Of a DNA stretch of 64,000 bases, positions 1 to 64,000 are shown in pieces. The notes beneath the pieces are model-generated. The model was not told the origin of the DNA. It was given only the letters and a program-made list of their open reading frames with translations, and did not search any database. The position numbers were made by a program, and so were the translations under genes. Within the stretch, counting starts at the first letter, position 1. Each line of letters begins with the position of its first letter. Location: positions 124,001-188,000 of the IMG/VR virus record IMGVR_UViG_3300044644_001125; one strand, written 5' to 3'.

Positions 1-136
1 TATTATGGTTATGATTGCGAGGCACGTTAGTGCCGAGCTAATCTCTCTTTTTCTGTTATAAGGATAAATAAGTGTAGTCCACGGATTTGGCGATCCTGAC
101 TACTTTAGAACTATTAACTTTAGAGGAGTTCCAACT

Positions 137-1444
137 ATGACTATTTATGCCAAAATTTTAGCAACAAAAGAACACAACGAACGTCAACTAAGAATCTACG
201 TAAAATACATCGCAAAATGTGCAGTATTAAACGAGAATCTTTCAGAAGATACCTACACAGAGCTTCATCATATCTGCCCTAGAGTATTCTTTCCTGAATA
301 CAAAAATCTAAAAGATCATCCTTGGAATGGGATACGATTAACACTAGGCCAACACTTCACAGCCCATTTGATTCTTTCAAACGCATATACGTTTAACGGT
401 GCTATGTCTCAAGCATTTTACCTTATGTGCACACAGAATGGAAGTAAAGGTCAAGCAGTTGTTGATAGGTTCAAAAACTTGAAAACCTACTACGAAGATG
501 CTCGTAACCTAGTCATCAACTCTCAACGCGGTTTAACTATGGTTAAAAACAAAGAAACCGGTGTGTTTGGTCTGATTCCGGTAGAAGAGTACACTGCAAA
601 TCCTGATTTATACGAAACTGCCACTACTGGCATGGTAACAGTTCGCGATATTGAAACCGGTGAAATAATGAGTATGTCATGCGAAATTTACCACGCGAAT
701 AAGGACAAGTTTACTGCCATGAATACTGGAATCGTGCACGTCACAGACAAATTGACTGGTGAGAAGAAACGCATACCATCAGAAGAATATCAAGCAAATA
801 AAGAAAGCTACACAACTTCTGGGTCTGGAGTGACTACTGTTAGAGAATTAGCAACTGGTATTGTAATGAGTGTACCCGTCGATGAGTACTCAAACAATAA
901 AGATCGATTCGAAAGCATTGTTACTGGAACTACAACTGCAAGATTAATAAGCACCGGTGAGATGGTTGTTATCCCAGTAGAAACATACCATGCAAATCGT
1001 GATTTATACGAAACTGCTACTACTGGTCTATTGACTGCAAAAAACAAATTAACAGGTGAATCTGTTAGATTGACCAGAGAGGAATATGAGGCAAATAAGG
1101 ATTTGTATCACTTCCACACATCTGGAGTGTCAGTTATATCGACTATTACCGGTAAGAAATCGCGCATATCATGGGATGAATTTGAAAACAATCCTACCTT
1201 GTATTATAGAGTAAGCAATGTACGGTCAATATACGAACTAGGGAGTTACTCAAAACCAATAGATTATGTAAAACTACCACACGAAGTCAGTAATAAGTCC
1301 AGTTGGGTTCATAACCCAACCACTGGTGAATGTAAAAAGATATCAAAACACGAATACGTTGAATTAGATTGGTTAGCTGGTATCACACCAGAATATAAAA
1401 AACAATTAGAACGTGAACGTTACCATGCTAACAAAGTAAAGTAA
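137..1444 (+). CDS. HNH homing-endonuclease-like protein with seven ~33-aa C-terminal repeats
   Basis: N-terminal ELHHICPR..NGIRLT..QHFTAH HNH motif; repeats of TTG.vtv.d..TGE...i..eeY..N.dlY; TAAATA and GAGGAG upstream. Confidence 0.75.
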   Translation: MTIYAKILATKEHNERQLRIYVKYIAKCAVLNENLSEDTYTELHHICPRVFFPEYKNLKDHPWNGIRLTLGQHFTAHLILSNAYTFNGAMSQAFYLMCTQNGSKGQAVVDRFKNLKTYYEDARNLVINSQRGLTMVKNKETGVFGLIPVEEYTANPDLYETATTGMVTVRDIETGEIMSMSCEIYHANKDKFTAMNTGIVHVTDKLTGEKKRIPSEEYQANKESYTTSGSGVTTVRELATGIVMSVPVDEYSNNKDRFESIVTGTTTARLISTGEMVVIPVETYHANRDLYETATTGLLTAKNKLTGESVRLTREEYEANKDLYHFHTSGVSVISTITGKKSRISWDEFENNPTLYYRVSNVRSIYELGSYSKPIDYVKLPHEVSNKSSWVHNPTTGECKKISKHEYVELDWLAGITPEYKKQLERERYHANKVK

Positions 1445-1451
1445 TTATCTT

Positions 1452-1802
1452 TTAGTACCCTGTCGTGTTGGAATCATTGCGTGGTTCCTGCACTTCAGGT
1501 TTTTGATGGAACTTCTTTCTATCAGGTTTTTCCGGTTGAAACTTTTGAAATTTACCAGAAGTTGATCTTACTGGTGGCGAAATTTTAAATTTTCCATCTC
1601 TTTGATCCGCTGCATTCTTTGCACAAGATTTAGAAAATGAAGGATGACCATTATTTGAAATGCAGTTGGATGGGTCCGTTATTTTGTGTTTTTTGGACCA
1701 GTCAAATCCACTTTTCGACCCGGAACAGTCTTTCGTGCACGGTAATCCGTTGTATGATAACCCTGAATAGGTCAACTCTGTTATAATTTCATGTATTCTC
1801 AT
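1452..1802 (-). CDS. late hypothetical protein with capsid-targeting-like N-terminus
   Basis: MRIHEIITE start; TAAATA at 1808-1813 (minus); CTKDCSG motif. Confidence 0.55.
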   Translation of the reverse strand: MRIHEIITELTYSGLSYNGLPCTKDCSGSKSGFDWSKKHKITDPSNCISNNGHPSFSKSCAKNAADQRDGKFKISPPVRSTSGKFQKFQPEKPDRKKFHQKPEVQEPRNDSNTTGY

Positions 1803-1976
1803 GTTTGTATTTATTCACTAAAAGATAATCAACCCAACTAGCTCGAGCCTATCGGCTCTCGCAAATTCACATAACCCAACAAGCTCGGCACTAACGTGCC
1901 TCGCAATCAACAATTCAACCTATATTATATCACATCTAACATAACCACCCAATAAATACCTATAGGTACTAAAACT

Positions 1977-2732
1977 ATGGAGGGTTTGTACGTGAAGAAA
2001 TTACTAACCGTGGCTATCAATAGCTACAATGTTGCACCGCTACGCGGTTGCGTAAATGACAGCAATAATATACTAAATGTGTGCGCAGCTAATGGTTATC
2101 AAACAGTTCAACTTATTGAAGACCAAGCAACCAAACACAATATTATGACTAAGTTACTAGAAATCAGCAAAGAACTAGTTGACGGAGATAAGTTTATGTT
2201 TCACTACTCTGGTCATGGTTCACAAATTCCATGCAACGATGGCACTGAAACCGATGGTTTAATGGAAGTGCTTTGCCCATTTGATTTAATCAATCCGAAT
2301 GGTAGTTGGAACAATACATTCATCATGGATAACGAGTTACATGATATATTCTGTCAGTTTGCACCAGGTGTTGAAATCGAATGCTTACTTGATTGCTGTC
2401 ATTCAGGTACTGCAACTAGAGATTTAAAACCAAATGTTGCTTATCGTTATATTAGTGCAGGTGTTATCAACTCAGAACCTATGGTTATTAAGTTTAATGT
2501 CTCTTGTACACGTGAAGTTATCTGTTGGTCTGGGTGTAAAGACGAACAAACATCTGCTGATGCATTCTTAGATGGTACGTATCAAGGTGCATTTACAGCA
2601 GCACTGCTAAAAACTACAGGTACTAGACGTGAACGATTTGCAATGCTTACTGCTATTTTAAAGCAAGTTGGCTTTCCGCAAGAGCCGCAGTTAACTTGCG
2701 CGGAATCTCTGTTGGATCAACCTTTGTTTTAA
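1977..2732 (+). CDS. metacaspase / peptidase C14 family
   Basis: LRGCVND, FHYSGHG (His), LDCCHSG (Cys), SGCKDEQTSAD, GAFT motifs; true start may be GTG at 1992. Confidence 0.9.
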   Translation: MEGLYVKKLLTVAINSYNVAPLRGCVNDSNNILNVCAANGYQTVQLIEDQATKHNIMTKLLEISKELVDGDKFMFHYSGHGSQIPCNDGTETDGLMEVLCPFDLINPNGSWNNTFIMDNELHDIFCQFAPGVEIECLLDCCHSGTATRDLKPNVAYRYISAGVINSEPMVIKFNVSCTREVICWSGCKDEQTSADAFLDGTYQGAFTAALLKTTGTRRERFAMLTAILKQVGFPQEPQLTCAESLLDQPLF

Positions 2733-2867
2733 TTCTGTACTGGCTTGCTATTTCGGATACTGCGGCATGCCAATTGGCTTCAGTATCCAAACTACCATTT
2801 AACCACCGGTAATAAGCAGCTTCTTCGACCATCTTGCTGTATTGTGTGTAATTAACTAAACCGCTTC

Positions 2868-3869
2868 TCATCTTACACCTACCAAGTTTGATTTAAAGAT
2901 TTCCCAGCAATTCTCCCAAGTCCATTTGGCAGCACTAGACTTCACTGTCTCACGGTCCAAATGTAAGCATTTCGTGATAGCATACTCTAAGTTTTCATTC
3001 ATCACGCCATTGACTCCTTGCACAAGTATATCAATTGGACCAGGAACTGGATACGCAGCAACACCACACCCCATAGCCAGCGCTTCGATAATAACAATCC
3101 CGAATGTATCTACACGGCTTGTGAATACAAATACATCTGCTTGGTTATAATACTCTGCTAACTCAACACCATGTTTGTATCCAACGAAGTTTACTAGCGG
3201 ATAACGTTCCTCAAGCTCTGCTCTATGTGGACCATCACCAATAACAGTAATTGCATAAGCAGGATTAACCGATAACTCACATAAGTCTTCAATGCCTTTT
3301 TCTTTAGAGACTCGACCAACTGAAAGTAACTTAATCTCGTTATCAGAAGTTCTTGGTTCAGTTGGAATGAACTTTTCTCGGTCAACGCCACGTGTCCAAG
3401 GAATAACAGGAACTTTGAAACCGTGTACTTGTAATTCTTTAACCATACTCGTAGTTGTAGTTAATACTAAATTAGAACGAGCATGGAACCAACGAACATA
3501 AGCATAGGTTAAGAACTCAGGAATGTTATACAGCGTCTTAACAAACTCTGGAAAACGCGTATGATAGGATGTGTTGTATTTGTACCCATTAAAACAGCAC
3601 CAGTTACGAACTGCCACCCCAATAGGCCCTTCGGTACTGATGTGAATAAAATCTGGGTTAATTGATTTGATAAGTTTACCAACCCCAAATGGAATGCTTA
3701 ACTTGACTTCTGGGTATCTAGGTGCAGAAAAGTAACAGAAGTCACTAGGTGTAATATACTTTACCTGATAACCATCTAGCAGTGCTTGCTTTTCAATATT
3801 AACAAAGGTAGTTACTACCCCGTTGATTTGACCATGAAGATTGTCTGATACTATTAAAATTGTTTGCAT
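2868..3869 (-). CDS. glycosyltransferase family 4 (GT-B)
   Basis: QINGVV, HISTEGPIG, SYHTRFPE, VGRVSKEK, DTFGIVIIEALAMG motifs. Confidence 0.9.
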   Translation of the reverse strand: MQTILIVSDNLHGQINGVVTTFVNIEKQALLDGYQVKYITPSDFCYFSAPRYPEVKLSIPFGVGKLIKSINPDFIHISTEGPIGVAVRNWCCFNGYKYNTSYHTRFPEFVKTLYNIPEFLTYAYVRWFHARSNLVLTTTTSMVKELQVHGFKVPVIPWTRGVDREKFIPTEPRTSDNEIKLLSVGRVSKEKGIEDLCELSVNPAYAITVIGDGPHRAELEERYPLVNFVGYKHGVELAEYYNQADVFVFTSRVDTFGIVIIEALAMGCGVAAYPVPGPIDILVQGVNGVMNENLEYAITKCLHLDRETVKSSAAKWTWENCWEIFKSNLVGVR

Positions 3870-4208
3870 TCTGCGACTACCTTGAACCCTGAGAATTTTA
3901 GTTTGTACTCTAACGTTTTAGCTGTTTGAATACATTCTTGTTCTGATTTTAAATTTAGTTTGATTTCCCCTGGAATGTCAGTTGGATCAAACAGGTTAAT
4001 TGCGAGTAAGACTAAGGTCCACATACTTTAACTCCGTTGTTTGGTTAGTTTGTATTCTCTATCTTGTTTTATCATCTCTTTGATGATGATTGGTGATATT
4101 AAAATCACGATGATGGTTACAACGGTATTAACTGCAATTGTGAAAAGACATTTGCCCACTTGTTTCTCCTAACTTAAATGTATTTAAGAAGAGTATAACA
4201 TGTAAGTA

Positions 4209-4601
4209 TTACAGGAGTGTGTCAGTTGGTTCTAAAAGATAATCTAAATCATCTTTTAGGTCAGGGAATTGGTTCTTTAGCCTAGCAGCCAATGACTTCT
4301 GTAGTTTGTTATTCTTAGTATTACCAGTACCAGATTCGTTATGTGAGAACAAACCAAACAAATATAGTTTTGATGGTGAACCAGCTATTCGGTATACTAT
4401 GCTAATATCCTGTGACAAATGCGCATGTTTAAGTTTCATTTTTCCAAGAGGACCATCCGAGTTGTATGGATAATCAGACGATCCAAATTTCTGGGCTGGG
4501 TTTTGTGCTTTCATTCGAATGAAGTCATTTGCCTTATTTTCCAATGTTCGATACTTAATAAGTGATTCGTCATACGCAGGACACATTTCAACCTTAAGCA
4601 T
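4209..4601 (-). CDS. RelE/YafQ-like mRNA interferase (putative)
   Basis: HAHLSQDISIVYRI..LFGLFSH resembles YafQ CHI.PD..LIY..GSH; start MLKVE overlaps upstream stop. Confidence 0.55.
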   Translation of the reverse strand: MLKVEMCPAYDESLIKYRTLENKANDFIRMKAQNPAQKFGSSDYPYNSDGPLGKMKLKHAHLSQDISIVYRIAGSPSKLYLFGLFSHNESGTGNTKNNKLQKSLAARLKNQFPDLKDDLDYLLEPTDTLL

Positions 4602-4758
4602 CAGCTTCACCACTGCAGATTTTTCTATTATGTGCAATAGCTTCTTCGACTGTCATTTCAGTCCATGGTCCATTAAGTGCAGCATCCAATATCTTAGCAC
4701 GGTCTTCATCACTGAACAACTGATCATCGTCAGGTCTTGCAAATTCATTTAATCTCAT
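4594..4758 (-). CDS. small acidic protein, putative antitoxin
   Basis: directly upstream of and overlapping the YafQ-like gene; one copy of SDEDRAKI..NGPWTEMTVEE motif. Confidence 0.4.
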   Translation of the reverse strand: MRLNEFARPDDDQLFSDEDRAKILDAALNGPWTEMTVEEAIAHNRKICSGEADA

Positions 4759-5077
4759 CGTTTTCTCCTCTTGTATTTTCACAAAGTTTTCGGGTATGCT
4801 CTATCATCTCATCTGCCGTTCTAGTAACCCATTTGCCATTTTCAGCAGCATCTAAAACTGTAGCAATATCTTCTTCACTAAAATGATCGCCACACGCGCA
4901 GTATTCTACATCTTCTTCATTATCTTTTAGTGCAGACTGGGCAATCTTATCATGCAACTCAAGTAACTCTTCTAAAGTCATTTTAGTCCAAGGACCATTC
5001 TCAGACGCGATTATTCTAGCAATATCCGCTTCACTAATCAAGTCATATTCGTTTGTGAATTCTTCATCTTCGTCCAT
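4745..5077 (-). CDS. acidic protein with two copies of the antitoxin-like motif
   Basis: SEADIARI..ENGPWTKMTLEE and SEEDIATV..ENGKWVTRTADE. Confidence 0.45.
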   Translation of the reverse strand: MDEDEEFTNEYDLISEADIARIIASENGPWTKMTLEELLELHDKIAQSALKDNEEDVEYCACGDHFSEEDIATVLDAAENGKWVTRTADEMIEHTRKLCENTRGENDEIK

Positions 5078-5268
5078 ATCAAAACCTATCCAAGTTGTCT
5101 TTAACCCATTTTAGAACACTTATGCGTTCATTATCTTTTAGGTCACTGCAAAGTACGGATGCTTTAATCGCATCTCCACGTACAGTGATTATCATTCGCG
5201 GTTTTGAATCAATCGTATCTGACCAAGAAATGGATTCTCCAATTTTCAAATAGCCGTTTAGTTTTGTA

Positions 5269-5661
5269 TCATCTGGTGCCAGTATCATATAGTCTCTCTT
5301 TTATACTTAATATTGAAATCATGTGTAAGTTCTTGAGTTCTTCTTTCTCTTCGCATTCAGGTAATACATCTAAATCAAAATACCTAAACGCGCTGTCATC
5401 TTGTAAAGCTGCATTTAAACAAACCGCAGGTGTTAACTCATAAACATACAGCAGAGCTTCTAAGTTTTGTGCAACTGCTGCTTCACAAATAGCAGCAGTT
5501 TGTTGTTCTACAAATTGAAGTGCTAATCCGTTTTGAGTCACTGCAGCCAAACAAATTTCAAAAGTCTGCGTATCGACCCATTCCAAAGTCATGCCATCAC
5601 GCCGTACCGACGCAAGACATTGTTCAACTGTTTGATTAGGAATAGCACGTAAATCGATCAT
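5269..5661 (-). CDS. DUF4116-like repeat protein
   Basis: repeats QT.EICLAAV.QNGLAL.FV. Confidence 0.75.
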   Translation of the reverse strand: MIDLRAIPNQTVEQCLASVRRDGMTLEWVDTQTFEICLAAVTQNGLALQFVEQQTAAICEAAVAQNLEALLYVYELTPAVCLNAALQDDSAFRYFDLDVLPECEEKEELKNLHMISILSIKERLYDTGTR

Positions 5662-5827
5662 ACCGGCAAGACTTGAATGGTTACACTTATCTTTTCATCT
5701 AACGCTTCGATAAACGAATCATCATGGATTAATTCCTGCATAGTCAAGTCGATCATATTCTCGACCATCCCGACGTTAGCCCTTCCATCGCCACCACATT
5801 CAATGGTAAACATATACTGATATTTTC

Positions 5828-6391
5828 TCACGCAAACTGCTCCTCTATACTCGCTGTTATCCCAAAAATAGAATCTAATTCTGGATCGATTAGGTTCTTA
5901 ACTGTCTCTGACGAGTAATGACTAATGTCAACAAAATCATCTAACCCATTGTCCCAAATACCACAATAACCCAATCTTCTTTCCCAATAATAAGCAACCA
6001 CATCAAACCCAAGTTCAACCAACCGTTCATACACATCAAATGGTGCTGTATCAACAGTATCGAACTCTAGTACGGCAGTCCCATCAACCACTTCCGATTT
6101 CAAGAATGTAGAATCGATATCACGTGTACATCCCCATTCTGCAATACAAAACTCGTAAGCATCGGAATAGCCAAACTTAACTCTATTGGCTTCTCTAGTC
6201 AAGTCAATGTCTTCAGACTCAACGTCCAAAAACAATTCACGCGGAATTGGCATCAACGCACGTAACAAACCAGAACCATTAAAACCAGCCACTGCTTTAT
6301 CCAATAAAGCAGCATCTGAATGTTGTAACTTTACAATGTTAGTAACTTTGTTTAACATAACAACTCCTAGATTACTCGGATGATTGACCAT
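5828..6391 (-). CDS. YubB/DUF1281-like ferredoxin-fold protein
   Basis: MPIP.EL, EWG, EFDT...P, AYYWE..GYCG pattern. Confidence 0.5.
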   Translation of the reverse strand: MVNHPSNLGVVMLNKVTNIVKLQHSDAALLDKAVAGFNGSGLLRALMPIPRELFLDVESEDIDLTREANRVKFGYSDAYEFCIAEWGCTRDIDSTFLKSEVVDGTAVLEFDTVDTAPFDVYERLVELGFDVVAYYWERRLGYCGIWDNGLDDFVDISHYSSETVKNLIDPELDSIFGITASIEEQFA

Positions 6392-6860
6392 TTTCTATTT
6401 TCTGTGCATGATACTTTAAAATATCACCTAATGAGTTTAAGTACTCAGCTGTTTGCATCGGTGTTTCTGCAGTTTTTAATCTGAATAACCCAGTCTCAAT
6501 AATACTAATAATACTTTCAAGTTTAGCAGGTGGACTTTCTGTTTTGTTCTGCCAAGCATAATCAACTTTCAGCAAGTCTATAGTTTCAAGAACCTTGTCA
6601 ACTGCCTTTGCGTCATACCCACCAATAATCCAAGAGTGCAAATGAAATGGCGTAGTAATCGTATCCCAGTCATAGATAGTCGCTACTATACCATCCTCGA
6701 ACTGGATTGTCCACATGCAAGTGACTTTCGAATCTACTGGGTCTGGTGATGGTCCAATGTTTGGTTGTCCAAAGGTATTGACTAAGGTATCGTAGTCAGT
6801 GGCTATCTGGCCTTGTTGATGGGCACCAGTGGCATTGACTTGGTCTGTTGTGAACTTCAT
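6372..6860 (-). CDS. hypothetical phage protein
   Basis: 162-aa ORF; YDTLV.TFG.P..KV..W...ATIYDW pattern. Confidence 0.6.
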   Translation of the reverse strand: MKFTTDQVNATGAHQQGQIATDYDTLVNTFGQPNIGPSPDPVDSKVTCMWTIQFEDGIVATIYDWDTITTPFHLHSWIIGGYDAKAVDKVLETIDLLKVDYAWQNKTESPPAKLESIISIIETGLFRLKTAETPMQTAEYLNSLGDILKYHAQKIENGQSSE

Positions 6861-7087
6861 ACTAATCCTCTTTTGTGGTTGTTTAAGGCTATTTAACTGG
6901 TTTGTAAAAGGCTAAGAAATACAAGATGACTAAGATCGAATCGTTAAACAGAAAGAATTTCAAATCAGCTTCAAAAGTTTCAATTTCTTTTAGATATTCG
7001 TCAACTATTATTGCTGCAGATAGGGCAAACATTAAGGGTACTCCTACATCTGCTATTCGTTTGTGCATGGCTTTTCTCCTAGGTATA

Positions 7088-7381
7088 CTAGTATATATCT
7101 CGCACTGGTACAATACTATAATGCAATTTTAATTTCTCGCCATCACCCAGTTCCAGGTATCCAGATCTTATGTCAACTATACCAGTATCACAGATGTACC
7201 AAAAGTCTAAGTATGCAAACGTCGAAACTCCATGGACTTTTCCACGTATCGAAAATAATTCCGCATAAGTAGGAAATCTCCAGCCTACTTGATCGTTTAT
7301 AACAAGTGAGAAACAATACAACTTTGCTTCATTTATGGTCAAATCTTTCCAGTATTCGATTGGTGCTATTTGTATAGTCAT
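7088..7381 (-). CDS. mini DUF1566/Lcl-like family protein (dispersed copy)
   Basis: IAP.EY..EAKLYCFSL..GWRFPT..VPVRD. Confidence 0.75.
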   Translation of the reverse strand: MTIQIAPIEYWKDLTINEAKLYCFSLVINDQVGWRFPTYAELFSIRGKVHGVSTFAYLDFWYICDTGIVDIRSGYLELGDGEKLKLHYSIVPVRDIY

Positions 7382-7693
7382 TGTTTGTAATTATAACTTA
7401 AAGATAATTGATGTCAAGTTCATGATTGATTGCGAGGCCTGATAGGGCCGAGCCTAATGTTAATGCGTTATTTGCTCTTCTTGATTAATGTAATTACTTG
7501 CGAGGCCTGATAGGGCCGAGCCTTGCTGTATTTTGCGAGGCCTGATAGGGCCGAGCCTTTGTTTAGGTAGATTCTATTATCTTTTAGAAAGGTTGTCAAG
7601 AGGTTTTCTTAGTGGAAGGATAAATAAGGGTGTAACTCGCGGATGGCCGTCCCAGTTACTCTAATGCTTTCAATCTTACAGGAGAACATCAGC

Positions 7694-8755
7694 ATGACTA
7701 TTTATACGTTTGAAAAAGTAACAGAATTACTTACAGAATTAAACTTGGAAACAGTTTATCACGGGAAACGTGAACCTCATATCAAATCTAAGTATCCAGA
7801 TATACACCGAGCAGTTTATGATACAACCTCGTTCTTGGTAAAACCAACGTTTACTGAACGTTTATTCTACTATGCAAACGGTGTAACATCAATTGAACAA
7901 ATACCAGAATGTAAATGGTGTGGAAAACCTGTCAATTACAGTATACAGGCTCGTGCATTTAATGATTTTTGTTCAAGTAACACTGGATGTGGTTTTAAAT
8001 ATTTCTGTGAACAGAATGGTGTTGAGGGTTCAGCTCAGTTGCAATCAGTTAAAGATTCGTATAAAGCAACCTGTTTAAAAAAACACGGTGTTGATAATGC
8101 GAGTAAATCACCTGCAGTTCGTGCTAAGATATCAGCTGGTAAGAAAGCTGGAAAAGATAGAGCAATGGTAGATCTAGTTGAACATCTCGGATGTACTCCG
8201 TTGAATATGACAAAGGACGAGTATTATCTAGCAGTAACTCGTATTACCGAACACGCATATTCCAGAAATATCGACACCCTAGACCCAGATAGACTAAGAT
8301 CACCCGATTACCATATCGACCACCAAGTCAGTATTTTTTATGGGTACCAAAACGAAATTCCTCCATTTATAATTGGTGATATAACCAATCTTAGAATGAT
8401 GGATCGCACTAGTAATATATCTAAAGGATATCGTAATTCTATTACAATTCACGAACTAATTGCGAAATATAACAACCACTATGGCACCGACGAGCAAGCA
8501 CCATTAACCGAAAATCTTGAAATACCTAAAGCTCAAATCGGTGTTGATAATGGTTTGAAGATGACGTACTACGTTGAAGAAGCAGGTGTATGTCATGTAT
8601 GCGGTGGTGAGGCTCATTATATGCGAAAAGATGATGGATCCCACCAGTGTACACCACAGAAGAAGCATTGTCCAGAGATGCAAAAATACTACCTTGAACT
8701 AAAAAAACAGAGATACAAACAGAAAAGACTTTTGGAAAATCAAACGTCTCAGTAA
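7694..8755 (+). CDS. HNH homing-endonuclease-like protein
   Basis: CKWCG zinc finger, TCLKKHGVDN, HIDH..NLR..NISKG HNH; RBS AGGAG before ATG 7694; TAAATA at 7621. Confidence 0.75.
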   Translation: MTIYTFEKVTELLTELNLETVYHGKREPHIKSKYPDIHRAVYDTTSFLVKPTFTERLFYYANGVTSIEQIPECKWCGKPVNYSIQARAFNDFCSSNTGCGFKYFCEQNGVEGSAQLQSVKDSYKATCLKKHGVDNASKSPAVRAKISAGKKAGKDRAMVDLVEHLGCTPLNMTKDEYYLAVTRITEHAYSRNIDTLDPDRLRSPDYHIDHQVSIFYGYQNEIPPFIIGDITNLRMMDRTSNISKGYRNSITIHELIAKYNNHYGTDEQAPLTENLEIPKAQIGVDNGLKMTYYVEEAGVCHVCGGEAHYMRKDDGSHQCTPQKKHCPEMQKYYLELKKQRYKQKRLLENQTSQ

Positions 8756-8805
8756 TTTGAACAAAAGCCAGTAGACTCAACATCCACTGGCTTTTCTATT
8801 ATCTT

Positions 8806-10008
8806 TTAGTCTGTATAGTGAACGGTTTGTCCATACGAAGCGGTAGCGGATTCATTACCGAATACGATAAACAATGTATCCACTAGTTCACCGATGGCTG
8901 GCACCTCGTCGCTCACATACAGGTCAGTAAAATTAAGGAGTTTTTTAGGGCTTAGATTATTCTCTTTTAGGTATTCTAAAATACATCTATAATCTGTGCC
9001 ACCACCACCAACTGGTTCATAAGTTAACAAATCACCAGCATTGTCATGCGTAATTAAAATTGGATTGTAAATGTCAACATCATAACAGAATAAATGAATT
9101 TTATAATCAGTATACTGACTCATGATACCAGAGATCTCACCTAAGAATATAGAGATTTCGTTTTGTCCAATAGATCCACTCATGTCTAAAGCAATTGCAA
9201 TGTCAATCGTTTGTTCTGGAATCATACCAGGTAGAATAGCTCCAGATGCCCAACCTTTACGACTAGGTCTACTGAATGAATAGTTACTACGAACAATCGA
9301 TTGAATGTTCATCTGTAATAGTTCACGCCAATTCATTTTAGGTTCAGTCATATCTTGAATCAGTCTTTTAATAGCAGCAGGTACATTACCAGCGGCGGCC
9401 GCATGTGCTTGGACCATCGCTTCTTTCAAAGAATCTCTGATCTCCTGCCATTCTGCTTTTGAAAACTTAGGTCTACCGCTACCTTCTTTACCATCTTCGT
9501 CGCCGTCGCCATCACCGCTATCATCTTGAGAGAGGTGGTCGTCTAATGAATCCATGCCTGCGAGTATGTCATCGAGTGACACTACGGTCGCGTTTTCAAT
9601 AAGTAATTCGTAGATCTCCTCCCAAGATTTTCCACGATAGACTGGATCCAAGCACAGAGGAACTTGATCAATAACCGTTCCAATCTTTTCATCTACGAGC
9701 AGTATGTTTATGGCGAAATCTTGGGCTATATTTGACAACCGAGCATCTCGTGAGCCACGCCGCAAAAAATGTTCAAAACAAATGTGAAGAATCTCATGAC
9801 CGAATAAGAATTCAAGTTGTTTAACTGATAGTTTTTCAACGAATTCGGTGTTGTAATAGAAGTCTTTCCCATTAGTGGCCGCCGTTTGGCACCACGAACT
9901 GCTCTCCACAAGTTTCATCCGAGATGCCAAATTACCAAAAAAGCTAGCCCGTAGCATGAGACCGATGCGAGCAACCGTGAGTTTTTCTTCGATGGGAGTT
10001 AGTAACAT
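8806..10008 (-). CDS. DUF2201-type metallopeptidase-like plus VWA domain protein
   Basis: TAATNG, HEILH (HExxH), DMSGS MIDAS, GGGGTD, FTD. Confidence 0.85.
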   Translation of the reverse strand: MLLTPIEEKLTVARIGLMLRASFFGNLASRMKLVESSSWCQTAATNGKDFYYNTEFVEKLSVKQLEFLFGHEILHICFEHFLRRGSRDARLSNIAQDFAINILLVDEKIGTVIDQVPLCLDPVYRGKSWEEIYELLIENATVVSLDDILAGMDSLDDHLSQDDSGDGDGDEDGKEGSGRPKFSKAEWQEIRDSLKEAMVQAHAAAAGNVPAAIKRLIQDMTEPKMNWRELLQMNIQSIVRSNYSFSRPSRKGWASGAILPGMIPEQTIDIAIALDMSGSIGQNEISIFLGEISGIMSQYTDYKIHLFCYDVDIYNPILITHDNAGDLLTYEPVGGGGTDYRCILEYLKENNLSPKKLLNFTDLYVSDEVPAIGELVDTLFIVFGNESATASYGQTVHYTD

Positions 10009-10039
10009 AATGTATATTCCTGTTGTTTAGTTGTTAAGG

Positions 10040-10205
10040 TGAGTGTATTGTAGCTAAAAGATAATTGACTGTCAAGTTGTTTCTAAAAGATAACTAAAAG
10101 ATAATTGATTCATAATGCACCATATACTAAAAGATAATTGGTATATCTGGGACCTAAAAGATAATTGACTGTCAAGATGTTTCTAAAAAATAACTAAAAG
10201 ATAAG
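10040..10205 (-). promoter_or_regulatory. sigma70 promoter region with multiple TAAAAGATAA sites
   Basis: minus strand TTGACAgtcaATTATCTTTTAGctACAAT; six copies of the motif in 165 bp. Confidence 0.65.
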
Positions 10206-10517
10206 GTACCCATAATACAAATCCAAGAATACCAAATCTACTTATCAAGTTTCATAACTACGGAACCGTTACAATTGTAGAATCCAACCTGATGTATATC
10301 ACGAGAAGCACCAAGGTATTCACAACCCGATTCTGTTGCTATTTGAGTTCTGGTATCTTTTCTAGTATAGTCCAAGTAACCACCGATTAGGGTGAAGGCT
10401 ACAGAGCCTACTAAGACAACTACAATGATAATAGCAAGTACGATATCTTTCATGTTTGAAGCCTCTATATAATTGAAAAGACTAAAAGATAATCCCTCAT
10501 CTTTTAGTCTATAAAGT

Positions 10518-10802
10518 TTAAGCTAAGATAGCCAGTACGTCATCTTCGATCATCTGGGTTAGGGTATCATCGTCGATTTTGATATCAGTACCAGCGGTTT
10601 TAAGGAATAGAACACGGTCACCGACTGCTACGTGCATTGGTCTTGTAGAGCCATCTGGCATTTCCTTACCTGGACCAGCTGCAATGACTTCACCGATACT
10701 TGGTTTTTCGGCAGCAGCACCAGGGAGTACAATACCGCCTGCGGTAACAGTTTCAGTTGGAATCTTTTTGATAAAGAGTCGGTCGTTTAAAGGTTGAATC
10801 AT
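10518..10802 (-). CDS. groES: co-chaperonin GroES
   Basis: PLNDR..TAGGIVLP..EKP..GEVIAAGPG..VGDRVLF. Confidence 0.95.
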   Translation of the reverse strand: MIQPLNDRLFIKKIPTETVTAGGIVLPGAAAEKPSIGEVIAAGPGKEMPDGSTRPMHVAVGDRVLFLKTAGTDIKIDDDTLTQMIEDDVLAILA

Positions 10803-10821
10803 AGGGAACCTCTTAGAATTG

Positions 10822-10851
10822 AAAAAAGGTAGCGGCTTTTACACCGCTACC
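10822..10851 (-). terminator. intrinsic terminator after AAA gene
   Basis: GGTAGCGG/CCGCTACC stem followed by a T-run on the minus strand. Confidence 0.7.
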
Positions 10852-10859
10852 AGAAGAAC

Positions 10860-11945
10860 TTACTTATCTGACATCGCTTGGATGATCAATTTGCCATATT
10901 TTTCAGAGAACTGGTGGAATGAAGGCATTTTGGTTGCATCGAATGGTAAGTTATAAGATACCAAGCCGGTTCTTGCACCCATCACAACTAATTCAGTTGG
11001 GAAGTTAGCCATCATGTAGGTAAAGAAGTTGTTAGCCATGTCATTCCAACCGGCTGCTTTCTTGTCAGCACGATCTTTTAACTCGTAGCAAAGTGAAATA
11101 GTCAACGAGTACATAGCTGAGATTTCTTTAACGTCTAGTTTAGTTACTTTACCATCTAAGATATCATCAGCAGTTGGCATTTTACCAGCGATTTTGCGAT
11201 GAGCCATAAACTTGATACTTAGACCATCACCGATAGCACCAGCAACTAAGGTATGTAAGGTTTCGCTATCGATAGTAGATTCATCATCTAGCAATTCAGA
11301 TACGAAAGACCAAGAGCGTGGTGTAGCGAATGCTTTACTAGAGCTTGCTGGTTTAAAGTCATACAAGTCTTGTTTAGCAAAACCCAAGTAACCAATAACT
11401 TCAGGATGGATTTGGTTTTGGATTGCCCATTCTTGCCAGTCATCGAAATCTGTGGTAGTTTCCAAATGGACGAAACGGTTTGCTAGAGGACTTGGCATAC
11501 GGAATGTTACACCTCTATCGCCATCGCGGTTACCAGCTGCCACAATATCTACACCTTCTGGTAAGACATAGTTACCTACTCTACGGTTTAAGATAAGTTG
11601 GTAAGCAGCGGCTTGAACTGCTGGTGGTGCTGAGTTTAATTCGTCTAAGAAGAGAATCGCAGTTGATTCTGGATCACTAGGTAATTCAGCAGGTTCTGCC
11701 CATAGCATGGTTTTAGCTTCTTGGTTGTAATAAGGAATACCTTTGATATCGGTAGGTTCCCAGAGTGCTAAACGGATGTCAATAACTTCACGGTGTTGTT
11801 CTTGACCGATTTGTTTGACCAGATCCGACTTACCAATGCCTGGTGCGCCCCAGACAAAAATAGGACGGCGTTTTTTGATTGAGTGTTGAATTGCTTTTTT
11901 TGCTGCTTTAGGGCCAACTAAACGTGTGCTGATATCTGTGCTCAT
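10860..11945 (-). CDS. MoxR-like AAA+ ATPase
   Basis: Walker A GAPGIGKS, Walker B LFLDE, AAGN, LANRF, TPRSW; likely partner of the VWA protein. Confidence 0.9.
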   Translation of the reverse strand: MSTDISTRLVGPKAAKKAIQHSIKKRRPIFVWGAPGIGKSDLVKQIGQEQHREVIDIRLALWEPTDIKGIPYYNQEAKTMLWAEPAELPSDPESTAILFLDELNSAPPAVQAAAYQLILNRRVGNYVLPEGVDIVAAGNRDGDRGVTFRMPSPLANRFVHLETTTDFDDWQEWAIQNQIHPEVIGYLGFAKQDLYDFKPASSSKAFATPRSWSFVSELLDDESTIDSETLHTLVAGAIGDGLSIKFMAHRKIAGKMPTADDILDGKVTKLDVKEISAMYSLTISLCYELKDRADKKAAGWNDMANNFFTYMMANFPTELVVMGARTGLVSYNLPFDATKMPSFHQFSEKYGKLIIQAMSDK

Positions 11946-11989
11946 TGTAATCTCGCTTTTGAAGTTAATGTTAAGGGTTTTTGTAAATC

Positions 11990-12590
11990 AGGTTGTAGTT
12001 TAAATCTAAAAGATGATGTTGTCAATCTTTATTTTAGAGTTTTTGAAATCTTTTCTGCTGGAATGCTCCATTCTTTCATTGTTCCATTATCAAATGTATT
12101 CTTTACGTAAGCAAAGAAACGTTTTTGCAATGCAGGATCCAACGAGTCCAATTTTTGTCTGGCGCTTGGAATGTCAATTATTTCTGATTTAAGCAACGCG
12201 GACCAAGAAATAGAAAGATCTCGTAGTTCTGCATCGGTAAATTCAGATGCATTGTTTTCTGGTATGATTAAAGAATCGATAATGTCAGTAGTCATGATAT
12301 TTACTCCAGTATTAATGTTAAGTGTAGTTTAAATCTAAAAGATGATGTTGTCAAGTATTTAATTTGGTTCGTTTCATCTTGGGTTACATTCTATTCCTAA
12401 AAGATAATGCTGTCAAGTGTTATTTTCTAGGTTTCTCGTCTCGGTGACGATGTGGCTATTATAGACTAAAATTAGATGTTGTCAACAGTTATTTTCAAAA
12501 AGTTTTCTAAACTGTTATTCAATTATCTTTTAGGTCAATACTGCCAACCACGAAACGAATCATACACTATAGGTATATAGGTGTCAACTG
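11990..12590 (-). promoter_or_regulatory. cluster of about five tandem sigma70 promoters
   Basis: repeated TGTCAA (TTGACA on minus) near 12020, 12350, 12412, 12480, 12582, several with ATCTTTTAG in the spacer. Confidence 0.6.
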
Positions 12591-12645
12591 ACTTTAAATA
12601 AAATCATACTAAATACAATATATCATTACCACTTGAACTAATAAA

Positions 12646-13929
12646 ATGACCAGCATCATCAAAACCAGTCAACATAGTACCAAGTTTGCCAATACAGGCA
12701 AGCAGGATATATTGTCTGAATTTTTAACCGAATATGATAGAATGATATGGTGGTTTGTTGATTACTTATGGGAAACTAAGATCGTGTGGGGATTAAATCA
12801 AGTACTAGACGTGAAGAATAATCGTTTAGATGTACCTAATTTTATCAATACCGCAGATATAGAATACCATTCCGATTTATCAGCTAGGGCTATAAAATTA
12901 GCATCTAGCGAAGCTCTCGCGTTAGTCAAAGGGCAAACAGAAAAAAGAAGAAAGCAATTCCACGTTCTAGCTAAAAACATGAAAATGGGAACTGTCGGAG
13001 AGGTTAAACGACTTCAATCAAAAATAGATAGCAATCCTCTCACAAAACCAACTACTAATTCCAAAAACCCAAGTGCTAGACTCGATAGTATGTGTTGCAA
13101 GTACATACCAACAGAATCGTCAATATTCGATGGATGGCTTAAACTCAAATCGATTGGTAAGGTATACGGTCATATCTTCATTCCAATTAAGTTAACCAAA
13201 CATTCTAATAAGTTAGCCAAGAAAGGATATTCGATGATGACAACTTGGCGCATTTGTAATAATGTGGTTTCTTCGACTTGGCAAATTGAAAGAAAACCAA
13301 GCAGTGGAACTAAAGTTTTAGGCGCTGACCAAGGAATTAGTACGTGTCTATCACTAAGCGATAGTCAGACCACTGGGGTTTGTAAACATGGACATGATTT
13401 AAAATCAATTATAAATAAGCTATCAAAAAAGAAAAAGGGTAGTAAGGCTTTTGCTAAGGCACAAGCCCATAGAACCAATTATATCAATTGGTCAATTAAC
13501 CAATTAAACCTACAAGATGTCAAAGAACTCAGGCTTGAAAAGTTATTTCAGATGAGGAAGGGTCATAATATAGGTAAACTATTAAGTCATTGGACTTACA
13601 CACAAATCAATGCACAGATAAAAAGCAGATGCGAGGAACTAGGCGTCCTAGTTACCGAGCAATCCGCTGTTTATAGAAGTCAGAGATGCAGTGATTGTGG
13701 TTGGACGCAGAAATCAAATAGGAAGGGAAAGGAGTTTATATGCAAGTCATGTGGCCATCACATCGATGCGGATATAAATGGCGCCCTTAATCACGAAGTG
13801 GACTTATATCCGCTCCCTATGGGATTTCGTCATTTGAATATGAATAGAAAAGGTTTCTTTTGGTATGAAACCCAGCTATTCGATTCAACTGGTCAGGAGA
13901 TTACAGTCCCTGACGTGAAAAATATATAA
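12646..13929 (+). mobile_element. tnpB: TnpB-family RNA-guided nuclease (divergent, no tnpA)
   Basis: RuvC-I GADQG, RuvC-II LEKL, zinc finger SQRCSDCG..CKSCG, RuvC-III DADING. Confidence 0.8.
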
Positions 13930-13951
13930 CTGTCAACCTTTTTCATAAGTA

Positions 13952-14575
13952 TTAACATTGTATAACTGTCAATCGTTTTACGTGATTTAATTTCGTAGTA
14001 TGATCCACATTGACTGATTTGATACTAGCATCAATATGATAGTGACCGTCTATAAACTCACGATTCCAAAATTCAACTAAGGTTTCACCTAGGATGGCTG
14101 TGACTTTATACTTACGATAGTTCTCGTTATAAACACAAGACACAACGGTAATCGTATCTATAACTTTATCACCAACATGGCCTGGTAAGGTTAGATAGGG
14201 TGTCATATCAACTGTTTGTCGTACCAAATCCATTTGCATTACCATTGGTAGACAAGCAACGACCGAAAACTCAAAAAGATGATGGCTTGTAAATGTATCC
14301 ATTTGAGCAATCTTTAGTGCTAGGTGTTGGAATTCTGATATGGTACCTGCGATTTCTAGGAACAGGTATCCTTTGATATGATTACGGCAATCGATAGCGG
14401 CTTGGTAGTCTTCATCGGTTGCTGGAATCTTATTCGTATAAAGCCATTGTTTGATTAGGGCTTTATTTGAAAGACGTGGAGATTCTGAACTCCATTCGTC
14501 TGAATTTTGAAGATACTCTCCATTGATTCGTTGGGCGGCGATAGCAGCTGCCCAAACTTGTTCGGCCTTGAACAT
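13952..14575 (-). CDS. hypothetical phage protein
   Basis: 207-aa ORF with GGAGG RBS. Confidence 0.6.
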   Translation of the reverse strand: MFKAEQVWAAAIAAQRINGEYLQNSDEWSSESPRLSNKALIKQWLYTNKIPATDEDYQAAIDCRNHIKGYLFLEIAGTISEFQHLALKIAQMDTFTSHHLFEFSVVACLPMVMQMDLVRQTVDMTPYLTLPGHVGDKVIDTITVVSCVYNENYRKYKVTAILGETLVEFWNREFIDGHYHIDASIKSVNVDHTTKLNHVKRLTVIQC

Positions 14576-14653
14576 TCCATCTACCTCCTTTACTTGATGT
14601 ATACTAGTATTTACCAGTTTTTTGGAGGTAGTGTGGTTGGATTGTGGTATTTT

Positions 14654-15499
14654 TTAATGTTTCATGATGGTAACATGAGCCATCTTTTGCCAAGTATCCG
14701 CAAATGACTTTTTAAGGTCTGCTGCTTTGAGAACTGTTCTAATGGATAATTCTCTTAGCTTGTCTGCATTACTCATAACAAAATGAACGATTTCGTCTTC
14801 GTGATGGGTTGGGAATTCATAGTCATCTAGTAGACCATCACTTACGATTTGTTTGATTCTAAGAATACGTTCATGTTGGGTATTCATCTTTAAGTCAATA
14901 AAGTGGCATCTTGATTCTAAAGCAGCCAAATGTTCTTGTAGCTTTTTGCTTTTGATAGAACCAAACTGGACATTAGTAATAAAGATAACACCTGCTTTAA
15001 ACTCAAATCTTTCTGGGATGTGTTCACGTCTTAAGAGGTGACTATCGGTATTCCAGCTGACCCATCGTCTTTTAGAAGTATCTAAACAGGCTTTAACGAT
15101 GTTAAGTGAAACTTCATCCATGAAGATACCATCAGCATCATCGAATACTAAAACATTACCTTCACCGCTGTATTCGTAGAGTTTACGGTATAAGCCCAAT
15201 GCACTGATAGCACCTTTAATGATTTCGTATTTTGGTTTTCTGTTGGCGATGGTATCGAACAAGTCTTGTTTAGAAAGGATATTCTCGACCCCAAAACTCT
15301 TGCCAACTCCTGGTGGGCCTGTGACAATTAAGGCCCTGATGTTGCCATCTTTTACTGCGGTGGTCATGTGGTCAAGAACTTCAAATCGTTCTCTGATTCT
15401 GGTGATGATTTGTTCGTCGGTTTCGGTTTCTGTAATTTTCATGTAATTGTCCTGTGATGTAGTAAATGTAAGTATATTTGATTTTGTAAGTAATGTCAA
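14654..15499 (-). CDS. P-loop (AAA-like) ATPase
   Basis: GPPGVGKS, LVFDD, IFITN, LESR. Confidence 0.85.
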   Translation of the reverse strand: MTLLTKSNILTFTTSQDNYMKITETETDEQIITRIRERFEVLDHMTTAVKDGNIRALIVTGPPGVGKSFGVENILSKQDLFDTIANRKPKYEIIKGAISALGLYRKLYEYSGEGNVLVFDDADGIFMDEVSLNIVKACLDTSKRRWVSWNTDSHLLRREHIPERFEFKAGVIFITNVQFGSIKSKKLQEHLAALESRCHFIDLKMNTQHERILRIKQIVSDGLLDDYEFPTHHEDEIVHFVMSNADKLRELSIRTVLKAADLKKSFADTWQKMAHVTIMKH

Positions 15500-16119
15500 T
15501 CTTTAGTATTTACGATTTCACATTTTATTTTCCAGTTACCGAATACTAGGTCATGGTCGTTTGGCACGTCATAACCTTCCTGATTTGCTTTTTCTACCAT
15601 CGCATCGACAAGATACTTGAATATTGGATCTGGCATCTTGGCAATATCCTCTCTTGTCAATGCGATTTTGACAGGTAACTTCTTCATCTGCAGTCGCGTT
15701 TGTAGTAATTTGAGTTGCGATTTAAAATAATGTATTCATCACACTCACGTTGTCTCCAAGTTTCAACATAGTTAAACTCTTCTTGTCTACGCATTTCGCG
15801 TTCACGTTGTAGTTCATAGTTGAATCTTAGTTCATCCATCTCACGTTGATTCGCTAGTTCTCTATGCAATTCTAAATTGTATTGATAGATAGCATCTTTA
15901 GGTGTACCGTATGGTACTGTTTCTGAGTAGAAGTAAGTACGTTCACCTGCGATAGATGCGGTTGAAGCTACTAATAAGGTCAATGCTGCAATTTTTGATT
16001 TCATTTTTTTCTCCTGGTTAAAAGTACGATGGCAGAATACTAATATTCTGCCATTTTGTCAACCTTTAGTTGATATAATTGATACCATCAACGCTAGTAT
16101 TACTGAAAGTGCCAGATAA

Positions 16120-16563
16120 CTAAGCATATTCTAATACGTCCGATACGGAAACCCAATCATCACTATCAGCAACATAGTACATCCAACCACGTTTTACGCG
16201 AACGTAGACATGTTTACTACCACGGTGCTTTGTATAGAAATCTTTAAGTTTATCTGCGTTAAAGAATTGTTCGCTGGTCAACTCGGTATCACCTAAGTCA
16301 CGACCATAGAACGTTGTTTCATCAGGTACTGGTGTTTCAATCCCTTGAACTTTCGTTGTTGGAATTACGGTTTCTGCTGTATGGATTGAACCGATGGTAG
16401 CACCTAATTCATAGACATCACCGTATCTAACTAGTGTATTTGAACGTACACAGTCGTAGTATTTGTCTAAAATAGCACCTACGTTTTCGGGTTCACCGTT
16501 TTGGTGAACGTAAATCCCTACAAACATATCCCCCTGTTGCACACCAATTGCACAAGCTGTCAT
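16120..16563 (-). CDS. hypothetical phage protein
   Basis: IYVH..G.P..VG..L..YY and FYGRD motifs. Confidence 0.6.
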   Translation of the reverse strand: MTACAIGVQQGDMFVGIYVHQNGEPENVGAILDKYYDCVRSNTLVRYGDVYELGATIGSIHTAETVIPTTKVQGIETPVPDETTFYGRDLGDTELTSEQFFNADKLKDFYTKHRGSKHVYVRVKRGWMYYVADSDDWVSVSDVLEYA

Positions 16564-16581
16564 CTTTTCTCCTACTGGAAG

Positions 16582-16887
16582 TTAATTACAAAAAACATTT
16601 GGTGATGCTGTTATGATGACTGCATCATAAGGTCCATCACCGATCTTATCACCGAGTCTCGCGGTGTGTCTGTTGGTACTGGTATTACCAGATGCCGTTA
16701 TAATAATACTGGTATGTCCACAATCTGTTTCAACTGTATCACCTAATCTAGCAACTTTTCGATTATTAGCAGATACGTTACCGGATGCAGTAATAATCTT
16801 GCCAGTTGTTTCAATTGGTGAAGCATGTGACGAATGTGAACAAGTACCTTGTGTTGTATCGCCTAGTCGTGCTACGCCTCTAGCCAT
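16582..16887 (-). CDS. PAAR-repeat spike tip protein (gp5.4-like)
   Basis: three ARLGD repeats, C..H / CGH metal ligands, ITASGNV. Confidence 0.85.
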   Translation of the reverse strand: MARGVARLGDTTQGTCSHSSHASPIETTGKIITASGNVSANNRKVARLGDTVETDCGHTSIIITASGNTSTNRHTARLGDKIGDGPYDAVIITASPNVFCN

Positions 16888-17531
16888 TAGATTGAATCCA
16901 GTTCGCCTAAAACACTTGGGTCAAAACCAGTATCAGCCAATGCTGCACTTGAAGCACCTGCTGAACCCAATGCTTTATCTGCAGCTGCTTTGATACTTGC
17001 TTCTGCTGGGAATGGGTCTTCTGAAGTCATGGAATCAATCATATCAGAAACACCACCACCGATTACTGAGGCTGCGCCCATAACCAACGAACACCCTCCA
17101 GCTATTATAGCACGAACTGCTTTACCAAGTACAGAGGCCATATCATCAATCACACCAATGATATCTGAGATAACTGATTTCAATTTGTTAATTGCACCAG
17201 TAATCATCGATCCAATCTTGGAAATGACTTCATTTATTTTGGCAATAGCTGCACTGGCTAGTTCACCAATTTTAGCCATGAATTCTTGAACTTTACCAGC
17301 AACATTTGCAATCATGTCGGTGATACCCTTCATCATAGAACCAATCTTAGCCATTGCGTCGGTAATACCTTTTTGAATATTGGCAAACATAGCAGACGTC
17401 TCGGCACTAACCATAGTGCCTAATGTTCCGAATATATCACATCCACTACCGGCTTTTGCAGTGAGTGAATCCATATCAGCTGACAACGCTTTTGTTGCAA
17501 CTGACATATCTGGTAAACCTGGAATACTCAT
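16887..17531 (-). CDS. amphipathic helical hypothetical protein coupled to PAAR
   Basis: 1-nt overlap with PAAR gene; ~11-residue periodic I/M/A/G pattern. Confidence 0.6.
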   Translation of the reverse strand: MSIPGLPDMSVATKALSADMDSLTAKAGSGCDIFGTLGTMVSAETSAMFANIQKGITDAMAKIGSMMKGITDMIANVAGKVQEFMAKIGELASAAIAKINEVISKIGSMITGAINKLKSVISDIIGVIDDMASVLGKAVRAIIAGGCSLVMGAASVIGGGVSDMIDSMTSEDPFPAEASIKAAADKALGSAGASSAALADTGFDPSVLGELDSI

Positions 17532-17986
17532 TTGGTCTCCCTCGTTAAAATTTGTTTAATTTTGAAAATGTCATCGGATGTTATACCCGTATGATCGTTT
17601 GTTCTGACAAACCGTGATTTTTGATATGGTAAGAACTCGTCAATATCATCGATTATCGCATAGTTGTAATCTTCTGCCTTAGAACATAACCACTTTTCTA
17701 TCTCGTATCCACGTCGATATCTATTCAATCCAGCATCCATAATACCATTTATTGGAGTTGTATCGATAATACGCGTTCTACAATGAAAACCGGTACGGTA
17801 AAGTAATTCCTTTATTTCAGCCAACGTGTGTATGACGCGCCATGATGAACTGATAACTACCTGGCAATCTAACTCGATGCACAAGTTTCTAACCATGATA
17901 ACCTTTTCTGGACAAAGGTGAATACCTTCAGCCAAGGATGCGGTATTGTTTAATACCCCGTCAAAATCCAGGAATATTAAGTTCAC
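17528..17986 (-). CDS. HAD-family phosphatase (RNA-repair Swiss-Army-knife type)
   Basis: FLDFDGVLN, VISSSWR, RGYEI, IIDD. Confidence 0.85.
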   Translation of the reverse strand: MNLIFLDFDGVLNNTASLAEGIHLCPEKVIMVRNLCIELDCQVVISSSWRVIHTLAEIKELLYRTGFHCRTRIIDTTPINGIMDAGLNRYRRGYEIEKWLCSKAEDYNYAIIDDIDEFLPYQKSRFVRTNDHTGITSDDIFKIKQILTRETK

Positions 17987-18500
17987 TTGGTTAAGCTATC
18001 AAGTAGCTTTTGCAATTGGGAATTTACAGTTTTGGTTTCTAATACGAACTCACGGTATTCGTCAATTAACTTACGTTCACGGTTTAACGTTTCGAGGATT
18101 TGCACTCGTAATTCTGTATTAATATCACATTGTTTCATGATAGATGAAATTGACAAAGCATAACCAACCAACATCGAAACCACCGAAATAACAGCATATA
18201 GTATCATAGTGCAATCCTCAACCGATAGCATCACGCTTCAGTTTCCACTTCTTCAGCAAAGAAGTCGGGCATTTCTAATGCCGCACGATGTAAGTCATAA
18301 GTACTTGGATAATGACGTAAAATGCTTCTAGCACGTGCTACTACGTCTTTGTTCATGTTTGGTCGAGTGCTGATATCTTTCAAGAATTGCCCAGCCATTT
18401 GGACTGCGCGATATCTTTCATCTGGTGATGTCATATGTTGATCCTCTGTTGTTTGTAAAATCTTAGTTTACCGGAATTGGTATGCCTTGTCAACAACTTT

Positions 18501-18659
18501 CTATGCTTTAGTTACAGCGCCTTGTACGCCAGATAAAGCCAATACAACTGCAATAATAGCTTGTGATTGGTCTGCTGTGTATAAGTTATATGCTGCACCT
18601 AGTGATACCAAAGAAACCCAAGTTGATGGTTCTTTTAATCTAGCTTTGATGTATTCCAT
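18501..18659 (-). CDS. small membrane protein, holin-like
   Basis: ARLKEPSTW plus two hydrophobic segments; TAAATA at ~18687 (minus). Confidence 0.45.
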   Translation of the reverse strand: MEYIKARLKEPSTWVSLVSLGAAYNLYTADQSQAIIAVVLALSGVQGAVTKA

Positions 18660-18896
18660 TTTAAAATCTCCTAAAGTTGACAACCGTATTTATCAATTTT
18701 TAGGAAGTTGATATTTAGGTTTTAGGCGTGAAGTACGAGGTTTAAAGCCGAGGAGGGCTGATCGCCCTCCTCGGAACAATTCAAGTTGATTTGCATATCT
18801 AAAAGATAATCGTAATAATCTTCAAGTTCAGATTGAACATCCGGTATGTACTCATTTTTTAATTGATGAGAACCGCCTTTTCCCATAATGCTTGGA

Positions 18897-19136
18897 CTAT
18901 GTCCAAGTGAGATTTTTGCCTTCACTTTTTACCACCTCGCTCCAATTATGGATATCGCGTAACGCGAAATCTCTGTAGTCTTGCTTTGCTACATCGTAAG
19001 CATGCAGCATCCATTGTTTCTGTGTATGAAACTTTGTTGTTCCAAAAAAGATACCTTTTGGTACAATGTTTCTATCAGCAGTTTCTCCGCGATAGTTTGT
19101 ATAGTTGATTGTTACTGTTTTTTCAGCTAATGACAT
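18897..19136 (-). CDS. stand-alone WYL domain protein
   Basis: YTNYRGE..R.I.P..WMLHAYD..RDFAL.DI. Confidence 0.75.
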   Translation of the reverse strand: MSLAEKTVTINYTNYRGETADRNIVPKGIFFGTTKFHTQKQWMLHAYDVAKQDYRDFALRDIHNWSEVVKSEGKNLTWT

Positions 19137-19235
19137 ACGTCCTCCTTATTGTTAAGATGCGTAGTATATAGGCAAAAACAGAAACTGTCAACCTTTAATA
19201 TTTAAGTAAATATAGCTATTAATCAGGAATAACCT

Positions 19236-20207
19236 ATGAGATTGTACGAATTAAAAGAATCCCAATACACCCGAGATGAGTTACTAGAACTTGACTGGGA
19301 TGAGCTATGCGAAATGGCCTATGGAGTCAAGACAGGTGATATTATCCAACTTGATCCACGAAAAATCAAAATCAAATATACTGATATGGAAAATCCACAG
19401 GACTTATTCAACAAGTATGGAATGGCTTGGGTTCGTACTGTTAAATTTGATGAGCCAGTTCAGGTATCTCTAGGATTGGATGGGAATCATACTAAAGAAG
19501 ATTGGTATTTAGAAGATGGGCATCACCGAGTATTCGCTGCTCGTAAACTAAAAATGCCAACTATCACCGCTGAAGTGGAACGCATTAACTTAAAAGCGGT
19601 TGAGAAGTTACTTGGATTTCCCAATGCGAAAAAACGTCGTATCAAAGAAGATGAAGATTATCGCGGTGAGCATACCGCACCTTATAATAATGGATATGAT
19701 AGACCGTTACATGATTTGACTGGTATCTATCCAGATGATATCTACACGAGTAATGCTGCTAGATTATATAGTTCAGGTGAATCTTACGACAATGCAAGTA
19801 TTAGTATCATGCAAGGTGCGCGTGGTAGACCTAATCAAGCAATTAAAATCTACCGCGCCGTACCTCACGAGTTAACCAACGATGAATTAATCAAAAAGTA
19901 TGAAAAAGAAAAAGCTCTGATGCTTAAAACTGGTAGACTTCCAACTGGTATCACTGGTTATACGAAAAGTCAGTACTACGAGTTTGTATCCAATGAGCTA
20001 GATCGATTAGCTAATGCACCTGCCACTGCTGCTACCAAAATAGGAATCAATCCAGGTGATTGGGTTTCTATTTCTAAGCAGTATGCTATTGATCACGGTA
20101 GAGCAAATCTTGGTAACAAGTTTAAAGTTATCACCAAGACTGTTAAAGCAAAAGACTTGTACACCGATGGTAACTCGATCCATGAATGGGGCTATTCCCC
20201 AATGTAA
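19236..20207 (+). CDS. late protein: ParB/Srx-like domain plus C-terminal domain, capsid-targeting-like N-terminus
   Basis: EDGHHRVFAA ParB-like motif; IYRAVP..INPGDWV; MRLYELKE start; TAAATA 19207-19212. Confidence 0.6.
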   Translation: MRLYELKESQYTRDELLELDWDELCEMAYGVKTGDIIQLDPRKIKIKYTDMENPQDLFNKYGMAWVRTVKFDEPVQVSLGLDGNHTKEDWYLEDGHHRVFAARKLKMPTITAEVERINLKAVEKLLGFPNAKKRRIKEDEDYRGEHTAPYNNGYDRPLHDLTGIYPDDIYTSNAARLYSSGESYDNASISIMQGARGRPNQAIKIYRAVPHELTNDELIKKYEKEKALMLKTGRLPTGITGYTKSQYYEFVSNELDRLANAPATAATKIGINPGDWVSISKQYAIDHGRANLGNKFKVITKTVKAKDLYTDGNSIHEWGYSPM

Positions 20208-20394
20208 TATTCTACACGTTTGTAGATAGTAACATCCAATTCTGCATCCCATGTATAGATATGATGATTGTAGTTACTGTCTACTAACTCGATTTTATCG
20301 TCTTTTTCTATAATCTGAATTAGTTTCAGAGTGGATAGTCCAATCATAACAGTGATCTCAAACGCTTTAGGTACTGAGTAGATAGTATCGTAGG

Positions 20395-20787
20395 TTAAGA
20401 TTTCTTTGAGTAAACTGAGTTTAATATTTTGCATAATAGTTTCCTTGTTGTTGAGTATTTACCGATATCACGAACTGGTCTGACCGGATAGACCCGATCA
20501 GGTTTCCATCCTAGTTCAGCATTAGAGTAATGCATTATTATCACATTCCCGTAAAACAAACCAGCTGCGCCAATTTCTTCGAAGGTAGGCAATCTCCAAC
20601 CTGTTTTACCATCGATGTTCAACGAAAAACAATACATGATTGCTTCATCATGAGTAACTTGGATTTGATATTCGAGTGGTGCTACTTCAAAATCCAGTAA
20701 CAGGAAATCAAGATGATAGCCTGTAAACCACCATCGGTTATCAAAATCTTGTAATCGTTTTAAATACTTGTTCATGGTTAGTTCCAT
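20395..20787 (-). CDS. mini DUF1566/Lcl-like family protein with N-terminal extension
   Basis: FEVAP.EY..MYCFSLNIDGKTGWRLPT..RPVRD. Confidence 0.7.
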   Translation of the reverse strand: MELTMNKYLKRLQDFDNRWWFTGYHLDFLLLDFEVAPLEYQIQVTHDEAIMYCFSLNIDGKTGWRLPTFEEIGAAGLFYGNVIIMHYSNAELGWKPDRVYPVRPVRDIGKYSTTRKLLCKILNSVYSKKS

Positions 20788-20845
20788 TATCTTTTAGGTT
20801 ACTGGCTAAATACCTTTATATTAACATATTATAGGTGACAAATAC

Positions 20846-21106
20846 ATGAGAATTTCAGAAGTAATCGCAGATTTAGAACTCGATGAAAACGCAGCTGGGT
20901 ACAAGAAACTAGGTACTAAGAAACGTTGTACTAGCATCAACCCAACATCAATGTCTGCAGTCGAATTAAGTAAATGCAAAGCTCGTGGTCATATCGCACG
21001 TTCTAATCATAGAAAGATTCGTGGTCAAGATGGTAAAATGCGTTCTGTCTACGGACAAAAAGAAAAAAGTGAACTATTCGGTGGAGAGTTCCCTTACGAC
21101 GATTAA
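20846..21106 (+). CDS. basic late protein with capsid-targeting-like N-terminus
   Basis: MRISEVIA..LDE; TAAATA 20807-20812. Confidence 0.55.
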   Translation: MRISEVIADLELDENAAGYKKLGTKKRCTSINPTSMSAVELSKCKARGHIARSNHRKIRGQDGKMRSVYGQKEKSELFGGEFPYDD

Positions 21107-21117
21107 GGATTAATCAA

Positions 21118-21861
21118 ATGATTTCACAGTTAACAGTATACAAGCAAGCACTACTAATGGCTCAACTGAGCAATTTAGCATATAACGATAACCAACTGTT
21201 TAACGACTTTGGTTATGATAGTATTTTTCTATCAACGAACGATTCAGAAGCCTATTTCCTTTGGAATGGTAGCGATGCTATCATTGTATGCCGTGGTACA
21301 CAACCGACTCAATGGAATGACATAAAGACAGATTTAGAATTTAAACTAGTTCCAAGTAGCAGCCATCATGGATTGGTTCATCATGGATTTAAACAATATG
21401 TAGACAACGTTTGGCCTGATTTACTTATCTTATTGAAAAAGTTTGGAAGCAATAGACAACTTTGGTGTACGGGTCATAGTTTAGGTGCAGCGATGGCAAC
21501 CTTGATTACGTCAAGATGCCATCAATTAACTTATCTACAAAATCCAGTGCTATTCACATTCGGTAGCCCAAGAGTCGGTAATGCTGAATACGTTGAGTTT
21601 ATGAATAGTTTGAATATCGAACATCATAGATGGGTTAATAACTCGGATATCGTTACTAGAAATCCAATAGGCAGTTATATTCATCATGGTGAATTAAATT
21701 ACATGGACCACGATGGACATGTAGCAGTGATGAGTTGGTTGCGTAGAGTGATTGACAGATTAAAAGGATTTTGGGTTGGTATTAAGAAAGGCCAGATTAA
21801 CTTCTATGAAAACCATTCTATTACCAACTACGTCAGGAATTTACAGGAGATATCAAAATGA
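21118..21861 (+). CDS. class 3 lipase
   Basis: CRGT, VHHGF, GHSLG nucleophile elbow, FGSPRVGN, DIV, NH. Confidence 0.9.
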   Translation: MISQLTVYKQALLMAQLSNLAYNDNQLFNDFGYDSIFLSTNDSEAYFLWNGSDAIIVCRGTQPTQWNDIKTDLEFKLVPSSSHHGLVHHGFKQYVDNVWPDLLILLKKFGSNRQLWCTGHSLGAAMATLITSRCHQLTYLQNPVLFTFGSPRVGNAEYVEFMNSLNIEHHRWVNNSDIVTRNPIGSYIHHGELNYMDHDGHVAVMSWLRRVIDRLKGFWVGIKKGQINFYENHSITNYVRNLQEISK

Positions 21862-22055
21862 AGAAACTAGTAGTTGTTCTTGCGTTATTAATGTCAGGTT
21901 GTGCTGCCATTAAAACAACAGAGTTAATATTATCAGAAGTAGTTGCGGATTACTGCAAGGCCCCAGAAGCAGGTAGAGCAATCATCCAAGCACAGGTTCA
22001 TTCAGTGCTTGATCCTAACACAATCAAAATTGTGTGCGCTGCTGACCAACAGTAA
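21858..22055 (+). CDS. small lipoprotein
   Basis: MKK + hydrophobic stretch + MSGC lipobox. Confidence 0.6.
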   Translation: MKKLVVVLALLMSGCAAIKTTELILSEVVADYCKAPEAGRAIIQAQVHSVLDPNTIKIVCAADQQ

Positions 22056-22062
22056 TTTGCCG

Positions 22063-22617
22063 ATGACTAAAGTTAGTTCAGGCTCGTTACTTATTGCACC
22101 ACCTACATTTCCAGAAGGATGTTTCACTGAAACAGTTCATTTGGTAACACACCATACAAAAGGTGGTACTTTTGCACTTTGCTTAAATCAACCAACAGAC
22201 TTGACACTTCAAGATGTTTTAGTTGACTTGAATATCGCGGCTGATGTTAACTTTCCAATGTATTGGGGTGGTCCAGTAGATCCAACTTCGGTTTGGATGC
22301 TACATGATGCTGAATGGGAATGTGGTAGTACAATTCAATTTCACAAAGATTGGGCAATGACTTCTAATAAAGACATGCTTTACATGATGGCTGATGGGAA
22401 TGTTCCCAAATATTTCAGACTCATGTATGGTTTTTGTTCTTGGGGTAGAGGTCAACTAGAAGCAGAATTGGCTGGGAATGAACCTTGGTCACCTAATACT
22501 TCTTGGTTAATTGCAGATAATCCAGACCCCTACTGGGTAATGGAAGAACCAATAGAAGACTTATGGCATTCAGCTACTATGCTAAGTGCACATCAAGCAG
22601 TAAACAAATGGCTTTAA
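22063..22617 (+). CDS. YqgE/AlgH (DUF179) family protein
   Basis: LLIAPP, LN.P, GGPV, GFCSWGRGQLEAE motifs; ATG at 22063. Confidence 0.85.
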   Translation: MTKVSSGSLLIAPPTFPEGCFTETVHLVTHHTKGGTFALCLNQPTDLTLQDVLVDLNIAADVNFPMYWGGPVDPTSVWMLHDAEWECGSTIQFHKDWAMTSNKDMLYMMADGNVPKYFRLMYGFCSWGRGQLEAELAGNEPWSPNTSWLIADNPDPYWVMEEPIEDLWHSATMLSAHQAVNKWL

Positions 22618-22631
22618 ACTAGAATGGGTAC

Positions 22632-22868
22632 CTAGGTACCCATTTCTCTTACTGGCCAACACAGCCTATTAAACGCATCGTGATCAGATTCGCAGTAAGC
22701 TAAACACCACATACTATCATTAGTTTGCTTATACAACTCACCTAACTCAACAATCGTTGGTAACCGCCAACCAGTCTTACCATCAATATTCAAAGAAAAA
22801 CAATAGAGTTTAGCATCACTGTACGACATTACCTGTTGATATTCAGTTGGCGTGGGTTCTAGTTTCAT
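22632..22868 (-). CDS. mini DUF1566/Lcl-like family protein
   Basis: DAKLYCFSLNIDGKTGWRLPT..WPVR. Confidence 0.75.
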   Translation of the reverse strand: MKLEPTPTEYQQVMSYSDAKLYCFSLNIDGKTGWRLPTIVELGELYKQTNDSMWCLAYCESDHDAFNRLCWPVREMGT

Positions 22869-23459
22869 TTGATATGAGCAACGTCATCGATGATAGTCAT
22901 AGTGCCCTTACAACAAATATTCCATTTTGTTTCTCCATACTCAACTGTAGTTGAATCAGTAACTGGTACTGTAATATTTAACGATTTAACCAAATTCTCA
23001 ACGCCATCTTCAAACACACGCCATACTAGTGGTGTTTCGTTATTGTGCTTGGTATTAAATCTAATGTGATATTCTTTCATTTTTGTTTCCTTTAAATAGG
23101 TATTTAATGCTCGCACCTAGCGGTGCTCGCAATATCTAAGTTAAGATACAAGTCGCGAGCACCGCTAGGTGCGAGCCAATGCAGTTATTTTTTCAACAAA
23201 TCAAACAACCCGTACTTAGACTTGGGTATCCACTTAGTTGCATTCGGTCCGCATATCTTTTCACTATACCTAGCAGTAGAGCAGTAACCTATGCTAGCTG
23301 GTGTGGTTTGTCCTAACACTGGATCGTATTCTGCATCAATAACATACAGTAAGCATTTGTAATTGTAACTTTTTGGATTACCAAACGTCATTACCTTATC
23401 AATCAAACTGATACTAGAGTAAACACAATCTTTACACAACAATTCTGATTGTTCAGTCA

Positions 23460-24779
23460 TTATATTTTTTCACCTCTTGAAAATCCACGGAATCTGATGA
23501 ATCGTGGAAAACGTAAACTAAAAGTGCCATCTTGATTTTGTGAAACTGCATCAGCACGAACTTCTACTACTTGACCAAGCATATTATCTTTACAAGCCCA
23601 GTTAGAAGTACGTTCTTCATCGGTAAATCCACCACCAACATTAACTGAAATCAATCTACCATCATCTTCACCTTCACAGATAATAGCACCTAAACGACCT
23701 TCGTTTTTACCAGTACCTTCTTCAAATCCAACAATGGCTAAGTCAACTGTAATAAATGGTTTGATTTTCAACCAAGAAGTTCCACGTTTACATTCATACT
23801 TTGCATCTGGGTCTTTAACCATTATACCTTCAAAACCTTCATCTAAGCATTTTTGATTAAAGTCTTTGAATTCCATTTCACCAATAAAAGTATCTAAGTC
23901 TACTTCAATCCATGGTACGATGCTTACGCAGCCTGTATCCTCAAATACACCTTTAAATGTATCTAACAAGTTTCTACGTCTGCGTTGACCCATTTCACTG
24001 ATACCAGCTTTAAACTCGACTAATGGCAGAATGTCAAATACGTGCAATACCGCATCATCTGTTTTTACATCATCTTTTCGATTAAGTTGTTTCATAAGTG
24101 CTTGAAAATTCTCACTCATGATTTCACCATCTATTACATAACTACGTCCGAAGTCATCGATTCGTTTTAATAAAGCATCTGTGATATGTGGGAAGTTAAC
24201 TAACTCTTTTCCATTACGAGTATACTGTTTTACTTCGCGTGCTTCGTAATCAATAATAGTCAAATTTCTCACACCATCCAACTTGTTATCGAGGATCTTC
24301 TTCCCAACCATCTTAGCATCGTGTTTCAACCCATCAGTTGCCAGTTGAACATCAAATACTGGAACTTTGTACTGTGGTTTTTTCGCTTTCTTAGCAACTG
24401 TATTAACCGTTTTCTCGGTAACACCACATCGCAAATCTTTAATCAAGATTCTACGATACCAGTTATTCCACTGGTCTTGTGTGGCAACGTCCATCGCTAA
24501 CTTAATAGCATCCCTTGCTTCGTTTCCTGTAATAGCACGGAATCTTAAGGCATCAGCCATTTCAACAAACGCAGTCCAAGGCAATCCTTGACCAGCATCT
24601 TCTTCTTTTACGGGTACTTGCTTAACACCAAATACAATTAAGTTATCCAATGCTAACTTAACACCTTCGAAAAACTCGTCTAGTTCTTCTTTCATTGCAT
24701 CGGCTAGTACTGCTTCTTTAGCCAATCTGCTGTTGTCACTTTCTAATTGTTTGATAATGTCTTGTGGTTGTGTTCTCAT
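23460..24779 (-). CDS. ATP-dependent DNA ligase
   Basis: KLDGVR adenylation motif, IDGEI, EGIMVK, WLKIK, SLRFPRF. Confidence 0.95.
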   Translation of the reverse strand: MRTQPQDIIKQLESDNSRLAKEAVLADAMKEELDEFFEGVKLALDNLIVFGVKQVPVKEEDAGQGLPWTAFVEMADALRFRAITGNEARDAIKLAMDVATQDQWNNWYRRILIKDLRCGVTEKTVNTVAKKAKKPQYKVPVFDVQLATDGLKHDAKMVGKKILDNKLDGVRNLTIIDYEAREVKQYTRNGKELVNFPHITDALLKRIDDFGRSYVIDGEIMSENFQALMKQLNRKDDVKTDDAVLHVFDILPLVEFKAGISEMGQRRRRNLLDTFKGVFEDTGCVSIVPWIEVDLDTFIGEMEFKDFNQKCLDEGFEGIMVKDPDAKYECKRGTSWLKIKPFITVDLAIVGFEEGTGKNEGRLGAIICEGEDDGRLISVNVGGGFTDEERTSNWACKDNMLGQVVEVRADAVSQNQDGTFSLRFPRFIRFRGFSRGEKI

Positions 24780-24889
24780 TGCTGTTTTCCGTTGTGGTTA
24801 ATGTTGGGTGAATTATATTGTAGTTAGTCTAGGTTGTCAAGTAGTTTTTGTTATTGGCTCGCACCTATCGGTGCTCGCAATCGTGTGGA

Positions 24890-25186
24890 TCAATTATCTT
24901 TTAGATCTCGTATGGCTCTGACGTGGTTGACGCTGTTCTTACCGTCGATGCCCCGGCCGTAATCCTGACCCATATGACCCCAGACGTAACTGCCATCGTA
25001 CTCGGTAGAGGTCCAGTACCAACGTTTTTCAAAATCATTTTCTGAATAATATATTTCATTCAATTCTTCCTTATTAGGCAACCGCCATCCAGTCTTACCA
25101 TCGATATTAAGAGAGAAGCAATATAATCTGGCATCATTCCAATTGAGTTTCGTTTCAGTAGATTTCGGTGCTATTTCAAAGTTCAT
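24890..25186 (-). CDS. DUF1566/Lcl-like protein with DGR-like variable region
   Basis: WNDARLYC..GWRLP..EL..YWTSTE..W..K..VRAIR; GC-rich, NNC-codon-rich 3' end. Confidence 0.8.
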   Translation of the reverse strand: MNFEIAPKSTETKLNWNDARLYCFSLNIDGKTGWRLPNKEELNEIYYSENDFEKRWYWTSTEYDGSYVWGHMGQDYGRGIDGKNSVNHVRAIRDLKDN

Positions 25187-25202
25187 GTTAGTCCATTATA
25201 TT

Positions 25203-25670
25203 TTAGTCGAAGCGAACAACGGTAACGTCTCTATACATAGACCATTCTTTGATCATGCGTAAAACTCGGATCTCGTCACCACCAGCCAGTCCACAACCAA
25301 TCAATGGAAATCCAAACTTAGTTTCTGGACTAAACCGTTTTGCTAAATTTTCAAGTACTAAACCAAATGCAGCATAATCGAAATGCGGACAAGTGGCTTG
25401 TCCGTAGTGATACTGGGTGTAAGCATTAACTACTTTACATACCGGAGTTTCTGCTATTGTAAAAGTACCAAGTTTGTTCTTGTCTCCCATATTTGTATTA
25501 CGGTCAACTACTGCAACTTCAGGCCAACGATTTGCAAGTTGTCTTGCAATCCCAGCTCCCATAGTATTAAAGCAGTTACAACCATGCACGATCACATCAA
25601 ATCGTTGTTGTAATGCCAATTGTATTAGATCACCTTTTACTACTCTCATTTTAATCTCCGTAGTAACCAA
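25203..25670 (-). CDS. macro domain protein (ADP-ribose hydrolase-like)
   Basis: GDL, HGCNC..MGAGIA, NAYTQ, PLIGCGLAGG. Confidence 0.9.
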   Translation of the reverse strand: MVTTEIKMRVVKGDLIQLALQQRFDVIVHGCNCFNTMGAGIARQLANRWPEVAVVDRNTNMGDKNKLGTFTIAETPVCKVVNAYTQYHYGQATCPHFDYAAFGLVLENLAKRFSPETKFGFPLIGCGLAGGDEIRVLRMIKEWSMYRDVTVVRFD

Positions 25671-26709
25671 TCAATTGGCCCAAACTCACAAACTTCTATT
25701 GCTTCCGGTGGAATTGGTTTAGGAATATTTCTACATTCATCTATATTCCCGTCAATCATACGTTTTATTACATCACGTTGTGCCATCAATGATCTACGTG
25801 TTTCACTGTGATCCACATACATAATTTCATTTCTCAACTTGTCTAATGTTGAATTGATATAATAGTATGTTTCTTGTGTCAATTGTCTATTCATTGCTCA
25901 ACTCCAAATTGTTCTTTAATGTTATCACTAATTGTAGATAACGCATCGTATGTCCATTCACTGGCTAATTCGCCAGCAGGACTATTGCCAACTGGAATCT
26001 GATAGGATTCAATTTGATCAATACATTCTTGGATAACCAACTCCGCAAACTGCTCTACATCCCTTGTCAAGTTGCTTGTACTCCAACCATCATCATCGAG
26101 TAGGTTGGCTTGGTATAAAAGTTCTTTAATTCTACCATTCATTGCTCAACTCCGAACTGTTCGTTGGTTATTGATTCAACCAACCGTGTAATATGATTTT
26201 CTATATGAGCAGCAAAGTGCTCAACCATTCTATGGTCACAGAAACCCACTGCGAAATCATCTGCGATCGCATTTGCTGCGTTTAATGCTGCTTGTTTAAT
26301 CTTGATATTCATGCTATCCATCATTTAACCCTAAAGTGATCTTCTAATACATTAATAGCCCATTCAAATCCGTGACTGTATCCATTTTTGTAATCAGTAC
26401 CGCAATCAAGCGATTCACTATACTCATCAAGAACTTTCACAGCTTCCTTAATAATCGATTCAGCAAACTTCATCATTTCAACTTCAGTGTATAAGTCTAG
26501 CGGACCAGATTCGTGCTGATAATCAACTGCAAATGGATTCGGTAATCTATCTCTAAGTTTGCTATACCCGTTTTCTTCTGAGTTGAGCCAAGCATCAAAT
26601 GCCTCGAAGCTCGTCAATGCCGCCACTGGGATTGAAACTGTTTTTGATTCAACTGCCTCTTTCATACGATCTAAATCAAAATTAAAATCCTCATGTTCGT
26701 TTTCCATAT

Positions 26710-27090
26710 TCATACCTTAGATATATTGTTTAAAAACAACTCAGTATCATCAAGGATACCGGTTTCATAGTCATTTAACAAGGCTTGATTCAGTTTAATC
26801 CAATCAAGTATTCGATTCATTGTTTTAGTAGTAATCCAATCCGCTACTTGCCGTGGGTCGTAATCCAAACTTGGAATCATGATTACGAAGCTATCCGGCA
26901 TGCTCATTTTGTTTGGTATGTTAGAAACCTTTACTCGTAAGCCATGCTGCTTCGGAGCCTTACCAACCCAAATGACAACATTCTCTATACCGTGCCGTTT
27001 TGGAAATACATTGGCCATCTCGTACAACTGATCTGATTCCCATTCAGTGGCAACCATGTCAATATATTTGCGTAATTCTTCGGTAATCAT
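26710..27090 (-). CDS. hypothetical phage protein
   Basis: GAGGAG RBS before ATG 27090; LYEMAN..IWVG..HG.RVKV. Confidence 0.55.
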   Translation of the reverse strand: MITEELRKYIDMVATEWESDQLYEMANVFPKRHGIENVVIWVGKAPKQHGLRVKVSNIPNKMSMPDSFVIMIPSLDYDPRQVADWITTKTMNRILDWIKLNQALLNDYETGILDDTELFLNNISKV

Positions 27091-27179
27091 GTTGTACTCC
27101 TCAGTTAATGTTGCTGTAAGTTTACGGTAGTTAGTATAGGTTGTCAAGTGTTTTATTGCTCGCGAGGTATCAAATTGGT

Positions 27180-27428
27180 TCAATTATCTTTTAGATCTCG
27201 AATAGGTCTAACAAAAAGTCTGCCATAACTCGCCTCATCATCGTCTGCTGTCCAATGATACCAAGTGGTTGCATACTCATTTTCTGATTCGTAAATCTCG
27301 TTTAGTTCTTCTCCTGTAGGTAATCTCCATCCAACTTTACCATCTATATTAAGAGAAAAGCAATACATCCTAGCTTCACCCAAAGTGGCTTCTATCTCTG
27401 TTGATTTTGGTGCTATTTCAAAGTACAT
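27180..27428 (-). CDS. mini DUF1566/Lcl-like family protein
   Basis: FEIAPKSTE..MYCFSLNIDGKVGWRLPT..RPIRDLKDN. Confidence 0.75.
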   Translation of the reverse strand: MYFEIAPKSTEIEATLGEARMYCFSLNIDGKVGWRLPTGEELNEIYESENEYATTWYHWTADDDEASYGRLFVRPIRDLKDN

Positions 27429-27730
27429 ACATCCCTCACAGGATAAGCCCAAACCGAATCACCATCGGTTTTGTAATACGTCAACGTCTCAAAATCAGTT
27501 AAATCAACTTGAGTCGCCTGATCATCGTCGGTACATTCAATAGTCCACACCCAAACTGATGGGTCATTAAAGTCTAAGTAAAACGTATCACGAATGCCTA
27601 TCAGTTCGTCAATTGTTGGTAATCTCCATCCAACCTTACCATCTATATTAAGACTAAAACAATACATCTTTGCTTCATCCCACGTCAACTCGTATTTTCG
27701 ATATTCTTCTGGTGCTATTTCAATACTCAT
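27413..27730 (-). CDS. mini DUF1566/Lcl-like family protein
   Basis: IEIAPEEY..WDEAKMYC..GWRLPTIDEL..YPVRD. Confidence 0.75.
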   Translation of the reverse strand: MSIEIAPEEYRKYELTWDEAKMYCFSLNIDGKVGWRLPTIDELIGIRDTFYLDFNDPSVWVWTIECTDDDQATQVDLTDFETLTYYKTDGDSVWAYPVRDVCTLK

Positions 27731-28023
27731 TGTAAACCCCTCACTGCAATTACTCGACCGTATACAGATTCTTTGTTACGAATGTCGTCTCTACCGAACA
27801 TCATATGTTTAATCCAAACCGCAGTAGTATTGTACTCGTATACAGCGGAAGACCAATACCAATGATCTTTATATGTATACCCACCTAAATGATATATCTC
27901 GGTTAACTCGGATAAGGTTGGTAATCTCCATCCAGTTTTACCGTTGATCTTAAGTGAAAAGCAATACAAACGAGCATCATCCCAGCTAGCTATTAGTTGC
28001 GTTGGTTCTATTTCAAATTTCAT
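27727..28023 (-). CDS. DUF1566/Lcl-like family protein
   Basis: WDDARLYC..GWRLPT..EL..YWSS..VIAVR. Confidence 0.8.
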   Translation of the reverse strand: MKFEIEPTQLIASWDDARLYCFSLKINGKTGWRLPTLSELTEIYHLGGYTYKDHWYWSSAVYEYNTTAVWIKHMMFGRDDIRNKESVYGRVIAVRGLQ

Positions 28024-28223
28024 TTCATATTCCTACTTGTTTAATTTCGGCCTATTATATAGCATGGTATTAAAATGTCAACCCTCAGTTTACTCCTTAT
28101 TATATAGATACATTACACCGTAGCGAGGAACGAAGTGACGAGCCATTAACCACTTGACAACCCAATCAATCAAATCTATAATATCAACCACTAAATATAC
28201 CAATACCCCAAAGGAGTTACCCA

Positions 28224-29015
28224 ATGCGAATTCACGAAATTGTTGAAGCAATAAAGAAAACCGATACCAAAACAGCTGACATACTCTCGTTCAATACCGA
28301 ACCAGAATTTCAACCAGCACCAGAGAAAGGTACGTCCAGACAAGCAATGCATTATAAGGATGTAACCAAACGTTCTAAAGATCTACAAGACGCAATCAAA
28401 AAGGTTGAAGCAGGTGAAATGTCTAAACAAGAATACGACACGCTTGTCAACAAGGTCAAAGCTGTTTACCCATATGAAGAAGTTCCTATGTATGCGGATA
28501 TTGAAAAAATCAAAGGCGTGATTACAAAAGACAAAACTGAAAAAGTAAAAGACCCAATGGAATTGCTACCAAAAGGATACCCAGTTGGCCTACGATTAGA
28601 CATCCCATCTTACCGTGATAAGAATACTTGGGTGGTTGCTGTTCACGAACAAAAGAAAGGTTGGGATGCTGGAACACCAATAGCCTATACGTCAACCGCA
28701 ATCATAACTAATGCAACTCTAGGTGTACATCCAAACGCGGCAATGAAGATCGCCAAAGGAAATGAAAAAGGTACAATCGCTGTGATGAAAGGTAATTGGG
28801 TACCAATGAGTTCCGAGCAAGCAAAAGCCTATGCAGAAAAAGCAATGAAAAATCCAGCATGGAAACAAGTGGGTATGGATCCAGAACGACATGCTTACTT
28901 CTATGATAGAAACAATATGCAACCTATCGTAGCAGCAGAACAACTAATCCAAGTAGGTGGTTTCGTTATTGCTTACCGCCCAACCTACGCGAATAAAACT
29001 GAATTCCCATACTAA
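28224..29015 (+). CDS. late protein with capsid-targeting-like N-terminus
   Basis: MRIHEIVEA; TAAATA 28192-28197; VGLRLDIP..WVV.VHE and QVGMDP.RH.YFY motifs. Confidence 0.6.
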   Translation: MRIHEIVEAIKKTDTKTADILSFNTEPEFQPAPEKGTSRQAMHYKDVTKRSKDLQDAIKKVEAGEMSKQEYDTLVNKVKAVYPYEEVPMYADIEKIKGVITKDKTEKVKDPMELLPKGYPVGLRLDIPSYRDKNTWVVAVHEQKKGWDAGTPIAYTSTAIITNATLGVHPNAAMKIAKGNEKGTIAVMKGNWVPMSSEQAKAYAEKAMKNPAWKQVGMDPERHAYFYDRNNMQPIVAAEQLIQVGGFVIAYRPTYANKTEFPY

Positions 29016-29170
29016 AAGATAATTAACCTAGGTTGCTTGGTATTATCGCGAGAGCCGGTATTGTTTATATCTGTATCGCGAGCCACGCTAGTGGCGAGCC
29101 ATTAACCACTTGACATTTCAGAAAATCCGTTTATACTACCAGAATCTTAACAAACCTGAGAATACACAAA

Positions 29171-30094
29171 ATGAATATTATCAACGAAATGCTATTTGGC
29201 TCACATCTATACGGATTGGATACTCCAAATTCCGACAAAGACTATAAGGGTATTGTTTTACCAAGTAAAAATCAATTACTACTTGGTAAGACAAGTTTCC
29301 ATGTAGATCACTCCACAAACAACAACGCAAGTAGAAATACAAAAGACGACGTAGATAAAACCTACTACTCACTTCAGTATTTCGTAGACCTAGCTTGCCA
29401 AGGTGAAACCGTTGCACTAGATATGCTACACGCAACAGATGACAAAGTTATCGTTAACTCTGATATTTGGAAATTTCTTGTTGATAACAGACATCGTTTC
29501 TACACCAAAAGCATGAAAGCATATATCGGATATGTTAGAAAACAAGCAGCCAAGTACGGTGCAAAAGGTAGCAGACTAGCAGAAATCGAACGAGTCCTAA
29601 ACATCGCTAATGCGGCAAACGACAACCAAACTGTTGGTGAATTAACCGTCACAGAAAGCGATGTGGTCAAATGGGTAGTGTACAAAGACAACTATTACTT
29701 AGAAGTCTGTGGTAGTAAGTATCAAGACAATCTAAAAATCCCATTCCTAAAACGAGACTTACAAAAACATTTTGATAAGTATGGTGAACGTACCAAGTTA
29801 GCCAAACTCAATGAAGGTATCGATTGGAAAGCCCTCTCGCACGCATTACGCGCGGGTTACCAAGCACGTGATATTTTCACAAAAGGTTACTTTGAATATC
29901 CATTGGCAGAATCCTCAATCCTAATGGACGTAAAACAAGGTAAATTGGACTTTAATGTGGTTGAACCTCTACTGTCAAATCTAGTAGACGAAGTAACCAT
30001 TCTGGCAAACCAATCCAACTACCCAGACAAAGTCGATAGAGAATTCTGGGATGATTTCATCATCGAAAGCCATTTGCAAATTTTCGATAAGTAA
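29171..30094 (+). CDS. Pol-beta nucleotidyltransferase (RlaP / Nuc-transf-like)
   Basis: FGSHLYG..SDKDYKG (GS..DxD), DWKALSHA.R. Confidence 0.85.
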   Translation: MNIINEMLFGSHLYGLDTPNSDKDYKGIVLPSKNQLLLGKTSFHVDHSTNNNASRNTKDDVDKTYYSLQYFVDLACQGETVALDMLHATDDKVIVNSDIWKFLVDNRHRFYTKSMKAYIGYVRKQAAKYGAKGSRLAEIERVLNIANAANDNQTVGELTVTESDVVKWVVYKDNYYLEVCGSKYQDNLKIPFLKRDLQKHFDKYGERTKLAKLNEGIDWKALSHALRAGYQARDIFTKGYFEYPLAESSILMDVKQGKLDFNVVEPLLSNLVDEVTILANQSNYPDKVDREFWDDFIIESHLQIFDK

Positions 30095-30119
30095 TCGAAT
30101 TGAACCTAATAGGAAATCT

Positions 30120-30395
30120 ATGAACTTTGAAATAGCACCAGTTTTCATCAAAGCAACTTGGGACGAAGCCCGAATGTATTGTTTTGCTCTTAATGTCAAT
30201 GGTAAGACCGGTTGGAGATTACCTACGATAGCTGAACTACATGAGATGCTAAGTCGAGGATTAATCGAACCCGGAAATTACTGGTCGTCTGAAGTTACTA
30301 CCAACAACCACATCAAGTATTTGTCACCAGTCAGTGTTAGGTTCGGCGTAAATGAATACCAATTAGGCGTTTATCCAGTTCGTGATTTAGATTAA
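30120..30395 (+). CDS. mini DUF1566/Lcl-like family protein
   Basis: FEIAP..WDEARMYC..GWRLPT..YWSS..YPVRD. Confidence 0.75.
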   Translation: MNFEIAPVFIKATWDEARMYCFALNVNGKTGWRLPTIAELHEMLSRGLIEPGNYWSSEVTTNNHIKYLSPVSVRFGVNEYQLGVYPVRDLD

Positions 30396-30703
30396 ATATT
30401 GACTTACTTTCTTAATCTGTTACAATAGCATTTTGATAGCGTGCGAGGCGAGATAGCCGCCGAGCATCTTGACAATATTAATATCGCGAGCACCGCTAGG
30501 TGCGAGTATCTTGACAATATTAATATCGCGAGCACCGCTAGGTGCGAGCCAATATATGTTTGTTTGCGGAGTATCTTGACAATATTAATGTTGCGAGCAC
30601 CGCTAGGTGCGAGCCAATGTAAAACTAATATGAATTAACGATTGACTTACTTTCTTATCAGGGTTATACTAACCTTTCTTACAATTTAAAACTTAGGAGT
30701 TAC

Positions 30704-31303
30704 ATGATGATGGTACCAATGGTAGTAGAGAACACAAGCAAAGGCAGGGTTTTTGATATTTTTAGCATGTGCCTCAAAGAAAACGTGGTGTTTATAAATG
30801 GACCTATTGCAACCGAGATGAGTCATGTTGTTGCTGCACAGTTATTATATCTTGAATCAGTTGACCCAGAAAAACCCATTTATATTTATATCAACTCATT
30901 CGGTGGGGAGTGCCGAAGTGGATTATTTTTATACGATACGATTCAGCACATAAAAAATCCAATAAAAACAGTAGCTTGCGGAGCGGTTTGTAGTATGGGA
31001 AGTTTCTTGGCTAATTCTGGTTCGCCTGGCCATAGGTATATTCTACCAAATGCAGCGGTGATGATTCATGCGGTCCGTGGGGGTTCTAACGGAAGTGTTC
31101 ACGATGCTATGATTCAAATGGAAGAAATGGTAAAATTAAACGATAAACTAACCGAATTATACGTGAAACACAATTCAAAAGGTAAAACAATCGAAGATTT
31201 CAAACAAGCGATGTCTCGCGATTATTGGTTAAGTGCAGAAGAAGCAATCGAATTTGGATTAGTTGATTCCATAATGACTTCACGAAAAGACTTACCACTC
31301 TAA
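30704..31303 (+). CDS. clpP: ClpP protease
   Basis: VPMVVE, AQLLYL, YINS.GG, CSMGS (Ser), MIH (His), RDYW..AEEA.EFGLVD. Confidence 0.9.
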   Translation: MMMVPMVVENTSKGRVFDIFSMCLKENVVFINGPIATEMSHVVAAQLLYLESVDPEKPIYIYINSFGGECRSGLFLYDTIQHIKNPIKTVACGAVCSMGSFLANSGSPGHRYILPNAAVMIHAVRGGSNGSVHDAMIQMEEMVKLNDKLTELYVKHNSKGKTIEDFKQAMSRDYWLSAEEAIEFGLVDSIMTSRKDLPL

Positions 31304-31307
31304 CTGA

Positions 31308-31337
31308 GAAAGGCCACCGCAAGGTGGCCTTTCTTTT
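31308..31337. terminator. bidirectional terminator
   Basis: AAGGCCACC-GCAA-GGTGGCCTT between convergent genes. Confidence 0.8.
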
Positions 31338-31340
31338 ATC

Positions 31341-32819
31341 CTATTTCTTACTAGGCTTTTTGTTCAACTTCTTTTCGAGTTTCTTGGCTTCCTTCGCTAT
31401 TCGTTTTTCTTCTTTAACTATAGCAGTCCAATCATTTTCCCACATAACAACCAAGTTGTATCCAAAATCAATTATCTCTTGGTCCATTCTACAAGAATGT
31501 TCGTACAATTCACCAAATGTTTTTCCATGTTTTATACTAAAAGATGATGGATCAAATACTGATGGGTTTCCATGATAATAATCGCCGTGAAATTGATATA
31601 TTGTATTCGTTTCAATGCAATACCCATCAACTGGTCTTGTTCGTTTCTCCGGTAATCTAAATTCTCTAACCAGTTCAAGTCCTAAACTATCCAACCATGC
31701 GTTAGCAGGTTTAGAACCATTAACACAACTATTCTTTACCTTTGGATTTTCTTTCTCGCATTCAGGGCATCCATACTTGTAGTGTTTACCAACTAGTATA
31801 GAAAAATCACCATGCACTGGGCAGGTAACTATAATAGGTACATTTTTAATATCACCACATAGTTCCACCTTCGAATAATCATATTTGAAATCATGAATCA
31901 AATTTAACTTTTCCACCAATTCTGGAACCTTTAAACTAACACGCTCACCCATCTCACGTCTGCTACAGGTATTACAACCCCAGCCGGTTAGATGTGATCT
32001 CGGGGATATTTCAAAATCACCATGCTCTTTGCAGGTAACAATTATTGTCGTTCCACGCGATTTTACATATACAGTTTTATCATATTCGTACCGGAAATCA
32101 TGTTTCTCATTCGCCTTGGCTACATATTCCTCAGTTGTTGTACGTCTATGTGGTCTTTCAACACCTTTAGTTTGTTCAGATATTGAATCTTTACCACATT
32201 TCGCACATCCATAGTAGGTGTGAGCATGTGCGGTTTGTGTGAATATCCCATGTTTTTCACATTCGATATTTATTTTCGTAGTACTATCGACATAATAGCT
32301 TTCAATATCTGGGTATGTATACTTTCCTTCGTGCTTTTCTTCGAATCTAACAAGCATTTCATCTAATGGTACTTTGCGACGTTCACTGCATTTCTCGCCT
32401 TTGCATTTTCCACACCCATGTTTATTAATATGGTCTGAAGGTTTTTGTAAAAAAGGCCCATGAACTAAGCAGTGTATCTCCACCTTCTTGTGCATGTGTT
32501 CATATTTCACCTGCGAGTAGTCAAATTTAGGATTTTCTATATTATCATGTGCTTCATTGAACTTTTCAATGACGTCTTCTTGGGACATTCTACTGTTTTT
32601 ACTATGCGCATCATTAGCACACTGCTTGCACCCATACATAGAGCGAACATGATCATACAATCTCTGTTCAAATAAACCATGAACTGGGCAATGTATCAAT
32701 ACCAGGCTATCTTTCCCAATATATTCGACACTTGAGTAATCGAATTTTCCATTGAACTTATTAGTTGCTTCTGCTATCATTCTTGCGGCGTAAGATTCGC
32801 CTCTGCTAAATACTGTCAT
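31341..32819 (-). CDS. homing-type endonuclease: five C..HG.F..C..C zinc repeats plus Vsr/PD-(D/E)xK-like domain
   Basis: YDYS.V.Y..I.C.VHG.F..GC..C repeats; VDGY..QFHGDYYHG..WEND. Confidence 0.75.
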   Translation of the reverse strand: MTVFSRGESYAARMIAEATNKFNGKFDYSSVEYIGKDSLVLIHCPVHGLFEQRLYDHVRSMYGCKQCANDAHSKNSRMSQEDVIEKFNEAHDNIENPKFDYSQVKYEHMHKKVEIHCLVHGPFLQKPSDHINKHGCGKCKGEKCSERRKVPLDEMLVRFEEKHEGKYTYPDIESYYVDSTTKINIECEKHGIFTQTAHAHTYYGCAKCGKDSISEQTKGVERPHRRTTTEEYVAKANEKHDFRYEYDKTVYVKSRGTTIIVTCKEHGDFEISPRSHLTGWGCNTCSRREMGERVSLKVPELVEKLNLIHDFKYDYSKVELCGDIKNVPIIVTCPVHGDFSILVGKHYKYGCPECEKENPKVKNSCVNGSKPANAWLDSLGLELVREFRLPEKRTRPVDGYCIETNTIYQFHGDYYHGNPSVFDPSSFSIKHGKTFGELYEHSCRMDQEIIDFGYNLVVMWENDWTAIVKEEKRIAKEAKKLEKKLNKKPSKK

Positions 32820-33288
32820 ATTGATGTCTCCTCTATAGACGTTGATTAGTAGTTCAAGATATTTCCCGATATCTTTTACTATGAGTATTTATCTTTTTGA
32901 ATCTAAAAGATAATGAAACCCAAGGAACCCGACTTAGATCGGGTTTCTTTTTGTCTAAAAGATAATGCCTTAAGGCTCGCACCTAGCGGTGCTCGCACCT
33001 CACAAATCCACCCACAATAGCTCCTCACAATATCCACCGTATACTTACATTGGCTCGCACCTAGCGGTGCTCGCGACCTCACAAATCCACCCACAATAGC
33101 TCGTCGCTAACGCTCCTCGCATCACTAAAATAAAATCCAACCTATCGGCACTCGCATCACTAAAATACAAACCAGCAACCTCACAAATCTAACCCACATC
33201 AAACCAACACCAAAAATACAAACAAATCCACTTGACATTCAACAAATCTCTAAGTACAATACGTAAAAAATACATTATAGGAACAAGC

Positions 33289-33561
33289 ATGGCAATTGAA
33301 ATAGCACCTGAAGAATACTGGAAAAAACTCGAATTTAATGATGCTAGGTTATATTTGTTTTCGTTGGTAATAGATAATCATGCAAATTGGCGATTTCCCA
33401 CACAAGATGAATGGCTTCACGAGATATACGACTTTACATCAGAATATAAGCAATTCTTTTCTGATTTTTGGCTACTAGAAGACTTGGCTTGCGTTACACC
33501 AGACAAATTAAATGAGTGGAAAGATCCGCTGTTTATAACCATACCAGTAAGAGACTTATAA
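33289..33561 (+). CDS. array unit 1
   Basis: MAIEIAPEEY..WRFPT..IPVRD. Confidence 0.75.
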   Translation: MAIEIAPEEYWKKLEFNDARLYLFSLVIDNHANWRFPTQDEWLHEIYDFTSEYKQFFSDFWLLEDLACVTPDKLNEWKDPLFITIPVRDL

Positions 33562-33833
33562 TGGCAAGACTAGACATAAAATTTGAACTCGCACCAGAGA
33601 AATACTGGAATTGTATGACGCATGAGGAAATCCGACTCTACTTGTTCTCATTGAATATTGATGGTACAACAGACTGGCGAGTACCCACTAACTACGAAAT
33701 TCTACAATTAAAAGGCATATGTTGGCAATCCGGTGAACTTGTTTGGTATAATGAAGCTGTTCTATATTTTAACAACCATCCAAGTAACGTCAGTGCATAC
33801 TACAAGTTAATTCCAGTGAGAGATAAAAGATGA
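33561..33833 (+). CDS. array unit 2
   Basis: FELAPEKY..DWRVPT..IPVRD; TAATG overlap. Confidence 0.75.
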   Translation: MARLDIKFELAPEKYWNCMTHEEIRLYLFSLNIDGTTDWRVPTNYEILQLKGICWQSGELVWYNEAVLYFNNHPSNVSAYYKLIPVRDKR

Positions 33834-34141
33834 TTGAAATAGCACCCAAAGAATATGAAATCCGATCAAGCTGGGACGATGCCCGTTTGTATTGTTTTGC
33901 TCTTCGCATAGATGGTAAAACTGGTTGGAGGTTGCCAACTGTTAAGGAGTTGAATAGTATCTGGGCTATGCCCGGCTGCGATTTTGCTAGATGGTATTAC
34001 TGGTCATCTGAAGAAGGTGACATTGGGTATGCTATTGATGTAGATTTTAATCGACAAGGTATAGATTATAAGTCATCGCCTGAGAATAAGGGATATGATG
34101 ATAACTTAGTTAGACCAGTAAGAGATCTAAAAGATGATTGA
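33830..34141 (+). CDS. array unit 3
   Basis: MIEIAP..GWRLPT..YWSS..RPVRDLKDD. Confidence 0.8.
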   Translation: MIEIAPKEYEIRSSWDDARLYCFALRIDGKTGWRLPTVKELNSIWAMPGCDFARWYYWSSEEGDIGYAIDVDFNRQGIDYKSSPENKGYDDNLVRPVRDLKDD

Positions 34142-34340
34142 GATAGGTGAAACAACAGATGCAAGATTGACCTACGCAGAAGCAGTGATGTATTGTTTTT
34201 GTTTAGGTGATGGTTGGAGATTGCCGACACGTCACGAATATTTCAATACAGACGAGGCAATGGCGTTTTCATGGTATAACGGTAAACAAAGCACGAGTCT
34301 GCGGCCAGTTACTCCAGTACGAGATCTAAAAGATGATTGA
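34134..34340 (+). CDS. array unit 4
   Basis: YCFCLGDGWRLPT..PVRDLKDD. Confidence 0.75.
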   Translation: MIEIGETTDARLTYAEAVMYCFCLGDGWRLPTRHEYFNTDEAMAFSWYNGKQSTSLRPVTPVRDLKDD

Positions 34341-34557
34341 AACAGAAATTGAAGTAGGTAAACCTGCAAAACCCATGACATATGATGAAGCGGTATTCTA
34401 TTGTTTTTGTTTAGGTGATGGTTGGAGATTGCCAACTGGCGAAGAATATATGCGTTTAAATCTGCAAATGTGTTGGTGGGAAGGTCAACGTTCATTAGGT
34501 GAAAGTTCATTAGGTGAATGGTTAGTTGTTCCAGTGCGAGATCTAAAAGATGATTGA
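34333..34557 (+). CDS. array unit 5
   Basis: YCFCLGDGWRLPT..PVRDLKDD. Confidence 0.75.
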   Translation: MIETEIEVGKPAKPMTYDEAVFYCFCLGDGWRLPTGEEYMRLNLQMCWWEGQRSLGESSLGEWLVVPVRDLKDD

Positions 34558-34765
34558 AACCAAATTTGAAATAGGTGTAAGATCAACAACAAAGATGACC
34601 TATGACGACGCAGTGATGTATTGTTTCTGTTTGGGTGATGGCTGGAGATTACCTACTATTGAAGAATTCGACGGCAATGTAAACTTCGTTTGGAACTTTA
34701 ATGACCAAACTAACCGTAATAACCGTTGGCATGTAATCCCAGTACGAGACTTACAAGATGATTGA
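34550..34765 (+). CDS. array unit 6
   Basis: YCFCLGDGWRLPT..PVRDLQDD. Confidence 0.75.
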   Translation: MIETKFEIGVRSTTKMTYDDAVMYCFCLGDGWRLPTIEEFDGNVNFVWNFNDQTNRNNRWHVIPVRDLQDD

Positions 34766-35015
34766 AATAGCACCTGAAGAATATTGGGTTGAATGTACGT
34801 GGCAAGAAATCAAACTGTACTTGTTTGTATTGACTATTGATGGTAAGCAGGATTGGAGATTACCAACCGAAGAGGAACAAGAGGATTGGTTTGTTAGCAT
34901 ACCGAATATCAAGGCTGAACGATGGACAATTACGGATACTTTGGATGAAGAATGGTATTCTCGAGTTGGATCCAAGTTTTTGTTAATCCCAGTACGAGAT
35001 CTAAAAGATGATTGA
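34758..35015 (+). CDS. array unit 7
   Basis: IDGKQDWRLPT..PVRDLKDD. Confidence 0.75.
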   Translation: MIEIAPEEYWVECTWQEIKLYLFVLTIDGKQDWRLPTEEEQEDWFVSIPNIKAERWTITDTLDEEWYSRVGSKFLLIPVRDLKDD

Positions 35016-35268
35016 GATAGCACCGGAAGAGTATTGGAAAAAATCGACCATCCACAATATCGATTTGTACTTGTTTGTTTTGACGATTGATGGTAAGATT
35101 GGCTGGAGATTGCCTACCAGCGACGAATGGATTTATTACGTGTATGATGCAAGTGACCCAAACCATTGGATGGGTAATTATTGGTTTTCAGATGAACTTG
35201 GTTATATTGAGGATCAGGGAGAACCTGAACTTGATATTATACCAGTAAGAGATCTAAAAGATGATTGA
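35008..35268 (+). CDS. array unit 8
   Basis: IDGKIGWRLPT..PVRDLKDD. Confidence 0.75.
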   Translation: MIEIAPEEYWKKSTIHNIDLYLFVLTIDGKIGWRLPTSDEWIYYVYDASDPNHWMGNYWFSDELGYIEDQGEPELDIIPVRDLKDD

Positions 35269-35473
35269 GATAGGTGAAACTACAAATTCAAGAATGACCT
35301 ACGCCGATGCCGTATTTTACTGTTTTTGTCTAGGTGGCGACTGGAGATTACCAACTGAAGGGGAATCCGCGCGTTATATACCAGGTCACATTGGTTGGTT
35401 AAAAGACGACTTCCTGCGCCATGGTGTTAGTCTTTGGCCCGTAACTCCAGTGCGAGATCTAAAAGATGATTGA
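35261..35473 (+). CDS. array unit 9
   Basis: YCFCLGGDWRLPT..PVRDLKDD. Confidence 0.75.
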   Translation: MIEIGETTNSRMTYADAVFYCFCLGGDWRLPTEGESARYIPGHIGWLKDDFLRHGVSLWPVTPVRDLKDD

Positions 35474-35717
35474 ACCCAAACTCGAAGTAGCACCTGAAGA
35501 GTACTGGATAGAAACCGAGGTGACTAATCTTATATTTTATCTTATGTTATTGGACATTGATGGTAACCGGGATTGGCGGGTCCCAACACTTGACGAAACT
35601 CGAGTTGTAAGAGTTCATGGCATTCGTGGGATGTGGAATTCTAATGATACGGTTGATAACATTTCCCACAAAATTAAATATTGGTTAATCCCAGTACGAG
35701 ATCTAAAAGATGATTGA
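35466..35717 (+). CDS. array unit 10
   Basis: IDGNRDWRVPT..PVRDLKDD. Confidence 0.75.
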   Translation: MIEPKLEVAPEEYWIETEVTNLIFYLMLLDIDGNRDWRVPTLDETRVVRVHGIRGMWNSNDTVDNISHKIKYWLIPVRDLKDD

Positions 35718-35949
35718 AGTAGCACAGAAAAACCAATGGCTCTCAGTTAGTCAAGCCGATGCTAAACTTCGGATGTTTGTTCTGGGTGATGGTTGGAGGT
35801 TTCCGACCTTCGTGGAAACCCACAGTCTGCAATTTCCAATGATGGTTTCACCAGTTTGGAATACAGATACTATTAATAACCCTGAGTTAGATAAGCATCA
35901 TGATGTTCGACGGGTGTTTATCCCAGTACGAGATCTAAAAGATGATTGA
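35710..35949 (+). CDS. array unit 11
   Basis: LGDGWRFPT..PVRDLKDD. Confidence 0.75.
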   Translation: MIEVAQKNQWLSVSQADAKLRMFVLGDGWRFPTFVETHSLQFPMMVSPVWNTDTINNPELDKHHDVRRVFIPVRDLKDD

Positions 35950-36181
35950 AGTAGCACAGAAAAAGCAATGGATTCCCCTTGTACGAGACGATGTTAAACT
36001 TCGTGTGTTTTTACTAGGTGATGGGTGGAGATTACCAACCTTTGACGAAACTCGACTGCTGCAATTTCCAACGATGACCACACCTTACTGGTATGCGGAT
36101 ATCATTAATAATCCAGAGTTAGATAAGGGTCGTAGCAATCGTCGATTACTTATCCCAGTACGAGATCTAAAAGATGATTGA
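35942..36181 (+). CDS. array unit 12 (close paralog of unit 11)
   Basis: MIEVAQK..LQFP..INNPELDK shared with unit 11. Confidence 0.75.
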   Translation: MIEVAQKKQWIPLVRDDVKLRVFLLGDGWRLPTFDETRLLQFPTMTTPYWYADIINNPELDKGRSNRRLLIPVRDLKDD

Positions 36182-36407
36182 AATAGCACCTGTTGAATAT
36201 CACAAAAAATTAACGTATACGGATGCCAAGTTATATTGTTTTTCTTTGAATATAGATGGTAAGGTTGGTTGGAGATTACCAACACAGAAAGAATTTTTCA
36301 ATAACCGAAACATATATGGTTGGTATGCTGATGGTGTAGGTGAACGAAGTGATCGATTAACTAATCTTGGAACTATTATCCCAGTACGAGATCTAAAAGA
36401 TGATTGA
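36174..36407 (+). CDS. array unit 13
   Basis: YCFSLNIDGKVGWRLPT..PVRDLKDD. Confidence 0.75.
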   Translation: MIEIAPVEYHKKLTYTDAKLYCFSLNIDGKVGWRLPTQKEFFNNRNIYGWYADGVGERSDRLTNLGTIIPVRDLKDD

Positions 36408-36609
36408 AATAGGTCCTAGAACAAATACTCCATTATCCAAAGAGGATGCGGAATTTTACTGTTTTTGCCTTGGTGACGGTTGGCGATTAGCAACAGCGGA
36501 TGAGTTTTACTCGATGCTTGGTAGTATTATTGGTTGTTACGATTCTTTTAGTGACCCAAATACCGTAAAATTATTCTTCACACCAGTACGAGATCTAAAA
36601 GATGATTGA
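36400..36609 (+). CDS. array unit 14
   Basis: YCFCLGDGWRLAT..PVRDLKDD. Confidence 0.75.
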   Translation: MIEIGPRTNTPLSKEDAEFYCFCLGDGWRLATADEFYSMLGSIIGCYDSFSDPNTVKLFFTPVRDLKDD

Positions 36610-36811
36610 GATAGGTGAACAATCAGAATTTAAAATGACCTACGACGAAGCAGTTATGTATTGTTTTTGTTTAGGTGATGGTTGGCGATTACCAAGTCAA
36701 GAAGAATACCACAAATACATCCCACCCTATTTTGGTGTAACTTGGTATCAAGAACATGGTTTGTGGTTTAATTTACCAGTAATCCCAGTGCGAGATATAA
36801 TCGATGATTGA
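36602..36811 (+). CDS. array unit 15
   Basis: YCFCLGDGWRLPS..PVRDIIDD. Confidence 0.75.
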   Translation: MIEIGEQSEFKMTYDEAVMYCFCLGDGWRLPSQEEYHKYIPPYFGVTWYQEHGLWFNLPVIPVRDIIDD

Positions 36812-37040
36812 GCAAGCACCCAAAGAATACGAAAAAGAGTTGACGTGGAATGCAGCAATCTTCTACTGTTTCTCACTTAATATTGAAGGTGATGTTGGTT
36901 GGAGATTACCGACTTATGAAGAAATACGTACTATCGTTGGTTACACGAATACGTGGAAATATTGGTACGGTGAAGTCAGAGATGACAGTGAGACTAAAAG
37001 ATATCGAGTAATCCCAGTGCGAGATCTAAAAGATGATTGA
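36804..37040 (+). CDS. array unit 16
   Basis: YCFSLNIEGDVGWRLPT..PVRDLKDD. Confidence 0.75.
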   Translation: MIEQAPKEYEKELTWNAAIFYCFSLNIEGDVGWRLPTYEEIRTIVGYTNTWKYWYGEVRDDSETKRYRVIPVRDLKDD

Positions 37041-37248
37041 AATCGGAAAAGCATCAGAATTTGGCATAAGTTATGACGAGGCAGTTTTGTATTGTTTTTG
37101 TTTGGGTGATGGTTGGAGGTTACCAACACAAGCGGAATACTACGCTAATCAGGAATCAGTTGGTGCATGCTGGTATCAAGGCGACCCGGCAAGCCATTTG
37201 GGTAAACTGTGGCCAGTAGTCCCAGTGCGAGATATAAAAGCGGATTGA
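37033..37248 (+). CDS. array unit 17
   Basis: YCFCLGDGWRLPT..PVRDIKAD. Confidence 0.75.
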   Translation: MIEIGKASEFGISYDEAVLYCFCLGDGWRLPTQAEYYANQESVGACWYQGDPASHLGKLWPVVPVRDIKAD

Positions 37249-37445
37249 ATCAATCGCGAGTGTCACCTAAATATCGGTATGAAATTCTTAATTTACGTCG
37301 CACTCACTTACGGTTTAGCATGGATATTAACCACGGTTATTGATCAAATCCAGCACTACAACATTCCTACCAAACACTGGTATGAGTTTGGTTACCTATT
37401 ATCTATTATTGTATTCACACACATAATTGCTTACTTTGTACGAAA

Positions 37446-38231
37446 ATGACTAGAATATACTACGCATCAGATTTACATTTAGAACATCGCCAATTGGATT
37501 ACGGGATTATACATCCGATTCCAAATAGCATTTTAGTATTAGCTGGTGATATTGTTCCTACTGCGAGTCTAATATTCCAACAGAATCACCCAGATCCTAC
37601 TAGTACTGATTTTGTTGACTTTTTTGAGATTATTTCGTTTAAGTACAAACATGTCATTTATGTTGCTGGGAATCATTCATTATATGGATCCCAATATAAC
37701 AGCATTGGTAACTTAAAACGCGCATTGGCTGAGTATACCAATATCCATGTTTTAGATTGCGAATCGATTACCTTAGAAGGTATTGATTTTTACGGTGGTA
37801 CGTGCTGGACTGACTTCAACCGAGAAGATCCACAAACCATGATGTTAGCACCAAGAACGTTAATGGACTTTCGTGTTATTAAAGAAGGCACTGGTAAGTT
37901 CTTACCTAGCACTGCGTTAGAATTACACAAACAATACTTGGTTGGATTAGACAAGTTCTTAAATACTACTAAGAACAAGACAGTTGTTGTGAGTCATCAT
38001 TCTCCATCACATGCGACTATTAATCCAATCTACAAAGACCAATACCACATGAATGGATTGTTCTCGTCGGATTTGACCGAATACATGGAAGGGATTGATT
38101 ATTTCATCTATGGTCACATGCATTCAGGCTTAGACGTGGTACATGGTGACTGCCACGTTATTACAAACCCTCGTGGGTATCCTCACGAACCAAGTCACCG
38201 CAATTTTCAAATGAGGTATTTTGACTTATGA
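37446..38231 (+). CDS. calcineurin-like metallophosphoesterase
   Basis: SDLH, LAGDI, GNH, HH.P, GHMH, NPRGY. Confidence 0.9.
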   Translation: MTRIYYASDLHLEHRQLDYGIIHPIPNSILVLAGDIVPTASLIFQQNHPDPTSTDFVDFFEIISFKYKHVIYVAGNHSLYGSQYNSIGNLKRALAEYTNIHVLDCESITLEGIDFYGGTCWTDFNREDPQTMMLAPRTLMDFRVIKEGTGKFLPSTALELHKQYLVGLDKFLNTTKNKTVVVSHHSPSHATINPIYKDQYHMNGLFSSDLTEYMEGIDYFIYGHMHSGLDVVHGDCHVITNPRGYPHEPSHRNFQMRYFDL

Positions 38232-38415
38232 CCATGCATTATACAAAACATCGTGATGTTAAGAAATCGTCATTAATAGATGGCTATGGTTCTGTATCTG
38301 GAATGGAAGGGCCATTCAGAGATAAACAAGATAAGGTTGTTTACTACGACCCATTGCAAGGTAAGTACCTTTCTGCTAAGGAAGTTTTTAAGTACTCTGC
38401 AGTTCACTAAAAGAT

Positions 38416-38440
38416 AAGGCACCGACATAGGTGCCTTTTT
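38416..38440. terminator. terminator between convergent genes
   Basis: AAGGCACC/GGTGCCTT stem plus T-run. Confidence 0.75.
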
Positions 38441-39030
38441 TAGTTAAAGTTGATTGGTAAATCGTAGTCAACAATCTTATCAGTTGGTTTGATCTGTTGC
38501 ACGTCTGAGATTTTCTGTAAGTTGAAAATAACGACCATCATTTCATTCCACCCAAAAGCATTTGGTACTAGTAGATAATCGATGCCATTGTCTACAAAGA
38601 ACTGACTTAAGTTAACAGTATCGGTTGCCTTAATTGCTTTTTCATTCAAAATGACGTTATTGAATACATACGCTGGTATCATGTTATTTTGATTGTACTT
38701 CTCAAGTCGTTGCATAATGTCGTTACGTTTTGCTTTAGTTACGAATTGGTTAACAAACCCAAGTGCCTTATCATGTTCGACATGCGATTTATTCGCATCC
38801 GTGCCTTTAGTCAAGGTAAGCAGATATAGTTTTCGTGAACCTTTGCTGTATTTTCTGGCAGTGTCGTAATGGGTGGTTGCGTACAAACCAGCACCATATT
38901 CAAATCTACCGGTTTTTTGTGGAATTAAGACTAAGTCACTGGTTAAGTTTCCACCATGCCACAAACTCATGGTTCCTGGCTCTTTTGATAATTCAACTGT
39001 GTTTTCTGTTACAAACTCGGATATTCGCAT
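38440..39030 (-). CDS. putative ADP-ribosyltransferase-like protein with capsid-targeting-like N-terminus
   Basis: LWHG..GAGLYAT..A.KY..E.VI H-Y-E-like pattern; MRISEFVTE; TAAATA 39057-39062. Confidence 0.55.
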   Translation of the reverse strand: MRISEFVTENTVELSKEPGTMSLWHGGNLTSDLVLIPQKTGRFEYGAGLYATTHYDTARKYSKGSRKLYLLTLTKGTDANKSHVEHDKALGFVNQFVTKAKRNDIMQRLEKYNQNNMIPAYVFNNVILNEKAIKATDTVNLSQFFVDNGIDYLLVPNAFGWNEMMVVIFNLQKISDVQQIKPTDKIVDYDLPINFN

Positions 39031-39145
39031 TTAGTTACTCTCTTGTTAGTATCCGGTATTTATGGCTCGCACCTAGCGGTGCTCGCTACCAAACAAAATC
39101 CAATTAAACCTTGACATCCCTTATCTTTTAGCTATAATACGACCC

Positions 39146-39466
39146 ATGATTGAATTTGCCCCAGACGAATATTGTACATACTTAAATTGGTACGATGCCA
39201 AGGTCTACTGTTTTGCTTTGACGATTGATGGTAAGACTGGTTGGCGATTACCTACGTTTGAAGAATTTGCAGAATGGAATGCCAGTTCTGAGTATGCTGG
39301 CGTTCGTGAGTTTGATATCGCGTTACCTGTACATTTCTGTTGGACTTCAACAGAAAATGAAGATCAACAAGATACCGTGTGGGTTCACTGTGATCAAGGT
39401 ATTATCTACAGCACAGAGGGCAAGGAATATCGCAGATTAACAAAACCGTGTAGAACATTCTCTTGA
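39146..39466 (+). CDS. mini DUF1566/Lcl-like family protein
   Basis: WYDAKVYC..GWRLPT..CWTSTE; own sigma70 promoter at 39111. Confidence 0.75.
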   Translation: MIEFAPDEYCTYLNWYDAKVYCFALTIDGKTGWRLPTFEEFAEWNASSEYAGVREFDIALPVHFCWTSTENEDQQDTVWVHCDQGIIYSTEGKEYRRLTKPCRTFS

Positions 39467-40957
39467 CATCCGGTAAATATAGGGTATACTACTTCACATG
39501 TCAACCAAGGAGACCAAATGTCGCAGCTACTCGATCGATTTACTAACTTTTTCAAGAAACAACCACCAGTTGAAATGACTGAACAGGAACGCATGATGTA
39601 CTACATTGAGCAAACCATTCAAAAAAGTAAACTTGAGGCTAAAGAGCATTGCACTGTTTGTATTTTTCAAACTCCTCGTGAAACACCAACCGGTGCTACT
39701 TTAGAATTGTTTCGACCAGAGTTAGTTATCCCAGATGATGCAATTTACATCGAGGATAGATTGATTAAGTTGGGACATTATTGTTCTACCAAGTACAACA
39801 GAAATTCAATAACCGTCTTTGTCTATTTTGACGAGGATCATTTTAACTTTTAAACAGGAGATACGATGGATGATTACTGGTCATACATTGGAGTTGGTGT
39901 AAGTTGTTTTGTATTAGGGTGGGTAATATCACATTGGTATTGCATTCGAACCTTTGGTGATATCTTAGAATACTTTGGTATTACGGTGGATGACTTGGAG
40001 AACATGAAAATCGAAGAGTTGTTAGCCAAGAATGAAGACGAACCAGATGAAACCGAAGTAGCTATTACTGTTGAGACAGTTAACGGCCAACTATATGCTT
40101 ACACTAAAGAAAACCCAAGATTCCTTGCACAAGGCCGTAACCGCGAAGAATTGATTAATGCGTTAGGTGAGAAATTATCTGATGTAACCATCCTTATCTC
40201 TGAAGGAGATGAAGGTTTCGAATTAATGACTACCGAGAACTAAACTATGAATACTAACTTTATTGACGACATTGAACCAAAAACTGAAGAACAACGTTTA
40301 CGTAACATATTACTAGGCATTGCTACTTTGAATGCTGCTGATTATTGTACTGGTACTGAATTACAATGGGCTGAAGCTGCCCTGTTTAGAAAGGTTCGCC
40401 AAGTTGCTCACGAGGCATTGATGGAAGAACCAATTTGTTAATAGTTTATTTCCAATTTGGAAACAATTATTGCTACTTTTAAGCAATAAATACTATATTA
40501 CAACCCACAAGGAAACAATCATGAAAACATCGAACAAAAATCGATCAACTACTGCCCCTTACCTTTGGGGTCCTGGCGAAACAACCGTAGAACCACCTTC
40601 TGCGCATACTGTGGTAGAAAACCCATGGGTTTTACTATTCTCAACTGGTTTTGCTCTTTGGGTATTATCGGGGTTGATAGCATGAAAGAACATGGCACTA
40701 AACAAATCAATGCGTTAATGCACGACTTATCCATTGTTGCAACTGTGTTTTTAGTTGGAGCTACTACATTAATCCTGACATCATTAGGCTAAAAATGTCA
40801 CAAACTCAATTTGATATTATTGAAGATCAAGCTGAACAAATCAAACGTTACAAGGAAGTTGTATTTGGATTGTCAGTGGTGGTTGGAGTACAAACCACTT
40901 TGATACTAGGTGGTGCTCTACTCACCTACTATGCATATTACTATCTTTCTTGAAATC

Positions 40958-40984
40958 AAGGGCTACTACGGTAGCCCTTTTTTG
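40958..40984 (+). terminator. intrinsic terminator
   Basis: AAGGGCTAC-TACG-GTAGCCCTT stem-loop plus T-run. Confidence 0.8.
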
Positions 40985-41269
40985 TGTCTAAAAGATAATT
41001 GAAAATAATGGTTGACATTAGTATTCATTAGCGTTACAATTAACCATAGATTGAAATTACCCAAAAGCAGTGAACGAGATACCTTGAAAAATAGGTTGAC
41101 AATCCCCATTATAAAGTCTATACTTAATCATATTCTAGCTAAAAGCAGTTACACTAAAGTAGTTTACAGAGACCAACTCAATTATTATCGACACCCAGTC
41201 TATTAATTCTATTATCTTTTAGAGACCATCTCAAATCATATCGACACCAAGTCTATTATCTTTTAGGCA

Positions 41270-41745
41270 CCCGCCAACCCTTGCTCACCGAATTACTAGA
41301 ACTAACTTAGAAAGGTGAGAGAACTGTCAAGAAAGCCGTGCACAGGCGACCATAACGTGCCCTTAAACCCTAGTCTAATTGAATCATAGGGGATGGAAGT
41401 TCCGAAGTTGACAGCGGAGATATAACACACTACCCCGCCAGATGAGTTATGGGATACGCCTTCGTACAACCCATTTGTGTTATAGCGAAATTAGTAAAAA
41501 AGGCTAAAGATGGGTTGAGAAAACCCACGTCATATGAATGAGGTAGCAGTTGTTCATATGGCCACCGTCAGATTAATAAGACTGAGCTCGAGGTACCGGC
41601 TGACCGCCTCTGTAATTGCTCTACTGCTGCTGTGATGCGATACTTGTATGCAGAACAACTTTGGCTATGTTTATATAATGTAGCCAAAACAACTTAGAAG
41701 TCACCCGAGTTTTTCGGGTTAAGATGTTCAGCTCCTCATACTGCA
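41270..41745 (+). ncRNA. large structured non-coding RNA candidate (class unknown)
   Basis: no ORF; more than 10 nested helices; G-U wobbles favour + strand; two sigma70 promoters at ~41032 and ~41096. Confidence 0.6.
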
Positions 41746-41859
41746 GTATTAAAAGCCTCTATAATAGATCTATTAATGATTCTATTATAAATCTATAATT
41801 GTAGGAGCGTATAAGATAATTCTAAAAGATAATAGATCCATTACTTCCTACCTGCTTAA

Positions 41860-42190
41860 GCCACGCGCACATACATTTTTAGATTCCCTTATAGCTGTTT
41901 CCATTCGCGCACATACATTTTAGATCTATTCGAACCCATACATTATAGCTTTTTACCAGATGCACACATACATTATAAACTCCATTCGAACACATACATT
42001 TTAAACTAAAAGATAATTACCTAATAAGATCATCTATAAGGCCATAACTAAAGATCATCAATACAAAACATCATAACTAAAAGATAATAGTTCAAAGATA
42101 AACATCATCTATAAGACAATCATAATTCAATCATCTTTTAGTAATAAACATCATCTATAAGACAATCATTGTTACATTATCTTTTAGTAT
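41860..42190. repeat. iteron-like direct repeats (candidate origin)
   Basis: five CATACATT copies; two ATAAACATCATCTATAAGACAATCAT; several TAAAAGATAA sites. Confidence 0.55.
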
Positions 42191-42430
42191 TATTCTTTCA
42201 AATGGGCAGTTACGTCCAAAATCTGGTGAGTTCATATCAGTTCAATTAAATACTAGTTGACATCATATCTATTTGCAGTTACTATCTGCATCACTTCCTA
42301 AAGGAGAATACCAATGGATCCAGATTTACCACGTGACGTAACCTTGGCTATAGCATTCATTATAACTGTTTGCTTCATTTACTTCGTTTGGGAAGAATAA
42401 CCTTTTAACTAATTAACGAGAGATAGTCCG

Positions 42431-42937
42431 ATGGGAATGTTTGACAGCTTTTATATAGAAGATAATGAAGAAATTCAAACCAAGCAATTAGATTGCTTGC
42501 TACATGGGTATTCATTAGGGGATCCAGTTCAGTCTTATGAAAACTTTGATGGACCTACTGGCAATTACTACTTATTCGAGGAGCACGAGAATGTTGGGCT
42601 GATAGTCATTAATAACATTTTCATTGACTGGGTTCGTACCGATGATACCAGACAAGCCACTAGAGAGTTATTCAATAGTTATCTGGAAAAACCTGACTTA
42701 GTGGCATTGAAGTTGTCTGATATTATCAAAGAACGACTTTACCCAGCCAAGCAGAAGGTTAATAAGAAACTACATAATATCCGTAGTGCAGTTCGTGAGT
42801 ACGAGATGTTTAAAGAAAACCCAGATGTAGAGCTAAGATACAGTATGTTGTTCGGTGACTTTAGTAAGTTTAAAGAAGGTGAGACCTTAGAGTCTGTTAT
42901 TGCCAATTATCTAAAAAATGAGGAAACCAATGAATAA
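42431..42937 (+). CDS. hypothetical phage protein
   Basis: MGMFD..QTK.LDC.L..Y motif. Confidence 0.6.
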   Translation: MGMFDSFYIEDNEEIQTKQLDCLLHGYSLGDPVQSYENFDGPTGNYYLFEEHENVGLIVINNIFIDWVRTDDTRQATRELFNSYLEKPDLVALKLSDIIKERLYPAKQKVNKKLHNIRSAVREYEMFKENPDVELRYSMLFGDFSKFKEGETLESVIANYLKNEETNE

Positions 42938-44027
42938 CTTCCCAGTTATTACTAACTTGGCTGAGTTCAAAGCCCAAGTTGGTGAGGTAAAAGGTATTGA
43001 GTTCAAAACTGATGCCAATGGATATACCGTTGCTTCGTATCATATACTCGAAAGCGACGTGTTCAAGAATGAGTATGCACGTGAATGTCGTGGTATTACC
43101 TTTGACCCATCTGGAAAAGTTGTATCAAGACCATTCCACAAGTTCTTTAATTTAAACGAAAACCAGTTTACTCAAGAGGGTGTATTAGATTGGAACTCAG
43201 TAACTTCGGTTATGGACAAAATGGACGGCAGTATGATCACTCCTGTTTTGATTGATGGTTCAATTATCTTCAAAACTAAAAGATCATTTACCTCAGCTGA
43301 AGCCAATTACGCTAATGAGAAGTTCTGCTACAAGTCACACCAGTATCAATTCTCTAAGTTTATGTGTGAACAAGGATTCACACCCATTTTCGAATTGACT
43401 TCACGAGCCAATCGAATTGTTTGTTCGTACAAAGAACCTGCGTTGACTTTGTTAGCCATTAGATCAAATGAGACCGGTGAATATTTTTCACGTGATGATC
43501 TTGTTCTATTAGCAAAAGGTTGGGAAATACCATATGTTAAGTCCTTTATAACTGAATACGAGTTATCTGGTTTATATTGGTTTAAAAATTCAGTAGTGAC
43601 GGATACTAATAAGGAAGGATATGTAATCCAGTTTTCAAATGGCCAAATGGTCAAAATGAAAACTAACTGGTATATGACCTTACATCATGTTGTTACGTTT
43701 ACTACTGAACGCAATGTAGCAGAGATGGTTGTATCTGAGAAAGTTGATGACTTCAAAGCGTATATTGCCAGTATCGATGAACCTGAAATGATGGAAACGG
43801 TTAATCGGGTTGAAAAACGTGTAGTTACTGAGATCAATGATATTATAGTTGATGTTGATGAAATTATCGATTTGAAAGAGTTTGATAACCCAAAAGACTT
43901 TGCTCTTAAGTATCGTAGCCATCCACTATTCTACTTGTTGATGAATTCTTTCAAAGGTAAGGAAAATGATTGGGTTGACTACTTTTTGAAATATCGGTTA
44001 AAATCATATTCTACCGAGTGTATTTGA
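42930..44027 (+). CDS. T4 Rnl1-like RNA ligase
   Basis: RECRG, SRPFHKFFN, KMDGS, FEL..NRIV, EGYV, VKMK. Confidence 0.9.
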   Translation: MNNFPVITNLAEFKAQVGEVKGIEFKTDANGYTVASYHILESDVFKNEYARECRGITFDPSGKVVSRPFHKFFNLNENQFTQEGVLDWNSVTSVMDKMDGSMITPVLIDGSIIFKTKRSFTSAEANYANEKFCYKSHQYQFSKFMCEQGFTPIFELTSRANRIVCSYKEPALTLLAIRSNETGEYFSRDDLVLLAKGWEIPYVKSFITEYELSGLYWFKNSVVTDTNKEGYVIQFSNGQMVKMKTNWYMTLHHVVTFTTERNVAEMVVSEKVDDFKAYIASIDEPEMMETVNRVEKRVVTEINDIIVDVDEIIDLKEFDNPKDFALKYRSHPLFYLLMNSFKGKENDWVDYFLKYRLKSYSTECI

Positions 44028-45892
44028 AATGTTACAGTTGAATGACAAAACCCTTGACAACCCTAAATATTAGATTACAAATGCCTAACTTCACAGTTGG
44101 GCATTATCTTTTAGGAGGCAGTATGAAAGACCAAATTGACGTATTAATCGAAGAAGTATCAAATAGATTCAGTAATTTAGAAATAACCAAAACAGAAGAT
44201 ACCATCACGTTAACCGAAAATGGTATTGTTTTCGGGAAAGTTAAAGCACATTTCACTGCAGATGATCATTTCATCGGATGGGCAATTAATTGCTTGCTCA
44301 AAGAAGAAATCTGTAGTAAACTCTACCCGAAAACTTGGGAGTGCCAACGAATGATGAACAAAGTGTTTAACACCCAACAGGATGCTTTACATGAGTTGAT
44401 CAGATTTTATGCACTAGGATTTAAACTATTAAACAGAGAATCAGAATGCAGCCATTAATTTACGCAGTCGGAATAGCCGCAGTAGTTGCGATAATCGCAT
44501 ACGAAGTGGTACATTATATACCATATATCATCAGTCACATAACAGAAATACTTGCTCACATCGCAGTTGGATTGGTTGTAGTAGGTACCGGATATTTTAT
44601 CACCCATTTTGGAATTGTTGAGGAAAACAAATGAAACAAGAAACCTTTACCATCATCGCGTGTTCTGCGATGTTCACCGGAGTTATCATGACGTTAACTG
44701 ATTATAACCCTATTTTCGGAGCATATATCACCATTATCGCGTCAGTTTCTTGGATTGTCGGTATTGCTACTGGCTATGTTAAACTTACAACCGAGGAATA
44801 ACCAATGGCTGAAGTGCTTACTTTACAATCGTTTGACGAAGAACCGTCTAAGAACAAGTTAGTTATCTTTAACTTTAATAAAAACGAGTATGGCATCACC
44901 AAAACATTAACGGATGTTACTGCTAGGGAATCCAATAAAGGTAAACTAGTGTTTCATCTGGTCTTTGATATCAAAGATAACATTAAGCATACTAAGTTCA
45001 CGGATGCCAACAGTGATGTTGAAAACATTCGAGTTATCAAAGTTAACTTATCAACTGCTGTACGAGATACTCACGAGATTTACGCTGGTGAGATGATTCG
45101 TTATTTGGAAGAGTTGATCTTTGAAGAAGACTATCGTTGGCCCAATGTTGTTGTAATTGATTCGTCTGACGAGATAGTCGGAACTAACGTAGTGAACAAG
45201 TTGTTGAAACTGGCAACGGATACCAATATTGATATCTATACTGCTACTCGTTTAAGAAGTAAGAACTATTCGACAGGGAATATATGAGATACGTAATCTT
45301 ATTCTTATTAGCTGGATCTGTAATGGCTGAAGATTTTAAAGTAGATCCCATCCAATATGATATCCCAGCTTCTAAATGGGTTCCTGCTGCTCGCTGGTAT
45401 GAAAGCAAAGGTCATTGTACTGATCCAATGAATCTATTTGAAGTATGCCAAAGTAAAGGCGCTTTGCTTTTTCACCAAAAGGTTGCTGATTACAAGAAGA
45501 AAGTTGTGTTGGCTGCCGCAGCGAAATCTAAAGCAGTTGTGGTTAAAGCTAAACCTTTGAAAAAGGCGAGTAAACATGCTTAAGATATCGCCTATTATTG
45601 TAATCCTAAGTTTAATAACATTGATTGGGTTTGTTCTGGTGGCAATCCGAGAGAATGGGGCATTTGTAGGGCTGGCTATTATCGCTACTAGTATATTCTT
45701 AACCTGCTTTCTGTTGTATTTCACCGAACATTATTTGAGTTTAGTGCTTAAGTAACCATCATTTATGGCAGGATTTGCCAAATAATCCTGCCACCAACCT
45801 CCTGTAATTTCCAAAACCACAATCTCAAAAAGCAGGCTAAATACATGATACCAAAGTCAGTATTAACTGCCCATTTTTGAGATAAAGCCCAC

Positions 45893-46342
45893 ATGCGAGC
45901 AAAAGAATTTATAGTTAACGTAAATGTGCCGATTCGGATTAAACTTGCCGGAAACGGCCAGCCCGATATCGATATGCCTGGATATAGTAGCCAGCCGCAG
46001 AATATTAACATTAATTTACCAGATAGCAATACAAAGCCATCCGGTAATCAAACCAATCTCGATAAATTGAGTGGTAGAGCGAGTGGGTACGGCGATCATC
46101 CTAAAGAACGTGAAGTTAAAACGGTAAGCTATGATGAACCGAAAGATCCACAGGAATTGGAACAAAATCCAATCTTTGTACCACCACTGCAGCAACAAAT
46201 TGAAATACAAAAAGCACAAGCTGGGAAACAAAGCCCAGTTATCTCTGACTTACTTCAAGATGAAGAAGAACCAGACGAAGGCAATAACTATTATGATGAA
46301 TCCGATGATTACTCTGAGATAGTTACTAGAAATCAACGTTAA
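45893..46342 (+). CDS. late hypothetical protein, capsid-targeting-like N-terminus
   Basis: MRAKEFI; FVPPLQQQIE..K; TAAATA 45838-45843. Confidence 0.55.
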   Translation: MRAKEFIVNVNVPIRIKLAGNGQPDIDMPGYSSQPQNININLPDSNTKPSGNQTNLDKLSGRASGYGDHPKEREVKTVSYDEPKDPQELEQNPIFVPPLQQQIEIQKAQAGKQSPVISDLLQDEEEPDEGNNYYDESDDYSEIVTRNQR

Positions 46343-46363
46343 TCAAGGAATGGTGAATCACTA

Positions 46364-47134
46364 ATGTCCATTCAGAAGATTAAAGCAGGCCGTGTAAAAT
46401 CAGTAAGCGTTGATGATTACGTTGGCGACAAAGGTACCTTATTTTATGATGAGGACCTTGGTGACTTGCGTCTTTCAGATGGAGTCACACTAGGTGGTAT
46501 TCCTTTAAATTCAGGTAGTAGTTCTTCTGGTACTACACGTACTGTATTAACACCAAATATGCCACCTGTTGGCGTCGCTGGTGCTATGTGGTACAACCCA
46601 GATACTTCTACTTTGTATATTAGTCAAGGTGTTTCTTGGATCCCTATAACTTCACCTGATTCTGATGACATAAGTAGTGTACATGATATTCCATTGGGCA
46701 ATGGTTTATATGTAAGTCAAAGTGGTGAACTTAGTGTTGACTTTTCTATAATTACAGTTCCAGTTGCAACTGAAAATTCCTACGGTGTTGTGAAAGTTGG
46801 TAATGGTTTGAATATAGATCAAGCCGGTGTTCTTAGTGTTGATTTGACTACAACTCCAGAATCATTACCGACAGCAACACAAACTGCAATTGGTGCTATC
46901 AAAGTCGGTACTGGTTTGGCTGTTGATACTACTGGGTCGTTAAATGTTAATTTATCACCTACTCAATTACCAATAGCGACAACAACTAGCCCAGGTGCTA
47001 TCACATTGGGTCCTGGACTTGGATTAACTGAAGATGGTGCAGTCACGGTAACAGTATATACAAATAATGATGGTGGAACGCCTGTATCAAACTATGGTGG
47101 TATTACACCCTATGATGGTGGAGGAGTTATCTAA
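46364..47134 (+). CDS. tail-fibre-associated virion protein
   Basis: [11 protein letters not shown]-domain; P.AT...G.IKVG.GL repeats. Confidence 0.65.
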
Positions 47135-48213
47135 TGGCAATTTCAATTCAACTTAGACGTGGTTTAGCAATTGAATGGTCTACAGTCAATCCGTTATTGG
47201 CTGAAGGCGAGTTGGCAGTTGAACTAGATACTGGTCTATATAAACTTGGTGATGGTGTTCGTCTTTGGAACGACTTACCTTATTCATCAGGTCCTCCTGG
47301 TCCACAAGGTCCGCAGGGTATTCAAGGTCTAGTTGGTCCAAAAGGTGCTGATGGTATAATCGGTCATGATGGTGCAGTTGGTCCACAAGGTCCTATTGGT
47401 CCCGAAGGTCCAGCCGGTCCTGCAGGCCCACGATACACTTTACCTAAAGCAACAGATTGTAAACTAGGTGGTGTAATGATCGGCGATGGTTTAATCGTCG
47501 ATTCTTCTGGAAAAATATCAGTAGATCCAAGTTTTACTAGTGCAGTTAGTATATTAGTAGATGAAGATTTACCAGCCGGTTCTTATGTTAACTTCTTTAG
47601 TGATGCTGGTGTTGCTAAAGCAAGATTGGCTAGTGCTGTTTCAACTGAGTTTGAGGCATATGGTTTTGTTACAACTGCTTGGTTAGTCGGCGATATTGCC
47701 ACAGTCTATCTACAAGGTAAAAATGATATTGACGGTGCTGTTGTACCGATCGGTACTTTATTCCTTAGTACGGTACCAGGTGAATTTACAGATATTCCAC
47801 CAGTAAACGCTGGTAACATCGTACAGAAATTAGGGTATTCTTTCTGTGGATGTGCAATACAAACTACAATTGGTGTTGTGGTTGAGTTGGCAGTTCAATC
47901 TGCTTCGAAAAATGTTTTAGTATTAGACAATGGTCAGATTCGTGAATTGGGACCAGCTGAATCTATTTCAGGTGCAATCTATGGTATATTCACAACCGAG
48001 AAAATTGCGATAATAAACAATCAAATATTACTACCATCTGAACCTCAAGGAATGATTGTTCATGGTGTTATGATTGTTTACGATAATAATGGGGTTATTA
48101 CTGAATACGATAGCGTTTCTGTATCGAGTAGTAACGGTAAGTATTATGCTTCTTTAAATGAGTTATATGATGTAAATGGACATGGTGTGGTATCGTACTT
48201 AGCAAAGGGATAG
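47134..48213 (+). CDS. tail fibre with Mtd-N-like domain and collagen repeat
   Basis: IQLRRG..W..NPLL.EGE..ELDT..KLGDG..WNDLPY; G-X-Y run. Confidence 0.75.
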
Positions 48214-48501
48214 CAATGATAATAAGGGATTTTTACTTCGGGGCATGGGCCATCGAACGTGGGGTTGAGTATAGTATAACAGAAGGGAAATTAGAATTGA
48301 AAATAAGCAAATCAGAATTCGATGCACTACAAGCGGAATATATCGCAACTGTCAAACCGGTTCTTGACCAAGTTAGGTCAATCATACGAATGATTAACCA
48401 ATCACGTTAAACTTAAATCCCTGTTTTAACAGGGATTTTTCATTATGGTATATCTTAATTTAAACGATTTAAAGCTATAATATAGCAATCATCGTAAGAA
48501 G

Positions 48502-49779
48502 TCAACCACCCAACGATATACATTCGTAGAGTTTGCCCACTCCAACGACTAACTGCGATATCGCCGCAGATCTCTCGATTTTAGTAGTCATTTTCTGTAA
48601 GGCCTCTGGGATTACTCCCACATCGCCAGTTGCGTGCGATGATAACTGGACCCCATAAGTAAGGCGTTGCCCTTCATGGAGTATATTCGTGGCAGCATTT
48701 AGATCCCGGTCATGGACTTCGCCACACGAGGGGCATTCCCATTCACGTGTATTTAAATCCAAGGATTCGAGTTTATGACCGCAGCAAGAACAGGTCTTAC
48801 TACTTGGATAAAAACGACCCACTTCTTGAACTAGAACACCAGCCCATTCCGCTTTATATTTGATCATCTCTGAAAGAGTAGACCAAGCAATTTCATGGAT
48901 TACTCTGCTGAGTTTCCGGTTCTTAAGTAGATTACTGACTGCCAAATCTTCTAAGTAGATCACATCATTGGTAGCCACTATGTACTTACTAAGGATGTGA
49001 TAATACTCATTTCGCTGTCGCGTAATCTTGGAATGCAACCGAGCCACTTGAATACGAAGTTTCTCGTGGTTTTTGCTGCCTTTGGTAGTTCTTGCGAACT
49101 GCTTTTGTTTGCGTTTTAATAACTGCTTGGTTTTCGCATGATACAGCAACGCATCTGGTTTAAGGAATCGAAGACCACTTGAAGTGATCATCAAATCTTT
49201 AATACCTAAATCAAAACCGACTTCTCGGTTTTTGTAATCTTGGGTTGGTACATCGGTTTCTATTAGCACAGAGGCATAATATCTGCCATCTTGGTTTTTA
49301 GAAACGGTTACCGATTTAATCTTAGCATCGGCTGGTAATGGTCTATGAATAACTGCTTTTACTTCTTTTAATTTTGGTAGCGTGATGAAGTTATCCGATA
49401 CTCTAATACCTTTCCCACTGGTTCGGTATGACTGACGGCCATGCTTTGATTTGAATGAAGGTGGTTTTACTTTTGAACCTTTTCTTTTCCCCGTAATGGA
49501 CTCGAAGAAATTCTTATACGCTGTCGCCAAGTCCATCGCTGCTCCCTGAAGGGCTAGGCTGTCTACTTCTTTCAAAAACTCAAATTCTTTCTTCAATGTA
49601 GGTAGAAGATTATTCATATCTACCCAGGTAAGATGTTTCTGATTGTTCTTAAATCTATCTTGTTGATCTGCTAATAAGTAATTTGATACCCAACGTTTGC
49701 AGCCAAATATCTTCGATATCAGAACTTTTTGTTCTGCCGATGGGTATATTCGATATTTGTATGCAAGTAATTGTTTCAT
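48502..49779 (-). mobile_element. tnpB: IS200/IS605-type TnpB (no tnpA)
   Basis: AYKYRIYP HTH, GFDLG, LEDL, SSKTCSCCG, DRDLNAA; probable right end ..GGTGGTTGAC at 48501. Confidence 0.9.
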
Positions 49780-50004
49780 GTTTGTATTTATGCATTTGCA
49801 AATATCTGTTTTTGATTAAAATCAAGCATTTCAACCCATTTTTCAAAATAGTATGTAAATACTTATATCAAAACTCAAATGATTTGAGTTCACTTTCTAT
49901 CCTAATGGATAATCCCCGCTTGATACTATCAATGGTGATAGTACAGCTATTCTCAGTTTACTTGTCTAAGGAAAAACAAGGCCAATAAAAAGGAGATTTT
50001 TAAA

Positions 50005-51249
50005 ATGGCAATTATCGTTCGTAACAAGAGTACCATTTATGGTTTAAACGCTGACTTAGCAGCACTTCAAGCTGCTGATGCTGCTGAATTAGCACGCGCT
50101 CAAGCTGCTGAAATAGTATTAACAAACGACTTAGCTTCTGAAGTAACTCGCGCTACTGGCGTTGAAGGTTCTTTAGCTGCATTGCAAACTTCTGTAAAAA
50201 CAAACTTAGTAGCTGCTATCAATAGTGAAATCAGCCGTGCTGTTGCTGCTGAATTAGTATTAACAAATGGTTTGGCTCAAGAATTGGTTGACCGCGCTGC
50301 TGGCGATGCTAACTTACAAGGTCAAATTGACTCTTTAACTACTGCTTCTAGCGCTGCTCTTCAAGCTGCTATCGATGCTGAAGTTATCGCTCGTACAAAT
50401 GCAGACAATGCTCTTCAAGCTGCTATCGATGCAGAGGCTTCTGCTCGTGACGCTGCTGTTGTAGCTGAAGCTGCTGCACGTACTGCTGCTGACGCGGTAT
50501 TACAATCTGAAATTGACAACATCATCAGCAACGTTGATCCAGTTGCTTTAGATTCATTAACTGAAATCGTTGCTTCTTTCCAAGCAATGGATGGCGACTT
50601 GTCAGACGCTATCGCTGCGTTGTCTTCTGGTTCTTCTTCTGCATTGACAGACGAAATCAACCGCGCTACTGCTGCTGAAGGCGTTCTTACAACTAACCTA
50701 GCTGCTGAAGCTGCACGTGCATTAGCTGCTGAAGCTGCGCTTGCTGGTGACTTAGCTGCTGAAATTTCACGCGCTCTTGCTGCTGAAGCTGCTCTTCAAT
50801 CTAACATCACTGCTGCTCTTTCAACAACTGCTGCTAACTTAGCTTCTGCTGTTGCTACTGCTGCTGCTGATTTGGCTACTGAAACTGCTCGCGCTACTGC
50901 TGCTGAAGGTGTATTAACTGACGCACTTGCTGCTGAAGTTGTTCGCGCTACTGCTGCTGAAACTGCTCTTGACGTTTACTTCAAAGCTGCTGCTGCTGTT
51001 CCTGTATTGGAAAGCCGTATCGTTTCTTCTAACAAAATCACATTGTCTTTCGCTCCACAACAAGGCGTTAATGGCGTTATGAACTTTGCTACAGTTCGTT
51101 ATATCGACGACAACGGCGTTGCATATGACGCACCTGTAACTGTTGACTCTTCAGACGCTTCTGGCAAAACATTAGCGATTTCTGTTGACACTAGTGGTCA
51201 ATGGGATGGATTCACTGTTTACGTTCAATACGTTCACGCAATTGTTTAA
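50005..51249 (+). CDS. Ala-rich coiled-coil virion fibre protein
   Basis: E..RA.AAE repeats, ALDSLTEI motif, strong GCT/ACT codon bias. Confidence 0.7.
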   Translation: MAIIVRNKSTIYGLNADLAALQAADAAELARAQAAEIVLTNDLASEVTRATGVEGSLAALQTSVKTNLVAAINSEISRAVAAELVLTNGLAQELVDRAAGDANLQGQIDSLTTASSAALQAAIDAEVIARTNADNALQAAIDAEASARDAAVVAEAAARTAADAVLQSEIDNIISNVDPVALDSLTEIVASFQAMDGDLSDAIAALSSGSSSALTDEINRATAAEGVLTTNLAAEAARALAAEAALAGDLAAEISRALAAEAALQSNITAALSTTAANLASAVATAAADLATETARATAAEGVLTDALAAEVVRATAAETALDVYFKAAAAVPVLESRIVSSNKITLSFAPQQGVNGVMNFATVRYIDDNGVAYDAPVTVDSSDASGKTLAISVDTSGQWDGFTVYVQYVHAIV

Positions 51250-51371
51250 TTGATAGATTTAATATAGGATACTTTTAGTATCCATTTGGACACTAAAACG
51301 CATCAAATATGTTAACCCAATGTATTTGGTGCGTTTTTATAAGATGTAAACATATAAGGAGATTTAAAAAT

Positions 51372-54300
51372 ATGGCTATTATTATTGCAAATGATGGAGA
51401 TAGAGTAGTCGCTACCATCGCAGACCGTAATGCAATTGCTAAGAAATTTGACGGTATGCAAGTTACTGTTCAAGATGCAATCGCTGACGTTATTGCGGGA
51501 GAAGGCGAAGCACTTTATCAATGGTCTGCATCAAAATCAAAATGGATTTTGATCGGCAAAGAAAACATTGACAGCTTAGAATTCATTTCTGAATCAGGCG
51601 TTTTAGTTGATGGTAAAGTTACAACCTCTGAACATCCACAATCAGGTTTAGTTTGGGATTGTTATGTTATTGGGCAAGATGGTTCAGTTGTTGCTGATAT
51701 CACTGCTCCTAGTATTATCAACAACGAAATCAACATCGGCACCTTAATGTATGATGGATTAACTATCCACTTTTCATACGGTTTTGGTAGAATTCAAGCT
51801 ACAGTTGCGGCTTTAATTGATGTTTATAACTTAGGAAGTTTAGATTCAAGCACACCTTCTAACATGAGCGGTTTCGTTTATGGTACAGGTACAATGATTT
51901 CTGCTAAATCGTTAACTGCTTCTGATGTTACTGATTTCACAACTGAAGTTGCTGCGTTAACTCAAGCATCTATCGATGCGAAAGCCCCTATTGCCAATCC
52001 TACTTTCACTGGCACTGTTTCTGGTATCACTAAAGGTATGGTTGGTCTTGGTAATGTTGACAATACAAGCGATATTAACAAACCAGTATCTACTGCTCAA
52101 CAAACTGCTTTAGACACTAAAGCTGAATTGGCTGGTTCTGCTACTCAAGATTTCTCTGCTAACGTTGTTACTGTTTCTGGTAACATTTTACCAGCTGGTG
52201 CTAATATTGACATCGGTTCTTCTACTCAAAGATTCAAAACAATCTTTGTTGATGAAGCAAAATTGTCTACAAACACATTGTATATCGGTGATACTGCTAT
52301 TTTGGGTACAACTGCACAAACTGTTAACATTCACACTGATCCAGGTCAAAGTTTAGATATCCAAACTTCTGGTTCTGGTACAACTGTTATCCAATCTGTA
52401 AGAGGCGTTAACGTTTCTACCACAGGCATGAACTCTCCTGTTCAATTAAATGCTTATGGCGTTGGTTCTAATGTTGTATTAGGCGCAACTAACGAAATCC
52501 AAATGACAGCAAGCGGAATCGCGTTGAACGCTCCTGTTACCGCTTCTAGCTTAACATCTACTGGTAATTTGACAGTTGGTGGTAACTTAGTTGTTAATGG
52601 TACACAAACTACTATTAATTCTACTACTGTTACGACTAAAGATAACATCATTATCTTAAACAATGGTGAAGCTGGTTCAGGTGTAACTGCTGGAACTGCT
52701 GGTTTCCGCGTAGACCGTGGCGATTTAGTTGATTATGAATTGTCTTTCGACGAATCTGATGATTTCTTCAAAATCGGTGCACAGGGTTCAACTGAAATCA
52801 TTGCAACTCGCCCATGGGCAACTACAACTTTTGCTGCTGCTAATCACAACCACACAGTTGATTCATTAAGCAACGTCACAATTGCTGGTAAAGCTACTAA
52901 TGACGTATTCAAATGGAGCGGTACTGCTTGGGTTAATGGTCAAGTTACTAAAACTGAAGTTGGTTTAGGTAATGTTGATAACACTGCTGATTCAGCTAAA
53001 CCAGTTTCTACTGCTCAAGCGGCTGCTTTGGCATTAAAAGCAGACGCGGCTAATCCTACATTCACTGGTACTGTAACTGGCGTTACTGCTACTATGGTTG
53101 GTTTAGGTTCAGTAGACAATGTTAAACAATTACCATATAGTCAAGCATTGGCTATTACTGGTGATGCTACTGCTTCTAGCACAAACTTAAGCACTGGAAC
53201 TATCGCTGTTACTTTAGCTTCTGTTGGTACTGCTGGTTCTTACTTCAAAGTTACTACAGACGCAAAAGGTCGTGTAACTGCAGGTAATACTGCTCTAGTT
53301 GCTGCTGATATTCCTGATTTAGCTTGGAGTAAAATCACTTCTGGTACTCCAACTACATTAGCTGGTTATGGTATCACTGACGCGCAAGCTGTAAACACAA
53401 AATTAACAAGCATTGCTGGTTTATCTAACTTAGCAACTGGTCTTGTTAAATTTACAAATGGCACAGCTTCTATCGATTCAACTGCTTATTTGACTTCTCA
53501 AACTGTTACAGCTACCATGGTTGGTTTGAACAATGTTGAAAACACTGCTGATGCTAATAAACCTGTATCTACTGCTCAACAAGCTGCTTTAGATCTTAAA
53601 GCTCCTTTGGCAAGCCCAACTTTCACTGGAACAGTTGGTGGTATCACTAAATCAATGGTCGGTTTAGGCTTAGTAGATAACACTGCTGATTTAAGCAAAC
53701 CAATTTCTACAGCAACTCAAACTGCTTTAGATCTTAAAGCGCCTTCTGCTAACCCAACTTTCACTGGTACTGTTTCTGGTATTACGAAAAGCATGGTTGG
53801 TTTGGCTAACGTTAATAACACTGCCGACTTAGCTAAACCAATTTCTACAGCAACTCAAACTGCTTTAGATTTAAAAGCTGATCAAGCTACCACTTACACC
53901 AAAACTGAAACAGATAGCCGTATCCAAGCTGTTGTTGGCGCGGCTCCTGCTGCGTTAGATACATTGGTTGAATTGGCATCTGCTTTAGGTAATGACGCAA
54001 GTTACGCTTCTACTATCACAAGCTCATTGGCATTAAAAGCTCCTTTAGCAAGTCCAACTTTCACTGGTACTGTTTCTGGTATCACTGCTTCTATGGTTGG
54101 TCTTGGTTCAGTTACTAACGACAAACAGTTGAAAGATAGCCAAACATTGGCTGTTACTGGAGACGCAACTGCGTCTGCTACTGCTTTGAATACTGGAACT
54201 ATCGCTTTAACATTGGCGACTGTTACTGATTCAGGTACAGGTTCATTCAAAAAAGTAACTGTTAATGGTAAAGGTTTGGTTACAGGTACTGCTTCTGTTG

Positions 54301-55031
54301 CTCAAGCTGATATCACTGGCTTGTTAGGTGCTGGTTCTATTACTAACACAATGTTGGCTAATGGCGCGGTTGCTAACTTGTCTGGTACTAACACTGGCGA
54401 CGAAACAGCTGCTACAATTAAAACCAAATTGGGTATTTCTACTCTTTCTGGTTCTAACACTGGTGACCAAACCATTACCTTGACTGGTGATGCTAGCGGT
54501 TCTGGTACAGGTTCATTTGCTGTTACGTTATCTTCAGTTGGTACAGCTGGTTCTTACTATAAAGTAACTACTGATGCGAAAGGTCGTGTAACTGCTGGTG
54601 TTTCTGCTTTAGTTGCTGCTGACATTCCTGCTTTGGATTGGGCGAAAATCACTTCTGGTAAACCAACTACTTTAGCTGGTTACGGTATTACTGATGCTGG
54701 TTATTTGAACATTCCGCAAGTAAGTAACTCAGCTAACTACACAACTGTATTAACTGATTCTGGTAAACATTTGTTACACCCAGCTGCTGATACAACTGCT
54801 AGAACATTCACTATTGCCGCGAATGCTTCTGTAGCTTATCCAATTGGTACAACTATTGCGTTTGTTAACCAAAACGGTGCTGGTGCGTTAACTATTGCTA
54901 TCGCAACTGACACAATGAGATTGGCAGGTGCTGGTACAACAGGAAGTAGAACCCTAGCAGCTAACGGTATTGCTACCGCTGTTAAAATTACATCTACTGA
55001 ATGGATTATCAGTGGAACAAACTTGACCTAA
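51372..55031 (+). CDS. long tail fibre protein
   Basis: repeats KAP.A.PTFTGTV.GITK.MVGL.NVDNT.D..KP.STA.Q.ALD; KPTTLAGYGITD; APAALDTL.ELA; AGGAG RBS before 51372. Confidence 0.85.
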   Translation: MAIIIANDGDRVVATIADRNAIAKKFDGMQVTVQDAIADVIAGEGEALYQWSASKSKWILIGKENIDSLEFISESGVLVDGKVTTSEHPQSGLVWDCYVIGQDGSVVADITAPSIINNEINIGTLMYDGLTIHFSYGFGRIQATVAALIDVYNLGSLDSSTPSNMSGFVYGTGTMISAKSLTASDVTDFTTEVAALTQASIDAKAPIANPTFTGTVSGITKGMVGLGNVDNTSDINKPVSTAQQTALDTKAELAGSATQDFSANVVTVSGNILPAGANIDIGSSTQRFKTIFVDEAKLSTNTLYIGDTAILGTTAQTVNIHTDPGQSLDIQTSGSGTTVIQSVRGVNVSTTGMNSPVQLNAYGVGSNVVLGATNEIQMTASGIALNAPVTASSLTSTGNLTVGGNLVVNGTQTTINSTTVTTKDNIIILNNGEAGSGVTAGTAGFRVDRGDLVDYELSFDESDDFFKIGAQGSTEIIATRPWATTTFAAANHNHTVDSLSNVTIAGKATNDVFKWSGTAWVNGQVTKTEVGLGNVDNTADSAKPVSTAQAAALALKADAANPTFTGTVTGVTATMVGLGSVDNVKQLPYSQALAITGDATASSTNLSTGTIAVTLASVGTAGSYFKVTTDAKGRVTAGNTALVAADIPDLAWSKITSGTPTTLAGYGITDAQAVNTKLTSIAGLSNLATGLVKFTNGTASIDSTAYLTSQTVTATMVGLNNVENTADANKPVSTAQQAALDLKAPLASPTFTGTVGGITKSMVGLGLVDNTADLSKPISTATQTALDLKAPSANPTFTGTVSGITKSMVGLANVNNTADLAKPISTATQTALDLKADQATTYTKTETDSRIQAVVGAAPAALDTLVELASALGNDASYASTITSSLALKAPLASPTFTGTVSGITASMVGLGSVTNDKQLKDSQTLAVTGDATASATALNTGTIALTLATVTDSGTGSFKKVTVNGKGLVTGTASVAQADITGLLGAGSITNTMLANGAVANLSGTNTGDETAATIKTKLGISTLSGSNTGDQTITLTGDASGSGTGSFAVTLSSVGTAGSYYKVTTDAKGRVTAGVSALVAADIPALDWAKITSGKPTTLAGYGITDAGYLNIPQVSNSANYTTVLTDSGKHLLHPAADTTARTFTIAANASVAYPIGTTIAFVNQNGAGALTIAIATDTMRLAGAGTTGSRTLAANGIATAVKITSTEWIISGTNLT

Positions 55032-55138
55032 TAGAATTCCTGGGAACGATACGGTAATGTGCTGTATCGTTTCCCAGCTAAATATCTTTTTTGAGGATTT
55101 AAAAACATGAATAAAACAAAAATTAAAGGGAGAATTCT

Positions 55139-57367
55139 ATGTCTGGGATATTAAGTATATTAGCTGCTAGTGGTGGATATGCTCCTCCGTTTGGTAGTGG
55201 TGGGACAACAGTCCCAGACAAGCCAACCAACGTTGCTGCTACTGCTGGTGATTCTTCTGCTACTGTAACGTTCACAGCGCCAAACAACGGCGGTTCTGCT
55301 ATTACTGGTTATACTGTGAAAGCCTTTACTGGTGGCGTTTATACTGGTATTTCTCAGTCTGGTGTTAGCACCACTATTACTGTTACTGGTCTAACTAACG
55401 GTACTGCTTATACATTCACTGTAAAAGCGACTAATGCTATTGGTACTGGTCTTGAATCTACTGCTAGTTCTTCAATTAGTCCTACAAATCAAACCTTCGT
55501 AGACGATGTATTCTCAACCTATCTCTACACCGGCAACGGCTCAACGCAAACCATCACTAACGGTATTGACTTGGCTGGTAAAGGTGGATTGGTGTGGGGG
55601 AAATCCAGAAGCAACACGCGTGGAAATGAAATGTGGGATACGGCAAGAGGAGCTAACAAGTTACTTATTACTTACGCCACCGCTGCTGAAATCACATATA
55701 CACAAGGTGTTACAGTATTTAATAACAATGGATTTACGGTAGGAAGTGACACTGAAGTAAATGAAAATGGTACATCCTACGCCTCATGGACATTCCGCAA
55801 AGCCGCGAAGTTTTTTGATGTGGTGACTTATACGGGTGATGGTACTACCAATAAAGTTATAAATCATAATTTAGGTTCTGTTCCCGGAATGATAATTACT
55901 AAGCGAACAGACGGGACTGGTAATTGGACGGTATGGCATCGAGCATATAGTAATGATACAAAATCTTATATGTATCTAAATCTTACTGACGCTTTGGCTT
56001 ATGCTTCTGGTGCTACACCTATAACTATTGATGCCTCATCATTCACTATTGGGACAAATCAAATTTTTGGCAACGGGAGTGGGTGGCAATACGTTGCCTA
56101 CCTATACGCTCACGACACGTCATCCACTGGGATTATTCAGTGTGGGTCGTTTACAACGGACGGTAGCGGTAATGCGACTGTGAATTTGGGTTGGGAGCCG
56201 CAGTTTTTTCTTACAAAATGCGCAACTAACCCTGGATTTGCTAAAAACTGGTCTATTTATGACACCATGCGGGGGTGGGTGGCACAACCTTCATCCGCTG
56301 GTAATTTTCAAGCTAATTTAGTCCCTAATACGACTGCGGCAGAAAGCACAGGAAACACATCACAACCAAAATCAACAGGTGTTAACATAGAAGAAGGTAT
56401 TGCATCTCAAACTTTCATCTATATGGCAATCCGTCGCCCAAACAAGCCGCCTACAACGGGGACGCAGGTGTTTAGTCCTATTACGTCTAATGATGACAGC
56501 GTATTTTCATCAACTAACTTTCCCGTAGATTCAGTATTTGAAGCTAAACGCAGCGGAGATACCTATAACTCTACATGGTGGGACAGGTTGCGTGGAGCAG
56601 CAATGGCATTACATACATCATCTACTATGGCAGAGGCGAACTTCGGAGGAAGTGCCAAAATGTTCCAGAGCAATACCGGAGTTGGTCCATGTACTCTTTA
56701 TGGTACAGGTATAAATGTAATCCAGTACGCTTTCAAACGCGCCCCCGGATTCTTTGATGAGGTTTGTTATACGGGGACTGGAGCAAGCAATGACCCTGGA
56801 AGGTTGCAAAACCATAATTTAACGGTTGCACCAGAATTGATAATTACCAAAAAACGCAGTGCAGTTAGCGATTGGACTGTGACGGCTTACAATGCTTTAG
56901 GTTCAAATAAATGGTGTGCTTTAAATGACGTAAATACATATACACCTACGACACCTCCCCTTTGGATAGCAGAAGCACCCACGTCAACAGTATATAATGT
57001 AGGTGGCGCACTTGATTCTGCTAGTGCAACATTTGTTACTTACCTATTCGCCACACTCGCTGGCATATCTAAAGTAGGTTCTTACACTGGCAATGGTGGA
57101 ACTCAGGCTATTCCTTGCGGATTTACATCAGGTTCAAGATTCGTCATGATTAAGAGAACGGACTCTACAGGCGATTGGTTAATCGTTGACTCTGCTAGAG
57201 GTATTAATGCTAACCAAGATCCGTTGTTAAAATTGAATTCAACTGCTGCTGAAGTAACCACGGATGATTGGATTGATGCTGATACGTCTGGTTTTGTTGT
57301 TAACCAAACTTCAGCTGCAAATGCTAACGTTTCTGGTGCTACTTACATTTTCTTAGCCGTGGCCTAG
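55139..57367 (+). CDS. FN3-containing virion/receptor-binding-like protein
   Basis: FN3 (P..V.AT..F.AP.NGGS.ITGY..GLTNGT.YTF.V.A.N); repeated YTG.G..I.H.L..P..II.KR modules. Confidence 0.75.
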   Translation: MSGILSILAASGGYAPPFGSGGTTVPDKPTNVAATAGDSSATVTFTAPNNGGSAITGYTVKAFTGGVYTGISQSGVSTTITVTGLTNGTAYTFTVKATNAIGTGLESTASSSISPTNQTFVDDVFSTYLYTGNGSTQTITNGIDLAGKGGLVWGKSRSNTRGNEMWDTARGANKLLITYATAAEITYTQGVTVFNNNGFTVGSDTEVNENGTSYASWTFRKAAKFFDVVTYTGDGTTNKVINHNLGSVPGMIITKRTDGTGNWTVWHRAYSNDTKSYMYLNLTDALAYASGATPITIDASSFTIGTNQIFGNGSGWQYVAYLYAHDTSSTGIIQCGSFTTDGSGNATVNLGWEPQFFLTKCATNPGFAKNWSIYDTMRGWVAQPSSAGNFQANLVPNTTAAESTGNTSQPKSTGVNIEEGIASQTFIYMAIRRPNKPPTTGTQVFSPITSNDDSVFSSTNFPVDSVFEAKRSGDTYNSTWWDRLRGAAMALHTSSTMAEANFGGSAKMFQSNTGVGPCTLYGTGINVIQYAFKRAPGFFDEVCYTGTGASNDPGRLQNHNLTVAPELIITKKRSAVSDWTVTAYNALGSNKWCALNDVNTYTPTTPPLWIAEAPTSTVYNVGGALDSASATFVTYLFATLAGISKVGSYTGNGGTQAIPCGFTSGSRFVMIKRTDSTGDWLIVDSARGINANQDPLLKLNSTAAEVTTDDWIDADTSGFVVNQTSAANANVSGATYIFLAVA

Positions 57368-57370
57368 TAT

Positions 57371-58117
57371 ATGACTATACCGTTTTTCTATATTTTAAGA
57401 CATAACGTCACTAATATTAGATATGCCGGTATAAAGTTTGCAAAAGGTTGCAATCCAAGCGACCTTTTGCGGACTTACTTTACTTCGTCAGCTATAGTTA
57501 AACCAATGCTATTGGAAGATAGAACATGTTTTTCTATCGAACAGATTATCGAATTTGAAACCAAAGAACAGGCAATTGACTTCGAGGAAGCGTTTTTAAC
57601 CGAGCGTCAAGCACATTTATCGCCAGAATGGTATAATCAATCGGCTGGTAGGGCAATAAACCCTGATAGAGTGGTTGAAACCTGTATGGAAAAATATGGG
57701 GTTGATAATTGGATGAAATCCGAAGAAGCAAAAAGTCAAAAACTGGGTTTTAAAGAGGGTAATACGCATGGATGTTTTCCTAGAAGTGATGAAACTAAGA
57801 AGAAAATGTCAGAAAGTTTTACAGGTAGAGTTTATTCCGACGAGCATAACGAAAAACTTCGGCAGTCAAAGTTGGGCACGAAAGCGTCTGATGAAACTAA
57901 GCAGAAACTATCTGATATACGGAAAGGGAAACCTAGACCGGCGTCGTTTTCAGCAAAAATGTCCGAAAAGATGAAAGGAGAAAACAATCCAATGTTTGGT
58001 AAAGTAAGTCCGAATAAAGGAAAAACTCTTGAGAAATTCGAATGTGAGTGTTGTGGTGCGCATGTTTCTAAAGCAAATTACAATAAATGGCATGGCGAAA
58101 ACTGTAAAAAGCAATAA
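57371..58117 (+). CDS. GIY-YIG(Seg)-like homing endonuclease with NUMOD3 repeats
   Basis: FYI..YAG..YFTSS, WYN, SDETK.K.S repeats, NPMFGK, C..CG..WHGENCK. Confidence 0.8.
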   Translation: MTIPFFYILRHNVTNIRYAGIKFAKGCNPSDLLRTYFTSSAIVKPMLLEDRTCFSIEQIIEFETKEQAIDFEEAFLTERQAHLSPEWYNQSAGRAINPDRVVETCMEKYGVDNWMKSEEAKSQKLGFKEGNTHGCFPRSDETKKKMSESFTGRVYSDEHNEKLRQSKLGTKASDETKQKLSDIRKGKPRPASFSAKMSEKMKGENNPMFGKVSPNKGKTLEKFECECCGAHVSKANYNKWHGENCKKQ

Positions 58118-58219
58118 GAAGTAAATCCAGTTTGAAACTAAAACCATCACTGTTTAACCGCAGTGGTGGTTTTTTATTACCCTAAATAATACTTTAACCA
58201 CTTACATTATGAGACCAAA

Positions 58220-58405
58220 ATGAACAAAACTCTTCACTTCTTATCTGGTATTCCTCGCAGTGGCTCTACGGTTCTTGCTGCTATTCTTAACCAAAACCCA
58301 GCAACTCATGTTTCTACCACTTCTGGTCTAGTACATGCATTAGACGGTCTAGCTAACACTTGGCATTCTGCTGGTTTACTTAATGAGAACGATCCTGATA
58401 GAACT
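58220..58405 (+). pseudogene. 5' fragment of sulfotransferase-family gene interrupted by TnpB element
   Basis: FLSGIPRSGSTVL..ILNQNP PAPS-binding motif; frame runs into element hairpins after DPDRT. Confidence 0.75.
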
Positions 58406-58522
58406 CGGTATGGAAACCGAGTGACCCCTAGGGTCATCTAATTGGCATGAGCGGCTACTGTCTTACCCGTTATTATACCGACCATGTTCACCAAGTCAAC
58501 TTACATTTAACTAAATAGAGAT

Positions 58523-59791
58523 ATGAGCACATCTACTAAAATCACTGGATATAAAACGAAATGCCTGTTAAATCAGGTACAGATCGCTTTGTTCGATAAA
58601 TCAGTAGATGGTTGTGTATTCGCATATAACGAATTTCTTGCATTGGTGAATGCCGAATATGCCATAACTGGTAAGATTTCTACCAAATGCTGTAGTGTTA
58701 AAGAATTAAGAAATAACAACCCGTGGTTAAAAGAACTATCTACTAGAGTAATAGATGGAGCTCGTCTCAATCTTATCGATGCATTTAGCCGGTTCTTTAC
58801 GAAGCAAAATGACTTTCCTGTTTTTAAAAACCGGTATAGCAAGAAATCACTAAGACATGCCGGTGATTGTTATCTGTACATGAAAAATGGACGTATGTAT
58901 GCAGTTATTCCAAAAATTGGTCATGTAAAGCTATTAACTGATTTTTCGGATTCGCCTAATCAATTCGATTATACAACCGTTAGCGGTGTAACCCTTTCAC
59001 AAGACAGTCTTGGAAACTTTTATGCCTCATTTCATGCGAAATCAGTAACGGCTCATTTACCGAAGACCTATAAATCAGTTGGTATTGATCCAGGTCTTAC
59101 TACTTTTGCGACCTTAAGTACTGGTAAAAAGATCAAGAATCCAAGATTTCGTGAAATAACTGAAGATCGTATGAAAACGCTTCAGCGTAAACTCGCAAAA
59201 TGCACCAAGAACTCAAGAAGATATAACAAGTATAAGAAACAAATAGCTGCATTGCACCAGAAATCAGCAAATCAATTAAATGACTTCCATAAAAAGACAT
59301 CAACTAAAATAACCAAAGGCTACGACAACATCTATATTGAGGAAACTCAGACCAAAAACATGATGTCTCGTGGTAAAAAGAAAACAAAAAGCCCTAGACG
59401 CCTAGGGAAATCATTCGCTCAAGCCGGAATCAGTGCATTCCGTGAAATCTTGATAAGAAAGGCGGAGCTTGTTGGTAAACAAGTACATCTTGTACCAGCT
59501 CGCAATACAACAAAAACTTGTAGTAGTTGTGGTCATATCCACAACGATTTAACGCTTAAAGATCGGTCATGGTCTTGCCCCGTTTGTGGTGTTGAACATG
59601 ACCGAGATATAAATGCTGCCCGAAACATTTTACGAATAGGGCAGCAACGGTTTACCGGAGGTGGACTTGTTGCACAGGGCAACATTACCGGGTTACCTAA
59701 TCAAAAAAGGACGCAGCAAAGCGGGTTAAGTCCCGTTAGCAAAAGTACCAGTGCAACTACTAGCAGTACCAGTAGTCTACCTGTTATTTAA
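58523..59791 (+). mobile_element. tnpB: IS200/IS605-type TnpB (no tnpA)
   Basis: GIDPG, YIEE, TTKTCSSCG, DRDINAA; left hairpins 58404-58436; probable right end TTCAC 59881-59885. Confidence 0.9.
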
Positions 59792-59886
59792 ACGTCTATT
59801 CACGGTTTATCTCGTGAACCGAGGACACAAAGTCCGAAGTTTACATGGATGCCGCGAAATACCGAGAGAGGTCTTATCGATTCACT

Positions 59887-60012
59887 GAAGGCCGATTTGC
59901 GGATACCAATGCGTTGTTTGAAAACCCATCTAACGTAAATATCACAATACCAGCAGGATTAACAGTAGACGAAGAGATCGAACTAATCCTAGCAGACCTT
60001 GATTTAGACTAA
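59887..60012 (+). pseudogene. 3' remnant of the interrupted gene (APS-kinase-like tail)
   Basis: EGRFADTNALFENP..stop, recalled as the C-terminus of phage adenylylsulfate-kinase-like domains. Confidence 0.5.
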
Positions 60013-60037
60013 ATACCCAAACAATTGAGGATTATCG

Positions 60038-60265
60038 ATGGACACCATACAACTAGACGTACCACTTTTTATTAGACTACTTGAACTCGCAAGAGAAGAC
60101 GTTAAGCAGGATGCTGACTTGCATGACGTTGCGGAAATTGTAACAAAACTATCCCAGCGCGGTACTGTTACAATGGCTAATTACAACGAGATTGTTAAAT
60201 TCATGCAGGAACAAGGAAAAGAAGACGAATTAGATACGGTTAAACGTTTAGGTGGTATTGGCTAA
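60038..60265 (+). CDS. conserved hypothetical phage protein
   Basis: LDVPLFIRLLE.ARED..D.DLH; TAAATA upstream. Confidence 0.6.
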   Translation: MDTIQLDVPLFIRLLELAREDVKQDADLHDVAEIVTKLSQRGTVTMANYNEIVKFMQEQGKEDELDTVKRLGGIG

Positions 60266-60678
60266 TGCAAACAATTAATATGGGTTCTACACCCAACGAC
60301 AGAACAGGTGATAGCTTGTATACTGCATTTAACAAGGTAAATGATAACTTTGTTGAGTTATATGGATTATCTAATATTAATAAGCCAGTCAGGGAAGTAA
60401 CTGATAGCAGCGGTGAACAAACCATTGATATGCTTGTGGATGGTATTGTAAAAATAGCAGCTTATCGTGATACTATTCTATCTTTTACTAATATCGTACC
60501 AGGAAGAGAAATTGTGGTTATCATTACCGCCAATGGTGATGTGAATGTATCGTATGGAACTGATGTTATATCAACCGATGGTGCAACTTCGACATTAATC
60601 ATCGATGGAAATACTGCTATTTTAAAGTATTATTCTACTGGTGTGTCACAAGCCGCTATCTTCTTACAAAGAAACTAA
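60265..60678 (+). CDS. baseplate/fibre-attachment-like protein
   Basis: INMG..PND.TGD.L..AF.KVN.NF.ELY, similar to T4 gp9/gp10 N-terminus. Confidence 0.7.
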   Translation: MQTINMGSTPNDRTGDSLYTAFNKVNDNFVELYGLSNINKPVREVTDSSGEQTIDMLVDGIVKIAAYRDTILSFTNIVPGREIVVIITANGDVNVSYGTDVISTDGATSTLIIDGNTAILKYYSTGVSQAAIFLQRN

Positions 60679-60681
60679 AAA

Positions 60682-61440
60682 ATGAAAAAACTACTTTTGC
60701 TGTTGTTACCAGTTGTTGCGTTGGCTAACCCAATTGATGAGAAGTGTCCACAGTTTGTGTCTAACGGTGCACCAGTAAGTAATAGAGCAAATACGCTATA
60801 TCTTTGTAAGCAAAACTACGCAATCAATTATAGAACAGATACTAAAACAGCAGAATATGTCGTTGAACATCCTACCATTGCATCGATAAAAGGACCTGCT
60901 AAAAGACAAGATAACTTCCATCCTGATACATCGTTACCCAAGCAGTATCAAAGTACAATGGCTGATTACAATGCCACTGGATATGATAGAGGTCATTTAG
61001 CACCTGCGGGTGATAATACAACTAATGCTAGTATAATGAGTGAAAGTTTCGCATTATCTAACATGGTACCGCAAAACCCAAGTAATAATCGTATTATATG
61101 GAATAACTTAGAAACTAAGATTCGTAACTTGGTATTAACTGGTCATGAGGTTTATGTTTCCAGTGGTACATATTATCAACCTGGGTATAAAACTGTTGGT
61201 GTTGATAAAGTTGGAGTACCCGATTTCTTATGGAAGGTTGTTTATGATAAAACAAGTAATCGAGTAATTGCATTTTTAATACCAAATATCGCATTGAACG
61301 TAAAGGATTTACCAAAGTTTGTTATCCCAGTCACTGAACTTGAAAACTTGATTGGTATTAACTTCTTGCCTTTGCTACCAAATGCTACTAATATAGAATC
61401 TGTCACTAGTTCTTTTAAGGACTGGCCAGTATTCAACTGA
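60682..61440 (+). CDS. secreted DNA/RNA non-specific endonuclease (NucA/EndoG family)
   Basis: signal peptide; GYDRGHLAP, SNMVPQ, W..LE, VP..LWK. Confidence 0.92.
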   Translation: MKKLLLLLLPVVALANPIDEKCPQFVSNGAPVSNRANTLYLCKQNYAINYRTDTKTAEYVVEHPTIASIKGPAKRQDNFHPDTSLPKQYQSTMADYNATGYDRGHLAPAGDNTTNASIMSESFALSNMVPQNPSNNRIIWNNLETKIRNLVLTGHEVYVSSGTYYQPGYKTVGVDKVGVPDFLWKVVYDKTSNRVIAFLIPNIALNVKDLPKFVIPVTELENLIGINFLPLLPNATNIESVTSSFKDWPVFN

Positions 61441-61572
61441 TCACCGACTACCTTAGAATCGTGAGTTTTTTTGCGATAGGTGAAGGTCTGCCGCTAACCT
61501 GAATGCAACGGAGTCGTGCCCCTAGTATTCGAATAGCGGCATTTTTTTAATTAAATCAAGCTAAATACTATT

Positions 61573-61842
61573 ATGAAACCGCAAACACGATCCATCTTAC
61601 AAGAGTTGAACGATATTGCAGATGTACGCAATACCGAATCACTAATTGAAAGCAGAGCAATGAATGTAATAACTTCAGCAATCAACTTGCTTGAAAGTAT
61701 TCATAAACATTACGATGCTGAAACTGCTGGCGAGTTGGAACGTAGACTGGTTAATTCTATTAAGGGTTCAGACCCGTCCAAATTCACGCGTGGAATTCGT
61801 AAGATTTCTGAAGCGAGAAAAACCAAACGAAAATTGGTCTAG
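61573..61842 (+). CDS. conserved late hypothetical protein
   Basis: TRSIL.EL..IESRA..; TAAATA 61562. Confidence 0.6.
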   Translation: MKPQTRSILQELNDIADVRNTESLIESRAMNVITSAINLLESIHKHYDAETAGELERRLVNSIKGSDPSKFTRGIRKISEARKTKRKLV

Positions 61843-61919
61843 TAAGCCAATTCCCTCGAAATCAACCTAAATACTAATGCCGGTTCCTGAGCGGAACCTT
61901 ATGATAAGGAGAAATAATC

Positions 61920-62339
61920 ATGGCTAGCCAAACAAGAGTAAACGGTCTCGCAGGAGACGTAGGTGTATTAAACGGTGCAACTGGTGCTATCATCGGTGCA
62001 AGTACAAAATTCTACAACATCGTTGTAAAAAATGTTGGTGGTACACCAATCAATTTACAACCATTGGATGATGCTCCAAACGAAGCATTTGAAAAAATCA
62101 TGCGCGTTATGCCAAGTGGTATTTTAGCATTCTACGCACCAGCGGACACATCTGGTGTTATCAGCGTAGTTGTTGATGGTCACGCTGCACCTGTAGCTAC
62201 TACTGGTGATGCAACTAAACCAGGCTTACAAGAAATCATTCGTGCATTAGGTACAACTGTTGGTGCATCTGATGGTTTATCTGGTGTTGACGTATCTGGT
62301 ACTACTGTAACTTTAGGTACTGCATTCACTGTAGCTTAA
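61920..62339 (+). CDS. small highly expressed virion protein (putative)
   Basis: TAAATA, AAGGAG RBS, biased codons, terminator downstream. Confidence 0.55.
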   Translation: MASQTRVNGLAGDVGVLNGATGAIIGASTKFYNIVVKNVGGTPINLQPLDDAPNEAFEKIMRVMPSGILAFYAPADTSGVISVVVDGHAAPVATTGDATKPGLQEIIRALGTTVGASDGLSGVDVSGTTVTLGTAFTVA

Positions 62340-62382
62340 TCATTTTTCGGAATTCCTCACCTTTGGGGGCCAGGGATGGGTT

Positions 62383-62411
62383 AAAAAGGGCGGTTTTACC
62401 GCCCTTTTTTT
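62383..62411 (+). terminator. intrinsic terminator
   Basis: AAAGGGCGG-TTTTA-CCGCCCTTT plus T-run. Confidence 0.8.
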
Positions 62412-62428
62412 CGTCCTCTAAATACTAA

Positions 62429-62824
62429 ATGGAAACTTATCAAGTAATAACTACCGTTGATATTACCGTGTACTCATCGGATGAGTATGAAATCTCACAG
62501 CTATCAAAAAACCAAAGAGCTAACTTCAATAGTCTAACACAAGCTATTGGATTGAGAAGCAACTTAGAATGGGATTCTTTACCCGTAAAATACACTGGAA
62601 GTTTACCAGACCCAATCGAAGGCAAGGCAAATCACTGGATTTGGGAGTTCACAACCGAACGAGATCAAGTCTTTTTAAAGGATGACAACCCAGTTGGGCA
62701 TCTTATTGATGACATCAATGGGGTTCCAATCATAGCAAATTTAACCAATACAGTCGATATTTACCCTGCTGCGTTTTGCACTCTAGGAAGGCAATGTAAC
62801 GTCTGGTTAGCCAAAATCGGCTAA
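62429..62824 (+). CDS. late hypothetical protein
   Basis: 131-aa ORF directly after TAAATA. Confidence 0.6.
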   Translation: METYQVITTVDITVYSSDEYEISQLSKNQRANFNSLTQAIGLRSNLEWDSLPVKYTGSLPDPIEGKANHWIWEFTTERDQVFLKDDNPVGHLIDDINGVPIIANLTNTVDIYPAAFCTLGRQCNVWLAKIG

Positions 62825-62832
62825 ATACTAGT

Positions 62833-63183
62833 ATGAGACTACAAACATGGAAGGTACTGTTGAGCTTAACATTGGGCGCGATATCTGGTATTATCGGAGT
62901 CTCTGTTTGGGCATTAGAAACAAATAATTATGACCTAACCAGACTAGGATTACTTATTCTATTCGCCATATGTGTATTAGGATCGGGTTGGATAATACTA
63001 ACACTTGCTACCGTATTTAAAACAATTGAACATACTCTTCTATCAGTCGATGAAATTAAAGAAGGTTTACTTGAGGCACAGCAACTACTTCGTGAATATG
63101 AAGAAGCATCATGCGCCTGTCATGGAGACCTCCTTGATGACGGCGACACAATTGAAGAATTTTTGTCTAACGACAACCGCTAA
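62833..63183 (+). CDS. two-TM membrane protein
   Basis: two hydrophobic helices; TAAATA 62822. Confidence 0.55.
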   Translation: MRLQTWKVLLSLTLGAISGIIGVSVWALETNNYDLTRLGLLILFAICVLGSGWIILTLATVFKTIEHTLLSVDEIKEGLLEAQQLLREYEEASCACHGDLLDDGDTIEEFLSNDNR

Positions 63184-63205
63184 CGTTATTTTAGGAGATA
63201 ATACG

Positions 63206-63451
63206 ATGGCATCTGCACCACGAACAACACAATTAGAAAGAGAAAGTTTAGAAGCACATGTTGATTTGTGCGCGATCCGGTACGAACAACTCGATACTAG
63301 ATTAACTAACTTAGAAACCAAGGTTGATAATGTTCATGAGGACATTCTTAATGGTCAGAAAAGTTTAGTTAAAGTTATCGTGGGAACTGCAGGTACCGTT
63401 ATCACTGGAATTATCTCAATCGTAATTGCGTTATTAACAAAAACTAACTAA
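63206..63451 (+). CDS. coiled-coil protein with C-terminal TM (holin/XhlA-like)
   Basis: AGGAG RBS; LEAHVDLCA.RY..L; hydrophobic C-terminus. Confidence 0.55.
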   Translation: MASAPRTTQLERESLEAHVDLCAIRYEQLDTRLTNLETKVDNVHEDILNGQKSLVKVIVGTAGTVITGIISIVIALLTKTN

Positions 63452-63461
63452 GGTTGTTATC

Positions 63462-63905
63462 ATGGCGTCACTATCTAAAAGATTAACAAACGTCATCAAT
63501 GCAACACATAAGAAATTAATCGAGAATAATCGCATATTACCAGTAGAAGTACCTGAAGGAATTCTAGTCGGAAACGTACTGATAGTATGCGATAATTCGG
63601 TTAAACATTTAATTCAAAGCAACGAATTTGTCTACCGAGATATTCACCTAAACAACGCCACTATTGCAATGGCTAATCTACTAGCCACAAATGCACCAAA
63701 ATTCAAGATAACCGAAATATACGAAGCCGACCGAGAATACTCCCGTTGGTTTATGGATAGTCAACTACTTAAAACTCGATACCACCAAGCAGAAGCCGCA
63801 TTAGAATTTCAAACAGCAGAGATATTCCTAGCAAGGTATACCGAAAGCATTGATAAAGCACTGTCTGCTAAGAAAAGAGTTAACCTCCTAATTAGAAACA
63901 GCTAA
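63462..63905 (+). CDS. hypothetical protein
   Basis: 147-aa ORF in late operon. Confidence 0.55.
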   Translation: MASLSKRLTNVINATHKKLIENNRILPVEVPEGILVGNVLIVCDNSVKHLIQSNEFVYRDIHLNNATIAMANLLATNAPKFKITEIYEADREYSRWFMDSQLLKTRYHQAEAALEFQTAEIFLARYTESIDKALSAKKRVNLLIRNS

Positions 63906-64000
63906 ATACGTTATCTATCTTTAGGAACCCAAAAAAATGAAAACAACTGATATCTTTAAAATCAACCGAGCATCGCATCGTCTAAATGAATCGATGGAGA

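Follow-up and report, generated by a model that had tools for sequence, protein, structure and literature searches.

We asked what is encoded by an ORF-free tract at positions 41270-41745 of a 64,000-nt stretch of viral DNA (hereafter the window; positions 124,001 to 188,000 of the IMG/VR record IMGVR_UViG_3300044644_001125), and whether it is a gene for a large structured noncoding RNA. The original prediction, made from the sequence alone, had described this tract as locally GC-richer, lying downstream of two sigma70 promoters and able to form many helices and one pseudoknot, and had proposed a large phage RNA of ROOL/GOLLD scale, a ribozyme or a replication primer RNA. The record is 327,256 bp long, estimated to be 92% complete, and corresponds to a T4-like jumbo phage from lake water encoding gp47-like and gp46-like proteins, PhoH, a T4-type terminase and Rnl1. 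DNA sequencing runs containing it come from lake and other fresh water.

We have first examined the coding potential, composition and promoters of the tract. Only ORFs of 55 aa or less overlap 41266-41745, and each is broken by stops or frameshifts in the paralogous copies described below, so a coding role was rejected. The GC content is 0.42-0.445 across 41200-41700, against 0.32-0.38 upstream and 0.23-0.36 downstream, falling to 0.225 at 42000-42200. The preceding gene ends with an intrinsic-terminator-like hairpin at 40958-40979, which is followed by two near-consensus sigma70-type promoters, TTGACA-17-TACAAT at 41012-41040 (+) and TTGACA-17-TATACT at 41096-41124 (+), each with 11 of 12 matches. 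A further promoter at 42257 and about 430 nt of repeats separate the tract from the next gene. ARAGORN found no tRNA or tmRNA gene in the whole window.

We have then compared the region with Rfam, a check that the original prediction had itself proposed. At gathering thresholds the only hit in the 64-kb window was the Polynucleobacter-1 motif (RF01718) at 41335-41485 (+), with 69.7 bits against a cut-off of 37, an E-value of 9.8e-13 and coverage of the full model (positions 1-141). The match comprised helices P1 to P5, the GGGAUGGAA junction, the CACUAYCC junction and the blocks GGGAUGGAA and CACUAUCC...GGAYG, whereas the small CC/GG hairpin is degenerate in the jumbo-phage group. A permissive scan of 40900-42400 at E <= 10 returned no group I or group II intron, RNase P, known ribozyme, ROOL, GOLLD, OLE or HEARO model. 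It showed a cow-rumen-2 (RF02947) match of 20.1 bits (E 0.83) at 41530-41636, far below the 66 bits required, and no such hit appeared at E <= 1 in 20 homologous loci. We regard this match as chance and rejected cow-rumen-2 as the identity of the 3' domain. Hence, the absence of tRNA, tmRNA and intron signatures was confirmed, but the claim that the tract matches nothing recognisable was only partly right, since its central 151 nt are a catalogued motif, which removes part of the novelty, as the original prediction had foreseen for such a hit.

Polynucleobacter-1, a motif without a known function, was described in a survey by Weinberg et al. in 2010 (PMC2864571), and the term occurred in no other paper of the literature collection that we searched. 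That work rated it as a probable RNA, probably cis-regulatory, from Burkholderiales and fresh or estuarine water, and its supplement states that most examples follow genes of family GOS11034, which has a possible cyanophage homologue, and that none was found in a purified phage. The setting of freshwater Burkholderiales is thus shared with the present RNA. In the window, however, the motif is not downstream of any gene in this sense, as a terminator-like hairpin and its own promoters intervene, and most T4-like homologues follow a GIY-YIG gene.

The genome holds four RF01718 matches, the other three scoring 68.3-80.1 bits. A blastn comparison of the window region with its own genome revealed that each copy lies in a dispersed repeat unit of 1.1-1.25 kb. 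The window copy (copy C) spans 40987-42234 (+) and is 78-82% identical to units at record positions 34336-35436 (-), 232381-233581 (+) and 310694-311796 (+). The alignment of the four units showed that promoter 2 is kept in all four copies and promoter 1 in three (B, C and D). Conservation begins exactly after the 12-mer ATTATCTTTTAG (41255-41266), an operator-like element that directly abuts the first conserved base of the RNA and has 139 exact copies in the genome, usually in the spacer and -10 of promoters. The alignment also showed many compensatory changes, namely CTCACC/GGTGAG to CTCGTC/GACGAG (in copies B and D), TGTCAA/TTGACA to TGCTAA/TTAGCA, TAACAC/GTGTTA to TAGTTC/GAACTA and GGGTT/AACCC to GGACT/AGTCC, together with different P7 stems.

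To collect homologues, we have scanned viral contigs with sequence patterns. A first 14-base pattern gave mostly chance hits (7 of 116 loci were real) and was replaced by a gapped 21-base pattern, which found 90 contigs. Seven of these are close relatives of this phage that carry A- or B-type copies, from several metagenomes, and the rest fall into about 14 clusters of T4-like phage fragments. The alignments showed that homology runs far beyond the Rfam model on both sides, and the flanks of the 2010 seed sequences show the same blocks. The Rfam model therefore covers only about a quarter to a third of the conserved RNA and lacks the pseudoknot that we call PKa, the whole 3' domain (P6 to P10, a second pseudoknot, PKb, and the loop GGUAC...ACCGCC) and the tail. 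In contrast, blastn of the region, and of a T4-like homologue, against 50,697 isolated phage genomes gave no match. A scan of one genome per prokaryotic species found 42 bacterial loci, in the Polynucleobacter isolates MWH-HuK1 (two copies), AP-Kaivos-20-H2, 86C-FISCH and P. rarus, in Limnohabitans Bal53 (two loci) and DCL3 (one pattern locus, with a second, weaker Rfam match in that genome), and in related metagenome-assembled genomes. The bacterial copies have the complete architecture.

The resulting secondary structure, 5' to 3' on the plus strand, starts with hairpin P0 (41284-89 x 41314-19; CTCACC/GGTGAG), seen so far only in the jumbo-phage group. PKa (41324-30 x 41408-14) follows, and its 3' strand lies in the loop of P3. 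It corresponds to the predicted helix CTGTCAA/TTGACAG, which is real but is a pseudoknot with the P3 hairpin loop rather than a plain enclosing stem. The Rfam core contains P1 (41340-43 x 41357-60), P2 (41368-72 x 41387-91), P3 (41400-04 x 41415-19), P4 (41421-28 x 41477-84) and P5 (41449-53 x 41470-74, extended by 41455-58 x 41463-66). The predicted helices CCCTA/TAGGG, TATAACACA/TGTGTTATA and ATGGG/CCCAT are Rfam helices. A third, small pseudoknot at P1 (41335-37 x 41345-47) is probable; it was seen by eye as GCC/GGC, GGC/GCC, AGC/GCT and TGCC/GGCA, but was not confirmed by the pair counts because of register shifts.

The 3' domain comprises P6 (41511-16 x 41522-27), P7 (41529-38 x 41553-62), whose loop (41542-41550) is the 5' strand of PKb, P8 (41567-69 x 41580-82), which is weak and without covariation, and P9 (41584-87 x 41618-21), which encloses P10 (41590-93 x 41607-10) and the loop GGUAC...ACCGCC (41592-41608), whose letters are invariant in 23 of 23 sequences and which contains the palindrome GUAC, the first candidate for a contact if the RNA forms a homo-oligomer. 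The 3' strand of PKb is ACUGCUGCU at 41623-41631. The tail holds a variable hairpin (41660-41689; TTTGGCTA/TAGCCAAA), which is a hairpin in every paralogue with an entirely different sequence each time, and the hairpin ACCCGAG-UUU-UUCGGGU (41703-41719), which is invariant in nine jumbo-type copies and has an equivalent at the same place in the T4-like group. A pairing of 41731-41738 with 41803-41811, invariant in all nine jumbo-type copies, closes the last about 65 nt. Based on these alignments, we delimit the RNA to 41266-41812, of which the core 41266-41745 is certain and the 3' extension probable, giving a length of about 480-550 nt. This is near the reported sizes of OLE and ROOL (about 600 nt) and smaller than GOLLD. 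Besides the loop of P10, the invariant unpaired blocks are GGGANGGAA, CACUAYCC and GCUAAA.

Covariation was the main support for this structure. We have built a covariance model of the 3' domain from 11 sequences and aligned 27 distinct sequences with it. In this alignment 89.4% of the cells paired, against 64% in shuffles and 31-48% when the partners were slid, 29 of 38 pairs showed changes on both sides and the covariation score was 0.658 against 0.206. An independent set of 62 distinct sequences, retrieved through a neighbouring protein gene and not through the RNA, gave 89.3% paired cells, against 32-42% in slid controls, and 31 of 38 pairs with double changes. Double changes were found in 6 of 6 pairs of P6, 10 of 10 pairs of P7 (about 96% paired) and 4 of 4 pairs of P9, and the outer P10 pairs also covary. 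The predicted helices TGGGTT/AACCCA, CATATGAA/TTCATATG and GAGG/CCTC all covary. The proposed pseudoknot between the GGTAGCAGT loop and ACTGCTGCT at 41623 (PKb) showed 7 of 8 and 8 of 8 pairs with double changes on the two alignments, although it was not part of the model used to build them, and more than 10 different complementary sequence pairs occur across phages and bacteria.

On a structure-blind MAFFT alignment of 23 sequences, PKa had 7 of 7 pairs with double changes and P1 had 3 of 4. Cognate strands of PKa and PKb were more complementary than non-cognate ones, with none of 5000 permutations reaching the observed value, although relatedness inflates this test. The 3'-domain model does not detect the bacterial variants, which were analysed by MAFFT and anchored complementarity and keep both pseudoknots with yet other sequences (for PKa, CUACCG/CGGUAG versus CUACUG/CAGUAG). 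RNAalifold on a MAFFT alignment of all subgroups failed because hairpins were out of register. The folding energy of the single sequence was not significant (z = -1.46), so that the support comes from covariation and not from thermodynamic stability. Of the helices predicted at the outset, GTATG/CATAC is broken in three of four paralogues and was not confirmed, and GAACA/TGTTC never varies, so that covariation says nothing about it; ACCCGA/TCGGGT is invariant in the jumbo-phage group. Taken as a whole, what had been observed in the sequence holds, as nearly all the proposed helices, including the pseudoknot, are real.

We have next looked for transcripts. Nine metatranscriptomic runs hold words of the RNA, and contigs from four of them, from lake or marine samples, were aligned to 40700-42600. 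They matched only 41259-41633, with one 370-nt contig spanning 41259-41616 and one 90-nt contig identical to the window over 41501-41590, and none matched 40892-41211 or anything beyond 41660. Higher-depth contigs in the same runs carry the T4-like versions. This is suggestive of transcription but not proof of it, since these are assembled contigs from runs chosen because they contain words of this RNA, and they show presence rather than abundance or exact ends. The interpretation of the original prediction was thus supported in part: a large, highly structured phage noncoding RNA is supported by covariation over about 150 homologues and by the metatranscriptome contigs, whereas the two specific mechanisms offered, ribozyme and replication primer, are neither shown nor excluded.

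The DNA downstream of the RNA bears on the primer hypothesis, in which the transcript would form an R-loop or primer, as ColE1 RNA II or the T4 origin transcripts do, and the four repeat units would be four origins. In this phage the RNA is followed, at 41853-42005 (+), by an array of five iteron-like CACATACATT-type repeats and then by a very AT-rich stretch (22% GC). The array belongs to the repeat unit and not to the RNA, and all 13 genomic CACATACATT copies lie in the four units, which are dispersed around the genome. RNase HI is encoded next to copy A, and copy A coincides with a local minimum of cumulative GC skew, but copies B, C and D are not at skew extremes, so that the skew is not decisive. 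The order of promoter, structured transcript of about 0.5 kb, AT-rich repeat region and nearby RNase H recalls ColE1 RNA II and the T4 origin transcripts in this phage only. In the loci examined for such repeats, which were T4-like and not bacterial, the RNA is instead followed by terminator-like hairpins and a convergent gene. Primer RNAs do not need the invariant loops or two covarying pseudoknots, and this deep conservation of tertiary-type features, with the presence of the RNA in loci without any origin-like DNA, argues against a primer role, which we consider very unlikely.

The genes beside the RNA raised the possibility of a protein partner. In the T4-like contig L145 the order is gp47, gp46, a 2OG oxygenase, a small ORF, a 143-157-aa SegE-type GIY-YIG domain-only protein (PF19835), the RNA, terminator-like hairpins and a convergent baseplate gene. 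In most of the T4-like contigs found by the RNA pattern the RNA starts 40-200 nt after the stop of the GIY-YIG gene, and in three contigs (L142, L175 and L196) the same slot holds a PDDEXK_15 nuclease. Of the best 80 loci fetched through the GIY-YIG protein, 68 carry the RNA downstream on the same strand. In 65 of these it begins about 150-440 nt after the gene end, typically about 170 nt, and in three it lies about 1 kb further on, with another gene inserted in the two examined (L240 and L237). Seven of the 12 loci without the RNA are truncated. In the jumbo phage, copy A follows gp47-like, gp46-like, three genes of about 98 aa, PDDEXK_15 (45% identical to the T4-like one and about 0.75 kb upstream of copy A) and RNase HI, which is the same synteny as in the T4-like contigs. 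The window copy is followed by a 168-aa unknown protein and an Rnl1-like RNA ligase (42918-44027). In bacteria, a DUF6641 gene lies divergently upstream in 34 of 42 loci, a 188-aa tyrosine recombinase lies downstream on the same strand in 17, and larger integrases, a restriction enzyme and transporters lie around, so that these are genomic islands. In strain MWH-HuK1 two such modules lie 18 kb apart.

These contexts would be compatible with an RNA subunit of a ribonucleoprotein formed with the small DNA enzymes encoded beside it (the SegE/EndoII-like GIY-YIG protein, PDDEXK_15 or, in bacteria, the tyrosine recombinase). The RNA would then give a catalytic-domain-only protein its substrate recognition or regulation, as the omega-RNAs of HEARO/IsrB do. 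As with HEARO/IsrB and TnpB omega-RNA, a structured RNA of several hundred nt is encoded right beside a small nuclease gene on mobile DNA, but the nucleases here are GIY-YIG or PD-(D/E)XK and not RuvC-type. The association is also not obligatory. The GIY-YIG family is much wider than the RNA, occurring in 505 isolated phage records, mostly cyanophages, of which the two tested, Melnitz and a Variovorax phage, lack the RNA. Three of the four jumbo-phage copies (B, C and D) have no nuclease nearby, and the bacterial copies lack both nucleases. The AF2 model of their constant neighbour DUF6641 (pLDDT 86) had no nuclease fold, with no significant PDB match and matches only to uncharacterised families in AFDB, so that a hidden nuclease was rejected. 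No guide segment or transposon ends were identified, and a search of the phage genome, which does not cover host targets, found no match of the variable hairpin above chance. Since the whole gp47-gp46-nuclease-RNA order is syntenic, adjacency may be inherited gene order. We therefore regard a cofactor role as unlikely, although the recurrent small nuclease gene could mean a protein partner.

A conserved RNA gene could also merely serve as a landmark or target for free-standing homing endonucleases and integrases, as tRNA and tmRNA genes do, in which case the neighbours would say nothing about its own function. Different nuclease families in the same slot and integrases flanking the bacterial copies would fit this view. 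However, it explains the neighbours and not the RNA, the GIY-YIG gene is widely conserved rather than sporadic, and the bacterial copies are complete, diverged and multi-copy inside islands, not partial att duplications. We consider this the least likely alternative.

A large ribozyme, in which the invariant junctions held together by three pseudoknots would form an active site, is also unlikely on present evidence. The size, the multiple pseudoknots and the invariant unpaired nucleotides resemble large ribozymes, and RNA-repair and RNA-processing genes lie nearby (the Rnl1-like ligase, and RNase HI next to copy A). Nonetheless, no ribozyme family of Rfam matched at E <= 10, no conserved candidate cleavage or ligation junction was identified, and four gene copies with double promoters suit a stoichiometric role better than a catalyst.

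The analysis establishes that 41266 to about 41812 (+) encodes a stand-alone structured noncoding RNA with about ten helices and two long-range pseudoknots, which is the full-length form of the Polynucleobacter-1 motif. It also establishes that the jumbo phage keeps four diverged copies whose helices are maintained by compensatory changes, and that the same RNA occurs at the end of the gp47-gp46-...-small-nuclease operon of many uncultured freshwater T4-like phages and in integrase-bearing genomic islands of Polynucleobacter, Limnohabitans and relatives. What the RNA does is inferred. We favour, with moderate confidence, a model in which host RNA polymerase transcribes it early from the paired promoters, the RNA starting near 41266 or being trimmed to it. 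It would accumulate to high levels and act in trans, in stoichiometric amounts, as a compact folded particle, that is, a scaffold, a decoy for a host or defence factor, or a self-assembling "ornate" RNA of the ROOL/GOLLD type, and not as an mRNA leader, a guide or a primer. This view is based on the stand-alone unit with paired strong promoters, on the four diverged copies maintained despite the recombination risk of dispersed repeats and on neighbours that differ between element types. The stoichiometric particle itself rests only on gene dosage and promoter strength, and none of the alternatives is excluded, although the primer and guide ideas have specific observations against them.

ROOL, GOLLD and OLE are likewise large, elaborately folded noncoding RNAs of unknown function, often carried by phages or prophages, with complex structure supported mainly by covariation. 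The present RNA has no sequence or model match to them and no tRNA neighbours, and its host clade differs. Self-assembly has been shown by cryo-EM for GOLLD, ROOL and a third large RNA that we take to be OLE (10.1101/2024.12.08.627333), and remains a hypothesis for the RNA studied here. A bolder reading, which we find unlikely but not excluded, is that the extended Polynucleobacter-1 RNA is a new class of large functional RNA shared by lytic T4-like phages, jumbo phages and integrative islands of freshwater Burkholderiales. It would act either as a self-assembling RNA particle or sponge that disables a host or defence factor, or as the RNA partner that gives substrate specificity to minimal, catalytic-domain-only DNA enzymes (GIY-YIG, PD-(D/E)XK, short tyrosine recombinase).

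As its central third was already catalogued, this is not a new family. In the literature collection searched, to which this statement is limited, we found no description of the full extent of the RNA, about three times the Rfam model, of the two long-range pseudoknots, of the invariant 3'-domain loop, of the phage and island carriers or of the four-copy arrangement. Large, intricately folded RNAs without a known function are rare, and each one studied so far has either revealed new biochemistry or remains an open problem. The present work turns a neglected 141-nt motif into a candidate of about 0.5 kb, with about 150 homologues for covariation or cryo-EM work. Its natural contexts are informative, with four promoter-driven copies in a jumbo phage, a fixed slot behind the recombination genes of T4-like phages and copies in islands of culturable Polynucleobacter and Limnohabitans strains, which make experiments possible without having the phages in hand. 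It also corrects the record, since a motif that had been rated probably cis-regulatory and found in no purified phage is here a free-standing gene with its own promoters in a phage genome. Its identity is secure as a large structured RNA gene carried by mobile elements of freshwater Burkholderiales.

Two genes downstream of the RNA, after a 168-aa protein with no family match, we have found a T4 Rnl1-type RNA ligase (window 42918-44027, + strand; PF09511, E 9e-31). Upstream of repeat copy A, the phage genome (G000:C1) encodes a PDDEXK_15 endonuclease and an RNase HI (PF00075, E 2e-46) at G000:C1:309549-310523 (1492-2466 of the locus extracted as L205). The two genes lie immediately before the copy and follow gp47-like and gp46-like genes. 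In L140, L145 and other T4-like contigs, and in 505 isolated phage records, we have found a 145-aa GIY-YIG domain-only protein (PF19835, phrog_447), which is labelled "NAD synthetase" in many phage records. The protein has a GIY-YIG nuclease domain, so that annotation looks wrong.

The surroundings of the repeat copies were also inspected in the phage genome. Arrays of tandem paralogous ORFs of about 97 aa flank copies A and D, and a related 221-aa gene lies near copy B (G000:C1 about 230-232 kb, 236.5-238.7 kb and 308.6-309.5 kb; loci L289 and L290 of this genome). The two members tested, next to copies A and B, match the Lcl C-terminal domain. At G000:C1:228237-229793 and 235564-236361 (locus L289) the phage also encodes a PhoH-like protein with a weak Hint (intein-like) signal in its N-terminal part, as well as a full DnaJ comprising the J domain and the C-terminal domain.

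In Polynucleobacter sp. MWH-HuK1 (loci L335/L336, G002:C1:394000-428000), two modules, each containing a short tyrosine recombinase, the RNA and DUF6641, lie 18 kb apart in the same orientation. Between them lie a LlaMI-type restriction enzyme, a methyltransferase, an MFS transporter and a 424-aa integrase. Such an arrangement looks like tandem genomic islands that share this module.

Five CACATACATT-type repeats, spaced 26-42 nt apart, are present at window 41853-42005, and repeats of this type occur only inside the four repeat units (13 copies genome-wide). They are followed at 42000-42200 by a stretch of 22.5% GC that carries more copies of a probable operator motif, and the arrangement is iteron-like. 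The motif in question is the 12-mer ATTATCTTTTAG, which was found 139 times in the 327-kb genome, where about 0.04 copies are expected by chance. In this part of the window it lies at 40988-40999 (-), 41211-41222 (+), 41255-41266 (+), 41822-41833 (-), 42006-42017 (-), 42077-42088 (-) and 42176-42187 (+). The sites often form inverted pairs about 28 nt apart, and the typical arrangement is TTGACA-N9-TTATCTTT-TAGAAT, with the motif thus filling the spacer and the -10 of sigma70-like promoters. The 12-mer is probably the operator of a phage-encoded global regulator of early promoters.
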